Assembly (NCBI GenBank): GCA_965225945.1
Contig: CBDDBZ010000039.1
Location: forward strand, 320,001 to 384,000
DNA length: 64,000 nt
From: Alphaproteobacteria bacterium
Lineage (GTDB): Bacteria > Pseudomonadota > Alphaproteobacteria > GCA-2731375
Direction: 5' to 3'
Of the stretch, positions 1-64,000 are shown one piece after another; position 1 is the first letter of the stretch, and every line of letters starts with the position of its first letter. A program made the translations under genes and the position numbers. The notes under the pieces were generated by a model. It was not told where the DNA came from, did no database searches, and saw nothing but the letters and a program-made list of their open reading frames with translations.

Positions 1-1
1 T

Positions 2-910
2 TTGCGACCCTCCGGCGTTACGGATAAATTGCTCGCGGAGGGAATGAAGTTCCACCAAGTTCGTATCTATCGCCATTCGTCTCTCGTTCTGGCTTTAACG
101 CTCGAGGTCAGCGGGGCGGACGGGGAGTTTATCTTGGGCCTCGCGCAAGATCGCACGGAGACACATTTGCGAGACGTTTTGTCTGAACTCGGTGGCGCGG
201 TGCGTTATGGGACCGAGTTGGTCGATCTTCACCAAGACGCGAATAAAGTAGCGATAGAAATGCGAGATGGCGCCAAGGCCGAATATGATTATGTGGTTGG
301 CGCCGATGGGGCCCGCAGTACAACGCGCGAATTGCTGAATATCGATTTTCGGGGATATGATCTGCCTGAAACATGGTCCATCGCGGATGTGGACGCCGAA
401 GGCTGGCCCCACACGAACACCTTCACCGTTTGCCAGTTGGGTGGGGGTGATGTGGTCGTGGTGGCGCCGCTCGAGCCCAAACGGTTACGGGTCGTTTCCA
501 ATACCGAGGATGCTCTCGCCGCGCTTCCGTTGAAATTGAATGTCACGAACGTTCGACGTGCGGGCGCGTTCCGAATAGCCGTTCGCCAGGTCGCCCAATA
601 TGGCGTCGGCCGGGTCTTTCTGGTCGGTGATGCCGCCCACTGCCATTCGCCGGTCGGTGGCCGGGGGATGAATCTCGGCATTGCCGATGGCGCCGAGCTG
701 GCACGCCGTATGGTCGAAGGCGGATTGGAAGGCTATGGCGAAGCCCGTCATGAGGTGGGTAGGAAAATCATTGCCGGGAGTGAAGCCGTCCGCAAGCTCA
801 TGACCTCACGCAATCCGGTCACGCGGTTCCTTGTTCTTGCCGTTTTACGAACCGCGTCCGTCATGCCGACGTTACAGCGTCAGTTTGCCAGGAAAATCCT
901 ATATGGTTGA
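2..910 (+). CDS. FAD-dependent monooxygenase (PheA/TfdB/UbiH-like), 5' truncated by window edge
   Basis: Motifs VVGADGARSTTR and VFLVGDAAHCHSPVGGRGMNLGIADG typical of group A flavoprotein hydroxylases. Confidence 0.85.
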   Translation: MRPSGVTDKLLAEGMKFHQVRIYRHSSLVLALTLEVSGADGEFILGLAQDRTETHLRDVLSELGGAVRYGTELVDLHQDANKVAIEMRDGAKAEYDYVVGADGARSTTRELLNIDFRGYDLPETWSIADVDAEGWPHTNTFTVCQLGGGDVVVVAPLEPKRLRVVSNTEDALAALPLKLNVTNVRRAGAFRIAVRQVAQYGVGRVFLVGDAAHCHSPVGGRGMNLGIADGAELARRMVEGGLEGYGEARHEVGRKIIAGSEAVRKLMTSRNPVTRFLVLAVLRTASVMPTLQRQFARKILYG

Positions 911-1158
911 TTTGATATATGAAAACATGATTGGCCGATACCATTGACAAACGACCACCCTTCGCCGCCCGGCCTGTAGCATTTCCGGTTAAGAACGTGC
1001 TCACCACGAATGCATTCCTATAAGATATTGTAACTGCCCAGGTAGCTGATTTCGATGAGGCTGCGGATTGGGTCTCTGGGGGCAGATTTTGTGGGTTTGG
1101 GGCGCTGACGGCCTAGATTTCGTTTGACAGAGGGTGGTTGATCGATTCTAAGGATTCG

Positions 1159-2135
1159 ATGGATAGGGATGTTCTTGCCTTTTTGTCGAAAGACGAGCTG
1201 ATCGATGTGGTGCTGGCCCAAGGGTCGCGGCTCGCCGAGTTCGAACTCCGGCTTGGTGAACTCGAGCGCCGGCTTGGCCTGAACAGCACGAACAGCGGCA
1301 AGCCACCGTCGAGCGATGGATTGAACAAGCCACCGGCGGGTAAAAAGAAGCGCACCAGGAGCCTCCGTAAGAAATCGGCCCGCAAGCCGGGCGGGCAAAA
1401 GGGCCACAAGGGCGAGACCCTGCGCCAAGTCGCCGATCCCGACGCCACCGTCGACCATTATCCCGAGACGTGCCAGTGGTGTGGTTCGGGATTGACGCCG
1501 GATATGGCTACCGGCCATGGGGCCCGCCAGGTTTTCGATCTACCCGAGCCCCGGCCCCTGGTGGTCACGGAGCATCGGGCGCATCGCTGCCGTTGCGGGC
1601 ATTGCGGCACGTACACTCGGGCTTCTTTTCCCGTCGCCATCACCGGCCCGGTTCAATACGGCGCTCGGATCGGAGCCATGGTGGTCTACCTGTCGCACTA
1701 CCAACTCCTGCCCGAGGACCGCCTGGCTGAATTGATGAAGGATCTGTTCGGGGCGGAACTGTCTCCGGCGAGCCTCGCGCGGAGGGGCGGGAACAGCGCC
1801 GAGTCCGTCCAAGGCGTCGTCGATGTGATCCGCGAACTGGTGAAATCGGCGCCGGTCAAGCACATGGACGAGACCGGCTTGCGGATCGCCGGGCGGACCC
1901 AATGGTTGCACGTCGCCTCGACCGCGCGGTTGACCTTCTATCGGGTCTCGGAGCGACGCGGCAGCCTGCTCGGCGGAGTCGGCGGCATCGTCGTCCATGA
2001 CCACTGGAAGCCGTACTTTACGATGGAGGGCGTACGGCACGCGCTGTGCAACGCCCATCACCTGCGCGAGTTGCAAGCCCTGATCGAGATCGAGAAGGAG
2101 GGCTGGGCACGCAAGATGCAGAGACTATTGCGCCG
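1159..2135 (+). pseudogene. IS66 transposase, N-terminal part (interrupted)
   Basis: LNSTNSGKPPSSD, CxxC...HRCRCGHC, HMDETG, VHDHW, CNAHHLREL; frame broken at ...MQRLLR by the IS4/IS21 insertions. Confidence 0.9.
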
Positions 2136-3358
2136 CACAGTACACGACTCGTTCATGCTGGCTTTGGCCTGGGCACCTGGACTGGTGGTTTTCCGGGGAC
2201 GAGGAAACGAATCAGCTCAATGGCTTGACGCCTGTCGATAGGATTGACGAGCTGTCGCCTTATCCACTCGAAACCGTATCGGAAGATGGATTTTGCCATC
2301 CTTTTGTGGGTTTTGAGGCGGATCGGCTCGGCCTCGTGGAGCCAATCGCCGACTTTGTGCGCCCAGCAGAAGGTGATGGAAAGGACGGCGGTGAGCTTGG
2401 AGATGCGCTCCGGGTCGGTCATGTGGGTGTCTTCGAGGTTGAAGCCACGGGTTTTCAAGGCGGCGAAGAGGGTCTCGATTTGCCAGCGCTGGGCGTAGAT
2501 GGCCAAGGCCTCCTCGGGCGCGTCGTTGGTCACGACGATCAACAGTTCGCCGGTCTTGAGATGGAGCGCGGCGACGAAGACGGGCCTGGCCTTGGGTTTT
2601 CTGGCCTCCGAGAGGCGCCTGGCGTTGGAGAGGATGCGGCTTTCCCCGGGTTTGAGGTCGCGAAACAGCTCCCTCGCCTTGACCATGCGACCACGCGTGT
2701 TGGCGATCTTGATGTTGGATCGGATGCGGATGTGAAAGGGGATGGCCTTTTCCTGCAACCATGCCAGCCAGGCGTCGCCGATGAATTCCCGGTCGGCCAG
2801 GAGGCTGGCGATCTTGTCGACCCCGAAGAGCCGGAGGACGTGTTCGAGGATCGCGATCCGCTCCTTGGTATTGGAATTGCCCGCCTTGTCGAGCACCCGC
2901 CAGCACACGGGAATGGCGATGGCGCGGTTGACGATGCCGATCATCAAGATGTTGACGTCGCGGCGACCCAGCCGCCAGTTGGTCCGGTCCATGGTCAGCC
3001 GCCACGGCCCCGCCTGGAGCCCCATCATCGCGACCAGGAACTCGGCGAGGCGATCGTAATCGAAATCGACTTGCTCGAAAAACCGTTGCAGGCGCCGATA
3101 GTTGGAGCTGGATCGCGCGCGCCCCGGAAAGTGGCAGGCCAAGTGAGAGAGGTTCACCGTCCGGGCGACGAACACGCCGAAGACCAAGACGCAAAGGCTC
3201 TCCAGACGGCTCTTGCGAAAGGCGAAGCCGCATCGTAGCGTCTCACGCAGGGCGTTGATCGGGTTGTCTCGCATGATTTCCCTCTTGACTCGTCGTGGAG
3301 TGAATCGGGAATCCTACAACCTTTTCAACGTCCTACGTAAATGCCGTCGTGTACCATG
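2136..3358 (-). mobile_element. IS4-family element
   Basis: TIRs CACAGTACACGAC / CATGGTACACGAC (11/13); 9-bp TSD ATTGCGCCG at 2127-2135 and 3359-3367. Confidence 0.9.
2153..3274 (-). CDS. IS4-family DDE transposase (intact)
   Basis: MDRTNW, LADREFIG and the Y-x2-R-x3-E-x6-K signature YAQRWQIETLFAALK. Confidence 0.9.
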   Translation of the reverse strand: MRDNPINALRETLRCGFAFRKSRLESLCVLVFGVFVARTVNLSHLACHFPGRARSSSNYRRLQRFFEQVDFDYDRLAEFLVAMMGLQAGPWRLTMDRTNWRLGRRDVNILMIGIVNRAIAIPVCWRVLDKAGNSNTKERIAILEHVLRLFGVDKIASLLADREFIGDAWLAWLQEKAIPFHIRIRSNIKIANTRGRMVKARELFRDLKPGESRILSNARRLSEARKPKARPVFVAALHLKTGELLIVVTNDAPEEALAIYAQRWQIETLFAALKTRGFNLEDTHMTDPERISKLTAVLSITFCWAHKVGDWLHEAEPIRLKTHKRMAKSIFRYGFEWIRRQLVNPIDRRQAIELIRFLVPGKPPVQVPRPKPA

Positions 3359-3570
3359 ATTGCGCCGTGTCAATCGGCGTTGAACATTGACCCCCTATCG
3401 GCGTGCAATGTTGACCGCTTTGGGGATGCACGGCGGAGGTCGTACAGGTAGTCCATAGGAGGGGCCCGCGCGCGGGCCGACGCGCCCACCACGCGGCTGG
3501 CGGCGGACCGCGCGTGGGAGGTTCCTGTGGGCCCACCTGGGCGACCGGGCCGCAGGTGGATCGGTTGCCT

Positions 3571-4299
3571 TTAGGACCGATTCTTGAAGCGCCAGGAGTC
3601 GTTTCCGGTCTCGATGATCTCGCAGTGGTGCGTCAGACGATCGAGGAGCGCGGTGGTCATCTTGGCGTCGCCGAAGACGGACGGCCATTCGCCGAAGGTC
3701 AGGTTGGTGGTGACGATGATCGAGGTGCGCTCGTAGAGCCGGCTGACGAGGTGGAACAGCAGCTGGCCTCCGGTTTGGGCGAAGGGCAGGTAGCCGAGCT
3801 CGTCGAGGATGACGAGGTCGCGCCGGGCCAGCTGATCGGCGAGCCGGCCCTGGCGGCCGGCGCGGGCTTCGGCCTCGAGCCGGTTGACCAGGTCGACGAC
3901 GTTGAAGAAGCGGCCCCGGGCGCCATCGCGGATGCAGGCCCGCGCGATGGCGACGGCGAGATGGCTCTTGCCGGTGCCGGTGCCGCCGATCAGCACGGCG
4001 TTGCGCTGGTTGGCCAGGAAGCCGCCGACCGCCAACTCGCGGACCAGCGGCTCGTTGACCGGGGTGTCGGTGAAGTCGAAGTCGGCCAGCTCCTTGGCCA
4101 GCGGCAGCTTGGCGCCACTCATCTGGTACTTGATGGATCGCGCCTGCTTGTCGGCGATCTCGGCCTTCAACAGCTCGCCGATGATTCGCTGCATCGGATG
4201 CTGGCGCTTGAGGCCGTCGGCGAGCACCTCGTCGAACGCGTCGCGCATGCCGGCGAGCTTGAGTGCGGCCATCATCTCCAGGACCTCATGGCGCTCCAT
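3571..4299 (-). CDS. istB: IS21 helper ATPase IstB (outer element)
   Basis: Walker A GGTGTGKS, Walker [27 protein letters not shown]. Confidence 0.93.
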
Positions 4300-4480
4300 G
4301 GCCGACCCCCCTCAAGCGGTCGTAGCGGGTGCAATCGGCCACCGGCTCAAAGCGAAGACGCAGGTTCGCGGGCGTCGGGATCGGCGCCGTCTCGGACGGC
4401 TGGCGCCGACGATTGAGGATGTTGAGCACGACGTCGGCGCTGCACACGCCGCCAGCGAGCGCCTCGGCACAGGCGGCCTC
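4286..4480 (-). pseudogene. istA: Outer IstA C-terminal fragment
   Basis: EAACAEALAGG...[10 protein letters not shown] continues ...GLAAV of 8628-9944 in frame after removing 4487-8627 and one TSD copy. Confidence 0.88.
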
Positions 4481-4599
4481 CACCGCTGTTAGCGGTGGTT
4501 CCAGGGTGCGCTTATATGGTGCTCTTTTTGAGCGGTCGGTGGCGGTTGGCTGACGGGATGCTTTTGGGCTTGGCTGATTTTGTTTCGCGCTGTGGCTAT

Positions 4600-5496
4600 T
4601 CAGTCGAGGGGCCGGTCATCGATCTGGAGCGGTTCGCCGGCGCGGTCGCGCATGAGCATGTCGTTCCAGTCCAGGCCGTCGAGGGCAGGGCGCAGGCGGA
4701 CGACCCTGCTGTCGTTTCGGATGAGCCGTGCCGCGGCGTCATCGCCCTGGCGGGTGGCGTCGTAGGCGCAGAAGATCCGGCCGGGGTTCCAGGCCTCGAT
4801 CCATTCGGGGAGGCTTGCGGTGGCGCCGCCGGTTGAGACCACGGCGCATCCCTTGCGCCCGGCCGGGACGAGGTGGAGGGAGAGGACCGACAGGGCGTCG
4901 ATTGCGTTCTTGGCGAGGATGACGGAGTTCGGCCAGTCGGGTTCCCACGACATCCAGAAGCCGCCGCGCGCGGCGGCGCCGGTCGGCGCGAGGCGGCGTG
5001 GCGCCGCGGCAGGGACGATCTCGGCGCCGAGAGCCTCGCCGGCCGCGTTTCGGCGGACGAACACGGCGTTGCCGTGGCGGTCGGCGTAGAGCAAGCCGAG
5101 GTCGCGGCACAGGGCGACGAGCACATCCGCGAGGCCGCGCTGCTCGACGAGGTAGCTCTGGATGGCGGGCCAGTGGCGGTCCGGGCACGGCGGCTTCGGG
5201 TGGCGATCGGCCGGGAACCGGTCACGGCACGGCAGTTCCGAGAAGAAGCCGAGGGCCTCGGGCACGGTGCACCGGCAGGCATGGATTACCAGGTCGATCG
5301 CTCCGCCCCCGCCCTCGCCGCGCAGATGTTCGTAGAACATAAAGCCGTTGATGCTGATGACGGATCCGGGACGCCTCCAGCGCGCGGCATCGGTGGGATC
5401 GCGGCGGTAGCCGAGGCGGCGGACGACGTCTTCGAGGGGATAGCCTCGCAGGGCCTCGGCCCGCACCCGCCGGTCCCAGAGGCGGGGACCATCCAT
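4600..5496 (-). CDS. DUF3991/Toprim (primase-like) domain protein, passenger of inner IS21
   Basis: GGGAIDLV (primase Zn-domain-like), YLVEQRGL, LYADRHGNAVF, NAIDALS, CAYDA...GDDAA, DWNDML. Confidence 0.7.
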   Translation of the reverse strand: MDGPRLWDRRVRAEALRGYPLEDVVRRLGYRRDPTDAARWRRPGSVISINGFMFYEHLRGEGGGGAIDLVIHACRCTVPEALGFFSELPCRDRFPADRHPKPPCPDRHWPAIQSYLVEQRGLADVLVALCRDLGLLYADRHGNAVFVRRNAAGEALGAEIVPAAAPRRLAPTGAAARGGFWMSWEPDWPNSVILAKNAIDALSVLSLHLVPAGRKGCAVVSTGGATASLPEWIEAWNPGRIFCAYDATRQGDDAAARLIRNDSRVVRLRPALDGLDWNDMLMRDRAGEPLQIDDRPLD

Positions 5497-5498
5497 GG

Positions 5499-6287
5499 CT
5501 ACGCCGGCGGCGGTTCCCCGCGGTCCTGCACGCCGGCCTTGCCGGCTCGCCGCCGGCGGCGCTCGGCGCTGCGCTGCTTCTGGCGTTCCTCGGCCTCCTT
5601 GCGGCGCCAGGACTCGGCGTCGATGGCGATGATCTCGGCGTTGTGGACGAGGCGGTCGACCAGGGCGACGAGGCAGGCGGCGTTGGGGAAGGCCTCACCC
5701 CACTCGGCGAAGGGCCGGTTGGTGGTGATTATGGTGGAGTTCTGCTGGCTGCGGCTGGAGACGATGTTGAACAGCAGATCGGCATGGCGGTTGCTGTAGG
5801 ACAGGTATCCGACCTCGTCGATCACCAGCAGGTGCTGGCGGGCGTAGAAGCGCAGCCTGCGCTGAAGCAGGGTGTCGCTGTCGAGGGCGGCGAGCTCGCC
5901 GAGCATGCTGGCCGCGGTGGCGAAGCGCACGGTGTGGCCCTCGAGGACGGCGCGGTGGGCGATATTGGCGGCGATGGTCGACTTGCCGACGCCGTTTGGG
6001 CCGACCAGGACGACGTTGGCGGCCTCGTTGAGGAACTCGAGGCTCATGAGATCCTCGACGGCCATGCGGTCGCAGCGGCGCGGCCATGCCCAGTCGAAGT
6101 CGGCGAGCGGCTTGAACTGTCCGAGGCGGGCGTCGCCGAGGCGGCGCTTGAGGCTGCGGCTTCGCCGTTCCTCCTCTTCCCAGGCGACCAGCGCAGCGGG
6201 CCAGTCATGCCCGGCGACCTCGCCCCAGTGGGCGGCGAGGCCGTGCAGGCCGAGCGCCCGGGCACGGCCCATGAGGGTATCGTTCAT
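5499..6287 (-). CDS. istB: IS21 helper ATPase IstB (inner element)
   Basis: Start MNDTLM overlaps istA stop (ATGA); [24 protein letters not shown]. Confidence 0.92.
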
Positions 6288-7789
6288 TGCTCGCTGTCCT
6301 CCTCGGGTTCGCCGGCCAGCCCGTCGTATCCGACGAGGTCGTGATCGCGGACAGTGATGTCGCGCACTCTCGGATCGCCGGGCAGTTCGACGGGGATGGG
6401 CGGGGGTTGGTGCCGCAGCTCGCGCCGCCGGGTCAGGCTCAGGCGCACGGCGTTGGGATGGGGAACGTCCCGCTTCAGGGCCTCGTCGATGGCCGCCTCG
6501 AGCTCGGCGGCGCCGTAGGCGTCGAGGAGGCGCAACAGGGCGGCGACGGTGGCGCCTATATAGCCGCCGCGCTGGGCGGCCTCGGCGAGCAGGCGCTCGC
6601 TGTTGGGCGCGGCCTGGACCAGCCGGTCCTGGCCGCGAAGGCGGCGGGCATGGCTCTTGCGCCTGACCAGCTCGGCGATGTGCTCGGGGTTCTCGATGCG
6701 GGCCGCCTTGTCGAAGCTGCGCGGATGGCTGGCGATGACGTCCACACCGTCGAGGATGCGCACCTCGTCGAGCGTCGCGACCACGACGAGGGTGCGCCGC
6801 ACATGGGTGTGCGGCACGCTGTAATCGTTGAGATCGAAGCGGGCGTAGGGGGTCTTGCCGATGGCGACCTCGACCCGGTCGTGGTCGGGGAAGGGATCGC
6901 CGGGCAGCGCGATGAGAGAGCCGCGTTCCCGCTCGAAGGCCTCGCGCACGGTGATCGAGCGGTCTTCGGGCCAGGGGCGGTCGGCGGCGATGCCGTGGCA
7001 CCAGGCCAGGGCCTGGGCGTTGAGATCGTCGATATCGCGCCACCGGCGGGCGGCGAAGAAGCTGGTCCGGACATAGCGAATCGCCCGCTCCACGCGCCCC
7101 TTCTCGTTGCCGCGCGCGACCGCGACGGGCTTGGGCAGGAAGTGGTAGTGGCCGGCGAGGTCGAGGATCCGGGGATTGAACCGGATGGCGGCGCCGCGGC
7201 GCTCCAGCACGACGCTCTTCAGGTTGTCGTACCAGAGCTCGCGGGGCACGCCCTGCCACGCCTCGAAGGCTTCGACATGGCCGCGCAGGAAGTTGCTCAT
7301 CCCGGCGTCGAGGTAGAAGCGCAGGAAGATCCGCCGCGAGTAGCTGAGAACCATCACGAAGCCCATCAGGCGGCGCTCCGCGCGGCCGATCGTCACCTTG
7401 CCGAAGTGTCCCCAGTCGACCTGGGCCTGCTCGCCGGGAAGGGTCTTGAGGCGCAGATAGGCCTCGGCCACGGGCCTGGGCCTGAAGTGGCTGAGCAGAT
7501 GACGGAAGTGGTCGCCGCCGCCCGGATAGCCGCGTTCGCGCACCATCTGGTAGAGCCGGCTGGCGGGCAGCGTCGGCCAGGATGCCAGCGTCTCGGCGAT
7601 GAACGGCACGTATGGATCGATCATCGACGGCCTGGGCGACCTCGCGTCCCGGGGCTCGCCGGCCGCGGTGAGGAGGCGCTCGACGGTGTAGCGATGCACG
7701 CCGAGCTGGCGTGTGATCGTGCCGACCGTCCACTTCTCGACGTGATACAGGCGCAGGATCTCCGCGCGGGTCTCCTTGTCGATGGTCAT
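6284..7789 (-). CDS. istA: IS21 transposase IstA (inner element, intact)
   Basis: N-terminal [27 protein letters not shown]. Confidence 0.92.
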
Positions 7790-8226
7790 CTCACCCCCTT
7801 TCCCGTCGGGCGCAGCCCCGGATAGACCGCCTGCCCGCAGAACCGGCCGCAGCGATCGCAGCGGAAGACCCTGGCGGGCCGCTCGTGCCCGAAGGGCCGT
7901 GTTCCGGGACGCCCTGCCGGCGTCCGCGCCACAACAGGACGCCGCCGCGCGGCGGTCAAAGGGTGATGCGTCACTTCCTGCCCGCGGCGCCGATTCACCG
8001 GCGTCCGGCGCCGCCGGCGTTCGCGATAGCGCCGCTGGCGCTCAGCATGCTTGTGACGGCCCCGCCGGCTGTTCTGGTAGCGCTGCCCGGCATGGCGCTG
8101 CGATCGCCGGCGCACCCGATCGCTGCAGCTCCGTGAACAGTAGATGTTGCCGTGGTCGCAGTGCCGGCAGAGAACCACCTGTTGATGGCACGAGGCGCAG
8201 TTGAACAGGCGGGCGGTGTTCTTCAT
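7786..8226 (-). CDS. Cys-rich putative Zn-binding, Arg-rich protein upstream of istA
   Basis: CASC, CRHC, YCSRSC and C-terminal CDRCGRFC; stop overlaps istA ATG (ATGA); start codon choice uncertain. Confidence 0.65.
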
Positions 8227-8627
8227 CGCGCAGCCGATGAGAACGGGGTGGACCCACGCCCAAACCCGCACGATACTGCGCATATGGGTCGTGCCTTGCA
8301 TGGCTCGGGGGGTGCGGTGCCGGTCGTTGCCAGCAAGCAAACGGGGCCGGCGCCGCATCGTTCTCAGCGGCCCGAGTGTACTCCCGCGGCTCCCCTTGTC
8401 AGGTCCGCGGAACCGCCGCCGCCAGCCAGCCAAAACAGGAATCGAGACGCCCGCCCGCGGTGGATAAGCAGCCCGCCGCCGCCAGACTCTTGGCGGTCGC
8501 TGCGGCGGGCTACTTACCCACCGCTGCGCCGAGCCAACTCCCGCCTGCAAACCACGCAGCTACAGCGCCACGATGCCCGATGTCGCTGAAATCACCATCT
8601 AAGCGCGGTTTTTCATCGCCACCGACA

Positions 8628-9944
8628 CACCGCCGCCAGCCCATCCGCCAGCACGGCGGTGAGGATCTCGACCATCTGCCTGTCGCCGTCGTCGTGGCCG
8701 GCGAGCCGGACGCGCACGCGACCCAGGGCGCCGGGCAGCGCCCAGTCCTTGAACGGCGCGCCGTTACGAAGCGCACCGGGCTTCCTCGCCAGCACGGGCA
8801 CGTAGTGCCACGGGTCATAGACGGTCTGGTCGCGGCCGAAGCGCCGGGCATGCTCGGCGACGATCTCGCCGTCCTGGCGGATGACGATGCGATCGGCGTA
8901 GGCATGGACCTCGACCGGACGGCCGACGGCGCGCGCCGCCACGCTGTACTTGTTGCTGTCGAAGCGCACCAGGCAGGTCTTCGACACCGACGCCGGGACC
9001 GCGTGGAAGCCGTCGAACGGCCCGCGATAGCCGACCAGGGACGGACGCTCGTCCTCGAACACCTGCCAGACAGTCCTGTCCTTGAACACCGGGTGGGGAT
9101 GACGCCGGGCGTAGGCGACGCACTGGTCCAAGAGCCAGGCGTTGAGCTCGTCGTAGGTCTTGAAGCGCAGCCGCGGGGTGAAGAACCGACCGCGGATGAT
9201 CCCGACCTGGTTCTCGACCTGCCCCTTCTCCCATCCCGCTCCCGGCGTGCATGCTGTCGGTTCGACCAGGTAGTGGCCACACATCTGCACGAAGCGCCGG
9301 TTGAACGCGCGCTCCTTGCCGATGAGGACGGTCTGCACCGCCGTCTTCATGTTGTCGTAGATGCCTCGCCGGCAGGCACCCTGGAACAGCCGGAATGCCC
9401 GGTCGTGGGCGTCGAACACCATCTCCTGGCTCTCGCGCGGATAAGCGCGGACGAAGAACATTCGGCTGTGGCACAGCCGGACGTGCGCGACCTTGACCTT
9501 GGTCGTCACCCCCGCCAGCACCACGTACTCGTGGCTCCAGTCGAACTGATAGGCCTCGCCCGGCGAGAACACCAACGGCACATAGGTCTGCGCCGTCGAT
9601 GCCGAACGGCGCCACCGCCACGCCTTGGCGTAGCGCCGCACCGCGTCGTAGCCGCCGCCATAGCCCAGACCCTCGAGGGCTTCGGAGATCCGTAGCAGCG
9701 TCAGCCGCTCCCGCTTCGACTTGGTCTCGTTGGCCTCCAGCATCCGCTCCAGCTCGGCCGTCCACGGCCCCAGCTTCGGCATCGGCTGGACCCGCCGGTC
9801 GTAGGTGAACGCCGTCGCCTGCGAACGGATCACCTTGCGCACCGTGTTGCCCGAGACCTTCACGTCCCGCACGATCTCCTTGATCGGCTTCCCCTTGACG
9901 AAATACTCCCGCCGGATCCGCGCTATCGTCTCCACGACCAACAT
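8628..9944 (-). pseudogene. istA: Outer IstA N-terminal part (interrupted)
   Basis: PGEAYQFDWS, YDNMKT, WEKGQVENQV; broken by inner IS21. Confidence 0.9.
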
Positions 9945-10064
9945 CCCCCACCACCTCGTCCGCCCAAAAACGAGGTGACTTGGACTAGCCAGGCTCAGGG
10001 GGTCAAATTTGGACGCCGATCACCCCTCAACAGGGGTCAACTTTGCACGCCGTTCCACACGCCG

Positions 10065-10527
10065 CGCCTGCCACGCGGTAAATCTCGCCCGGGAGCGGGG
10101 CGTGGCGCTGAAACCAGGCCTCGTCGAGCGCTTCCGAGGGTGTTACGACGCGATCACGGCCGAGGGCATCGCCTTTCACGAGGCACAACCTCCTCTTGCG
10201 CCCAGATCGAGCAAGGCCAAGCGCCGGGGAAGCAAGCCGCGCCGCACCGGGCACAACCTTCTCCGGCGCCTTCAGACACACAAGGAAGACGCGCTGCGCT
10301 TCCTCATCAATTTCGCCGTGCCGTTCACCAACAATCAGGCCGAGCAGGACGGGCGCATGATGAAGGTCAAGCAGAAAATCTCCGGCGGCTTCCGCAGCCA
10401 GAAAGGCGCCGAAGACTTTGCCACCGTCCGCGGCTTCATCTCGACCGCCAGAAAACAGGGCTGGAACATCATCCAGGCGCTCATGGAAAATCCCGAAACC
10501 CTGATCGAGCGTCTCCACGCCGCCTAA
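10065..10527 (+). pseudogene. IS66 transposase, C-terminal part
   Basis: ACHAVNLAR...VPFTNNQAEQDGRMMKVKQKISGGFRS; rejoins 1159-2135 in frame (1440 nt total). Confidence 0.9.
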
Positions 10528-11698
10528 TACCAATCGGCATTAATCAGAACTTATGCGCCCATTTACGCCGCCCGATGGACGTGATGTTCCATGGTTGATC
10601 GATGAGCTTGTTCCAGGCTTCGCAGCAGGAGGTGATGATCTGCTCGTCGGATTGGAAGACCAAGTTGGACAGCCAGTTGTCGCGCATGAACTGCCAGATG
10701 TTTTCGGTCGGATTGAGCTCCGGCGAGCGTGGTGGCAGGGGCAGGAGGGTAACGTTGGCGGGGATCTTCAGCTTGTCCGTGGTGTGCCAACCCGCCTGAT
10801 CGAGGAGCAGGAGGGCATGCGCGCGCGCGCCTACCCGGGAGGAGATCTCCTCCAGATGCAGCTGCATGGCCTGGGTGTCGCAGTGGGGGAGCACGAGGGC
10901 GGCGCCGACGCCGCGTTCGGGACAGATGGCGCCGAAGATATAGGCTGATTTGGTGCGCTGGTCATGCGGTGCGCGGGGCCGGGTTCCGCGCCGCGCCCAG
11001 CGCCGAGTGATCTTGTTCTTCTGGCCGACACGGGCTTCGTCCTGCCACCAGATTTCTATCTCGGTGCCGTCGGGCAGGCGCCGGCGGGCTTGTGCCACCA
11101 GCTCGGGGAATTTTTTTTAAAATCCTCGATGACGCCCTCCTCCTGGGCATGGTGGCGCGGACGCGCCGTCATCTTCGTGAAGCCCATCGCCTTCAATTCC
11201 CGGCTCACCGTGGTCTCGTCGAGCGAGATCGCGAACATATCCCGGATCCAGCCCGCCAGATCCTTCAGCCGCCAGCGCACCACGCCGTCGACCGCCGGGT
11301 TCGGCCCCGCATCGACGCGTGCCCCCAGCGCCTGGCGTTGTGCATCGTCGAGCTTCGCCACCGCACCGGGCGCCTTGCGATCGATCAAGCCGTCCGGGCC
11401 CTCGGCGTTGAAATGCAACACCCAATCTCGGATCACCTGAAGCCCCACGTGGCCGGTCCGTGCCGCATCCGTCCGCCGCCCACCGTCATAGATCACCGCG
11501 AGAGCCAAGAGCCGGCGGCTCTGGCCGGCATCCTTGGAAAGCTTCGCCAAGCGACGCAGCTCCGCCGCATCGAAATCCTCTCGTAACCCGATCGCCGCTC
11601 CCATGGTGAACCTCCTCAACTCCGAATCACCGGAATTGAGTCAGAAATCATCCACCATGGGAATCCTCAAAGTGAGTCTCCCTCAAGGCCAATTGGTA
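10528..11698 (-). mobile_element. IS630-family element inserted just after the IS66 transposase stop
   Basis: Ends TACCAATCGGC / TACCAATTGGC with terminal TA dinucleotides; exact boundary ambiguous by 1-2 nt. Confidence 0.85.
10544..11604 (-). CDS. IS630 transposase in two ORFs, probable programmed frameshift
   Basis: HTH ORF (to 11056) and DDE ORF (WQDEAR, LDQAGWH, SPELNPTE) joined at TTTTAAAAAAAATTC near 11108-11122. Confidence 0.85.
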
Positions 11699-12246
11699 TA
11701 AAAGGCCACCATGTACCTGGGCAGTTACAAGATATTTTTCATTCTCGGCCCGGATGGTGGACGGCTAAATTCACGTCGTCGCACACCAGAGGCCGGCCTG
11801 TCCGACGCCAATATTCCTCTATTCTTCAACAAGATAGCGCTGCTCTAGAAATTTTATGACAAGTGACGGAACATACCGCACTGAGTAGTCGCGCGCAATC
11901 ACGTTTACAAAGATTTCGAGAAATTGGCTCTGAACTATAACTTCGCGGAGAATCCGGACGTAGGATGGACTTCAACCCAAATGTCCCGCCTGATTAGAAA
12001 GCTAAGCAGCAGATTTCGAATGAGCGCTCGTGACCCATTGGCGGCGTTTGGACAGCGTTATATTCGGTGTGCCGAAGGCCTGCTTCGGGTCGACAATCTT
12101 CTATTGGCACCGGGTAATGTTACGGAGAGTCTTGGGGATATAACAGACATCGCGAGGCCATTGCGGACATTGCCTCGGATCGGCTGTTGTCGCGTTTTGC
12201 ACGCTTCAGTTGGTGAACAAAAACGGTGGAGTTCGAAACGACGCGC

Positions 12247-13131
12247 TCACTCCAGCTCCCGCTCGCGCCCCAGCCGCTGGCAGATATCGTCGAGTTGCTC
12301 CAGTGTTTCGTAGCGGATGCGGATCTCGCCGGCCTCGCCCTTGTGCGCGATCGCCACCACCAGGCCCAGCAGCTCGCCGAGCTCGCGTTCCAGCGCGCGG
12401 CTGTCGGCCTCGCCCGGCGCCGGCGCGGCCGGCGTGGCGCCGCTCCCGGCGTGCTCGGCCCGCCGGGCCCGTTTCGCCAGGCGCTCGACCTGGCGGGCGC
12501 TGAGGCCCTTCTGGACGATCTCGACGGCGAGCCGCTCGGCCCCCTCGATGCCGATCAGCGGGCGGGCCTGGCCGGGGCTCAAATCGCCCTCGTGCAGCAG
12601 CGTCTGGACCGCTTCGGGCAACGACAGCAAGCGGAGCGTGTTGGCGACGTGGCTGCGGCTCTTGCCGACCATGCGGGCGATGGCGTCCTGGTTCTGGCCA
12701 TGTTCGTCGATCAGGCGGCGATAGCCCTCCGCCTCCTCGATCGGGGTCAGATCCTCGCGCTGAATGTTTTCCACCAGCGCCAGTTCCAGGGTCTGGGCGT
12801 CGGAGAGTTCGCGGACCAGGATCGGCACCGTATGCAGCCGCGCCCGTTGCGCCGCCCGCCAGCGCCGCTCGCCGGCGACGATCTCGAAGCCATCGCCGTC
12901 GGGGGCGGGGCGTACCAGGATCGGCTGCAGGATGCCGCTGGCGCGAATCGAGACCGCCAGGTTCTCGATCTCCGCCTCGTCGAAGCGGCGGCGGGGTTGC
13001 AGGGGATTGGGCTTCAGGCGCTCGATCGCCGCTGTGCGCGCCGGCTCGAGGTCCGAATTTTCCTCGGCCCCGTCGTCCAGCAGGGCCGAGAGGCCGCGGC
13101 CCAGACCGCGCCGCCGGACCTCCTCGATCAT
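12247..13131 (-). CDS. parB: Chromosome partitioning protein ParB
   Basis: GLGRGLSALL, GERRWRAA, ENIQREDL, GKSRSHVANTLRLL. Confidence 0.96.
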   Translation of the reverse strand: MIEEVRRRGLGRGLSALLDDGAEENSDLEPARTAAIERLKPNPLQPRRRFDEAEIENLAVSIRASGILQPILVRPAPDGDGFEIVAGERRWRAAQRARLHTVPILVRELSDAQTLELALVENIQREDLTPIEEAEGYRRLIDEHGQNQDAIARMVGKSRSHVANTLRLLSLPEAVQTLLHEGDLSPGQARPLIGIEGAERLAVEIVQKGLSARQVERLAKRARRAEHAGSGATPAAPAPGEADSRALERELGELLGLVVAIAHKGEAGEIRIRYETLEQLDDICQRLGRERELE

Positions 13132-13970
13132 GGCGCGACTCTCCCCGCCTCGCGCCGCAACATCTCGCCGGCGAGCGCCATGTAGGCCAGGCTGCCGGCG
13201 CAGCGGTGGTCGTAGTACATCGCCGGGGTGCCGTGCGAGGGCGCCTCGGAGATTCGGACGTTTCTCGGGATCATCGTGTCGTAGACCTTCTCGCCCATGT
13301 GTCCCCTGACGTCGGCGGCGACTTGGCAGGCGAGCTTGTTGCGCCGGTCGTACATGGTCAAAACGATGCCCTGGATCTCCAGCTCGCGATTGTGGCTGCG
13401 GCGCAGCCGCTCGATGGTGCCCAGCAGCATGGTGAGGCCTTCCAGCGCGAAAAATTCGCACTGCAGCGGCACCATCACCGAATTGGCCGCCACCAGGGCG
13501 TTCACCGTCAACAGGCCGAGCGAGGGCGGACAGTCGATCAGCACGTAATCATAGGCCTCCCGCGCCGGCCCGAGGGCCCGGGCCAGGCGCCGGGTGCGGC
13601 GTTCGAGATCGAACAGCTCGATTTCGGCGCCGGAGAGGTCAGCGGTGGAGGGCACGATGTCGAGGCCGGCCACCTTGGTCTCCTGCCGCACGCCAGCGAG
13701 ACTCTCGTGGCCGAACAGCAGGGCGTAGGCACCGCCGCCGCGCGCGCTCCTGGCGAGGCCGAGGCCGGTGCTGGCGTTGCCCTGGGGATCGAGATCGACG
13801 ATCAGCACCCGTTTTTCGACGCAGGCGAGCCCGGTGGCCAGGTTGATCGCGGTCGTGGTCTTGCCGACGCCGCCCTTCTGGTTGGCGACGGCGATGATGC
13901 GGGACGAGGGCCGCGCCGCCGGCGCGCTGGCCTCGTCCCGGGGTCGAAAGCTGATGATCGAATCATTCAC
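13128..13970 (-). CDS. parA: Chromosome partitioning ATPase ParA
   Basis: ANQKGGVGKTTT, DLDPQGNAS, IDCPPSLG, IPRNVRISEAPSHG. Confidence 0.96.
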   Translation of the reverse strand: MNDSIISFRPRDEASAPAARPSSRIIAVANQKGGVGKTTTAINLATGLACVEKRVLIVDLDPQGNASTGLGLARSARGGGAYALLFGHESLAGVRQETKVAGLDIVPSTADLSGAEIELFDLERRTRRLARALGPAREAYDYVLIDCPPSLGLLTVNALVAANSVMVPLQCEFFALEGLTMLLGTIERLRRSHNRELEIQGIVLTMYDRRNKLACQVAADVRGHMGEKVYDTMIPRNVRISEAPSHGTPAMYYDHRCAGSLAYMALAGEMLRREAGRVAP

Positions 13971-14601
13971 GGCGGACCTCGCCCAAGCGCAGTACCGTGC
14001 CGTGGGGATCACTGAGACTCGGAAAGCGCTCGACCCGCATTTTCCAAGATTTAGTGGTCTCAGTCAATTCTTTGTCGACATCTTGACCCTTGAGCAGCAA
14101 AAAAACCGTATGCGCCTCGATCTGATCGGCGGCGAGATCGAGCAATCGGGAGAGCGGCGCGAAGCCCCGCGCGGTGATGATATCGGGCCGGAGAGGCGAC
14201 AGCGACTCGAGCCGCGTGCCGTGCAGCGTGATCTCGGCCTCGGCGTGCCGCGCCGCTTCGCTCAGAAAGGTGGCTTTTCGCCCGTCGCTCTCCACCAAGT
14301 GGACGTCGCCGACGCCCAGGATCGCCACCACGAGGCCGGGAAAGCCAGCGCCGCTGCCGAGATCGAGCCAGCGCCGGGCGCCGGGCTGCGCGTGGCGCGG
14401 CAGTTGGCCTGAATCCAGGACATGGCGGCGCCAGGGGTCCGCTAAGGTCGAGCGGCCGACCAGATTGATCGCCGGGTTCCATTTTTCGAGCAGCGCCAGG
14501 TGGCGCGCCAGGCGATCGAGTGTTTCACGTGAAACATCGAGCAGGCGGCCCAGACCCTCGCCCGTCAGCGGGGTCTCGGCCGCCGGCCGGCGGGCGATCA
14601 G
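13963..14601 (-). CDS. rsmG: 16S rRNA m7G527 methyltransferase RsmG (probable CTG start)
   Basis: Open frame DVSRET...KWNPAINLV...RHVLDS...[10 protein letters not shown]...LVESDGRK; no ATG/GTG/TTG upstream of these motifs. Confidence 0.9.
14521..14536. promoter_or_regulatory. parS site (inside rsmG)
   Basis: Perfect palindrome TGTTTCACGTGAAACA. Confidence 0.92.
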
Positions 14602-16460
14602 ACGGCCTCGCGCGACGGCCGCCGCCGCGCCCGGCTCAGCAGCGCCGCCAGCGCCGCCGGCGTCATCCCCGGAATGCGCCCCGCCGCGCCGATGGTGGCC
14701 GGACGGTGGCGCTTCAGCAATTCCCGCGCCTCGGCCGAGAGCCCGCCGATCGCGTCGTAATCCAGCTCGCCCGGCAGCAGCAGATCCTCCTCCCGCCGGA
14801 AGGCGACGATGTCGGCCTCCTGGCGCTCCAGATAGCCATGATAGTGGGCGTCGATCTCCACCCCTTCGGCGACCTCGGGCGCCGCCCGGCCGAGTTCCGG
14901 CCAGATCGCCGCCAAGCCAGCGAGGGTGACGCCGGGATAGGCCAGCAGGTCGAAGGCGCTGCGGCGCCGGCCGTCCAGGTTCACCGCCATGCCGCGGGCC
15001 CGCCAGGCGTTGGGGCTCAGCTCCAGCTCCGCCAGCCGGCGGGCGAGCCCGTCGAGCGCGGCCATCTTCGCGGCGTGCGCCGCCGTCCGCTCCGGCCCGA
15101 CGCAGCCGAGCGCGATTCCCGCCCCCGTCAGCCGACGATCGGCGTTGTCGGCCCGGAGCCGCAGGCGATACTCGGCCCGCGAGGTGAACATGCGGTAAGG
15201 CTCGCTCACCCCCCGCGTCACCAGATCGTCGATCATCACGCCGATATAGGCCTCCGTGCGATCCGGCAGATAGGCTCGCTCTCCCGCCGCCGAGCGGGCG
15301 GCGTTGAGGCCGGCGATCAGGCCCTGCGCGGCGGCTTCCTCGTAGCCGGTGGTGCCGTTGATCTGCCCGGCGAGGAAGAGCCCGGCCAGGGCCCGCGTCT
15401 CCAGCGCCGGGGTCAGCTCGCGCGGATCGACATAGTCGTATTCGATGGCGTAGCCGGGGCGCAGGATTTCCGCGCCTTCCAGACCGGGGATCGAGGCCAC
15501 CAGCGCCGCCTGCACCTGGCGCGGCAGCGAGGTCGAAATCCCGTTCGGATAGACCGTGTGGTCGTCCAGCCCCTCCGGCTCCAGGAAGATCTGGTGGTGG
15601 TCGCGATCGGCGAAGCGGTGGATCTTATCTTCGATCGAGGGGCAGTAGCGGGGGCCGATCGACTCGATTCGGCCCGAATACATCGGCGAACGGTCGAGGT
15701 TGGCGCGGATGATCGCGTGGCCCTCGGGCCCGGTATGGGTGATGTGACAGTCGATCTGGGGCGTCGTGGTGCCCCGGGTCAGAAACGAGAAAAAGCTGGG
15801 GCTCGCGTCCCCCGGCTGGCGCTCGAGCCCCGAGCTATCGATGGTGCGGCCGTCGAGACGCGGCGGCGTTCCGGTCTTCAGCCGGCCCATGGCCAGGCCC
15901 AGGTCACCAATCGTCCGGGCGAGGCCGATCGAGGGCGCCTCCCCCACGCGCCCCGCGGGCCAAGATTCCTCCCCGAGGTGGATCAACCCCCGGAGGAAGG
16001 TGCCGGTGGTCAAGACCACGCGGCCGGCGGCGATGCGCTCCCCCTCGGCGGTGACGACGCCCGCTACCCGGTCGTCTTTCGTGATCAGGTCCTCGACGGC
16101 GGCGGCCTTGCTCTCCAGGCCGGGGACGGCGGCGAGCGCGCCCTGCATAGCCCGGCGATAGAGCTTGCGGTCGACCTGGGCGCGGGGCCCCCGCACAGCC
16201 GGTCCCTTGCTCAGGTTGAGCAGGCGGAACTGGATTCCGGCGCGGTCCGCGACCCGGCCCATCAGGCCGTCGAGCGCGTCGATCTCGCGCGCCAGATGGC
16301 CCTTACCGAGGCCGCCGATCGCCGGATTGCAGCTCATCTCGCCGATGGTGTCGAGCCGGTGGGTGAGCAGCAGCGTGGCCGCGCCGAGGCGCGCGGAGGC
16401 CGCCGCCGCTTCCGTGCCGGCGTGACCGCCGCCGATGACGATGACGTCGTAGCCGCCCAT
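14598..16460 (-). CDS. mnmG: tRNA uridine modification enzyme MnmG (GidA)
   Basis: [48 protein letters not shown]. Confidence 0.97.
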
Positions 16461-16498
16461 GGCCTTCCTGCTCCCGCCTTGGCCCGAAGTCGCCCGGA

Positions 16499-16803
16499 AT
16501 GTAGGGAGGGGTGCCGGCGAAGTCAAAACCAGGCACCATGTTTCACGTGAAACCGCGACAGGCGTTGCCGTTCGGTGTCAATCGCGGCCCCTGAGCGGCT
16601 TGGGGCGGCCCGCCGCCGCGTTTTCATTTCGTTATCGAAACAAACAGTAAATTCGCCCGCCGAGCGGCCTCGAGTGCGGATGAGGCCGAATGAAAGCGGG
16701 AGAATAAGGATACCGAGGCAAAGCCGAGGAACTTTTTCACGATCAGCGATGTAGGAAGGGGCGCCGGCGAAGTCGAAACCAGGCGCGATGTTTCACGTGA
16801 AAC
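16499..16803. repeat. Two 55-bp direct repeats, each ending in parS
   Basis: 16499-16553 vs 16749-16803, 50/55 identical, 250-bp offset. Confidence 0.9.
16539..16554. promoter_or_regulatory. parS site
   Basis: TGTTTCACGTGAAACC (15/16 to the perfect palindrome). Confidence 0.88.
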
Positions 16804-16804
16804 A
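16789..16804. promoter_or_regulatory. parS site
   Basis: TGTTTCACGTGAAACA within a 22-bp palindrome CGATGTTTCACGTGAAACATCG. Confidence 0.92.
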
Positions 16805-16818
16805 TCGTCATACGTCGC

Positions 16819-18153
16819 TTATTTGCCGATGCAGAATTCCGAGAACACAATATCTAGTATGTCCTCGACGTCGACGCGGCCGGTGATGCGGCCGATCGCG
16901 CGCGCCGCGAGGCGCAGGTCCTCGGCCATCAGCTCAGCTTCGCCCGCTGCTAGCGCCCGCGCCAGCGCGGCGCGGCACTCACCGAGCGCGCTCCGGTGGC
17001 GGGTCCGCGTCACCAACGGCGCAGCGCCGCCATCGAGCCGCCGCGCCGCCTCCCGCTCCAGCCGCGCGAGCAGATCGTCGAGCCCCTGGCCGGTCCGGAG
17101 CGAGAGCGGAATCGGGCTCTGGCCGGCGAATTCGGCCGGCGCCGGGGCGAGGTCGATCTTGTTGGCGAGGATCAAAGCGTCCTCGCCCGTCACCGCCGCC
17201 AGGCTCTCGGCGTCAGGGGGCTCGGCGGCGTCGATCACGACGAGCCGCAGATCCGCCGCCTCGCCGCGGCGCCGGGCGCGCCGCACGCCTTCCGCCTCCA
17301 CCGCCTCGCGGGGCCGGCGGAGGCCGGCGGTATCGGCCAGGATCAGGGGATAGCCGGCGAGATCCAGGCGCACCTCCAAGACGTCGCGGGTGGTCCCGGG
17401 CTGGTCCGTGACGATGGCGACGTCGCGTTTGGCGAGCGCGTTCAGCAGGCTGGACTTGCCGGCGTTGGGCGGCCCCAGGATCGCGACCTGGAGGCCGTCG
17501 CGAAGCCGCTCGCCGCGGCGCTCGTCCTCCAGATGGCGCGCGATCTCGCCCGCCAGCGCGGCGATTTCGCCCGGCAGCCGGGCCACGGCGCCCGCCGCGA
17601 CGTCGCCCTCCTCCTCGGCGAAGTCGATCTCGGCCTCGATCTCGGCCAGCAGGCGCAGCAAGCGCCCGCGCCAGGCCTCGTAGAGTCCGCCCAGCCGGCC
17701 GCCCATCTGGTCGAGGGCCTGGCGCCGTTGCCGGGCGGTTTCGGCGGCGATCAGGTCGGCCAGGCCCTCGGCCTCGGTCAGGTCCAGCTTGCCTTCCAGG
17801 AAGGCGCGGCGGGAGAATTCCCCCGCTTCGGCCGGGCGCAGGCCCGCCACGCCCGCCAACGCCTCCAGCACGCCGGAGAGAACCGCCGCGCCGCCGTGGA
17901 GGTGCAGCTCCACCACATCCTCCCCGGTGTAGCTCGCGGGCGCGGGAAACCAGAGCACCAGCGCCTCGTCCAGGATCTCGCGCGCCTCGGGATCGCTGAG
18001 CCGCCGCCGGGTCGCCACGCGGGGCGTCGGGAGCTCGGCCCCCGTGAGCTTGCGGAGGGCTTCGGCGGCGGCCGAGCCGGAGACGCGGATTACCGCGATG
18101 CCAGCGCGGCCACGCCCGCTCGCCGGGGCGAAGATGGTGGCGCCGTCGGTCAT
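16819..18153 (-). CDS. mnmE: tRNA modification GTPase MnmE
   Basis: SYTGEDVVELHLHGG, GPPNAGKSS, PGTTRD, C-terminal FCIGK. Confidence 0.96.
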   Translation of the reverse strand: MTDGATIFAPASGRGRAGIAVIRVSGSAAAEALRKLTGAELPTPRVATRRRLSDPEAREILDEALVLWFPAPASYTGEDVVELHLHGGAAVLSGVLEALAGVAGLRPAEAGEFSRRAFLEGKLDLTEAEGLADLIAAETARQRRQALDQMGGRLGGLYEAWRGRLLRLLAEIEAEIDFAEEEGDVAAGAVARLPGEIAALAGEIARHLEDERRGERLRDGLQVAILGPPNAGKSSLLNALAKRDVAIVTDQPGTTRDVLEVRLDLAGYPLILADTAGLRRPREAVEAEGVRRARRRGEAADLRLVVIDAAEPPDAESLAAVTGEDALILANKIDLAPAPAEFAGQSPIPLSLRTGQGLDDLLARLEREAARRLDGGAAPLVTRTRHRSALGECRAALARALAAGEAELMAEDLRLAARAIGRITGRVDVEDILDIVFSEFCIGK

Positions 18154-18188
18154 GTTCGCCTCGCCCGGCCCGGGTGAGCGGGTCGACT

Positions 18189-18566
18189 TTACTCCGCCGC
18201 CTGGCGCAGCTGTTCGGGGCGGAGCTCGACCTGTTCCGGATCGAGCATCAGGCGCCGGACCCGGCCGCCCTCGATCACGTGGGTGTTCAGGATCTCGTCC
18301 AAGTCCTCGGTATTGCGATAGGTGTACCAGACGCCCTCGGGATAGATCACCATGGTCGGGCCCAGCTCGCAGCGGTCGAGGCAGCCGGCGATGTTCACTC
18401 GGACGCCCTCGAGCTTGAGCTGTTTTGCCTTGGCCTTCAGATAGTTGCGCAAGCGGACCGAGTCTTTCTCGCTGCAGCAGCCGCGCGGGTGGCCCGGCTG
18501 GCGCACGTTGGTGCAACAGAAGATGTGGCGCTCGTAGTAGAGCGGCGACGTCGACTCCGCGCTCAC
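18189..18566 (-). CDS. Thioredoxin-like [2Fe-2S] ferredoxin
   Basis: HIFCCTN...GCC...AGCLDRCELGPTMVIYPEGVWY. Confidence 0.88.
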   Translation of the reverse strand: MSAESTSPLYYERHIFCCTNVRQPGHPRGCCSEKDSVRLRNYLKAKAKQLKLEGVRVNIAGCLDRCELGPTMVIYPEGVWYTYRNTEDLDEILNTHVIEGGRVRRLMLDPEQVELRPEQLRQAAE

Positions 18567-18703
18567 GCTGTTTCGGCCTCCCTAGGGTTCTGATTCAGAG
18601 GTAGTTACGCAACCGAACTGAATCGAAAGACCATTAAATCCAATGGGATAGTGCTGCACATGACACTAATAACCTGGTATTATTTGTTTGATCTACGGCA
18701 ATA

Positions 18704-18952
18704 TTACTGGTCCGTTTTGCCGCCGCCCGAGAAGCCGCTCCAGAAGGTCTTCTGCAGGCGTTCCCAACCTTCCGCGCCGCCGGCCGGCATCCAGACTTTC
18801 AGCAAGCTCTCCGGATCGCTTGCCTGGACAAACTCGCTCATCCGCGCCGCCAGTTCCTCCCCCAGACGCTCCTGCATGGCCCGGAGGTCGGGCAGGCCCA
18901 AGGCCGCCCGCGCCTCTTCCGGCGTGCAGTCGATCTCGATGCTGATCTTCAT
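18704..18952 (-). CDS. Small conserved alphaproteobacterial protein (DUF6489-like)
   Basis: MKISIEIDCTPEEARAALGLPDL. Confidence 0.75.
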   Translation of the reverse strand: MKISIEIDCTPEEARAALGLPDLRAMQERLGEELAARMSEFVQASDPESLLKVWMPAGGAEGWERLQKTFWSGFSGGGKTDQ

Positions 18953-19062
18953 GCCGCGTCGATCCCGTGCTAGGTTGCCCCGGCGCGCCCGCAACCCTAT
19001 GCGAGAGCCGGCGCCGGCGCAAGAATGGCCATCAAGTGGTCGCGGGCGCGAGAGGGACGGCC

Positions 19063-21090
19063 ATGCGCAACGAGTTGGACGGCGAAACCAGTCCCTATCT
19101 GCTGCAACATCACGCCAATCCGGTCCACTGGCAGGCCTGGAGCGAGGCGGTCCTGGCCCGGGCGAAGGCCGAGGACCGGCCGATCCTGCTGTCGATCGGC
19201 TATGCCGCCTGCCATTGGTGCCACGTGATGGCGCACGAGAGCTTCGAGAACGCCGAGATCGCGGGGCTGATGAACGAACTCTTCGTCAACGTCAAGGTCG
19301 ACCGGGAGGAACGGCCCGACCTCGACGCGATCTACCAGAACGCCCTGGCGCTGCTGGGCCAGCAGGGCGGCTGGCCGCTCACCATGTTCCTGACGCCGGC
19401 GGGCGAGCCGTTCTGGGGCGGGACCTATTTCCCGCCGGAATCGCGCTATGGCCGGCCCGGCTTTCCCGAGGTTCTGCGCCGGGTCTCGGAAAGCTATCAC
19501 CAGAGCCGCGAGACGGTGGAGCGCAACACCGAAGCGCTGATGCAGGGACTGCGGCAACTGGCGGCGCCCAAGGCCGAAGCGGTGCCATTGGAATTGGGCC
19601 TGCTGGACGAGGTGGCGGCGCAATTGATGCACCAGGTCGATCCCTTCCTGGGCGGTATCGGCGGCGCGCCCAAGTTCCCGCAAGTCCCGAGCTTCACGCT
19701 GCTTTGGCGGGCCTATCTGAGGACTGGCGAGGACAGCTACCAGCGGGCCGTCACCACCACCCTCGATCAGATGTGCGAGGGCGGGATCTACGACCACTTG
19801 GGCGGCGGCTTCGCCCGCTACGCGACCGACGAGCGCTGGCTGGCGCCGCATTTCGAGAAAATGCTTTACGACAACGCGCAGTTGATCGAGCTGCTGGGCC
19901 TGGTCTGGCAGGAGAGCGGCGCGCCGCTTTATCGCCGCCGGGTGGAGGAGACGGTTCGTTGGGTGCTCGACGAGATGATCGCGCCGGAGGGCGGCTTCGC
20001 GGCGACGCTGGATGCCGATTCCGAGGGCGAGGAAGGCAAGTTCTATGTTTGGAGCGAGGCCGAGATCGACCGCCTGCTGGGTGCCCGCGCACCTGCCTTC
20101 AAGGCGGTCTACGACGTCGGGCCGCGGGGCAACTGGGAAGGCAAGGTGATCCTCAATCGCTCCCGCCTGCTGGGGCTGGGCGAGCCCGTGGACGAGACGG
20201 CGCTCGCCGCCGACCGGGCGGTGCTGCTGGCGGCGCGGGCCAAACGCATCCGCCCCGGCTGGGACGACAAGGTGCTGGCCGACTGGAACGGCCTGATGAT
20301 TGCCGCGATGGCCGGCGCCGCGCGCAGTTTCGAGCGGCCGGACTGGCTGGCGGCGGCCGTGGCGGCGTTCGATTTCGTCATCACCCACATGGCCGACGGC
20401 GCGCGGCTCTGGCACAGCTACCGGGTCTCCAAGTTGCGCCAGGCGGGCATGCTGGACGATTACGCCGCCATGGCCCGGGGCGCGCTGGTGCTCTACGAGG
20501 CCACGGGGGAGGCGCGATATCTAGACTACGCGCGGGGCTGGGTGGCGGTGCTGGACCAGCACTTCTGGGATTCGAGCGCCGGCGGCTACTTCTTCACCGC
20601 CGCCGACGCACCCGACCTGATCACCCGCCAGCGCCACTGCGCCGACAACGCGACGCCGGCCGGCAACGCGGTGATCACCGAGGTCCTGACCCGGCTCTGG
20701 CACCTGAGCGGCGAAAGTGCCTACGCCGAGCGGGCGGAAGCGGTGTTCCAGGCCTTCTCGGGCGACCTCCGGCGCAATTACTTCCCCCTCACCACCTATC
20801 TCAACAACCTGGAGACGGCGCTCCGCCCGGTGCAAATCGTGATCGTCGGCGAGGCCGAATCGCGGGCGCGCGCGGCGCTGGCCGCGGTGGTTCACGCCAC
20901 CTCGCTCCCCGGCCGGATCCTCCAGGTGACGGCGCCCGACGTCGAATTACCCCCTGGCCACCCCGCCCACGCCAAGTCCATGGTCGACGGCAAGCCCGCC
21001 GCCTATGTCTGCGTCGGCGAGACCTGTACGCTCCCGCTCACCACCCCCGAGGCCCTCAAGGCCGCGTTGTCGGTGGCGCGGGCGGGCTAG
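19063..21090 (+). CDS. YyaL/SSP411-family thioredoxin-domain protein
   Basis: [45 protein letters not shown]. Confidence 0.92.
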
Positions 21091-21115
21091 GCGCGCCGTC
21101 CGCTGGCCGATGGCG

Positions 21116-21700
21116 TCATCGCGGCGGCGGAAAGAGCCGCGCCATCAGGCGGTCGGCGCGGGCGAGGCGGCGCGCCAGCCAGCTTCGCGTGCGCCGCGCA
21201 TCGGCGCTTCCATCGCACAGCCAGACCAGCACCGTCGCCACGAAGAGGGCCGTGAGCCCCGCCTCCTCGAGCGACTTGCGCCCGCCCCGGGCGTCGAGCC
21301 CGGCCGCCTCGCGGAGCCACTGCACGCGGCGCGAGGTGGCGACGAGCAAGGCCGCCTGCAAATGAACGTGCGGTGGCGCCAAGCGGTAGGCGAGGACGTC
21401 GCGCAGGACGCCCCGGCGGCCCTCCAAGGCCGAGATCCAGGCCATGATGCAGCCCTGGAGGCGCTCTGGCGCCGGCAATTCGGCGAGGTCCGAGCACGCG
21501 CCCCGCGCCAGCATCGCCCGGTCGGCGCGGGCCAGCCAGGCCGTGGCGAGGGCGTCGAGATCGGGAAAGTGGTGGTAAATCCGAGCGAGCGGCAGGTCCA
21601 GACGATCCGCCACCGCGCGCAGGCGAACGGCCTTCCAGCCGGCCGCGTCGGCAATCTCGAGCGCCGCATCGACGATCCGCTCGCCGTCATCCGCCACCAT
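21116..21700 (-). CDS. TetR/AcrR-like regulator
   Basis: N-terminal HTH IVDAALEIADAAGW...IYHHFPD. Confidence 0.75.
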   Translation of the reverse strand: MVADDGERIVDAALEIADAAGWKAVRLRAVADRLDLPLARIYHHFPDLDALATAWLARADRAMLARGACSDLAELPAPERLQGCIMAWISALEGRRGVLRDVLAYRLAPPHVHLQAALLVATSRRVQWLREAAGLDARGGRKSLEEAGLTALFVATVLVWLCDGSADARRTRSWLARRLARADRLMARLFPPPR

Positions 21701-21751
21701 GCGCCGCCCCCGCGTCCCCCTCGAAGCGCCGAATCCTATACCACGCGGCGC

Positions 21752-21970
21752 CTATTTGCCGGTGTCGCAGTGGCCTTGGGCGCAGCTTCCCCAGTCCTTG
21801 TTCAACCCCTTGCCGGACTTTTCCTTGGACTGCTCGACGCTCGGTTGGCCGAGGAAGAGGGGGTTTGCCGCCTCGGCCCGAGGCGAGGCCACGGCGGCCA
21901 GCAGGCCCGCCGTCAGCAGGGCGCCGGCGAAGGCGCGGGAAGCAACGCGTTCCAGGGACGTCGCGGTCAT
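21752..21970 (-). CDS. Small exported protein
   Basis: GGAG RBS, hydrophobic signal ending AEA-A, C-terminal CAQGHC. Confidence 0.5.
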   Translation of the reverse strand: MTATSLERVASRAFAGALLTAGLLAAVASPRAEAANPLFLGQPSVEQSKEKSGKGLNKDWGSCAQGHCDTGK

Positions 21971-22062
21971 GGCTCCACTCCTTGCACGCGGCCCCGACGG
22001 CCAGATGGGCCCGTCGCGGGCCCGCGTCAAGCGCCGCTGTGGCGGAAAAAGGGGCGAAAACG

Positions 22063-22100
22063 CCCGCCGCCTCCCGGTGAACCCGCCGCCTCCCGGTGAA
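22063..22100. repeat. Exact 19-bp tandem duplication
   Basis: CCCGCCGCCTCCCGGTGAA x2. Confidence 0.9.
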
Positions 22101-22239
22101 AAAGTGCTTCGCTTCGCTCAGTGTCCATATTCATCTGCTCTAAACTGCGAAATGGCCGTCCCGCGACGGCTTCGTGGAGCTGGATCGACGACGATCTTCC
22201 GGTTAGCATTGTCGCCGTAAGAGAAGCTGGGCGGGTGAC

Positions 22240-24100
22240 ATGGCGGAGCGGCGCACACAAAGGAGGCTGGCGGCGATCCTATCGGCGGATGTCGTGGGAT
22301 ATTCGCGACTCATACGCGCGGAAGAAGAGAGCACGCTCGCGCGCCTGAAGTCTCTGCGCAACGATCTGATCGGTCCTAAAATCAGCGATTACGAGGGACG
22401 CATCGTCAAATTGATGGGAGACGGCATGTTGGCGGAGTTCGCCAGCGTCGTCGACGCGGTGCGTGCCGCCGTGGAAATTCAGCAAGCCATGGCTGAACGC
22501 AACGCCAGCCTAGCAGAAAGCAAACGCATTTTGTTTCGTGTAGGCATAAATCTCGGTAACGTGGTGATCGACGGTGACGACATTCAGGGCGACGGAGTCA
22601 ACGTAGCGGCGCGGCTGGAAGGGCTCGCGGAACCCGGTGGGATATGCATATCGGCCAGCGTCTACGATCAGATTCGTGACCGTATCGACTTGCCGTTCTA
22701 GGATCTGGGTGAGCAGGTCGTCAAGAATATCGACCGCCCCGTCAGAGTATGGCAATGGACCGGTGATGCCACAATTTCGGCGCAAGGATCTGGTGAAGAA
22801 GGGAATCTTTTACCACCGCCCGACAGGGCCTCGATTGCCGTATTGCCGCTCGAATGCATGTCGGACAGCCGGGACTATGACTACCTCGCCGATGGAATGA
22901 CCGAGGACATCATCACCCTGCTCGCGCGTATCCCCGGGTTTTTAGTCATCGCCCGAAATTCCACCTTTTGCTACAAGGGTCAACATTGCGACATCCGTCA
23001 AGTTGGCCGCGAACTGGGGGTGAGGTACGTTGTCGAGGGCAGCCTGCGCCCGATTGGTGATCGCTTGCGCGTGACCATCCAGTTGATCGAAGCCGAGAGT
23101 GGCAATCATCTTTGGGCCGATCGCTTCGATCGTACGGCCGATGATCTGTTTGCTGTGCAAGACGAGGTCACGACGACGATCGTCGCCCGGCTCGAACCCG
23201 AGCTCACGCGAGCCGAGTTCGAATCGATACGGCGTCGGCCACCCGCCGACTTGGGGGCCTGGGACTACTACCGGCAAGCCAGTGGCATTTTGGCGTTGAA
23301 GGGATGGCACGAGGCCACGTTTACGGAGGGCGCCGAGCTCTGTCGCAAGGCCATCGCGCTGGATCCCGATTTCGCGCCGGCGCGTGCCATGTTGTCATTG
23401 TTGTTGGCGATCGGCTACCTCGTCGGCTATGTGGCCAGCCCCGACGAAGCGCTGAAGGAAGCGGACCTGGCGCTTGCGCTCGATAGCGATAATTCCGTGG
23501 TGCTCGGCAATGCCGGTGTTGTTGGCGATCGGCCACCTCGTCGGCTATGTGGCCAGCCCCGACGAAGCGCTGAAGGAAGCGGACCTGGCGCTTGCGCTCG
23601 ATAGCGATAATTCCGTGGTGCTCGGCAATGCCGGTTGTGCGCTTTCCGACTTGGGAAACAGAACGAGAGGGATAGAGCTGCTCGAAAAATCGATCGAACG
23701 GGACCCGAGCAATGCCCAGGCCTGGGCCGCGCTGGGGGCCGCGCTGTTGACCAATCGCCAGCCGGAGTTGGCGATCGAAAAGCTCGAGCACGGGCTTCGA
23801 ATAAGCCCCCGGGACAATCGTCTCGCAATGTGGGGCTGCATCTACGCGGTCGCCCTCGGTTTCGTCGGCCGCCTCGATGATGCCATCGAGCAGGCGCGTA
23901 TCGCCTGTCGTCGCGACGACGGTCTGCACAATTCACGCGTCATCTTGGCCTCCTTGCTGGTAACCGATGACCGCCTCGAAGAGGCCACGGCCGCGCTCGG
24001 CGAAGCACGACGCATCCGCCCGAGCCTGACATTACGGGAAGCCAGAGGCATGATCGGTAACCGGTACGCGAAGGTACTGGAAAGAATTTGGGATCTCTAG
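22240..24100 (+). pseudogene. Adenylate/guanylate cyclase + TolB-like + TPR protein, disrupted
   Basis: ADVVGYSRL, GDGVNVAARLE, IARNSTFCYKG; in-frame TAG at 22699-22701 and a 118-bp tandem duplication at 23399-23635. Confidence 0.88.
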
Positions 24101-24166
24101 TCGACGAACTCGGGCCTCGAGAATTCGTCACGGCAACCGCACTAAACGCGTATTAGTCAATCTGGA

Positions 24167-24280
24167 GGGCTTGCCGCCGCCTATCTCGGCGCCATGCGGA
24201 TGGCGCCGTCGAGGCGGATGGTCTCGCCGTTCCCCATCACGTTCTCGACGATAGGGCGCGCCAGCGCCGCGTAGTCCTCG
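24167..24280 (-). repeat. Duplicate of the 3' end of the SDR gene
   Basis: 109/114 identical to 25331-25444, includes the TAG stop. Confidence 0.9.
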
Positions 24281-24479
24281 ATCATTCTCTACCCTTTCCC
24301 GAGAAGATCTCGGTACAGGGTCGGAATTGGCCTCGACAAACGGTTGCGCTAACCTTTTTAGACCATTAATTCCAATCAGTTAGATTATATTCTAGCGAAT
24401 ACGAGGGCGGTTCCGGGAAAGGCTGGCGCACTCCAGGAAACCTGAGCCGGCAGAAAAAAATTCACATTACCCTTGATAC

Positions 24480-24498
24480 GTACGCCATAATGGCGCAC
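24480..24498. promoter_or_regulatory. Putative TA operator (inverted repeat in promoter)
   Basis: GTACGCCA-TAA-TGGCGCAC just after TTGATA, about 30 bp upstream of the antitoxin start. Confidence 0.5.
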
Positions 24499-24530
24499 TA
24501 ATGTACCGGTAATGGACGCAGGAGCGACAG

Positions 24531-24815
24531 ATGGCCCAAACCGCCGGCGTGCAGCGGGACCGCATGCATCTGCGCCTGGATGCCAAGACCAAGCGCAAGC
24601 TGGAGCGGGCGGCGGCATACGAGGAAACGACGTTAAGCGATTTCGTGCTGGCGAACGCGGTGGCGGCGGCCGAACGCGTCATCGATTCGCATGAGAAGAT
24701 CACCCTTTCGGCAAAGGATTGGGAAATCTTCCATGACGCGCTGGTCAACCCGCCGGAGCCGAACGAGAAGCTGAGAGAAGCCGCCCGCCGCTACGCTGAG
24801 CGGGTCGGTGGATGA
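24531..24815 (+). CDS. DUF1778 (TacA/AtaR-like) RHH antitoxin
   Basis: RMHLRL...LERAAAY...LSDFVLANA...ITLS..DWEIF..AL.NPPEPN. Confidence 0.88.
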   Translation: MAQTAGVQRDRMHLRLDAKTKRKLERAAAYEETTLSDFVLANAVAAAERVIDSHEKITLSAKDWEIFHDALVNPPEPNEKLREAARRYAERVGG

Positions 24816-25317
24816 GCCGTCCCTGGTTATCGAGCCCCTCGGTTCGCACCATGACCGTACAGCCTTCTCATGCGGGGAGCCGGCCCTCGGTTCCTATCTC
24901 CAGCGGCAAGCCTTCCAGGATATGCGGCGGCGCGTGGCACAGGTATTCGTCGTTGTCGGCGATGCGCCTGGGACGATCGCCGGCTATTACAGCCTGAGCG
25001 CGGCGAGCTTCGAGAAAGCAGAACTGCCGCTGGCCTTGGCGAAGCGGCTGCCGCATTATCCGGTGCCGGCGGCCGTGCTCGGGCGGCTCGCGATCGATCG
25101 CGCGCAGCAAGGGCGCGGCCTGGGCGAGACGTTGCTACTCGACGCGATCCGCCGGGTCGTGCGCGCCAGCACGACGATTGCCGTTTATGCGATGATCGTC
25201 GATGCCAAGAACGAGCGCGCGTGGGCGTTCTATGAGCGCTATGGCTTTCGCGCCTTCGCCAGCGCGCCGGGCCGCCTGTTCCTCCCCCTTGAAACCGTCG
25301 CCGAGCTGGGGCTTTAG
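24808..25317 (+). CDS. GNAT acetyltransferase toxin (TacT/AtaT-like)
   Basis: HDRTAFSCG, PVPAAVLGRLAID..QQGRGLG, VDAKNE...FYERYGF. Confidence 0.88.
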   Translation: MDEPSLVIEPLGSHHDRTAFSCGEPALGSYLQRQAFQDMRRRVAQVFVVVGDAPGTIAGYYSLSAASFEKAELPLALAKRLPHYPVPAAVLGRLAIDRAQQGRGLGETLLLDAIRRVVRASTTIAVYAMIVDAKNERAWAFYERYGFRAFASAPGRLFLPLETVAELGL

Positions 25318-25344
25318 CTTGGTCATCGAGGGGCTTGCCGCCGC

Positions 25345-26106
25345 CTATCTCGGCGCCATGCGGATCGCGCCGTCGAGGCGGATGGTCTCGCCGTTCAGCA
25401 TCACGTTCTCGACGATATGGCGCACCAGCGCCGCGTAGTCCTCGGGCGCGCCGAGCTTCTTCGGGAAGGGGACGGCTTGCGCCAGGCTCTCCCTCACCGA
25501 ATCGGGCAGGGTGGCGAGCAGCGGGGTCGAGAAGATGCCCGGCGCGATGGTGACGACGCGGATGCCGAGATCGGCGAGATCGCGCGCCATCGGCAGCGTC
25601 AGGGCGACGATGCCGCCCTTGCTGGCGGCGTAGGCGGCCTGGCCGATCTGGCCGTCATAGGCGGCGACGGAGGCGGTGTTGATTACCACGCCGCGCTCGC
25701 CCTCGGCCAGCGGCTCCAGCTCCGCCATCGCCGTCGCCGCGAGGCGGGTCACGTTGAAAGTGCCGATCAGATTGACCCGGATCACCTTCTCGAAGAGCGC
25801 CAAGTCGTGCGGCCGGCCACGAGAGGTGGTCTTCTGGGCCGGGCCGATACCGGCGCAATTGATCAGGATTCGGGGCGCGCCGAGGGCGGCCTGGGCGGCT
25901 TCCAGCGCCGTCGTGGTCGACCTCTCGTCGGCGACGTCGCAAGCCGAGAAATGGCCGTCGAGCTCCGCCGCCACCCGTTCTCCGCGCTCCACTTGTTGGT
26001 CGAGGATGGCGATCGAAGCGCCCTGGGCCCGCAACGCCCGCGCCGTCGCCTCGCCCAGCCCCGAGGCGCCGCCGGTGACGAACGCCGTGTGACCCTGAAT
26101 CTCCAT
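25345..26106 (-). CDS. SDR, 3-hydroxyacyl-CoA dehydrogenase type II-like
   Basis: [34 protein letters not shown]. Confidence 0.9.
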
Positions 26107-26410
26107 TGCCCCGTCTCCCTCCGCCGCATTCCCGAGCGGCCTCATAGCAGATCGCGCGGCGCTTGCGCTAGAGCGACATTCGGTCAGAAGGAAATCGCTT
26201 TCGACGGTCTAGATAGAGAATAGCATTGCACAGATTAATCGAACAATAGGTAATATTATCGATAATGCGCGGATTAGTGGGGAGCGTGGCCCCGAGCGAG
26301 CCCGAACCCCTCTAATCCGCGAAGAGCCATTTTCGCCAAACGGATTGAACCGCACCGGTTCGATCCGTTCCGATATTGCTCCAAGCCCGCCCGGGTCCCA
26401 TATTCGAACC

Positions 26411-26785
26411 ATGACCGGCCACGACATCACGGTCTATGATCCGCGCAAGCTGGCCCGCGACGAGCGGCGCGTGAACCGCGGATTCTGGCGCAAACTGCGC
26501 CGCGTGCTCGGGCGGATCCCCTTCGCCGAGGATCTGCTGGCGGCCTATTACTGCGCCACCGACGGCGAGACGCCGAGCTGGGTCAAGGTCGTCCTGATGG
26601 GTGCGGTGGCCTATTTCGTGCTGCCGGCGGACCTGCTGCCGGATTTCATCGCCGTCCTGGGCTTCACCGACGACGCCTCGGTGCTGATGGCGGCGCTGAG
26701 CGCGGTCGGCGGCCACATCCGCGAGCCCCACCGCGAGCGGGCGAAAGCCAAGCTCGGCGAGCTGGCCGGCGAAAGCGGGGAATAG
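26411..26785 (+). CDS. YkvA/DUF1232 family protein
   Basis: YFVLPADLLPDFIAVLGFTDD. Confidence 0.88.
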   Translation: MTGHDITVYDPRKLARDERRVNRGFWRKLRRVLGRIPFAEDLLAAYYCATDGETPSWVKVVLMGAVAYFVLPADLLPDFIAVLGFTDDASVLMAALSAVGGHIREPHRERAKAKLGELAGESGE

Positions 26786-26791
26786 TCCGCC

Positions 26792-27829
26792 TCAAGCCGG
26801 CTCCAGCATCACCTTGAGCTGCTGGCTCGGGCGCTTCAGCGCCTCGAAGGCGGCCGGGAAATCGTCGAAGCCGACCCGCTCGGTGATCAGGCTCTCGGCA
26901 TCGATCCGGTCCCGCGCCAGCATGTCGATCACCACCTCGAAGTCCTGTTTGCGGTAGACGAAGACGAAGGTGAGGTCCAGCTCCTTGACGATGGCGTGGG
27001 CCGGGAAGATGTGGTCGCCGGCCATGCAGAGACCGACGACGACGACGCGGGAGTGGAAATCCGCGTGGTCGATCGCGAGCTGCAGGCTGCCGGGCACGCC
27101 GACGGCGTCGAACACCACGTCGGGCGAGCCGCCGGCGAGCTGGCGAAAGCGGGCGTCGACGTTCTCGCTGCTGGCGTCGATCGCCGCCGTCGCGCCGAAT
27201 TCGACGGCGCGCGCGGCGCGCGCGGCGACGAGATCGCTCACCACGATATTGCGGGCGCCGAGGAAGCGGCACCAGAGCGCGACCGAGAGGCCGACCGGCC
27301 CGCCACCGATGATCAGCACGTTGTCCTCAGAGCCGAGCCGGGCCCTGTTGGCGGCGTTGAGGCCGACCGCCAGCGGCTCGACCAGGGCGCCCTCGGAGAA
27401 GCCGAGCGAGGACGGCAGCTTCAGGGTCTCGTGGCTGCCGACGCGGGTGAACTCGGCATAGGCGCCGGTGAGCGCGGCGCTCGCCCGCATCTCGACCTGG
27501 GCGCAGCGATAGCCCCGGCCCGCGAGGCAGGCGGGACAGGTGCCGCAGCCGATGAAGGGCTGCGCGCAGACCCGATCGCCGACCTTCCACTGGCCCCGCA
27601 CGTCGCGGCCGACCTCGACCACCTCGCCGGCGAACTCGTGGCCCATGACCGTGTCGGGCGGCAAGACGCGCCAGCCCTTCTCCTCGCGCGATTCCGACCA
27701 GTGCAGGTCGGTGCCGCAGATGCCGCAGGACTTGACCTGGAGCACGAGGTCGCCTCGCCCCGGCTCCGGCGCCGCCACCTCCTCGATCACCAGGGGTTTG
27801 CCGATCTCCTTCAGGACCGCCGCCTTCAT
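26792..27829 (-). CDS. Zn-dependent alcohol dehydrogenase (MDR family)
   Basis: CGICGTDLH, GHEFAG, CGTCPAC...C, GGGPVG. Confidence 0.9.
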   Translation of the reverse strand: MKAAVLKEIGKPLVIEEVAAPEPGRGDLVLQVKSCGICGTDLHWSESREEKGWRVLPPDTVMGHEFAGEVVEVGRDVRGQWKVGDRVCAQPFIGCGTCPACLAGRGYRCAQVEMRASAALTGAYAEFTRVGSHETLKLPSSLGFSEGALVEPLAVGLNAANRARLGSEDNVLIIGGGPVGLSVALWCRFLGARNIVVSDLVAARAARAVEFGATAAIDASSENVDARFRQLAGGSPDVVFDAVGVPGSLQLAIDHADFHSRVVVVGLCMAGDHIFPAHAIVKELDLTFVFVYRKQDFEVVIDMLARDRIDAESLITERVGFDDFPAAFEALKRPSQQLKVMLEPA

Positions 27830-27916
27830 CGCTCCCACCTCCCGCCTCGGTCTCGCTGCGCCCGATGGTGCCGCATCGGGCCGGCGCCGGCAATAGCATC
27901 GGGCGTCGCTCGCGGG

Positions 27917-28335
27917 CTAGTGGATGAAATCCAACATATGGTACCCCTACGACGGTTTCCCGAGTTCGTCCGGAAAGGCGCCCGGTGCGCCGTGATGGGG
28001 GCGCATCACAAGCGCCGGGCAACGCGTCCGGCGGGCTCGGGAAGCCGCCCTTCGGGTCCCATATCCTGGCTTCTCCCAAATCCTGGCTTCTCTGCATTGG
28101 ATTTGGCTCAATTCGTGAATTGTATGCGTCACCTTGTTACGGCGGCGGCGAGGCAGGCTCGGTCATTGGCGCCGGGGGCGAGGCCGACGAGGTGGAACCA
28201 GCTCAGGTAGTTGTCCAGATAGCGGGGGCGTCGGGCACCCTTGACGATGCCCCGGCATCGCCGGCGGGCGCCCTCCTGGCGAGAAACCAGGATATGGGAT
28301 CGTAGGGGTACCATATGTTGGATTTCATCCACTAG
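27917..28335. mobile_element. MITE / internally deleted IS
   Basis: Perfect 36-bp inverted repeat CTAGTGGATGAAATCCAACATATGGTACCCCTACGA at 27917-27952 / 28300-28335; no transposase-length ORF inside. Confidence 0.85.
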
Positions 28336-28374
28336 GATCGGGGCTCGGGTTAGCAACAGCGACGGGGCGTTCGC

Positions 28375-29118
28375 TTGCATTGGATTTTGCCGATTCTCCT
28401 CGCCCCCTTCATCGGCAGCTTCGTGGCGAGCTTGATCCAGCGGCTGCCGGCGGGGGAGCCGTTGGTCTGGGCGCGCTCCCGCTGCCCGCGTTGCACCGCC
28501 GTACTGGCGCCGCGCGACCTGGTGCCGCTGGCGAGCTGGCTCTGGAATCGCCGGCGCTGCCGGTTCTGCGGTGGGGGAATCGCGATCTTCTATCCCGCCG
28601 TCGAGCTGGCGGCCCTCGCCGTGGCGGCCAGCGCCGCCATGGTGCTGGACGGCTGGCTGGTCTGGGCCACCTCGGGGCTCGGCTGGAGCCTTCTGGCGCT
28701 GGCCTGGATCGACCAGCGCCACCAGTGGCTGCCCGACGTTCTGACCTTGCCGCTGATCCCCGCCGGCCTCGCCGTCGCCTGGCTGGCGGTGCCGGAGCGG
28801 ATTTGGGATCACCTGCTGGGCGCCGTTCTCGGCTTCCTCGCCCTGGCCGCGATCGGCTGGCTCTACCGGCGCTTGCGCGGGCGGGCGGGACTGGGTCTGG
28901 GCGACGCCAAGCTGCTCGCCGGGCTCGGCGCCTGGGTCGCGGCAAGCGGGCTCGCCAGCGTCGTATTCCTCGCCGCGCTCTCCGGGCTCACCCTGGTCCT
29001 GCTCCGAAGGCTCGGGCGCGCGCCCCTCGACGGGGGTGACAGAATCGCCTTCGGCCCCCATCTCTGTCTCGGTGGCTGGCTCGTCTGGCTCCTCGGCCCG
29101 CTCACCGTCGCGAGCTGA
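28375..29118 (+). CDS. Prepilin peptidase (A24, GspO/PilD-like)
   Basis: GSF, RSRCPRC...CRFC, WID...LPD, GLGDAKL, IAFGP. Confidence 0.88.
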   Translation: MHWILPILLAPFIGSFVASLIQRLPAGEPLVWARSRCPRCTAVLAPRDLVPLASWLWNRRRCRFCGGGIAIFYPAVELAALAVAASAAMVLDGWLVWATSGLGWSLLALAWIDQRHQWLPDVLTLPLIPAGLAVAWLAVPERIWDHLLGAVLGFLALAAIGWLYRRLRGRAGLGLGDAKLLAGLGAWVAASGLASVVFLAALSGLTLVLLRRLGRAPLDGGDRIAFGPHLCLGGWLVWLLGPLTVAS

Positions 29119-29203
29119 CTTTGAAAGCGAAACATGTTAGAAGTGAATGGCTTAAGACGTTATTTGGGACGGCGAGCGACGCGAGACCCGTCGGGAGCAT
29201 GGC

Positions 29204-31003
29204 GTGGCTGAATCCCTGGACTCTTCCTTGTTGCCATGGAGCCGGGCGAGCAGGCTTCGAGAACGGTGGCGAGGACGACGGCGGGGACGACGGCGGGGAC
29301 GGCGCGCGCGCGCGATCGTTCCCGCGGACATCACCGAGGCGCTGGGCGCGCGGCTGATCGCGCTCGGCAAGCTCGACAACGAGGGCTTCCGGCGCGCGAG
29401 CCGCATCCGCGAGGAGACCGGCGATCGCTTCAACCAGATCCTGACCAAGCTCGGCCTCGTCTCCGAGCGCGACATGGCCGAGGTGCTGGCCGACCAGTTG
29501 GAGGAACCCCTGGTCCGGGCCGGCGAGTATCCCGAGGCGCCGGCCGGCGGGCGCGTGATCAATCTCAAGTTTCTGAAGCAAATGCGGATCGTTCCCCTGG
29601 CGGAGCGCGACGACATCCTCACCCTGGTGATGGCGGACCCCTTCGACGACTACGCCATCGACGCCATGCGGCTGTTCTCGGGCCTGTCGATCCACCGCCG
29701 CGTCGGCGTGCCGGCGGAGATCGACGCCGCGATCGAGCGCATCTACGGCCGGGGCGGCACCATCGAGCGGATGGTGGAAGGCGCCGAATATGCCGGCGAC
29801 GAGGCCACGGCGGCGGATATCGCGCGGCTCAAGGACATGGCGAGCGAGGGCCCGGTGATCCGCCTGGTCAACCACCTGGTCGACCAGGCGGTGGCGATGC
29901 GCGCCTCGGACATCCACATCGAGCCGTTCCGCCACCACCTCAAGGTGCGCTACCGGGTCGACGGCGTGCTGCGCGAGGTCGAGGCGCCGCCGCTGAACCT
30001 CAGGGCCGCGGTGATCAGCCGGATCAAGATCATGGCCAACCTGAATATCGCCGAGATGCGTCTGCCGCAGGACGGGCGCATCCGCCTGATTACCGCCGGC
30101 AAGGAAATCGACATGCGAGTCGCCACGGTGCCGACGATGCATGGCGAGAGCGCGGTGCTGCGGCTCCTCGACCGGGACGCGGTGAACCTGGACTTCGAGG
30201 CGCTCGGCTTCGACGGCGACAATCTCGACGCCTATCGCCGGATCCTGGACCGGCCGCACGGCATCGTCCTCGTCACCGGGCCGACGGGCAGCGGCAAGAC
30301 GACGACGCTCTACACCTCGCTGATCCGCCTCAACGACGGGGAGCGCAAGATCCTCACCATCGAGGACCCGGTCGAATATCAACTCGAGGGCGTCAACCAG
30401 GTCCAGGTGAAGCCGCAGATCGGCCTTTCTTTCGCGCACGCCCTCAGATCCTTCCTGCGGCACGATCCGGACGTCATCATGATTGGCGAGATCCGCGATC
30501 TGGAAACCGCCGAGATCGCCGTGCAGGCGGCGCTGACCGGCCACAAGGTGCTCTCGACGCTGCACACCAACGACGCCATCGGCACCATCACCCGGCTGCT
30601 CGACATGGGCGTGGAGGGCTATCTTTTGCCCTCGACGCTGAACGGCATCGTCGCCCAGCGGCTGGTCCGCCGGCTCTGCCAGGAGTGCCGCGAGCCCCAC
30701 GAGGCGACGGAAAATTATCTCCGCCGCCTCGGCGTTGGGCGCCCCGGCGACGGCGCCGTGACGTTCTACCGGGCGGTCGGCTGCGAGGCCTGCAACGGCA
30801 CCGGATATCGGGGGCGGACCAGCATCTTGGAGGTCTTGGCGATGACGCCGGAGATCGCGGAGCGGGTTCTGAGCCACGTCGACGATCGGGCCGAGTTCGA
30901 ACGAGTCGGCGGCTTTCGTTCCATGTACCGCGACGGCTTCGAGAAGGCGCTCGCCGGCCTGACCTCGATCGAGGGGGTATTACGGGTGACGCGGGAGACC
31001 TAG
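29204..31003 (+). CDS. gspE: Type II secretion / pilus assembly ATPase GspE/PulE
   Basis: ASDIHIEP, GPTGSGKTTT, TIEDPVEY, LRHDPD, STLHTN, two CxxC; start uncertain. Confidence 0.9.
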   Translation: MAESLDSSLLPWSRASRLRERWRGRRRGRRRGRRARAIVPADITEALGARLIALGKLDNEGFRRASRIREETGDRFNQILTKLGLVSERDMAEVLADQLEEPLVRAGEYPEAPAGGRVINLKFLKQMRIVPLAERDDILTLVMADPFDDYAIDAMRLFSGLSIHRRVGVPAEIDAAIERIYGRGGTIERMVEGAEYAGDEATAADIARLKDMASEGPVIRLVNHLVDQAVAMRASDIHIEPFRHHLKVRYRVDGVLREVEAPPLNLRAAVISRIKIMANLNIAEMRLPQDGRIRLITAGKEIDMRVATVPTMHGESAVLRLLDRDAVNLDFEALGFDGDNLDAYRRILDRPHGIVLVTGPTGSGKTTTLYTSLIRLNDGERKILTIEDPVEYQLEGVNQVQVKPQIGLSFAHALRSFLRHDPDVIMIGEIRDLETAEIAVQAALTGHKVLSTLHTNDAIGTITRLLDMGVEGYLLPSTLNGIVAQRLVRRLCQECREPHEATENYLRRLGVGRPGDGAVTFYRAVGCEACNGTGYRGRTSILEVLAMTPEIAERVLSHVDDRAEFERVGGFRSMYRDGFEKALAGLTSIEGVLRVTRET

Positions 31004-31023
31004 GACCTAGTCCGACTCTCTAA

Positions 31024-31599
31024 CTACGCCGGTTCCACGCGTTCCAGGAAATCACGATAGTCGCGCGGCAGACCATGGGCGCGGGCCCCCTCGCGGAGCA
31101 GCGTGATGTAACGGAGCGACGGCTTGCCGTCCTCCTTCCTTCCCTTGGCGACATAGCTGATGGCGACGAATTTCGCGCCCAGATCATCCTCGACATCTAG
31201 CTGTGTCGGGCGGTAACGACCGCCCGGAACCCCTTCCGATGCGTTCAGCCGCACGAGTTCTCGCCGCGTGATGCGGTAAAGCACGCCCCAGACCTCTCCC
31301 CCCGGTTCCGGGCCAATGTTGGCCGGCGCCGCGCGACCCTTCGGCCGACCTTCGAGATTGAACCGCAGCCGATAGTTCTCGATCCGACCGACGCGCCATT
31401 CCTGGGGCCGCATTCGACGACGCCGCAGAAAGGCGTCGTCGTGCATGTTCGCGCCGTAAGCAAAGTACCAGACGGTGTCGTCGGGCTCGCCGTCGAGCCG
31501 CAGCCCCCACGCGCCGTACCACAAGCGCGCCAGGGGCCAGACGCGAATGATCACGGCGACCCAGCCTCGCCTCACCCACCTTCGCGTGCCCAGCCACAT
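31024..31599 (-). CDS. Gamma-glutamylcyclotransferase (AIG2-like) protein
   Basis: WYFAYGANM, VWGVLY, LNASEG, PSLRY...GAR.HGLP. Confidence 0.8.
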   Translation of the reverse strand: MWLGTRRWVRRGWVAVIIRVWPLARLWYGAWGLRLDGEPDDTVWYFAYGANMHDDAFLRRRRMRPQEWRVGRIENYRLRFNLEGRPKGRAAPANIGPEPGGEVWGVLYRITRRELVRLNASEGVPGGRYRPTQLDVEDDLGAKFVAISYVAKGRKEDGKPSLRYITLLREGARAHGLPRDYRDFLERVEPA

Positions 31600-32867
31600 C
31601 ACGATGCTTCGCTCGATGCCAGCTTGCGAATGAGCGCGAGCTGCAGGACCGCGGCCACGCCCGCGGCCGCGAAGACGGTCCAAAGCGAGAGGGTCTCGAC
31701 CAGGGCGGCGCCGAGGAGGGGGGCCAGCGCCGCCGGAGAGGCCAAGACGTTGAAATAGGCGGAATAGGCGGGGCGACGATCGTCCGGCGAGATTTCCATG
31801 AGGTAGCCCAGATAGCCGATCGTCGTGCCGTTGACCAGGGCGCCGATAGCCGCGAAGAGCACGGCGAACGTTGCCACCACCCAGACGCCGCCAGCATCGA
31901 GCACGCCGAGGAGAACCAGGACGCCGAGCGGTGGCGCGAGGCGAAGCACGCCCACCACCTCCAACAGGCGAAGCTTGCCGAAGCGGTCGCCGATGCGGCC
32001 CCACGCGGCGTTGGAGGCGAGCGATCCGGCGGTCTGGGCGCCGAGCAGTATGGCCACGTCCCCGACGCCCAGCCCCAGGCCCGTCGCCGCGATCACGTAA
32101 AACGGTAGCGCCATGAGGGCCGCGCCGCCGAGCCACTGCGTCATCAAAAAGCGACGGAAGCGGCGGTCCGAGCGCAGGACGAGCCAGCCGGCGGTCAGGA
32201 AGGCGTCGAAGCCGGCGGACGCCGGCCTCGACGCTGGCCTCGACGCCGGTTCGCCCGCCGAAACGAAGATCACGGAGGAAAACAGCATCAGTGCCGACGC
32301 GAGGGCGAAAATCAGGGTGTGCGCGGTGTAAAAGTCCTCGGCGCCGAGCAGATGATGCACGATTGCGGCGACGCCAAGCGCGAGCAAGCCACCGCCGAAG
32401 AAGCGGAGCGCCAGCATCCGGCTGCGCGACCCGGAAGGGACCTGGCGGGCGACGATATCGTTATAGGGAACCGCCACGATCCCGCTGACGAAGGCATAGA
32501 GGGTCCAGAGCATGAGGAACGCCACCCCGACCCAGGCTTGCGATCGCCCCGCCGCGAGCGCGAGCAGGACGGCGATGGCGGCGAGGCAGAGCGCCCGCCC
32601 GAAGGCCCCGACGATATAGAACGGCATGGCTCGATCGGCGCGCCCGGCCAGGAAACCGACCACGATCTGTGGCAGCAACCAGCCGAGCCGCAGAACGGTG
32701 CTCGCGGCCCCGACGGCGAAGACGTTGCCGGTGAGCTGGTAGACCAGGCTGGCGACGATGGTCGCCGAATCCACCGCCGAGGCGCCGGCCTGAAAGAGCG
32801 CGCCGGCGCCGGCGAGTTTCCAGAACGCGGTTTTGTCGGCTTTCCCGCTGTTCTCAGACGCGTTCAT
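31599..32867 (-). CDS. MFS transporter
   Basis: About 12 hydrophobic segments; WGRIGDRFG loop motif. Confidence 0.8.
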   Translation of the reverse strand: MNASENSGKADKTAFWKLAGAGALFQAGASAVDSATIVASLVYQLTGNVFAVGAASTVLRLGWLLPQIVVGFLAGRADRAMPFYIVGAFGRALCLAAIAVLLALAAGRSQAWVGVAFLMLWTLYAFVSGIVAVPYNDIVARQVPSGSRSRMLALRFFGGGLLALGVAAIVHHLLGAEDFYTAHTLIFALASALMLFSSVIFVSAGEPASRPASRPASAGFDAFLTAGWLVLRSDRRFRRFLMTQWLGGAALMALPFYVIAATGLGLGVGDVAILLGAQTAGSLASNAAWGRIGDRFGKLRLLEVVGVLRLAPPLGVLVLLGVLDAGGVWVVATFAVLFAAIGALVNGTTIGYLGYLMEISPDDRRPAYSAYFNVLASPAALAPLLGAALVETLSLWTVFAAAGVAAVLQLALIRKLASSEAS

Positions 32868-33881
32868 CCCTTTGCCCACCGATGTCGCCGAGAGAGCCGA
32901 TCTCCACGCCACTTCGCCAAAACACGATTCCGCCGATCCCCACCATCAAAAGGAGGCTCACGACATTGTTGAACATGATCATCGCCAAGGCTTGCTCGTC
33001 CGCGACGCCGATCAGCTTCAGCGCATAAGCCGAGCCGATCACGAACCCGCCCGGGACCCGAATAAAGCGTGCGAGAACAAGGGCGAAGCCGGCGAACACG
33101 AGAAGAAACAAATAGTCGAAGAGCTCCAGCCTCACGCCGAGGGCGAGGCCGGCCCACAGAAAGTGGCTCGCCGCGACGGCCTTCATCGCGAAGCTGGCGG
33201 CGACGATACCGATCTGGCGCGCGCGCGGGGCCAGGTGATCCCCTCGGCGATGGCGGCTCTGAGCTCGGCGAAGCGGGCGCCCCCCATCTTGGCAACCCCC
33301 TCGATCACGCGCGCGGTCCGCGAATCAGGCCGCGACAAGGCTTCGCGAGCCCTGAACAGAAGCCATAGCAGGCCGGCAAATAGCGCCAGGTTCAGCCCGC
33401 CCGCGACGCCGAGGCCAAGACGCAAATCGGCTTCGGAGCTTGGAATCCGCCCCACGATCGCGACGATGGCGACGATGAGCGCGAAAACGATTCCGTCGAT
33501 AAAGCGCTCGATCGCCGCCGTGACGAGGACAGAGGCCAGCCGCAACCCCTCCAAGCGGGCGATCAGCCAGGAGCGCACGAGCGGGCTGATACCGAGGGGG
33601 ATGAGCGCGCCCACGCCATAGCCCGCGAGAATGGCGCCGAACAGGCGCCGGGTGGAGATTGGCTTCACATCATGGAGGATCTGGCGCCACTTCCAGCCCC
33701 GGAGCCATTGCTCGGCGAGTATGGTCGCGCCGAGGACGAGGATCCATACCGGCCTGGCCATCGCCAGTTCGGCGAGGAAGCGGGCGAAATCCAGATCCTG
33801 ATAGAGCCAGAAGAGCACGCCGATCGCCACGCCCACGCCAAATAGCGGGATGACCCATTGCATGAGGAGACGGCGAGCCAT
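32854..33881 (-). pseudogene. Lysylphosphatidylglycerol synthase TM-domain (UPF0104 flippase-like) protein, frameshifted
   Basis: LRGWKWRQIL, IERFIDG; frame changes in a (GC)n run at about 33217-33227. Confidence 0.7.
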
Positions 33882-34050
33882 GGCCGCCAGTCTAGCTTGC
33901 CTGCCAGCGGGGGGAGTCAAGCCCGAGAACGCCGCGACCCGAACAATTTCGCTCCCGGATCATTTCGCCTCTGGAATCGAGAGGCGGCGCGCGCCATTGA
34001 TGCGTTGAATGACGGCGAGACGGCATTGATTGCAAGCAAGTGACGCCGTC

Positions 34051-34081
34051 TCGACCTTACAGTTACTGGAGGCCCTATATT
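34051..34081 (+). promoter_or_regulatory. CueR-type (MerR family) promoter/operator
   Basis: TCGACC-19 bp-TATATT with ACCTTAC-N7-GGAGGCC resembling ACCTTCC-N7-GGAAGGT; upstream of copA. Confidence 0.75.
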
Positions 34082-34124
34082 CCATGCTGAACCGCGCGTT
34101 GATGGCGCCGAAGCGGGAGCGACG

Positions 34125-36581
34125 ATGATGTCCGAGTCGGACGCGGCGAACCAAACGATCCAGACCGACCCCGTATGCGGAATGACGGTGGATCCAGGCT
34201 CCGCCAGCCATCGCCTCGAGCACGATGGGTTAGAGTACCTCTTCTGTTCGGCGCGCTGTCGGGAGAAGTTCGCCGAGGCGCCGTCGCGCTACCTCGACGC
34301 GAGTGGCGCGGACGCCAAGGGCCAGCACCATTCCCCGACGGATTCCGAGCTCGCGGCGCCGCCGACGGGCTACATTTGCCCCATGTGCCCCGGCGTCGGG
34401 AGCAAGACGCCCGCCGCCTGTCCCAAGTGCGGCATGGCCTTGGAGCCGGCCCTGGTCATGGGGGCGAGTGTTACGCAATTCACCTGTCCGATGCATCCCG
34501 AGATCGTCAGGGACGAGGCCGGCGAGTGCCCGATTTGTGGCATGGCGCTGGAGCCGATCACCGTGGCGGTGCAGGAAATTGCGAATCCCGAGCTGATCGA
34601 CATGACGCGCCGCTTCTGGTCGAGCGGGGCGCTGGTGATACCGCTCCTCGTCCTCACGATGGGGGAATTCGTCCCCGGCCTGGCCACGCTGATCGAGGGG
34701 GCGTGGAATCCCTGGGCCCAGCTCGCGCTGGCGAGCCCGGTGGTGCTCTGGGCCGGCTGGCCGTTTTTCCAGCGCGGCTGGAGGTCGCTGCTCACCGGCC
34801 ATCTCAACATGTTCACGCTGATCGCCATCGGCACCGGCGCGGCCTATGGCTACAGCCTGATCGCCGTCCTGGCGCCCGGTATTTTCCCCGATGGCTTTCG
34901 CGGCGCCCGCGGCGAGGTCGGGCTCTATTTCGAGGCCGCCGCCGTGATCACGTTGCTCGTGCTCCTGGGTCAGGTCCTGGAGCTCGGCGCGCGCGAGCGC
35001 ACCAGTGGCGCGCTCCGGGCGCTGCTGGATCTCGCGCCGAAGGTGGCGCGCCGCCTCAACGAGGAAGGCGAAGACGAGGAAGTGCCGCTGGAGCGCATCG
35101 TGGCGGGTGACCGGCTGAGGGTCCGGCCCGGCGAGGCTATTCCCGTCGATGGCGTCGTGCTCGAAGGCCACGGCTCGATCGACGAGTCGATGGTCACCGG
35201 GGAGGCCATTCCGGTCGAAAAATCGGCGGGGAACGGGCTGATCGGCGGCACCATCAACGGCACCGGCGGCCTGATCATGCGGGCGGAGAAGGTCGGCGGC
35301 GATACCATGCTGGCGCGGATCGTGCAGATGGTCGCCGAGGCGCAGCGGAGCCGGGCCCCGATCCAACGCCTGGCCGACCAGGTCGCCGGCTACTTCGTCC
35401 CGGCGGTCCTGGGCGTCGCCCTGGTGGCGTTCGTCGCCTGGGCGTTTTTCGGGCCCCCCCCGGCGCTCGCCTACGGGCTGCTCGCCGCCGTCTCGGTTCT
35501 GATCATCGCTTGCCCCTGTGCGCTCGGCTTGGCGACGCCGATGTCGATCATGGTCGGAATCGGTCGAGGCGCTCAAGCCGGTGTCTTGATCAAGAATGCC
35601 GAGGCCCTGGAGCGCTTCGAGAAGGTCGATACCCTCGTGGTCGACAAGACCGGGACCTTGACCGAGGGGCGGCCCAGGCTCCACGCGGTGGTCTCGACGG
35701 GGCCGCTGGAAGACAACGAGCTGCTCGCGCTCGCCGCGAGCCTGGAGCGGGCGAGCGAACATCCCCTCGCCGAGGCGATCGTCGCCGGCGCGAGAGAGCG
35801 GAAGCTCGATCTGGCCGAACCGAGCGGGTTCGAATCGGTGACCGGCAAGGGCGTCACCGCAAATGTCCTCGGGCGAAGCGTCACGCTCGGGAACAACAGC
35901 CTCATGGTGGACCGGGGAATCGACACCGCCGTTCTCGATGACCCCGCCGAGGCGCTTCGTCGCGACGGCGCGACGGCCATGCTGGTGGCCCTCGACGGCG
36001 TCGCCGCCGGGCTGATCGCGGTCGCCGACCCGATCAAGGAAACCACGCCGGGGGCGCTCGAGGCGCTGCGGGCCGAGGGGGTCCGTGTGGTGATGGTGAC
36101 CGGCGACAACCGAACCACGGCCGAGGCGGTGGCGCGGCGGTTGGGAATCGCGGAGCTGGAAGCCGAGGTTCTACCAAACGGCAAGAATGAAATCGTGCGC
36201 CGCTTGCGCCGAGAGGGACGCGTGGTCGCGATGGCCGGCGACGGCATCAATGACGCACCGGCGCTCGCCCAGGCCGATATCGGGATCGCCATGGGTGGCG
36301 GCACCGACGTCGCGATCGAGAGCGCCGGCGTCACCCTGCTGAGAGGCGATCTGAACGGGATCGTCCGGGCCCGACGCTTGAGCCGCGCGACGATGCGCAA
36401 CATTCGCCAAAACCTGTTCTTCGCCTTCCTCTATAACGCCCTCGGCGTGCCGCTCGCGGCCGGAGTCTTCTATGCCGCCTTTGGATTGCTGCTGAACCCC
36501 ATGTTCGCCGCCGCCGCGATGAGCCTGAGTTCCGTCTCGGTCGTCGCCAACGCTCTGCGCTTGCGACAGGCGAGGATTTGA
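34125..36581 (+). CDS. copA: Cu(I)-translocating P1B ATPase with YHS and CPMH metal-binding domains
   Basis: [41 protein letters not shown]...MSLSS. Confidence 0.93.
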
Positions 36582-36594
36582 CCCGAGCAAACAG

Positions 36595-36993
36595 ATGAAC
36601 ATAAGCCGAGCCGCGAGGCACTGCGGTCTACCGGTCAAGACGATCCGGTATTACGAGGATATCGATCTCATCCGCCCTGGAAGAGCGCTGAATGGCTATC
36701 GCGATTTCAACGAGCGGGATATCCATAAGCTGCGGTTCCTCAAGCGAGCGAGAGGCCTCGGCTTCAAAATAGACGATTGTCGAAGGCTTTTGTCCCTATA
36801 CGAGGACAAAGGCCGCGCCTCGAGCGAGGTCAAGAGCCTCGCGTCGGCGCATCTGGGACGCATCGAGGAAAAGCTCCGGGAGTTGCGAGAACTGCGAGAC
36901 GTCCTCGGTATTCTCATCGAGTCCTGTCATGGAGATCAAAGGGCGGATTGTCCGATATTGGGTGATCTGTCCGGAGCCGCGACCTGGACGTGA
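36595..36993 (+). CDS. cueR: Cu(I)-responsive regulator CueR
   Basis: TIRYYEDI, NGYRDF, C-terminal CHGDQRADCPIL. Confidence 0.93.
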   Translation: MNISRAARHCGLPVKTIRYYEDIDLIRPGRALNGYRDFNERDIHKLRFLKRARGLGFKIDDCRRLLSLYEDKGRASSEVKSLASAHLGRIEEKLRELRELRDVLGILIESCHGDQRADCPILGDLSGAATWT

Positions 36994-37042
36994 AGACCAA
37001 CCGAGGGAAGGCCCGGCGCGCCATGGGTCGGATGAGGCGGGC

Positions 37043-38119
37043 CTAGCCCCGTGCCCGCTCCTCGCTCCAGGCGATGGGGATCGCCGGCGCCGCCTCGGCG
37101 GGAAGCGGGATCACCACCTCCTCGGCGAGCGTCAACCATGAAGCCACGATGTCCTTGTCGCGCGGGCGCCGCCGCCGGGGCAGCGCCGCGGCCGCCCGGG
37201 CCAGCTCGGCCCGCAGGATCAGCACCGCGTCCGGGCCGTCGGGCGCGTTCACCAGATAATCGCCGAGCGTCGCGCCCGCCGGGATCGAGGCCTCGAAGCG
37301 CTGGCGGGCACGGCCCGAGAGGCGGATCAGCAGATACTGCACCACCACGTCCCCGGGCGTCAGCACGGTCAGCCGGTTGTCCTCCTGAGAGGCGACGAAT
37401 ACGGCGAAATCGAGCTCGCTCGCCGCCAGCAGTTGCGCCGCCATCGCGCCGGCGCTCTTGCGGCCCGAGGCGTTGGCGGAGAAGCCGTGATATTCGTAGA
37501 ACTTGGTCTCCAGCGCCTCGACATAGTCCTCGCCCCGCTCGAACAGGCGGCGCTCGATATAGCCGAGGCTCCGGCCGAGGTCCTTGATCGCGTTGTCGGT
37601 CAGCCGCTCCACCTTGACGTGGAAGTGGGTGAGCTCGAAAATCTCGTCGCCGTCGCCGTCGCCGTCCGCCACCCGCTCCACCATCAGCGCATAGTCGAGC
37701 GGCAGCAGCTTGCGCACCAGGTCCTCCAGGGCGGGGGAATCGAAGCGGCCGTCGGCCGACTTGTACTCGCTCAGGTCCAGTACCGGCGCGAAACGTTGCA
37801 GGTTGCGCCAGCTCACCCGATTCGAGGCGCGAAGCCGGAAATGCTTGTTGAGTCCGCCCGGCAGGCGGCCGTCGACAGCGAACAGCAGCGCGGTATTCTG
37901 ATAGGCTCGCTCCAACCCGCCCGAGAGATGTTCCGGCAGCAGCGCGTTTTGATCGGCGAAGCCATAGGGCTGGCCGGCCCGCCGGCAGCGGCGATAGCTC
38001 TGGATCAGGGTGTGGTCGATCAGCAACCGGGCGAGCTGCGCGCGCGCGGCGCCGAAATTTGGCGACGGCGGCGCCGAGATCGCCTCGGTAAGGGGAATGA
38101 CCTGACCCGTTTCAGCCAT
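37043..38119 (-). CDS. Hypothetical protein (358 aa)
   Basis: Long ORF with protein-like composition, divergent from maf; family not recognised. Confidence 0.7.
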   Translation of the reverse strand: MAETGQVIPLTEAISAPPSPNFGAARAQLARLLIDHTLIQSYRRCRRAGQPYGFADQNALLPEHLSGGLERAYQNTALLFAVDGRLPGGLNKHFRLRASNRVSWRNLQRFAPVLDLSEYKSADGRFDSPALEDLVRKLLPLDYALMVERVADGDGDGDEIFELTHFHVKVERLTDNAIKDLGRSLGYIERRLFERGEDYVEALETKFYEYHGFSANASGRKSAGAMAAQLLAASELDFAVFVASQEDNRLTVLTPGDVVVQYLLIRLSGRARQRFEASIPAGATLGDYLVNAPDGPDAVLILRAELARAAAALPRRRRPRDKDIVASWLTLAEEVVIPLPAEAAPAIPIAWSEERARG

Positions 38120-38201
38120 GATAAGGTTTCGAGCAATTTCCGCGTCAGCTGACCAAGCAACGGAAATATAAGCAGTTTTTCGGGTCGAATTCAAGGATGC
38201 C

Positions 38202-38828
38202 ATGACCATGGAGTCGCCGTCGGACCCCGCGCCCCCGAACTTGGTGCTGGCCTCTGAGAGCCCGACCCGCCGCGCCATGCTGTCGCGGGCCGGGCTCGAC
38301 TTCACGGTCGCGCCGGCGCGGCTCGACGAAGACGCCCTCAAGGCCTCGCTCGCCGCCGATGGTGCGCGCCCCCGCGATGTCGCCGAGCTGCTCGCGCGGA
38401 GCAAAGCCGAGCGGGTCTCGGCCCGCATCCCCGGCGCCCTGGTCGTCGGCGCCGATCAGATCCTGCTGCTCGATGAGCGGATCTTCGACAAGCCCGCCGA
38501 TCTGGCGGCGGCGCGGGCGAGGCTGCGGGCGCTTTCCGGCCGGCCTCATGGCCTGATCAGCGCCGTCGCGGTGGCCCGGGACGGCCACCTCCTCTGGCAC
38601 CACCGCGAGTGCGCCGAGCTGGTGATGCGGGACTTGAGCGAGGCCTTCATCGATCGCTATCTCGGCGAGATCGGCGAGGTGGCGTTCGAGACCGTCGGCG
38701 CCTATGCCTTGGAGGGCCTGGGGGCGCAGCTCTTCATCCGGGTCAGCGGCGACCACTTCACCATCCTGGGGCTGCCGCTCTTGGCGCTGCTCGCCTTCCT
38801 TCGCGAACAGGGAGTGTTGATGAGATGA
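38202..38828 (+). CDS. maf: Maf-family nucleotide pyrophosphatase
   Basis: LVLASESPTR, GADQ, DKP, GAYALEG, ILGLP. Confidence 0.9.
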   Translation: MTMESPSDPAPPNLVLASESPTRRAMLSRAGLDFTVAPARLDEDALKASLAADGARPRDVAELLARSKAERVSARIPGALVVGADQILLLDERIFDKPADLAAARARLRALSGRPHGLISAVAVARDGHLLWHHRECAELVMRDLSEAFIDRYLGEIGEVAFETVGAYALEGLGAQLFIRVSGDHFTILGLPLLALLAFLREQGVLMR

Positions 38829-39676
38829 GGCTCACGGGCAAGACGCGGGTCGCGGGCGTGATGGGGTGGCCGATCGGGCATTCGCGCTCGCCCCGCCTGC
38901 ACAATTTCTGGCTGCGGGAATACGGCATCGACGGGATTTATGTGCCGCTCGCGGTCCATCCCGACGGACTCGATGCGGCGCTCCGGGGGCTGGCGGCGCT
39001 CGGGCTCGGGGGCTGCAACGTCACGCTTCCCCACAAGCAGGCGACGCTTCGCATCGTCGATGAGGTGGAGGCGCTGGCGCGCCGCATCGGCGCGGTGAAT
39101 ACCGTCGTCGTGCGTGCGGACGGCTCGCTCCACGGCTCCAACAGCGATGCCTTCGGCTTTCTGGCGGCAATAGCCGAGCGCGCGCCCGCATGGTCGCCCG
39201 GGGCCGGAGCGGCGGTGGTGCTGGGCGCCGGGGGGGCGGCGCGGGCCATCGTCGCGGCGCTGCTCGACGCCGAGGCGCCGGAAGTGCGCCTGGTCAATCG
39301 CACCCGCGCCCGCGCCGAGGCGCTGGCCGGCGACATGGCCGATTCCCGCCTCCGGGTCGAGGACTGGTCGGCCCGCGCCGAGCTGCTGGCCGGCGCCCGC
39401 CTGCTGGTCAACACCACCTCCCTCGGCATGGCCGGGCAACCGCCGCTGGAGCTCGCGCTCGATGCGCTTCCCGCCGACGCCGTGGTCGACGACATCATCT
39501 ACACACCCCTGGAGACCGCTCTGCTGGCGGCGGCGCGGGCCCGGGGCAATATCGCGGTCGACGGCCTGGCGATGCTGCTGCACCAGGCCCGCCCGGGCTT
39601 CGAGGCCTGGTTCGGCGTGCGCCCGGAGGTGAGCGAGGCCCAGCGCGCCGACCTCCTGGCCGACATCGAGGGCTGA
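38825..39676 (+). CDS. aroE: Shikimate dehydrogenase
   Basis: HSRSP, NVTLPHK, GAVNT, GAGGAARA, NRT, MLLHQA. Confidence 0.94.
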   Translation: MRLTGKTRVAGVMGWPIGHSRSPRLHNFWLREYGIDGIYVPLAVHPDGLDAALRGLAALGLGGCNVTLPHKQATLRIVDEVEALARRIGAVNTVVVRADGSLHGSNSDAFGFLAAIAERAPAWSPGAGAAVVLGAGGAARAIVAALLDAEAPEVRLVNRTRARAEALAGDMADSRLRVEDWSARAELLAGARLLVNTTSLGMAGQPPLELALDALPADAVVDDIIYTPLETALLAAARARGNIAVDGLAMLLHQARPGFEAWFGVRPEVSEAQRADLLADIEG

Positions 39677-39682
39677 GCGCCG

Positions 39683-40363
39683 GTGTTCGTGCTGGGCCTC
39701 ACCGGCTCTCTCGCCATGGGCAAATCGGAGACGGCGCGGATGTTCCGCCGGCTGGGGGTGTCGGTCTACGACGCCGACGCTGCGGTGCATCGGCTGATGG
39801 CGCGGGGCGGGGCCGCCGTCGCGCCGGTGGGTGCTGCCTTTCCCGGCGTCGTGGTCGACGGCGCCGTCGACCGGCCGGCGCTCGGCCGCCGGGTGTTCGG
39901 CGACAAGGCGGCGCTCCGGCGCTTGGAGCGAATCGTCCATCCTCTGGTCGGCCGGGCCCAGCGCCGCTTTCTGGCCCGCCACGCGCGGCGCCGGGCACCG
40001 CTGGTCGTGCTCGACGTGCCGCTGCTGTTCGAAACCCGGGGCGAGGCGCGCACCGACGCGATCGCCGTCGCCACCGCCCCCTACCGCGTACAGCGCCAGC
40101 GGGTCCTGGCGCGGCGCGGCATGGACGAGGGCAAGTTCCACGACATCCTCGACCAGCAGATGCCCGACCGGCTGAAGCGTCTGCGCGCCGATTTCGTGCT
40201 GGAGACCGGGCTCGGCCGGGCCTGGACCTTGCGCCGGGTGAGGCGAATCGCAAGAATGCTGCGGCTGAGACCCGGTCACCGCTGGCCGCCCCGCGCGCGG
40301 CCCCGGCCCCGGTCGGCCCGGCATCCCTCAAAACGGGCGGCATATGCGCGAAATCGTGCTTGA
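39683..40363 (+). CDS. coaE: Dephospho-CoA kinase
   Basis: GLTGSLAMGKS, YDAD, IVHPLV, DVPLLFE. Confidence 0.93.
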   Translation: MFVLGLTGSLAMGKSETARMFRRLGVSVYDADAAVHRLMARGGAAVAPVGAAFPGVVVDGAVDRPALGRRVFGDKAALRRLERIVHPLVGRAQRRFLARHARRRAPLVVLDVPLLFETRGEARTDAIAVATAPYRVQRQRVLARRGMDEGKFHDILDQQMPDRLKRLRADFVLETGLGRAWTLRRVRRIARMLRLRPGHRWPPRARPRPRSARHPSKRAAYARNRA

Positions 40364-41021
40364 TACCGAGACCACCGGCCTCGATCCCGCCGTCGGCCAC
40401 CGGGTCGTCGAGATCGGCTGTGTCGAGCTATTGAACCACCTGCCGACCGGCCGGGTCTACCAGACCTATATCGACCCCGAGCGCGAGATGCCGGAGGAGG
40501 CCTTCGAGATCCACGGCCTCTCCGATGCCTTCCTCGCCGATATGGCGCCGTTCCGCGATGTCGTCGAGGCCTTCCTCGAGTTCCTCGCCGACAGCAAACT
40601 GGTGATCCACAGCGCGAGTTTCGACCTCAAGTTCCTCAACGCGGAGTTGGCGGCGCTCGACCGCCCGGCGCTTCCCGCCGAGCGGGCGCTCGACACGGTG
40701 GCGCTCGCACGGCGCAAGTTCCCGGGTGCGCCGGCCAATCTCGACGCGCTGTGCAAGCGTTTCGGCATCGACGCCTCGGCGCGGGACAAGCATGGCGCCC
40801 TGCTGGACGCGGAGCTCCTGGCGGAGGTCTATCTCGAGCTGATCGGCGGCCGTCAGGCGGGCCTCGCGCTGGCCGGCGCCGGGCAGGTCGGGGTCGCCGC
40901 CGAGCGGGCCACGCGGAGCGTGCGTCCAGCCCGCGCCCATCGCCCCACGGCCGAGGAGCTGGCGGCGCACGAGCGCTTCCTCGCCGTGGAAGTCGACGAT
41001 CCGATCTGGCATCGCGAATAA
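40344..41021 (+). CDS. dnaQ: DNA polymerase III epsilon subunit
   Basis: LDTETTG, LVIHSASFD, HGALLDAELLAEVY. Confidence 0.95.
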   Translation: MREIVLDTETTGLDPAVGHRVVEIGCVELLNHLPTGRVYQTYIDPEREMPEEAFEIHGLSDAFLADMAPFRDVVEAFLEFLADSKLVIHSASFDLKFLNAELAALDRPALPAERALDTVALARRKFPGAPANLDALCKRFGIDASARDKHGALLDAELLAEVYLELIGGRQAGLALAGAGQVGVAAERATRSVRPARAHRPTAEELAAHERFLAVEVDDPIWHRE

Positions 41022-41063
41022 GGGCCGCCGGCGCGCGACCGGCGACAGCGGAGGAGCAAATCG

Positions 41064-41711
41064 ATGAGCATCGGCGACATGGCGAGGGACGAGACGACGA
41101 ACCACGAAGTGACGACGATTCGGGCGCTGGAGGCGATCTATGGCGATCCGTCACCCGTCTCGCTGGTGAAGGAGATCGACTATATTTCCGAGCATTATCG
41201 CGCCTTCATCGAGGCGGCGCCCTTCGCCGTCGTCGCCACCGTGGGACCGGAGGGCCTGGACTGCTCGCCCCGGGGCGATCCGCCCGGCTTCGTCCGCGTG
41301 GTCGATTCCAAGACCGTGATGCTGCCCGATCGGCGCGGCAACAACCGGATCGACAGCCTGCGCAACATCGTGCGCGATCCCCGGGTCTCGCTGCTGTTCC
41401 TCATCCCCGGCGTGAACGAGACGATGCGCATCAACGGCCGCGCGGTGATCTCCACCGACCCCGGCCTGCTGGCGGACTTCGAGATGGCGGGCAAGTTGCC
41501 GCGCGTCGTCGTCGTCGTCGCGGTCGAGCGGATCTACTATCAATGCCCGAAGGCGCTGGTCCGTTCGCGCCTGTGGAGCCAGGAGGCGCAAATCCCCCGC
41601 TCCGATCTGCCGAGCAACGGCACCATGCAGAAGGCGTTCAACGGCAAGGAGTTCGACGCCGAGGCTTACGACACCGCCTACCCCGGGCACTTGGCCAAGA
41701 CGATTTACTGA
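41064..41711 (+). CDS. Pyridoxamine 5'-phosphate oxidase-like FMN-binding protein
   Basis: DCSPRGDPPGF, PDRRGNNRIDS, YYQCPKALVRS. Confidence 0.85.
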   Translation: MSIGDMARDETTNHEVTTIRALEAIYGDPSPVSLVKEIDYISEHYRAFIEAAPFAVVATVGPEGLDCSPRGDPPGFVRVVDSKTVMLPDRRGNNRIDSLRNIVRDPRVSLLFLIPGVNETMRINGRAVISTDPGLLADFEMAGKLPRVVVVVAVERIYYQCPKALVRSRLWSQEAQIPRSDLPSNGTMQKAFNGKEFDAEAYDTAYPGHLAKTIY

Positions 41712-41730
41712 GCGCCGCGGCGCACCCAAA

Positions 41731-41845
41731 TCGTCATTGCGAGCGAGCATAGCGAGCGCTGCAATCCAGTGGGCGTCGATGCCTTGTGACTCCGTCGACA
41801 CATCGGGCGCCGCCCTGGATCGCCACGCTTCGCTCGCGGTGACGA
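41731..41845. repeat. REP/RPE-like palindromic element between convergent genes
   Basis: TCGTCATTGCGAGCGA...GCAATCCAG and CTGGATCGC...TCGCTCGCGGTGACGA form nested inverted repeats. Confidence 0.75.
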
Positions 41846-41859
41846 ATTCACGCCGCACC

Positions 41860-42567
41860 TCACCACTTCTCGCCGAAGGGGCGGAGTTCGACCAGGAAGG
41901 AGCGCGCGGTGCGGGGTTGATGGGCGACGTGGTAGATCTCCGCCGCCAGATCGTCCGGCTGGGCGAAGAAGTCCTTCGGATAGTCCTTCCAGCGCCGCCT
42001 GGCGAAAGGCATGTCGATCACCGCGTCGATTACCACATAGGCGACGTGCACGCCGTCCGGCCCCAATTCGCGCGCCAGCGCCTCGGCCAGGATCCGCTGA
42101 CCGGCCTTGCTCGGCGACCAGCCGACGAAGCTCGGCTTGCCGCGGAGCGAGCCGGTATTGCCGGTGACGACGATCGAGCCGCCGCCATTGGCCACCATCG
42201 CCGGCGCCAGCTCTTGCGCAGCCACCAGCAGGCCGGTGGCATTGACGCGGTAGTTGCGCTCGAAATCGTCGGTGTCGATCTCACGATAGGTGCCGAAGCT
42301 GGCGAGGGTGGCGTTGTAGATCATCACCCGGGGCGTGCCGGCCTCGGCGACGATACGGCGAATCGTCGCGCGAAACGCGTCGAGGTCGCGGATATCGACG
42401 GCGTATGGCGTGGTGTGGGGAATCTCGAATTGAAACCGCGCCAGCCGCTCGGGGCTCCGGGCGATCATCGAGATGTCGTAGCCGTTCTCGGTGAAGTGCC
42501 GGGCGCAGGCGGCGCCGGTGCCCGGGCCGATGCCGATCAACAGGCAATGGGGTCGTGTCTCGCTCAT
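41860..42567 (-). CDS. SDR-family oxidoreductase
   Basis: GIGPGTG, IYNA, SKAGQRILAEALAREL, ELRPFGEKW. Confidence 0.85.
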   Translation of the reverse strand: MSETRPHCLLIGIGPGTGAACARHFTENGYDISMIARSPERLARFQFEIPHTTPYAVDIRDLDAFRATIRRIVAEAGTPRVMIYNATLASFGTYREIDTDDFERNYRVNATGLLVAAQELAPAMVANGGGSIVVTGNTGSLRGKPSFVGWSPSKAGQRILAEALARELGPDGVHVAYVVIDAVIDMPFARRRWKDYPKDFFAQPDDLAAEIYHVAHQPRTARSFLVELRPFGEKW

Positions 42568-42689
42568 CGGCGCCGTTCCTCCTAACCCGACTTCACCCCG
42601 TGCGGCGCTCTCCCATAGGACATTTCGCCCGCGACGGCGAGATCGGCGCGGACTCGCCGCCGAAATTCCACCGTAATTCGTCTCCAGGG

Positions 42690-42715
42690 TGAAACCTTTC
42701 CGCGCCCGCCGGGTA
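42690..42715 (+). promoter_or_regulatory. Candidate ECF-sigma autoregulatory promoter
   Basis: TGAAAC-N16-GGTA, one mismatch from SigW-type TGAAAC-N16-CGTA, upstream of the sigma gene. Confidence 0.45.
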
Positions 42716-42760
42716 CTGTTATCCATGCGGGCGACGAAAAGGGTTCGGAGATCGGAGCCG

Positions 42761-43402
42761 ATGACGGCGGGATCGAACGAACGGGCGAGCGTAAAGCCGA
42801 GGCCAGCGGAGCCGGTGGTCGATCTGGAGGAACGGAACTGGCTGGCGCGCCACCGCCGGGGCGAGGCCGAGGCGTTTCCCGCCCTGCTCGCCGCCTATCG
42901 CCGCCCGGTTTACGCCTATCTCGTCCGCGCCGGTGTCGGCGAGGCGGATCGCGACGACCTCTTCCAAGAGATCTTCCTCCGCATCCACCGCGCCGCCGGC
43001 GAGTATCAGCCGAGCCGGCCACTCGCCCCCTGGCTCTTCACCATCGCCGCCAACACCGTCCGCAATCACTTCCGTGATTCCACCGGCGCCGAGGAGGTGT
43101 CGATCGAGGGGCAAGACAGTGCGCTGGCCGATCCAGGCCCGGATCCGGAGCGGGCGGCGGCGGCGCGCCTGACGCTCGACTGGCTGGAAGCCGCGATCCA
43201 GGCCCTGCCGGCGATCCGGCGCCACGTCCTGCTGCTGATTTGCGTCGTCGGTCTGAGCCAGGCCGAGGTCGCGGCGGCATTGGAGCTGCCGGTCAACAGC
43301 GTGAAGACGCATCTCCGTCGCGCCCGCCTGCGGCTCGCCCGCGAGTTGGCTGAGCGCGAGAGGGAGAGCGAGCCCATGGGAGAGGGCGATGAGCATCTGT
43401 GA
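42761..43402 (+). CDS. ECF sigma-70 factor
   Basis: DDLFQEIFLR, WLFTIAANTVRNH, EVAAALELPVNSVKTHLRRAR. Confidence 0.9.
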   Translation: MTAGSNERASVKPRPAEPVVDLEERNWLARHRRGEAEAFPALLAAYRRPVYAYLVRAGVGEADRDDLFQEIFLRIHRAAGEYQPSRPLAPWLFTIAANTVRNHFRDSTGAEEVSIEGQDSALADPGPDPERAAAARLTLDWLEAAIQALPAIRRHVLLLICVVGLSQAEVAAALELPVNSVKTHLRRARLRLARELAERERESEPMGEGDEHL

Positions 43403-46202
43403 CGAGATCCAGGAGCTGATGGCCGAGGCCGGCGTCGAGGCGGCCCTGGCCGACGCCGACATGGCCCGCCATCTGGCGGATTGCGCCGAGTGCCAAGCGG
43501 TCCGGGCGGCGCTCGACGAGCTGGACGATTCGCTCGCCGCGCCGGCCGGCTTCGACGCGCCCGATCAGCTGGTGGAGGCGACCCTGGCGCGGGTCCGCGA
43601 CGAGGCCTCGGGTGGCGGCGGCGAATGGCGATCCGGGCCCGCCCGGCGCCGGCTCGCGGGCGCGCTCGCCGCCTCGATTGTCCTGGTCGCCTGCTTCACC
43701 CTGAGTCGGTCCGTGTTGGACCTCGTGGGGAATCAATGGAGCTACCAAATGAGCTCTCCGGCGGATTTCTTCAGCGCGGTCGAGGGCAAACTGGCCGCCA
43801 ACTACGCCGGTGGGCCCATGGCGGAGCCGGAAGGGGAGATCGCGTCATCGAACGCCGCCCCCGCGCCGGCCAAGCAACAAGCCCAGGGCGAAGCGAGGCT
43901 CTATTCGCGTGCGGCGCCGGTCGAGGCGGGGACCGATTCGGACGACGTGACGCACCGGCGCGAGGCCGGGCGGCAAACGCGCAATCTCGCGAAGTCCGTC
44001 GAGGAGGCGGCGCCGACCACGCGCGGCAACCGGCCAGCCGGCTCGCTCCGGTGGGACGACGCGCCGGCCCGCGACCGCGAGGCGGAGCTATTGGCCCGAC
44101 TGCGCCGGCCACCCGCGTCGGCACCACCCGAAAGCAATCTCGCCGATCACGCGGACGCCCGGCTCGGGAAAGCCAAGAACAAGGCGTCGGAGAACGACCG
44201 TCGGCGCGTGGAGTTGAAGCGCGGCCTGTCGCGAGGCCAGTTCTCCGCCTCGGAGCGAAATTTCGCCGCCGCCGGTGGCACTCTCGGGCGGCATGGGAAT
44301 ATTGCCAACTCGCTCGACAAACTGGCCGAGGACGGTCGGGGCGATCGCGTGGCGAGCAAGTCGGAAGGCGTCGAGACGGAGGTGCCGGCGGACGATAACG
44401 AGCTTCGCGGCCCGGCCTTCCGCGACGAAGAAGCCCAATCGAGCGACCGCGACCGGCGCGACCGCTTTGCTTACAAGGCGGACGGCAAGACGCGATCTTC
44501 GGAGGCCTCCTCCGTCGCGACACCCAAGCCGGCGGCGAAGATCGTCGGCGGCAAGCGGTCCCGGCCGTCGGCGCTCCCCGCGCCCGTCGGCGCCGATCCG
44601 GCGCGGGATGCCGCCAGGTCCTTCCTCGCCGATATTTCCCGCCTCGACGATCTCGCCTTCCAGCCGGCGAGCGGCTATTGGCGCAACACCTACGTGCCGG
44701 GCGATCCGGACATGCGGCTCTTGGGCGCCAGGTTGGCGACGTGGGATCGCCGCGCGCTCGGCGCCCGGGCGGGGCTGGAACGCGGCGTCAGGCCGATTCT
44801 CCAGCTCCTCGATCCGCCCCGCGGCGCGGCCTTGGCGCTCGAATTGCACGCCGACACCGGCGCGGTCACGGGGCCGACGCGACTTCGCCTCCAGGTCGGC
44901 CTGCAAGGGGCGGCGCGCCAGGGCGGCCATCGCCCGGCGATGAGCGTGGCCCTGGTGCTCGATCTCCGCCAACACCTCGATGCCGGCTCGGCCCGGCAAT
45001 TCCGGGCGCTGGCGAGCGCGCTGGAGCGGGCACGCCAGCCCGGCGACCGGTTCAGCCTCGTCGTCGCCGGGCCAGCGGGTGGGGTCGCGGTGCGGCCTGA
45101 GTCCTTCCGCCATGGTCCGCTCAAGGTGGCGCTGGCGGGTCTGCTGGGCGAGCCGCGAAGCGAGGAAGCGGGCGCCATCAGCTTGATCGAGGCGGTGAAG
45201 CTGGCCGGCGAGGCCTTGCGCGCCGAGGCCACGGGCGCGGCGGTGCTGGGCGCCAATGTCGTCCTGCTGGCGACGGCGCGCCCACTCGGCGTCGAATGGG
45301 AGCCCCTGGAGACCCTCGCCCACGCCAATGCCCTGGGTGGCATCCTCACCAGCGTGGTCGCCGTCGGCGACGCGGTCGCGCTAGCCCGGCTCGACCGCCT
45401 GGTCGCGGCGGGGCAAGGCAACCGGCGGCTGCTGCGCCGCGCGGAGGAGGCGGAAGCCCTGATCGCTCGCGAGCTCCATGCCGCGAGCCGGGTGGTGGCC
45501 CGCGCGGTGCGCCTCCGGATCCGCCTGGCGCCCGGGGTCGAGCTGATCGACGTGCTGGGCTCGCGCCGGCTGGACGAGGTCCGTGCCACCCGGGTCCGCG
45601 AGGCGGAGAGCTCGATCGACCGGCGACTCGCCCGCGACCTCGGTATCGCTGCCGACCGGGGCGAGGACGAGGAGGGGATCCAGATCGTGATCCCCAACTT
45701 CCAGGCCGGCGATGCCCACGTGATCCTGCTCGACGTCGTGGTCCCGGGCCCCGGCCAGGTCGCCGACGTCACCGCGCGCTACAAGGACGTGGTCCAGCTC
45801 CGGAACGGTGTCGCCCACGCCCATCTGAGCTTGCCGAAGGGCGAGCGGGCGATGGGTGTGGCCGAGCGCAACGTGCTCAAGAACCTGCTGGCCTTCGAGA
45901 TGGCGCGCCGCGCGCGCGGGCTGAGCGGCCTTTTGGCGGCGGAACGCGACGGCGAGGCGGCGGCGCTGGCGGGGGAATTCGCCGGCCTTCTCGCCGGCCT
46001 CCGCCGCGAGGTGCCGGGCTGGGCCGACGATCCCGAGCTCGCCGCCGACGGCGCGTTTCTCGCCGAGTATCGGGCGCTCATCGCCTCGCGCGCGCTGGCC
46101 GATCCGACGACCCGGCGCATGATCGCCGATTCCCTACGCTACGCGGCCTTCGCCAAGCTGCATGCCAAATTCGCCCAGCGCGACGCCCGAGGAGACTCCC
46201 CG
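43389..46202 (+). CDS. ZAS anti-sigma + TM + vWA-like domain protein (no stop; reads into next gene)
   Basis: HLADCAEC (HxxxCxxC), hydrophobic LAGALAASIVLVACF, SVALVLD, GDRFSLV, GQGN. Confidence 0.7.
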
Positions 46203-49200
46203 ATGAAACGCCTGCTCACCCTGCTGTCGTTGTTGCTGGCCCCCTTCGCCGCCGTCGCCGAGACGGCCGTGGCGGGAGCCGACGGCCAGGTCACCCTGCC
46301 GCTCACCGCCTACACCGGCATGCTCGAGAGCCTCGCCGCCAAGCCGGGGCGGGCGCCCGCGAGCTACGCCATCGGCCAGTCCGAGGTCGTGGTGCGGGTC
46401 CTGAAGCGCGACGGCGGCTACACCGCCAGCGTCGCGGTGACGCTCCGGATCGAGACCTTCGAGGACCAATGGACCCTGGTGCCGATCCTGCCCGCCGGCA
46501 CGGTGCTGCGGCGCGCGAGCGCGAACGGCCGGCCGGCGCAGCTCGTGCGCGGGCCCGACGGTCTGGCCTGGAGCACGGAGACGGCCGGCGTCACCACCTT
46601 CGCGCTCGACTACGGCGTCGACGCCCGGCGCTTCGATGCCGGCTTCGTCCTGCCGCTGCCGGTGCCCAGGGCCGCCTCGACGACGCTGACCTTGGAGTTT
46701 CCGGCGCGCGGCGTCGATCTCGCGGTGGTGCCCGCCCTCGACCTGCAAAGCGTGGCGGCCGAGCAGGGGACTCGCTACAGTGCCGCCATCCCCGCCACCT
46801 CCTCGATCCTGGTCTCCTGGCGCGGACCGGGCGAGCGGGCGCCCACCGTCGGCCGGGCGCATTACCAGGGCACGCTCGAGGGCGACGCGGTGGCGTGGAC
46901 GGCGAGCTTCGAGGTCGAGCTGTTCTCGGCGGAAGCCGTGACGCTACCGTTGATGCCAACGGGCGTCACCCTGAAGAGCATGACGGTCGACGGCGCGCCG
47001 GCGACGGTGCTGGAGCAGGCGGGCCGCTTCGCGACCCTGGTTCGGGGCCGGGGCATGCACGAGGTGGTGGTCGCCTTCGAGGTTCCTGTGGTGGACGACG
47101 ACGGCCCGCCCCGGGTCCACCTGCCGATCCCGCGGGTCCCGGTCTCGCGCTTCGAATTGAGGCTCCCCGGCAAGAAGACCGTCAAGGTCGGCCCTGGCGC
47201 CAACGTCACGGTCCGCGAGGCGGGCGAGGCGACCCTCGCCAGCGCACACATCGCGATGAGCGATGGGGTGGTCTTCACCTGGACCGACGCCATCCCAGAG
47301 GACCTGCGTCCCCCCTTCCGCGCCAACGCCAGCCTCTATCACGCCGTCCATGCCGAGGAGGGGGTGCTGCACGGCCGCGCCGCCGTGGTCTACGAAATCA
47401 CCCATGGCGAGAGCGGCCAATTCGTCCTCTCGGTGCCCGCCGAGGCCCAGATCAACCGGATCACGGCACCTGGAGGCGGGCTATCGGAGTGGGCCGTGGG
47501 CGAGATCGACGAGAGCGGGGACAAGACCATCAACGTCTTCCTCGAGGCTCCGGTGAAGGGCGAATTCGTGCTCGACATCGCCTACGAGCGCCTGCTCGGC
47601 GCCGCCGGCGGCACCGAGGAGGGCTTCGGCGTGCCCCTGCTCAGCGCCCAGGGCGTGCATTGCCAGCGTGGCATGGTGGCCCTGCTGTCGGGCCGCGAGC
47701 TGGCCCTGAAGCCGCTCGAGGAAGCCGGCGTGGCCCGTGTCGGCGAGAACCAGTTGCCTGCCTTCTTCCGCAACCAGATCTCGATGACCGTCGCCCATAC
47801 TTATAAATACATCGAGCGCCGCCCGACGTCTCGATGACCGTCGCCCATACTTATAAATACATCGAGCGCCGCCCGACGCTCACCGTCGCCACCGTCACGC
47901 CGGAGCGCCGGCAGGGCAAGTTCGATGCCCAGGTCGATACCCTCATCAGCCTCGGCGACGTGGCGATGAAGGGCTCCGCCACGATCGAGATCGACGTCAA
48001 GTCGGGCGCCATCATGGCACTCGATCTCGGGCTCCCCGGCGACGTCAACATCCTCGGCGTCTCGGGCCCCTCGCTCCGCTCGCAGCGGATCGAGGAGGTC
48101 GAGTCGGCGCAGGTGATCCGGCTGGCCTTCACGCGCGAGATGGAGGGGCGGTTCCGCATCGAGGTCAACTACGAGCGGATCATGGACGCCTCGGGCGCCG
48201 GGCCGCTGGTGCCGACCGTCTCGGTCGCCGCGGCGGAAGTCGAGCACGGCCGGATCGCGGTGGAGGCGCTGGCGGCGGTGGAGGTCCGGGCCGGGCGCGC
48301 CCTCGGGCTCTCCAGCCTCGACATCAACGAGCTGCCGCGCCACCTGGTGCTCAAGACCACCAACCCGATCCTGTTGGCCTATCGCTACATCCAGACCAAG
48401 TCGCCGTTCGAGTTGGTGCTGGCGATCACCCGGCACAAGGAGATCGAGGTCCAGGTGGCGGCGATCGAGTCGGCCCGCTACGCCACCCTCTTCACCCGCG
48501 ACGGCTTGGCGGTGACGACGGCGCGATTGAGGGTGCGCAACAGCCGCCGGCAGTTCCTCCGCCTCTCGCTGCCACCGGGCTCCAAGGTCTGGTCGGTCTT
48601 CGTCGACGGCAAACCGGAGAAGCCGGCCTTCGCCGGCGATTCCGCCGACGAGGACGGGGCCGAGGTCCTGGTCAAGCTGATCACCTCCGCCCAGGGCTTC
48701 CCGGTGGATCTGGTCTACGCGACGCCGGTGGAGCGGATCGGCCTTCTCGGCTCCCTCTCCAGCCGGCTGCCGCGCCCGGACATGGTGGTGACCCACAGCC
48801 GTTGGGACGTCTATCTACCCAAGGGGCCGCGTTATCAGAGCCCCGACAGCAGTCTCGACGTGCTGCGCGAGGGCGTGCCGGCCAACCCGCGTCGGGCCGC
48901 GGCCTTCGCGCCCGCGAAGGGTGCGGCGCGGGCGCGGATGGGCCAGCCGCTCAGGATCAGCGTGCCGACCCGAGGCCTGCTGTTCGCCTTCGAGAAGCTC
49001 TACGCCGATCAGTCGCCGGAAGCGGCGGCGTTCACCATCCGCTACGCCTCGGAGGATGCGGACTGGGTCGCGATTCTGCTCTCGATGATCGGCGCGGCTC
49101 TGGTCTGGTTGGCAATCGTCTCGATCGGCGGCGGTCGGCCGCGGCTCTCGCGCGAGCAGATCGTGGGGGTGATCGCCGCCGGCGTCGGCCTGCTGGTATT

Positions 49201-49351
49201 GGCGATCGGCTATCTCGGCACGACGCCGATTCCGGCCTCGGCGGTGGCGCTCGCGGTCGCCCTGTGGCTCGGCGTCGTCTGGTCGGCGGCACGAGCCAAG
49301 GCCTGGCGGGCCCGCCGGCTGGCCGCCCGCGACCTGGTGGAAACGGTTTAA
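46203..49351 (+). pseudogene. Large exported, C-terminally membrane-anchored protein split by a 50-bp duplication
   Basis: GGAG RBS plus signal peptide MKRLLTLLSLLLAPFAAVA; duplication 47779-47878; three C-terminal hydrophobic helices. Confidence 0.7.
47779..47878. repeat. Exact 50-bp tandem duplication
   Basis: TCTCGATGACCGTCGCCCATACTTATAAATACATCGAGCGCCGCCCGACG x2. Confidence 0.95.
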
Positions 49352-49377
49352 TAGACTCGAGACGGGGGGACCATCGG

Positions 49378-50088
49378 GTGCGTGGATTGGTCATCGTCCT
49401 CGGCCTTCTCGCGGCCTGGCCGGCGGCGGCGCAGGATTTTCAGAACGGCGTGCTCGCCTAAGAGCGGGAGGATTACGAGACCGCCTACCGGGAATGGCTG
49501 CCGCTGGCGAGGCAGGGCCACAAGGTCGCGCAGAGCAACATCGGCTATTTCTACCGCCGGGGTTTCCACGTGAAGCGCGACTATGACGAGGCCCTGCGCT
49601 GGTTCCACCTCTCCCCCGCCCAGGGCTGGTACCGGGCCGAGAACAACATCGGCTCGATGTACGACCTGGGCCTCGGCGTCGAGCAGGACCTGGAGACGGC
49701 AATTCTCTGGTATCGCAAGGCGGTGGCGCAGGACTACGACAAGGCGCTCTTCAACCTGGCCGAGATGTACCGCGAGGGCCGGGGCGTGAGGCGCGACTTC
49801 GAGCAAGCGGCCAAGTATCTCCGGAGCGCGGCCGAGCAGGGCCTGGCGGAGGCGCAGTTCAACCTCGCCGTGCTGCATGCCAACGGCCAGGGCGTCGAGC
49901 GTGACATGGTCGAGGCCTATGTCTGGTTCCGCCTCGCCGCCGAGCAGAAGTTCGGTGACGCCGACTGGAACCGCCACCGGGCGGGCGAGCGCCTGTCCGA
50001 GGCCGAGGTCGCCGAGGCCGAGGCGCGCGCCGAGGCGCTGGGCGGCCGAATCGAGGCGGAATACGGGCCGGCCGCTAGCCGGCGCTGA
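49378..50088 (+). pseudogene. Sel1-repeat exported protein with premature stop
   Basis: Signal peptide then QDFQNGVLA*EREDYETAYREWLPLA; TAA at 49459-49461; several Sel1 repeats (AQFNLAVLHANGQGV). Confidence 0.82.
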
Positions 50089-50743
50089 AGGGCGCGCCGT
50101 CGAAACGCTCGCGGGTGGCGATCTGGGCGACCGAATTGCGCCTGAGCCGGGTCAACTGGCGGCGCGGGCGGCCGAGCGGTACCACGGCGGCGAGGGCATA
50201 CTCGGCGGGAAAGCCCAGCAGCTCCCGCACCGCCGGTTCCTCGGCGGCGGCGAGCGTGGTGATGGTGCCGCCGAAGCCCGCCTGGCGGGCGGCCAGCAGC
50301 ACGTTCCAGACGAAGGGATAGATCGAGGCGCCGCTGATCACGCCGATGCGCTCCAGGTTCTGGTCCATCGAGGCGACGAGCTTCAGGTCGACCACGAAGA
50401 CCAGCACGACGGAGGCGGCCCGGAACGAATCCGTCAAGCGCTCGGGCGCCGGCGTGGCCGCGATCTCCGCCGCCGGCAATTTGGTAGCCACGATGGTGTT
50501 CCAGGGGCTCTCGCCCGCCATGATCTGGGCGGCATAGCGCTTGGCCGCCGGCTCCGCCAGCTTGGCCAGCGCCTCGCGCGTCGCGCCGTCGCGCACGACG
50601 ACGACCCGGTTGCCCTGGCGGTTGCCGCCGCTCGGCGCGAAGCGCGCGAGGTCCAGAATGTCGTAGAGGACCGAGTCGGGCAGTTCCTCCTCGGTGAATT
50701 CCCGGGCCGAGAAGGTCGTCCGCATCACCTCGTCGAGTTCCAT
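50075..50743 (-). CDS. Nitroreductase family protein
   Basis: SAREF, ARFAPSGGNRQ, NVLLAAR..GFG, VPLGRP. Confidence 0.88.
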   Translation of the reverse strand: MELDEVMRTTFSAREFTEEELPDSVLYDILDLARFAPSGGNRQGNRVVVVRDGATREALAKLAEPAAKRYAAQIMAGESPWNTIVATKLPAAEIAATPAPERLTDSFRAASVVLVFVVDLKLVASMDQNLERIGVISGASIYPFVWNVLLAARQAGFGGTITTLAAAEEPAVRELLGFPAEYALAAVVPLGRPRRQLTRLRRNSVAQIATRERFDGAPFSAG

Positions 50744-50816
50744 GTCCTTCCTCCCTGACCCGGCGCCCCCGGGCCTCGTGTCATAACATCTCCCGCGACG
50801 GCAACAACGCGGGATC

Positions 50817-52205
50817 TCAGAGCGGCGAGCCGCCGCGCGCCTTCACCAGGTCGAGGAACTGGCGCCGCGTCCGGGGGCCGAAGGTCAGGAAATGCGGGTC
50901 CGGGCGTTCTCGGTATTTGGCGCGGCGCTCTTCGATCGCATCGCGCCGGGCGCGGCGCAACACCTCGTCGACCTCGATCCCGTGCAGCCGCGCGGCGTTG
51001 AGGCCCAGGATCTTGGCCCTGAGCATGGGCGTCATCTCGGCGTAGCCGTATTGCTCGCGCAGCCGCTCGGAGATCTGGAAGGCGCGGAAGGCCTGGATCT
51101 GGTCCTGGGGCGAGCCGTACCAGATGCAATCGGAGCCGTAGAGCACATTGTCCTCGCCGATGTGGGCGACCAGCTTGCCGATGAGGTGCGCCGCCGAAGT
51201 TGGATCGCGCATCGAATAGCGCCAGGTGCTGCCGAGCTCGGCATAGACGTTGGCATTCCGCCCGATGCCGCTCGCCTCGAGCGAGCGGATCAACTCGTCG
51301 ACCCCTTCGCCGCGCGCCGGATCGTAGACGCCTTCCGCCTGGCCGGCGATGAAGCCGGAGTGATAAACCAAAAAGTCGACGTCGGGGAACAGGGCCGCGA
51401 CGGGGCCGATATCGCTCGCCAAGCTGTGCTCGTAGGAGCGGCGGCCGAACGGCAAGCCCTTGTGGACGCAGATCTTCTTGATGCCGAGCGCGCGCGCCTT
51501 CTCGATCAGGCGGAGCCCGGTATCGTCGTCGAGGAAGAAGCCGCGTCCCTCTGGGCCCCATTGCGTGTAGCACTTCCAGGCGACGACGCCCCAGCGTTCG
51601 GCCAGCTCGTCCATGCCCTCGATGTCGCCTGGCTGGTTGGGGTTGGCCCGGCCGTGCAGCAGCAGGCGGTGGGTGCCTTGCATATTTTCCACGATTCGAC
51701 GGGTCTCGTCGGCCTCCCGGATGCTCAGCAGCTCCTTCTCGCGGCGCGAGGGGATGAAGGAGAGCACCATCATGTCGGTGTCGGAATCGAGGAAGATATC
51801 CTTGATGAAGCGATTCGCCCCGCCGAGCCCGACGCGCCCGAGCCCGTGCGCGCCGACGAAGTGGCCCTGCACGTCGAAGACGAACTCCTTGCCGCCGAGA
51901 CGATCGATTGCCAGCTCCTCGTCGAGCGCGGCGTGGCGCTCCAGCTCGTAGTAGCCGCCGGTCCGCCCCGCGGCGGCTTGCGCGGCGTTGAAGGCCAGCA
52001 GCGTCGAGGCCGCGCCCGTGGCCGAGATCATGAAGCGGCGGCGATCCAGACCGAGCCGCCGTGCATTCTCGCTCGCCCAGGCTTGCGCCAGCCGGTTTGC
52101 GGCTCGGCCCGAGGCATCGAGCGGGACCGGCTGAAATTCACCGTTCGAGGTGGCATCGAGCTTGATCGGCAACCGCGCGCCGTCGGGATCGCTGTCGCTG
52201 ATCAT
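50817..52205 (-). CDS. Amidohydrolase family protein
   Basis: FDVQGH, WKCYT, CVHKG, YHSG, YGSDCIW. Confidence 0.82.
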   Translation of the reverse strand: MISDSDPDGARLPIKLDATSNGEFQPVPLDASGRAANRLAQAWASENARRLGLDRRRFMISATGAASTLLAFNAAQAAAGRTGGYYELERHAALDEELAIDRLGGKEFVFDVQGHFVGAHGLGRVGLGGANRFIKDIFLDSDTDMMVLSFIPSRREKELLSIREADETRRIVENMQGTHRLLLHGRANPNQPGDIEGMDELAERWGVVAWKCYTQWGPEGRGFFLDDDTGLRLIEKARALGIKKICVHKGLPFGRRSYEHSLASDIGPVAALFPDVDFLVYHSGFIAGQAEGVYDPARGEGVDELIRSLEASGIGRNANVYAELGSTWRYSMRDPTSAAHLIGKLVAHIGEDNVLYGSDCIWYGSPQDQIQAFRAFQISERLREQYGYAEMTPMLRAKILGLNAARLHGIEVDEVLRRARRDAIEERRAKYRERPDPHFLTFGPRTRRQFLDLVKARGGSPL

Positions 52206-52265
52206 CGCCGCCGCTCCGCCCAGAGCGCCCGAGAGCACTCTACACGGTTTTACCCCACCCGGACT

Positions 52266-53441
52266 TCAACCTTTCGTTTCGTCGATCAGCGCGACGAAGC
52301 GTTCGAAGAGATAGTGGCTGTCCTGGGGTCCAGGCGAGGCCTCGGGATGGTGTTGCACCGAAAAAACCGGCTTGCCCACCACCCGCAGCCCTTCCAGGCT
52401 GCCGTCGAAGAGGCTGACGTGGGTCTCGACCACGCCCGCCGGCAGCGTCCCCGCCTTGACCACGAAGCCGTGGTTCTGGCTGGTGATCTCGACCTTGCCG
52501 GTCTCCAGGTCCTTGACCGGCTGGTTGGCGCCCCGGTGGCCCAAATGCATCTTCTCCGTCTTCGCCCCCAACGCCAACGCCAGGATCTGATGGCCCAGGC
52601 AGATGGCGAAGATCGGGATGCCCGTCTTCAACAAGGCCTGGAGGGTCGGCACGGCATATTTGCCCGTCGCCGCCGGATCGCCCGGGCCGTTGGCGAGGAA
52701 GATGCCGTCGGGCTGGTGGCTCAAGATCTCCTCCGCGCTCGCCGTCGCCGGCACCACCGTCACCCGGCAGCCGGCCGCCGCCAGGCAGCGGAGGATGTTG
52801 CGCTTGACGCCAAAATCGACCGCCACCACGTGACGGCTCGGTGCCGTCTGTCGGCCGTGGCCGGCGCCGAGCGCCCAGAGGGTCTCGTCCCACGAATAGC
52901 TCTGCCGGCAGGTCACCTCAGCTGCCAGGTCCATGCCCTCGAGCCCGGGGAAGGCCGCCGCCTCGGCCCGCAAGGCCTCGAGCTCGAAGCCGCCGTCGGC
53001 CGCATGGGCGAGGCTGCCGCCCGGCGCGCCGGAATCGCGGATATGGCGGGTCAGCCGTCGGGTGTCGATCCCGGCGAGGCCGACCAGGCCGTGGCGCCGG
53101 AGCCAGGCGTCCAGCCCGCCCTCGGCGCGGAAGTTGGAGGCCCTCGTGATGTCCTCGCGCAAAACCAGGCCGCGCGCCGCCGGCGTCGTCGCCTCCACGT
53201 CTTCCTCGTTCGCGCCGACGTTGCCGACGTGGGGGAAGGTGAAGGTGATGATCTGGCCGGCGTAGCTCGGATCGGTCAGGATTTCCTGATAGCCGGTGAT
53301 CGAGGTGTTGAAGCAGACCTCGCCGACGGCGCGCCCTTCAGCGCCGACGCCCCGGCCCCAGAACAAGGTGCCGTCCGACAACGCCAGGACCGCCGTCGCG
53401 CCAACCGGTGGCCGGGCCTCGTCGGGCGTGCGTGGGCGCAT
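52266..53441 (-). CDS. carA: Carbamoyl-phosphate synthase small subunit
   Basis: GEVCFNT..TGYQEILTDPSY, NGPGDP, ICLGHQ, SQNHG, HPEASPGP. Confidence 0.96.
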   Translation of the reverse strand: MRPRTPDEARPPVGATAVLALSDGTLFWGRGVGAEGRAVGEVCFNTSITGYQEILTDPSYAGQIITFTFPHVGNVGANEEDVEATTPAARGLVLREDITRASNFRAEGGLDAWLRRHGLVGLAGIDTRRLTRHIRDSGAPGGSLAHAADGGFELEALRAEAAAFPGLEGMDLAAEVTCRQSYSWDETLWALGAGHGRQTAPSRHVVAVDFGVKRNILRCLAAAGCRVTVVPATASAEEILSHQPDGIFLANGPGDPAATGKYAVPTLQALLKTGIPIFAICLGHQILALALGAKTEKMHLGHRGANQPVKDLETGKVEITSQNHGFVVKAGTLPAGVVETHVSLFDGSLEGLRVVGKPVFSVQHHPEASPGPQDSHYLFERFVALIDETKG

Positions 53442-53554
53442 GGGATCTCTCTGCCCAATTCGGCGTCGGGTCGGCGCGGATTGCGGCTCGGCGCGGAAGA
53501 TACGCCGGCCCCGAGGTGCCGTCAAGATGGCGTAATTTCGAAAAAACCCAATGA

Positions 53555-53567
53555 TATCAATTAATTA
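53555..53567. promoter_or_regulatory. Putative IHF site in the carA/yqeY divergent region
   Basis: TATCAATTAATTA matches WATCAAnnnnTTR in an AT-rich patch. Confidence 0.45.
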
Positions 53568-53645
53568 ATTAGCTATCTGCGGTTTGCCTCGTGCCCGGCG
53601 ATCGGCTATCGTTCGCGGGTGGCAAGTCGAGGGGGGACGCTCGCC

Positions 53646-54101
53646 ATGACGAGAGAGCGCTTGGCCGAGGCGCTGAAGGCGGCGGTCGAGGACGGCGCCG
53701 CCCGTCGGGCCTCGATGCTGCGCCTCATCCTCGCCGCGATCAAGGATCGCGACCTCCAGCTTCGCGGCGAGGGGCGGGAAGGCGGCGTCGACGAGGCCGC
53801 GATCCAGGCCATCCTGCAAACGATGGTGCAGCAGCGCCACGACAGCATTGCCCATTACGAGACCGGTGGCCGCTTGGAGGAGGCGGAGCAGGAGCGCGAG
53901 GAGATCGAAATCATCCACGAGTTCCTGCTGCGCCAGATGGCCGAGGCGGCGGTCGAGGCGGCGGTCGCCGCCGTGATCGAGGAACTGGGCGCCGGCGGCC
54001 TCAAGGACATGGGCCGGGTGATGGGCGCGCTCAAGAGCCGCCACCAGGGCGAGATGGACTTCGGCCAGGCGAGCCGGATCGCCAAGCAGCGTCTCGGTTG
54101 A
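53646..54101 (+). CDS. GatB/YqeY domain protein
   Basis: LRLILAAIKDRD, KDMGRVMGALK; divergent from carA. Confidence 0.9.
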   Translation: MTRERLAEALKAAVEDGAARRASMLRLILAAIKDRDLQLRGEGREGGVDEAAIQAILQTMVQQRHDSIAHYETGGRLEEAEQEREEIEIIHEFLLRQMAEAAVEAAVAAVIEELGAGGLKDMGRVMGALKSRHQGEMDFGQASRIAKQRLG

Positions 54102-55087
54102 GGCGACGCGGCCCGCTGAGCCTCCCGCTCCCCTGCTGCTCGTTGTCGATGGCCGCTCGCGCGGCCCGCCGCCTGGCCCGGCCGGGCCAGGCCACGCGCC
54201 AGCGTGGCGACGAATAACTGGGCTCCCGCGCCGTCAGCCCGCGGGGCCGGCGCGGCGTTGAGCGTCCAGTCGTAGTCGTAGGCGTCGATTCCGGCTCCGC
54301 CCTCCAGAAGCGTGCGGGTTTGCTCGTCGGCGTAGCGGCGCAGGTGTTCGATCACGCCGGCCTCGCCGCCGAAGTCGTCGCCGAACCAGGCGTAAATCTT
54401 GGAGGCGGTGAGCCCGCCATCGGGCCGCCGCGCGAGGCCTCGGCGGTGGTTCACATAGGCCCGGGCCGCAGCATCCAACCGGCGCTCGATGTTCCCGCCC
54501 GTGTAAGCCTCGCGGCCCAAGTTGGGGCAGCCGATCGCGGCACAGTTGACCGCGTAGTGGACCCTGGGGTCGCGCCAGATCGGCCGGAGGATCCGGTGCT
54601 CGATATCGTTCAGGCTCATCCGTTCGCCCTTCACCTCCACCAGCGGGTGGTTCCAGGGCCCGCTGGAGAAGAAGCCGCCCGAGAGCTTGATGTCGCGGAT
54701 GCTCGCGACCTTCGGATGATCGAGGATCAGGCGCACGGTGAGGGCGTTGTAAAGGTTGATCCAGTAGGCTATCTGGCTCGCCCCGGCCAGGGCATCGACA
54801 TCGCTCAGCGCCAGGCCGGCGAGATAGTCGTCGAGGGCGCGGCGATCGGCGGGCAACACCCGATCGTAGGCGACCCGGTTGACGCCGTCGGCGCCGGCAA
54901 CGACGTAAGCCTTCAGAAAGCGCGACCAGGGGCCATGATCCGGCGTGATCTCGGAGCTCTCGTCGCGGGCCTGCCAGCGCGGCCAGAGTTCCGCCTTGGG
55001 CGCGAACAGCGCCTCCAGCGCGGTGAAGCCCGAGAGCGCGGCGATCAAGGCCGCCGCCAGCGGAATTCGACCGAGGAATCGGGCCAT
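53855..55087 (-). CDS. DUF547 domain protein with apparent stop-loss extension
   Basis: YWINLYNALT, LNDIEHRILR, DPRVHYAVNCAAIGCP, YDYDWTLN; family domain ends near 54257. Confidence 0.8.
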   Translation of the reverse strand: MARFLGRIPLAAALIAALSGFTALEALFAPKAELWPRWQARDESSEITPDHGPWSRFLKAYVVAGADGVNRVAYDRVLPADRRALDDYLAGLALSDVDALAGASQIAYWINLYNALTVRLILDHPKVASIRDIKLSGGFFSSGPWNHPLVEVKGERMSLNDIEHRILRPIWRDPRVHYAVNCAAIGCPNLGREAYTGGNIERRLDAAARAYVNHRRGLARRPDGGLTASKIYAWFGDDFGGEAGVIEHLRRYADEQTRTLLEGGAGIDAYDYDWTLNAAPAPRADGAGAQLFVATLARGLARPGQAAGRASGHRQRAAGEREAQRAASPQPRRCLAIRLAWPKSISPWWRLLSAPITRPMSLRPPAPSSSITAATAASTAASAIWRSRNSWMISISSRSCSASSKRPPVS

Positions 55088-55278
55088 ATCGCGATCTCCC
55101 TCCGCGCGGCGCGGCGAGCGCCCCGCCCGTGGATCTATTTGAGTGGCTTCCGTGTCCATACAAGCGGGGCGGCGATCACGTTGCCGTATGATCCCAACCG
55201 CCATAAATGGCGACTCCCCGAACCGCCCCGGCGAGCGATCTGTTACGATCCGTCGAGCCGATAGGGGAGGATCCGCGC

Positions 55279-56073
55279 ATGTTGTCGTCGGCGTTGCGAG
55301 GTCTTGGCGATGGAATCGTCGCCCGCGCCCGCGACGTCGCCGACTGGTTCGAGGAGGCGGGCAGCCTGCTGACGTTCGCGCTCGCCGGCCTGCCGCATTA
55401 CCTGACCCGAAGCGGCTTCTACATCCGCGCCGAAACCTCGCGGCAGATCTATTTCACCGCCGTGCAGGGCTTGCCCGTGATTCTGCGCGCCGCCGTCTCG
55501 CTGGGGATTCTGATCTCCTTCGCCCTGTTCTCGATCGGGCTCGAGGGGTTCGCCGTGCTGCTGCGCGCGATCGAGATCGCGATCTTCAACAATTTGGTGC
55601 CCATCCTGGTCGCCTTCATCGTGATCGGCCGTTCCGGCACGGCGCTTACCGCCGATGTCGCCACCTTCCGCATCCACCAAGTGACGGACACCTTCGCGGC
55701 GATGAACCTGGAGCCGTTTCATTTCCTGGTCCTGCCCCGGATCGTCGGCATCACCGTCTCGCTGCTGATCCTGACCTTCTGGACGAGCCTCGTCACTTAT
55801 GCCACCTGCGTGCTGATCCACCTGGCGCTGCATATCTCCTCGCTCCGCGTGATGCTGCTGGAGAGCGCCGCTATCTTCGCTGCCGGGCCGATCTTCCTGA
55901 CCGTGGTCAAGGTGATGATCTTCGGTATTTCGATCGCCGTCATTCACTGCCTGTACGGCCTTCGCTGTCGGGCCACCATCGACATCGCGCGGAATATCCC
56001 GCCGGCCGTCGTCACCGCGTCCTCCTGGTGCATGGTGGCCGCCGTCCTCGTCGACATCGCGGTCAATGTCTGA
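55279..56073 (+). CDS. MlaE-like ABC permease
   Basis: QIYFTAVQG, IVIGRSGTA, LVLPRIVG. Confidence 0.82.
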   Translation: MLSSALRGLGDGIVARARDVADWFEEAGSLLTFALAGLPHYLTRSGFYIRAETSRQIYFTAVQGLPVILRAAVSLGILISFALFSIGLEGFAVLLRAIEIAIFNNLVPILVAFIVIGRSGTALTADVATFRIHQVTDTFAAMNLEPFHFLVLPRIVGITVSLLILTFWTSLVTYATCVLIHLALHISSLRVMLLESAAIFAAGPIFLTVVKVMIFGISIAVIHCLYGLRCRATIDIARNIPPAVVTASSWCMVAAVLVDIAVNV

Positions 56074-56806
56074 GCCGGCGCTCCTGCTCCGGAACGCGGT
56101 GCTGCCGATCCGGCGCTCGACGGCACCCTTCGACTTCACCGCGCGGCGGGGCGAGACCTGGATGCTGCTGGGGCCCCTCGGCGGCGGCAAGACGACGCTG
56201 CTGAAGGTGTTGGCGACGCTCATTCGCCTCGACGCGGGCCGCTATGTCTGCCTCGGCACCGACGTTTCCGACTTTGACGCCGCCGACCGCGCCGTGGCGC
56301 GCCGCCGTCTCGGCGTCTGCCTCGAGCAAGACGGCCTGATCGAGGCCTGGTCGGTATTGGACAATCTGGCGGTATTGCCGCGCTATCACCAGCCGGGTCC
56401 GCAGTCCGAGATCGAGCGGAGGGTGTGGAACTACCTCGACTCCTATCACCAAAATCGCGACGTCGCCTCTCGCGGCGTCGCCGGCTTGACGCGCGAGGAA
56501 CGCCGCGGCATCGCCTTGCTGCGGGCGCTGTTCTTCGATCCGCCGGTGCTCATCATCGATGGCGTCGCGCCGGACGACGTCGCCCAGTACGGCCTTTCGA
56601 CACGCTTCCAACGTCGGCTGAACGATCCCGGGCGGACCGTGATCTGCCGTGCCACCCCGCGGCAGGCGCTGGCGCGGACTGGACCCGGTGACCGCTTGGC
56701 GGTCATGATCGACGGTCGGCTCACCGCGCAGGGGCGGCCGGGCTATATCGCGGACGCGGCCGACGAGGAGACCAGCGAATGGTTGCGATCCGTGACGCTC
56801 GCCTGA
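56066..56806 (+). CDS. MlaF-like ABC ATPase, degenerate motifs
   Basis: GPLGGGKTT present; signature, Walker B and H-loop diverged. Confidence 0.75.
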   Translation: MSEPALLLRNAVLPIRRSTAPFDFTARRGETWMLLGPLGGGKTTLLKVLATLIRLDAGRYVCLGTDVSDFDAADRAVARRRLGVCLEQDGLIEAWSVLDNLAVLPRYHQPGPQSEIERRVWNYLDSYHQNRDVASRGVAGLTREERRGIALLRALFFDPPVLIIDGVAPDDVAQYGLSTRFQRRLNDPGRTVICRATPRQALARTGPGDRLAVMIDGRLTAQGRPGYIADAADEETSEWLRSVTLA

Positions 56807-56840
56807 GCGGTCGCGTCGCGTGGCCGGGGGACCGGCGGCG

Positions 56841-57926
56841 ATGACGGACGACGGGCTCGCCGCCTGGCGGCCAGCGGACCAGCCGGGACACGGGCGGCGG
56901 CGAAACCTCGGCGTCCGGGGTCGCCGGCGCCGGAGCTCCGGCTTCGTGCTCGCCATCGTCGCGACGACACTGCTGGTCGCCGGCCTGCTGCTATCGCTCA
57001 CCGTCGCGCGGAACCTGCTGTTCATCGATTCCGTGCGCTTCGTCGCGGTGATCGACAATGCCCGCGGCCTTCGCGTCGGCGCGCCGGTTCGCCTGGCCGG
57101 CATCGACGTGGGACAGGTCGATGCCGTGGCGCTGTCGCCGGACGGCGGGATCGAATTGGGACTGGTGGTGTCGAGAGAGTACGCCGCTCTGGTCCGCGCC
57201 GATTCCGTGGCGTTGCTCAGGAGCCCGCTCTTCGCCAAGAGCCATTTCGACATCTCCGCCGGCTCCGCCGGAGCCGAGGTCTTGGCCGACGGCGCGCGCA
57301 TCACGCTCGAGGCCGAACCGACGCTCGACGACATCGTTGCCGCCGTCCGGGGATCCGCCGCCCGGGTCGACACGATCCTCGACCGGATCGACGACATCGT
57401 CGCCACGGCGCACGCTTCGCGCGGCCAAATCACCGCCAGCCTCGATAAGTTCCACGCCACCAGCGAGGAAGTCCGGCGCCTCGCAGTGACCGCGCGGGCG
57501 ATCGCCGAGCGGGGCGAAGGGCTGGCTGGCCGACTCGGCGCCATCGCCGAGCGGTTGCGCGGCGCCGACGACGGTCTCGGCGGGCTCGGCGATATCGTCG
57601 AGAGCCTGGACGGGACGCTCGCCCTCCTCCGGGGCTTCATCGCCGCTGCCGATCAGTTGGTGGATCACGATGTGCGCGAGGTGTTGGTGGAACTCGACGC
57701 GAGCGCCCGCAACATCGCCTCGGCCGCCGGCCGCATCGACGCCATGCTGCGCGACAACGAGGAATCGCTCCGCTTCGGCGCCGAGCAAAGTCTGGTGCTG
57801 CTCCGGGGCTTCGTCGAGCGCTCCTCGACCCTCCTGGAGGTAACGACCCGGTTGCTGGAGCGACTGGAGAGCCAGCCCCTCGGCCAGGCCCTGAGTGGCG
57901 GATCGGGTGGCGTTCGGGTCGACTGA
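56841..57926 (+). CDS. MlaD/MCE family protein with long helical tail
   Basis: TM helix then ARGLRVGAPVRLAGIDVGQV. Confidence 0.85.
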   Translation: MTDDGLAAWRPADQPGHGRRRNLGVRGRRRRSSGFVLAIVATTLLVAGLLLSLTVARNLLFIDSVRFVAVIDNARGLRVGAPVRLAGIDVGQVDAVALSPDGGIELGLVVSREYAALVRADSVALLRSPLFAKSHFDISAGSAGAEVLADGARITLEAEPTLDDIVAAVRGSAARVDTILDRIDDIVATAHASRGQITASLDKFHATSEEVRRLAVTARAIAERGEGLAGRLGAIAERLRGADDGLGGLGDIVESLDGTLALLRGFIAAADQLVDHDVREVLVELDASARNIASAAGRIDAMLRDNEESLRFGAEQSLVLLRGFVERSSTLLEVTTRLLERLESQPLGQALSGGSGGVRVD

Positions 57927-57979
57927 CGCCCACCGCCCCCGACGGGGCGGCTGGAATTCATGTCCATTGGCATGACGCA

Positions 57980-59194
57980 TCAGGCCGCGGGCGCCGGGAT
58001 CGGGCGCCGCGACCTCTGGATCAGCCAGCCGACGATAGCCAAGTTGACGACGTTGATCGCCGCGGCGGTGAGAAAGGCCGGCTGGTAGGTGCCGGCAACG
58101 TCGAAGATGCGCCCGCCGAGCCAGCCGCCGAGCGCCATCCCGAAGGTGCCGAACAGGTAGATCGCCGCCAGCCGCCGGGCGAGCCCAGCGAGCGGAAAAT
58201 ACTCGCGGACGATATAGGCGTACATGGCGATGACGCCACCATAGCCGAGCCCATAGAGCAGGCAGACCGCGTAGAGTGTCCACAGCTCACGCGTATAGGC
58301 GATGGCGACCAGCATGGCGCACTGGATGGCGGAGCCGATCAGCAGCGCGCGGAGCCCGCCGATCCGGTCCGCCAGGATACCGCCCAGAACGCGCGAGACG
58401 AGCGAGGCGAAGAGCGTGGACGAGAGCAGCAGCGCCGCCTGCCGTGGGCCGAAGCCGAGGTCGCTGCCGAGCGCCACCAGATGCACCAGCGGCACCGACA
58501 TCGGGATGCAGCAGCAGACGATGGCGAGACAGAGGATCGCCGTCATCAGCCGGGGATCGTGCCCGAGGACCCGGCCGTCGGGGCCGGCGGCGAGGCCCTT
58601 GGCCTCGCCCGTCGGCGGCCGGCGCCCGAGCAGCTGGCTCAAGGCCAGCATCACCACCAGACTGGCGGCGGCGTAAATCTGGAAGGTCACGCGCCAGCCG
58701 AGGTTGTCGTTGAGGACGGTGACGAGCGGCGCCAAGATGGTCCCGCCCAGGCTCTGGCCGCAGGTGGCGATGCCGAGCGCCAGGCCGCGCCGCGTGTCGA
58801 ACCAGCGTGAGACGTTGGCGATGAGCGGCGTGAACATGCAGGCGTTGCCGAGCAGGCCGACGAAGATGCCGTAGCTCGCCCAGACCTGCCACGGGGCCTC
58901 GGCGAGGCTGGTGAGGAAGACCCCGAGGGAGACCGAAACGGCGCCGATCATCGCCACGCGGTGCATCCCGATCCGCTCCGCGAGCGGGCCGAAATAGAGC
59001 GCGCCGATGCCGCCGCCGAAGAAGCCCGCGGCAAAGCCGAGCGAGGGTACCTCGCGCGGCCAGCCCATCTCGAGCACGATCGGCTTCAACTGCACGTTCA
59101 GCACGAAGAGCGCGCCCTGGGAGAAGGAGATCAGCAGCACGGTGGCCCCCACGACGAGGGAAGGATAGACGTGATCGGGGATACGCGATCGCAT
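57980..59194 (-). CDS. MFS transporter
   Basis: GPLAERIG, RWFDTRRGLALG, GGILADRIG. Confidence 0.88.
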   Translation of the reverse strand: MRSRIPDHVYPSLVVGATVLLISFSQGALFVLNVQLKPIVLEMGWPREVPSLGFAAGFFGGGIGALYFGPLAERIGMHRVAMIGAVSVSLGVFLTSLAEAPWQVWASYGIFVGLLGNACMFTPLIANVSRWFDTRRGLALGIATCGQSLGGTILAPLVTVLNDNLGWRVTFQIYAAASLVVMLALSQLLGRRPPTGEAKGLAAGPDGRVLGHDPRLMTAILCLAIVCCCIPMSVPLVHLVALGSDLGFGPRQAALLLSSTLFASLVSRVLGGILADRIGGLRALLIGSAIQCAMLVAIAYTRELWTLYAVCLLYGLGYGGVIAMYAYIVREYFPLAGLARRLAAIYLFGTFGMALGGWLGGRIFDVAGTYQPAFLTAAAINVVNLAIVGWLIQRSRRPIPAPAA

Positions 59195-59214
59195 GGGTCG
59201 GTTTCGTGCCTCGC

Positions 59215-60120
59215 CTATCGCATTCCGCCTCTGGCGGCCACCCGTGCCTCGCGGCGCGCGATGAACAATGCGCTGCCGGAAATGAGCAGAATGCCGAGGA
59301 AACCCCATGCGTCGGGGTGTTGATTCCAAACGAAGTAGCCTAGCACGACGGCCCAGATCACGCTGGTGTAGCGGAACGGCGCCAGCAGCACCGCCTCGCC
59401 GTGGCGAAACGCCTCCACCATCAAATACTGCGCCAGGGCGAAGAAAATTCCCGACAGCGCCAGCAGGCCGACGGCGGCGGCGTCGAGCGCCACCCAGCCG
59501 AGGGAGATCGTCGCCAGGCCCGCCAGCATGGTCACGACGTTGCCGATGAAGACGATGGAAAGCGAGGATTCGGTGGCCACGATCCGGCGCATCAAGATGT
59601 CGCGCAGGCCCAGCAAGAGCGCCACGGTGAGCGGCATCACGAAGACCCAGTCGAGCGTGGTGGTGCCGGGTCGAGTCACCAGGGCGACGCCGGCGAAACC
59701 GAGCGCCGCCGCCGACCAGCGCCGCCAGCCGACCCGTTCCCCCAGCAGCACCGGCGCCAGCGCCATGACGAAGATCGGGCTGGTGTAGATCAGCACGATC
59801 GCATCGGCGAGCGCCATCAAGGGCAGGCTGGAGACGAAGATGAAGAGGGAGACCGTGAAGAGCGCCGCGCTCATCGCCTGATGCTTGACGCTGCGTCCCC
59901 GAAGCGCCGCCAGCCCCTCGCCCCGCCACGCGATCAGAAGCAGCGGAGCCATGACGAAGAAGCCGCGCAGGAAGACGATCTGGCCCACCGGAAGCTCGCT
60001 CGCCAGCCACTTCATCAGGGCATCATTGGTCGTCAGGAAGGCGCTGCTGGCGATGATGAGGACGATGCCGCGTAGCGGGCTCGCCGCGGCGGGCGGCGTT
60101 GGCGCGGGCGCGTGGGTCAC
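59215..60120 (-). CDS. DMT/EamA transporter
   Basis: About 10 TM segments, LLGERVGWRRW, LAPFRY. Confidence 0.88.
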   Translation of the reverse strand: MTHAPAPTPPAAASPLRGIVLIIASSAFLTTNDALMKWLASELPVGQIVFLRGFFVMAPLLLIAWRGEGLAALRGRSVKHQAMSAALFTVSLFIFVSSLPLMALADAIVLIYTSPIFVMALAPVLLGERVGWRRWSAAALGFAGVALVTRPGTTTLDWVFVMPLTVALLLGLRDILMRRIVATESSLSIVFIGNVVTMLAGLATISLGWVALDAAAVGLLALSGIFFALAQYLMVEAFRHGEAVLLAPFRYTSVIWAVVLGYFVWNQHPDAWGFLGILLISGSALFIARREARVAARGGMR

Positions 60121-60121
60121 G

Positions 60122-60820
60122 TCAAGCGACGAGGAAGTTCACGATCCAGCGGGCCAGAAGCGCTGAATCTTGCCTCCGGGCGAGGCTCGCCAGGGCCGCC
60201 TCCGTCGCCGCCTCGCCATAATCGTCGCGTCTGAGGTTCAGCAGTTTGGTGGCGAAGGGCGGCTCGATCTCGGGATGCGGCTGCACGCCCAGCACCTGCT
60301 CGCCCAACTGGAATATGGCGTTCGGGCAGAACGCGCTTCCGGCCAGCACCTGGGCGCCCGGCGGCGGCCTCGCCACCTGGTCCCGGTGGAAGACGATGCT
60401 GGCGACGCGCGCCTGGGGCGGGTCCATCCAGGGGCGCAGGCCAGTGACGTCATAGTCGTGGACGCCGATGCCGTGTCCCTTCTCCAATTTGACGACTTTG
60501 CCGCCGAAAGCGTCGGCCAGCAGTTGGTGGCCGAAGCAGACGCCCACCAGCTTAGCGCCCGAGGCCCTGGCCGCGACGACGAATTCGCCGAGCGGCGCAA
60601 TCCATTCGAGGTCGTCGTGAACCCCGGCAGGACTGCCGGTGACGATATAGCCATCGCATGCCTCCGGCGTCTCCGGCAGCTCGCCGTCGTGCGCTGCATA
60701 GGGTCGAAAGCGAAGCTTCGGGTCGACCGGCGACAGGAGATTGATGAAGGGCTGGGCGTAACGCGGCTCTGGCTGCATCGCGGGGGGGATCGTGCCCGCC
60801 TCCAGCACGCCGATCAGCAT
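60122..60820 (-). CDS. Class I glutamine amidotransferase
   Basis: VTGSP, GVCFGHQ, FHRDQV, QPHPE. Confidence 0.88.
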   Translation of the reverse strand: MLIGVLEAGTIPPAMQPEPRYAQPFINLLSPVDPKLRFRPYAAHDGELPETPEACDGYIVTGSPAGVHDDLEWIAPLGEFVVAARASGAKLVGVCFGHQLLADAFGGKVVKLEKGHGIGVHDYDVTGLRPWMDPPQARVASIVFHRDQVARPPPGAQVLAGSAFCPNAIFQLGEQVLGVQPHPEIEPPFATKLLNLRRDDYGEAATEAALASLARRQDSALLARWIVNFLVA

Positions 60821-62055
60821 GGCGCCGCTCGCGCTTCGCGCAAGATCGCCGCCGCCGCGTCGGCGAGCACCTGGCAGCCGAGCACGATGTCGGCGTCGTG
60901 GCTGTCCTCGGCGAAGTCGTGGCTGATGCCACCGATCGAGGGAATGAACACCATGGCGCTCGCCAGTAGGCCCGAGACCACGCCCGCGTCGTGGAAGGCG
61001 GCGCTCTCCAGCTCCACCCACTTGGCCGGCGCGCGGGCCTCGGCGGCCCGGGCGATGTGACCCCGAAGGCCCGCATCCATCACCGTCGGCGCCACCGGTG
61101 CCCGGGACGGCGCGGCGATCACCGTGGCGCCGCCCAGGCCATTGACCGCCGCCGCGATCTCCTCGACCAGGGCGGCGAAGCGTTCCAGCACCAATTCGGA
61201 GGCATCGCGGAACTGCAGGCTGAGTTCCGCGTGGCCCGGCACGATGGAGGGCGCGCCGGGGCTGACCACGACCCGGCCCATGGTCCACACGGAGCGCGGG
61301 CCCATCGCCTCGGGGAAGGCCTGGTTGATCCGCTCGGCGAAGCCGAAGAGGGCGGCGGCGGCGTCCTTGCGGCGGTCCATCATGGTGGTGCCGGCGTGGT
61401 TCTGCTGGCCGGTGAAGGTGACGCTGTAGCCGCGCAGGCCGACGATATCGGTGACCACGCCGATGCTGTCGCCGGCGTCCTCCAGCCTCGGGCCCTGCTC
61501 GATATGGGCCTCCAGAAAGCCGAGATAGCGCCCCGGTTCGGGCCGGTGGCGCGCCACCCCGTCCAGGCCCGCCTCCCGCAAGGCGTCCGCCAGGCTCACG
61601 CCGTCCTGGTCGGCGAGGCCCGCCTCCATCCCGGCCGTCAATGCCCCGCAGAAGGCGCGGGAGCCCAAGCAGCCGAGGAAGCGGCCCTCCTCGTCCTGCC
61701 AAGAGATCGCGTCGACCGCGAGGTCGGCGGTCGTCTCGTCCTCGGCGAGCGCGCGGGCCACCTCCAATCCGTAGATCACGCCGAGCGCGCCGTCGAGCCA
61801 GCCGCCGGTCGGCTGGGTGTCGGAGTGGGAGCCAATCAGCAGCGCCGGGCCGGGATTGCGCGAGCGGCCGATCACGTTGCCGACGCCGTCGATTCTGGCC
61901 TCCAGGCCGGCCGCCTCATAGCGCGTCTTCAGCCAGTGGCGCGCCTCCATATCCAACGCGGAGAAGGCCGGGCGCACCACGCCCGGCCCCTCGGCGCCGA
62001 TGCTCCTCAGATGGCGCAGATCGGCGAGCAGACGGTCTGGGTCGGTCCTCGCCAT
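60814..62055 (-). CDS. Hydantoinase/carbamoylase-family M20 amidohydrolase
   Basis: GSHSDT, DGALG, DEEG, EAHIEQGP, NHAGTT, FHDA, GISH. Confidence 0.88.
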   Translation of the reverse strand: MARTDPDRLLADLRHLRSIGAEGPGVVRPAFSALDMEARHWLKTRYEAAGLEARIDGVGNVIGRSRNPGPALLIGSHSDTQPTGGWLDGALGVIYGLEVARALAEDETTADLAVDAISWQDEEGRFLGCLGSRAFCGALTAGMEAGLADQDGVSLADALREAGLDGVARHRPEPGRYLGFLEAHIEQGPRLEDAGDSIGVVTDIVGLRGYSVTFTGQQNHAGTTMMDRRKDAAAALFGFAERINQAFPEAMGPRSVWTMGRVVVSPGAPSIVPGHAELSLQFRDASELVLERFAALVEEIAAAVNGLGGATVIAAPSRAPVAPTVMDAGLRGHIARAAEARAPAKWVELESAAFHDAGVVSGLLASAMVFIPSIGGISHDFAEDSHDADIVLGCQVLADAAAAILREARAAPC

Positions 62056-62170
62056 GGCTTCACTCTCCGCTTGGCTCGGGTGGCCGGCCAATAGTCGTCG
62101 ATCCGGCGCGCGCCAACAAGGCTCGGGTGGGGCGAGGTGCGGGGACGGCCGAGGTCGATGCCCGTCGGCC

Positions 62171-62986
62171 TCACGTGCCAACCTTGAAGGGGCTCGTCAG
62201 GCCGCGCAGCGTGGCGATGACGCTCAAAGGTGTCAGCTTGCCGGTCGCCGGATTCTCCGTCGTCGGCACGCCCTCGATGGTCATCTCGAAGCGGCAGGCG
62301 TCACCCTCGAGCTTGACGGTGTGGGTGTTACGGTCGACCGTGGGATCGGCCCAGATCTCGATTCCAGTCCGCTCCGGGCCGATGCCGGCGAGGCTGAGCG
62401 CGGCGCCGACGTTGATGTTGGCCGGAAAGCCCGCCGCCGCCTCGCGCGCGGTGCCCTCGAACACCAGGGTCGGTTGCACCACCGCGTCGAGGTCGATGCC
62501 GCTCGCCGCGATGTGCGGCGCGCCTTTCAGGCCGCCGGGCGGCTTCCGCGTCACCAGGGTGACCGAATGGATCTCGCCCTCCGCCGCCGCGCGCACCGCG
62601 TCGAGGCCCAAAAGCGCCCCCGTCGGCACGATGATGCGGGCGCCGGTCTCGGCCGCGCGCCCGATCAGCTCCTCGTGGCCGAGCAGGGCGCCGACGCTCA
62701 ACGGCAGCAGGATCCGGCCCTGCTCGATCGCCGGGCGGGCGACCTCGGCGAAGCTGGCGGCGGGGATCGCTTCCACCACCACGTCCGCGACCTCGGCCAG
62801 CTCGGCGAGGCCCAGCACCGCCGGCGGCGCGCGCAAACCGGCGAGCTTGGCCGCCGCGCGGGCCCGGTCCCGGGCCGAGACGGCGACCAGGCGCAGCCCG
62901 GCCATGGGGGCGTCGAGCGCGCGGGCCACCGGCAGGCCGATGGCGCCGAGGCCGGCGACGGCGACCCGGAGCGCTTCACCGGCCAT
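62171..62986 (-). CDS. L-aspartate dehydrogenase (NadX-like)
   Basis: GLGAIG, SVGAL, GALLGLD, TRKPP, FPANINV, NPATG. Confidence 0.87.
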   Translation of the reverse strand: MAGEALRVAVAGLGAIGLPVARALDAPMAGLRLVAVSARDRARAAAKLAGLRAPPAVLGLAELAEVADVVVEAIPAASFAEVARPAIEQGRILLPLSVGALLGHEELIGRAAETGARIIVPTGALLGLDAVRAAAEGEIHSVTLVTRKPPGGLKGAPHIAASGIDLDAVVQPTLVFEGTAREAAAGFPANINVGAALSLAGIGPERTGIEIWADPTVDRNTHTVKLEGDACRFEMTIEGVPTTENPATGKLTPLSVIATLRGLTSPFKVGT

Positions 62987-62991
62987 CGCCG

Positions 62992-63795
62992 TCACTCCCC
63001 GGGCGCCACGTCGAGGCGATGGACGATGCCCTCCAGCTCCGGGCTCACCGCCGGATAGCGCGTCAGGATCAGCGGGTCGTGGCCCGGAATGATGTGCTTG
63101 TCCGTCTCGGCGAGACGCCTGAGCTTGTGATAGCCGGCCAGCATGTCGGCGACGCTGTAAACCACGGGGAAGGGCGAGGGCGTCTCCATGTTCTCGTAGA
63201 AATGCGCCGCATCGACGGCCAGCACCACCCAGCCGCGTTTGGTCATCACCCGGACGCATTGGATCCCCATGGTGTGGCCGCCGATCAGGTGCAGGCTGAT
63301 GCCGGGCGCGATCTCCTCGTCGCCGTCGTGGAAGGCGACCCGGCCCTCGAACAGGCAGTCGATCAGCGACTTCACATGGCCTGGGGAATAGGGATAGCGG
63401 AGCGGCGCCTCGCACATGTGGCGGCTGGTGGCGTAGCGCACCTCGAGATCTTGAATATGGAAGTTCGCCGCCGGGAAATGCTCGATGGTGCCGGCATGGT
63501 CGAAATGGAGGTGGCTGATGATCACGTCGGCCACCTGGGCGCTGTCGAGGTCCATCATCGCCAGGCCCTCGCGCGGCAGGCGGGTGATGACGCGGCCGCG
63601 CCGCTCGCCCTCCTGGTAATCGAAGCCGGTATCGACGACCAGTGTCCGGTTCTCGTTGCGGATGATCCAGACGAAGAAGTCGATCGGCATCGCCGTGTCG
63701 TGCGCGTCGGTCATGATGAAGTTCTGGTGGCGAAAGCGCTCCGCGATATGGGCGTAGCGGACGGCGAAGATTTCGTGGACTTCAGGGTCGGCCAT
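62992..63795 (-). CDS. N-acyl homoserine lactonase-like metallo-beta-lactamase fold protein
   Basis: VDTG, SHLHFDHAG, GGHTMG, VDAAH, PGHDP. Confidence 0.87.
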   Translation of the reverse strand: MADPEVHEIFAVRYAHIAERFRHQNFIMTDAHDTAMPIDFFVWIIRNENRTLVVDTGFDYQEGERRGRVITRLPREGLAMMDLDSAQVADVIISHLHFDHAGTIEHFPAANFHIQDLEVRYATSRHMCEAPLRYPYSPGHVKSLIDCLFEGRVAFHDGDEEIAPGISLHLIGGHTMGIQCVRVMTKRGWVVLAVDAAHFYENMETPSPFPVVYSVADMLAGYHKLRRLAETDKHIIPGHDPLILTRYPAVSPELEGIVHRLDVAPGE

Positions 63796-63857
63796 GGTGT
63801 CGGGGTCTCCTTGTCGAATCGCTTCGGTCGTCGACTTGGTTTCAACGGGCATTCATC

Positions 63858-63901
63858 GAGCTGTCATCAAGCTGTCATTGAGTTGTCATTGAGCTGTCAT
63901 T
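63858..63901 (+). promoter_or_regulatory. Four tandem 11-bp Pho-box-like units
   Basis: (C/T)TGTCAT at 63861, 63872, 63883 and 63894, 11-bp period. Confidence 0.65.
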
Positions 63902-64000
63902 GCGCCATCACGCCCGCGCCTCGCGTCACGTCCCGGGGGCCGAGCATGCGACGGTTCGCCGCTTCGATCAATTCCCTCCCCTGGCCACCCCGGGCGTTGG

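Follow-up and report, generated by a model that had tools for sequence, protein, structure and literature searches.

The window, a 64,000-nucleotide stretch of an alphaproteobacterial genome, contains a 4141-bp IS21-family element at positions 4487-8627, with TG...CA ends and imperfect terminal inverted repeats. This element is one copy of a recently expanded insertion sequence and represents a distinct IS21 subgroup with two further built-in genes in addition to istA and istB: one for a small Cys-rich protein and one for a DnaG-primase-like Toprim protein. The features of the element are collected in Table 1 and discussed below with respect to mobility, distribution and possible function.

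Boundaries and mobility of the element

The element begins with TGTTAGCGG and finishes with CCACCGACA; its two ends form imperfect inverted repeats with 22 of 35 positions identical, as counted on an alignment of both ends. The termini read TGT... and ...ACA, as in other IS21-family members, and are flanked by a 6-bp direct repeat, CACCGC; target duplications in this family span 4-8 bp. The 4487 end was unchanged in 18 of 19 genomic copies, and three bases were altered in one. The insertion site lies inside istA of a different, ordinary IS21, the product of which is approximately 31% identical to the IstA of the inserted element.

When the 4141-bp element was searched with blastn in the genome that contains the window, 27 matches were obtained: 19 full-length copies (99.3-100% identical), two copies each split by another insertion (four rows) and four fragments. 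Direct repeats were present at 15 of the 19 full-length copies (5 bp in seven, 6 bp in five and 7 bp in three) and absent at four; since two copies have identical flanks, the distinct sites with a duplication number 14, not 15. All 19 copies have the same four coupled genes; each single gene is intact in 18 of them and all four together in 15. Contigs assembled from public runs joined position 4480 to 8628 in 4/4 runs, skipping 4147 bases, with six ambiguous letters at the joint; this corresponds to the empty target site, in which CACCGC occurs once. The earlier note had read the TG...CA ends and the 6-bp duplication as the limits of a unit that moved as one piece, and had proposed a search for copies with other duplications; the copies and the empty-site joint bear out that reading, and the unit is a real, recently active IS21-type element. 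A related element of 4049 bp encodes three proteins that are 77-90% identical to those in the window and a Toprim protein that is 62% identical. Of 18 loci compared in another assembly, 11 had identical boundaries and differing flanks.

Contigs from RNA libraries also cover the element, with one of 4171 nt in X2 and partial ones in X16 and X17. As such contigs are no proof of transcription and may stem from carried-over DNA, we make no claim about its expression. The single sigma-70-like match in the whole element compares with 0.2 expected in shuffled sequences. Subterminal copies of the end motif (two matches versus 1.1 expected) did not reveal a multiple-repeat structure, and an Rfam search of positions 4200-8900 returned nothing at E≤0.1.

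Table 1. Features of the 4141-bp element and its flanks (positions in the window)
Feature	Position	Strand	Basis
Target-site duplication, copy 1 (CACCGC)	4481..4486	.	Flank comparison and empty-site joint
Terminal inverted repeat, gene-start-distal end, begins TGT	4487..4521	+	Alignment of both ends and of a related element's ends
DnaG-primase-like DUF3991/Toprim protein, 298 aa, putative pseudo-primase	4600..5496	-	Pfam, AF2 model, Foldseek
istB, AAA+ helper ATPase, 262 aa	5499..6287	-	PF01695, NF038214
istA, DDE transposase, 501 aa	6284..7789	-	NF033546; HTH_23, rve and Mu-transpos_C_2 domains
Cys-rich small protein, 146 aa from the ATG common to homologues	7786..8226	-	Stop overlaps the istA start (ATGA)
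Candidate sigma-70-like promoter, CTGACA-16-TACACT	8375..8402	-	Consensus match, ~150 nt 5' of the Cys-rich gene
26-nt inverted repeat in the 400-nt leader, 88% complementary, 16-nt spacer (pair I2)	8457..8524	.	Repeat search
Terminal inverted repeat, gene-start-proximal end, finishes ..ACA	8593..8627	-	End alignment
Target-site duplication, copy 2 (CACCGC)	8628..8633	.	Flank comparison and empty-site joint

Gene order and the IS21 core

All four genes lie on the minus strand and are tightly coupled, as the earlier note had described: ATGA overlaps connect the Cys-rich gene with istA and istA with istB, and the Toprim gene starts 2 nt after istB. They would make up a single coupled operon that is read starting at the 8627 end. 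IstA matches NF033546 with 249.1 bits (cut-off 160) and PF22483 with E 6.1e-22, and IstB, encoded directly 3' of istA, scores 204.3 bits against NF038214 (cut-off 200) and E 1.8e-53 against PF01695. An IstA-type DDE transposase followed by an IstB AAA+ ATPase places the element in the IS21 family, and transposition itself would be carried out by IstA and the target-capture ATPase IstB, like that of canonical IS21.

The usual size of IS21-family elements is 1.75-2.6 kb. The element shares with canonical members (IS21, IS5376) the order istA then overlapping istB, the TG...CA ends, the imperfect multi-part repeats and the short duplications. In contrast to them, it is 4141 bp long and has four conserved genes between its terminal repeats, and its relatives have three (3.1-3.4 kb) or five genes (~5 kb). 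In the available sections of one account, IS21 is described as a two-protein system, and canonical members have two ORFs between two TIRs (PMC10122671). We found no description of the four-gene architecture in the literature searched.

Distribution of the extra genes

For genomes and for metagenomes, the loci sampled were the 80 top hits of a pattern-seeded scan. Many of them are copies within one assembly (a single assembly supplies 21 of the 27 Toprim-bearing genome loci), so the following fractions are no population estimates: an IstA-like gene starts within 700 bp 3' of the Cys-rich gene in 73/80 genome loci from several phyla, and the Toprim relative stands after an IstB-like gene in 57/80 metagenome loci and behind a gene for a TniB-like ATPase in eight more. 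This conserved synteny supports the view of the earlier note that both genes are part of the element and not chance cargo. Target selection, circle processing and regulation, as put forward there, stay candidate roles.

Two related architectures were identified. The Cys-rich gene also occurs inside three-gene elements of 3107-3391 bp, copies of which have common boundaries. In addition, 23 loci have the five-gene order Cys-rich, ParB-like, IstA, IstB, Toprim; these very divergent IS21-like elements of ~5 kb are enclosed by inverted repeats. The window element falls outside the five-gene type, as it lacks the ParB-like gene, has degenerate Toprim motifs, and encodes an IstA only 25-30% identical to theirs. 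Homology of the two Cys-rich families is weak (hhalign E 0.0019, probability 14.6%); one locus (L084) joins the window-type Cys-rich family to a ParB-like gene and a five-gene-type IstA. The possibility that the ~5-kb metagenome contigs are small plasmids was rejected, since 0/28 contigs checked had a terminal overlap and several are bounded by or end in inverted repeats.

The Toprim gene is confined to a subclade: it is missing from the next-closest elements, L049 (with 3.7 kb after istB) and probably L051, and from each of the 16 remoter three-gene loci that have space for it. It is thus dispensable for IS21-type transposition as such. The earlier note had taken absence of the accessory genes from close relatives as the sign of a one-off capture: the Cys-rich gene is kept in these relatives, while the Toprim gene is not. 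At E≤1e-20, the Toprim protein matched the window's own genome only and none of 400 further genomes sampled from the class. The Cys-rich protein was detected in one of 40 related genomes, from the same genus, at 99% identity.

The Toprim gene

Comparisons of sequence and predicted fold indicate that the last product of the operon is a DnaG-type primase homologue, derived from intact versions that stand behind an AAA+ ATPase gene in Tni-like transposons. The protein matches DUF3991 (PF13154; 36.6 bits, cut-off 24.5, residues 114-160) and Toprim_2 (22.8 bits, cut-off 22.1), and its AF2 model (pLDDT 85) has a Toprim fold after a primase N-terminal subdomain, the arrangement of DnaG-type proteins. 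Foldseek aligned residues ~100-290 with the primases DnaG (E. coli catalytic core), T7 gp4 and Twinkle (E 1.7e-6 to 1e-3); the matches to DnaG cores had a probability of 1.00, and TM-scores were modest (0.31-0.45). Unlike these primases, the window protein has no helicase-binding domain, no match to the CHC2 zinc domain (zf-CHC2, E≤0.1) and substituted acidic catalytic residues, with Lys in place of the catalytic Glu and DAT in place of DxD. A profile comparison puts the two motifs on VVEGYMD and YDGDRAG of E. coli DnaG, although this match is weak (E 0.29). By eye, residues 44-72 resemble a CHC2 motif without cysteines.

In the window clade, 63/64 sequences have lost the catalytic Glu and 64/64 the second Asp of DxD, whereas both motifs are intact in 45/45 relatives outside it. 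The degenerate clade is monophyletic (support 100), has the longest inner branch of the tree (0.87) and is sister to the Tni-associated group; its 64 sequences reach down to 57% identity, those from protein databases having been assigned by identity and the four-gene context having been verified at the loci only. Since both motifs are gone, the protein of this clade, as judged from its residues, cannot be a conventional primase or nuclease. The earlier note, which called the gene Toprim/primase-like, needs correction on this point.

The sister group stands after a TniB-like AAA_22 gene in eight metagenome loci (L111-L114, L119, L121, L125 and L128), which are called Tni-like from Pfam domains (rve, AAA_22) and gene order only and did not match TniQ or resolvase models. 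Their Cys-rich ORF (A7) showed no relationship to the five-gene Cys-rich family (A4; hhalign probability 1.3%). The window element resembles transposons of the Tn5053/Tn402 type (TniA-TniB-TniQ) and of the Mu/Tn7 type in combining a DDE transposase with a dedicated AAA+ ATPase. We know of no Toprim component of Tn5053, Mu or Tn7, and no paper on one was found in the literature searched. Equally intact, more distant relatives follow istB in the five-gene IS21-like elements. The same two-domain DUF3991/Toprim module is present in 76 plasmid records (27-33% identity over ~90% of the protein), where, in contrast to the window gene, it lies in transfer regions or is fused to a relaxase and is not within transposons; the available sections of the papers found do not establish a function for it.

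We tentatively propose, at somewhat less than even confidence, that the intact relatives prime DNA synthesis on transposition intermediates and that the window clade acts in a non-catalytic manner only, the sole mode left after loss of the metal-binding residues Glu and DxD. The dead protein might bind DNA, a fork or the ATPase. A less probable reading, which we consider unlikely, is that the gene is a decaying passenger, an active primase gene taken up once from a different mobile element, that lost its active site and plays no role in transposition, leaving the Cys-rich gene as the sole true accessory. The clade-wide loss of catalytic residues and the absence of the gene from close relatives would fit this, as would a stand-alone copy of the degenerate type outside any IS21 in the window's genome and a dN/dS of 0.39-0.77, the highest of the four genes and about twice that of istA (0.26-0.41), which is compatible with slow decay too. 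However, dN/dS is below 1 in all 21 pairs, 14 columns are invariant among 109 family members, and the ORF is full length in 18/19 copies and in all 27 Toprim-bearing genome loci except the interrupted or truncated ones; a neutral relic would not stay intact across so old and diverse a clade. We infer that the gene is kept under relaxed purifying selection.

The Cys-rich gene

The first product of the operon would be a zinc-stabilised protein with an Arg-rich helical hairpin: an N-terminal zinc module of six Cys leads into two long helices rich in Arg, and a CxxC..C cluster lies at the C terminus. In the family alignment, C10, C13, C23, C30 and C34 are invariant and C20, C123, C126 and C130 occur in at least 90% of sequences; the model is confident at residues 11-70 (pLDDT 89-96). 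Profile searches gave no match to Pfam or other families, Foldseek no significant neighbour (best YacG, E = 2), a profile search of PDB sequences an uninformative best match (uS14, E 0.24) and the ESM Atlas unnamed clusters only. The spacing of the first six cysteines fits the MYND pattern C-x2-C ... C-x2-C ... C-x3-C ... H-x3-C, but only 4/23 members match PF01753, below the cut-off (best E 0.064), and the last two ligands are out of place. The family comprises 218 near-length homologues and 3789 cluster representatives at E≤1e-3, and its dN/dS (0.14-0.44) is similar to that of istA. We infer that the gene is a hallmark of a large IS21 subgroup.

Small proteins encoded upstream of the transposase, IS1 InsA and IS3-family OrfA, have a cofactor or autoregulator kind of role. 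The Cys-rich protein resembles them in being small, basic and encoded directly upstream of, and overlapping, the transposase gene, but differs in having no sequence or fold similarity to them and in giving no indication of being fused to IstA by frameshifting. Such a fusion was rejected because an 80-250-bp gap or the ParB-like gene intervenes in distant relatives and because fusions are rare (five longer homologues, one with an HTH_23 domain). A predicted complex of IstA and the Cys-rich protein (alignments A8 and A5) scored 0.00 in two runs, carried out without controls, and speaks neither for nor against binding. By analogy, the protein may well bind nucleic acid at or near the ends or the leader, as an IstA cofactor or autoregulator; this is its most likely role, and we hold it with moderate confidence.

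Cys-rich genes also precede HTH-resolvase fusions (L026, L027 and L054) and an rve transposase (L086), so the role may not be specific to IstA. This association with other recombinase types, although nothing direct, could be taken to mean that the extra genes act in host relations (counter-defence, titration of a replication factor or stability of the element) and not in transposition chemistry, as could the frequency of DUF3991/Toprim modules on conjugative and mobilisable plasmids, often as MobV relaxase fusions. We consider this improbable, since the genes occupy fixed places right before the transposase gene and right behind that of the AAA+ ATPase, stop codons overlapping with start codons, an arrangement suggestive of co-expression with the transposition proteins in stoichiometric amounts. 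Long spurious ORFs are frequent in this GC-rich window and the homologous ORF upstream of istA/istB on Burkholderia plasmids is unannotated in RefSeq, but that the Cys-rich ORF is a chance open frame in a GC-rich leader is most implausible given its low dN/dS, large family, confident model, and a frame, length and Cys pattern kept, at 36-84% identity, across Alphaproteobacteria, Coxiellaceae, Legionella and an Obscuribacteraceae assembly.

Proposed reading and implications

The best explanation of the whole, which we regard as probable, is an IS21 subgroup with IstA/IstB chemistry, a coupled operon, a Cys-rich cofactor and a dead-primase accessory; the roles suggested for both extra genes derive from synteny, predicted fold and conservation. 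A broader and more speculative possibility, which we would not yet favour over its opposite, is that DnaG-type homologues and a separate zinc-finger family are recurrent parts of DDE transposons that use AAA+ ATPases, allowing self-priming replication during transposition, and that in the window clade the primase has become a catalytically dead adaptor with a continuing part in transposition.

In structural and biochemical work, IS21 serves as a model for transposases under AAA+ ATPase control. If this broader possibility is true, its machinery, so far reconstituted with IstA and IstB alone, would gain a third and a fourth protein. The present evidence indicates that large, widespread IS21 branches have between one and three additional conserved genes. 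The zinc-finger family lacks a Pfam model despite its size and is unannotated even on plasmids from cultured Burkholderia, and annotation of insertion sequences would gain from recognition of elements of 3.1-5.2 kb with extra ORFs that are now hypothetical or overlooked. A transposon-borne DnaG-like primase behind the ATPase gene in two transposon types suggests that transposition is linked, in a way so far unstudied, to the priming of DNA synthesis, and the clade-wide catalytic loss offers a clean natural case of the passage from enzyme to pseudo-enzyme within a mobile element.

Boundaries, gene content and mobility of the element

The four-gene IS21-family element occupies 4141 bp, with first bases TGTTAGCGG at 4487 and last bases CCACCGACA at 8627, and is immediately flanked on either side by CACCGC, in line with the TG...CA ends and 6-bp target-site duplication described in the earlier note. 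Its ends are imperfect inverted repeats, identical at 22 of 35 positions (counted by hand), with a core, TGT..G.G..G.T...A....GCGC.TA...G.TG, that a related element in another assembly also has at its ends. The four genes are co-oriented and coupled by two ATGA overlaps and a 2-nt gap, also as previously noted. IstA and IstB scored above cut-off in the NCBIfam IS21 models, and the fourth protein matched DUF3991 and Toprim_2, both above cut-off; the family-model scan returned no match for the Cys-rich protein.

Coordinates of the element's genes, candidate control sites and neighboring features (window positions unless a locus is named)
Feature	Position	Strand	Remarks
Cys-rich ORF	8226..7786	minus	146 aa from the ATG where homologues begin
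istA	7789..6284	minus	ATGA overlap with Cys-rich ORF
istB	6287..5499	minus	ATGA overlap with istA
DUF3991/Toprim gene	5496..4600	minus	starts 2 nt past istB stop
Promoter-like site	8402-8375	minus	the single one; candidate control site
26-nt inverted repeat	8457-8524		in the 400-nt leader at 8227-8627; candidate control site
Ordinary target IS21	3571-4483 + 8613-9944	minus	two-gene; istA split at 4483/8628; istB at 4299..3571
Transposase-like ORF	2153-3274	minus	373 aa
Transposase-like ORF fragment	10009-10527	plus	172 aa; by eye like IS66-type transposase C-terminus
Hypothetical ORF at istB end, locus L192	7694-7912		~72 aa
Hypothetical ORF at istB end, locus L193	7190-7405		~72 aa

The insertion target was the istA gene of another, ordinary IS21, whose IstA is ~31% identical and which was found by tblastn at more than 40 places in the same genome. 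Other transposase-like ORFs flank this nested pair. The genome is extremely IS-rich, and a 1450-bp Mutator-family (PF00872) element occurs ~20 times in it beside the two IS21 types.

A blastn search of the window's own assembly (39 contigs, 6.27 Mb) with the 4141-bp element gave 27 matches: 19 copies are full length (99.3-100% identity), two more are each interrupted by an insertion, and the rest are four fragments. Direct repeats of 5 bp (n=7), 6 bp (n=5), or 7 bp (n=3) bordered 15 of the 19 full-length copies and were absent from the other four, and two of the 19 had identical flanks; copies with differing duplications, as sought in the earlier note, are present. Among the copies, 77 alignment columns vary; 18 of the 19 copies have any given gene intact, and 15 have all four. 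A 6-bp in-frame deletion within the Toprim gene, shared by 7 of the 19, indicates two sublineages, both of which have multiplied. The unoccupied site, in which 4480 is joined to 8628 across six ambiguous letters, was present in contigs of all four public runs (two studies, labeled sponge metagenome and related). As the target IS21 is present in multiple copies too, the joint is evidence of the boundaries rather than of excision. Public runs carrying the element are likewise labeled sponge metagenome.

The related element is 4049 bp long, with identities of 77% (Cys-rich), 79% (IstA), 90% (IstB), and 62% (Toprim), and has identical boundaries, differing flanks, and 5- to 7-bp repeats in 11 of 18 compared loci. 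The four genes are inherited together and move together as parts of an active IS, and the earlier claim of movement in one piece is borne out. The Cys-rich gene had 23 matches in the window's genome versus a single match, at 99% identity, in a same-genus genome (G002:C4:30575-31012, locus L012), which suggests a recent burst in the former.

The Cys-rich gene is a widespread companion of istA

The Cys-rich protein had 218 near-length homologues (E≤1e-3), and none of the 120 listed carried a Pfam domain. A profile search retrieved 3789 cluster representatives, mostly of 140-150 aa, including 2587 at 1e-10 and 614 at 1e-30. Conservation extends to an N-terminal module of six cysteines (C10, C13, C20, C23, C30, and C34), a pair of long Arg-rich helices, and a C-terminal cysteine cluster (C123, C126, and C130). 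The AF2 model was confident for residues 11-70, comprising two beta hairpins followed by helices 32-52 and 54-74, and had no significant neighbor in the PDB. The cysteine spacing is reminiscent of a MYND finger, with a weak match in only 4 of 23 members. Fusions are rare (five longer homologues, one with HTH_23).

When one genome per species was scanned, 234 of 244 pattern hits encoded a relative, and in 73 of the best 80 loci an IstA-like gene started within 700 bp downstream; in five of those 73 the match was limited to the first 44-95 residues of IstA. The assembly labels included Alpha- and Gammaproteobacteria, Burkholderiaceae, Legionella, Coxiellaceae, Gemmatimonadota, Limisphaerales, and Obscuribacteraceae, among others. 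In multi-copy three-gene elements (Cys-rich, IstA, and IstB; 3107-3391 bp), the Cys-rich gene lies inside the shared boundaries. On Burkholderia plasmids, an intact 147-aa homologue, itself unannotated, precedes annotated istA/istB; in these elements an extra annotated hypothetical ORF overlaps the istB end. Pairwise dN/dS across six elements was 0.14-0.44 for the Cys-rich gene, similar to 0.26-0.41 for istA (in-house Nei-Gojobori script; pairs not independent).

Exceptions to the IstA linkage included three loci (L026, L027, and L054) where the product encoded just after the Cys-rich gene is a resolvase-domain protein with an IstA-like HTH at its N-terminus, and genes for a large serine recombinase and ParB/RepB come next; they seem to represent a distinct mobile element that has reused this front module. 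The Cys-rich homologues there are 75-77% identical, and in L026 (6001-10359) the HTH-resolvase protein has 244 aa and the serine recombinase 514 aa, with a pair of ParB/RepB genes after them. In another exception, L086, the Cys-rich gene lies upstream of an rve transposase.

The Toprim gene has a narrower range and a lost active site

In the genome loci, a Toprim gene followed istB in the close clade only (27 of 80 loci, representing seven assemblies, with 21 of the 27 from one assembly). L049, where IstA is 80% identical and 3.7 kb follow istB, lacks it, as do 15 other loci in which the sequence extends 1 kb or more past istB.

The Toprim protein had 194 homologues of 160-520 aa, and on plasmids the module is often fused to MobV relaxases. 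Its AF2 model (pLDDT 85) matched Aquifex primase, the E. coli DnaG core, T7 gp4, and Twinkle (E 1.7e-6 to 1e-3), with TM-scores of 0.31-0.45 to DnaG-type primases. The family profile aligned to E. coli DnaG weakly (E 0.29) but in register, the family Glu and DxD falling on VVEGYMD and YDGDRAG. The alignment of 109 members contains 64 window-type sequences, defined by 57% or higher identity to the window's protein; 63 of them have another residue in place of the Glu (Lys 24, Gly 19, Ala 15, Asp 3, and Asn 2), and all 64 carry a substitution at the second Asp of DxD. Both residues were kept in all 45 others, from the Tni-associated and five-gene groups, database proteins being assigned to clades by identity, with gene context verified for the loci only. 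The protein has a primase-like fold that has lost its catalytic residues. Its dN/dS of 0.39-0.77 (21 pairs) exceeds that of the other three genes and remains below 1.

A stand-alone copy of this degenerate type (G000:C30:9340-10134; L103 5341-6135), with 63% protein identity, lies outside any IS21 and adjoins an ISLre2/UPF0236-like ORF; it has a duplicate at C38:350-1144, the 5.2-kb segment being present twice, once at a contig end.

Five-gene and Tni-like relatives

The best 80 loci were taken from a metagenome scan seeded with a ~50%-identical Toprim group. An IstB-like gene ended within 300 bp upstream of the Toprim gene in 57, a TniB-like AAA_22 ATPase lay upstream in eight, another neighbor in seven, and in eight the contig was cut too near the gene for its context to be visible. 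The loci linked to IstB represent IS21-like elements far removed from the window's element, with identities of 25-30% (IstA), 24-32% (IstB), and 31-38% (Toprim), and 23 have the complete order Cys-rich, ParB/KorB-like, IstA, IstB, Toprim. These elements measure ~4.9-5.2 kb; in L144, L179, and L140 the five genes all lie between inverted repeats, which in L133 and L150 are found at the contig ends. None of 28 contigs checked was circular. The two Cys-rich families matched weakly in direct profile comparison (E 0.0019, probability 14.6%). Locus L084, with a window-type Cys-rich gene, a ParB-like gene, and a five-gene-type IstA, is a link between the two architectures.

The Tni-like loci have the order Cys-rich orf205, rve transposase, AAA_22 ATPase, orf352, Toprim, NYN, and a second set, which is more divergent, has the ATPase gene immediately before the Toprim gene. 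The module at L112 (1696-8909; also L111, L113, and L114) encodes a DUF3991/Toprim protein with intact catalytic residues, then an NYN/OST-HTH protein; at L112 its neighbor is an IS21 cut down to the IstA C-terminus and half of IstB.

A maximum-likelihood tree built quickly from 58 rows, with SH-aLRT as the only support measure, gave the degenerate clade support of 100, placed the stand-alone copy within it, and had its longest inner branch, of 0.87 changes per column, leading to this clade. Its sister was the Tni-associated group (support 94), with the five-gene group apart (support 93); the root is unsure because the plasmid outgroup is not monophyletic. This placement suggests that the window clade's Toprim gene was acquired from a Tni-linked lineage, not by descent from five-gene IS21, and that the active-site loss dates to that acquisition.

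Possible roles of the accessory genes

IS21-family members are described in a recent structural paper (PMC10122671) as two ORFs between two TIRs. Full-text literature searches found no description of a four-gene IS21 architecture, although a curated ISfinder or TnCentral entry with extra ORFs may exist, and no paper on IS21 with IstB and Toprim or on a transposon-encoded primase. Titles or passages returned for IS21 passenger genes, IS21 primase, TniB with Toprim, and additional ORFs held nothing relevant; those returned for DUF3991 list it in plasmid or ICE tables.

IstA and IstB would carry out the chemistry and target capture. The Cys-rich protein, probably co-translated with IstA, may bind nucleic acid through its basic helices and act as an IstA cofactor or autoregulator. 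Intact Toprim proteins could prime DNA synthesis on transposition intermediates, and the window's Toprim protein may act non-catalytically or be on its way out. The earlier proposal of dedicated transposition accessories is supported in part and sharpened in three respects: the architecture extends beyond one element, the two accessories differ in range, and the Toprim protein is a pseudo-enzyme. Both accessory families keep positions adjoining transposase/ATPase genes across deep divergence.
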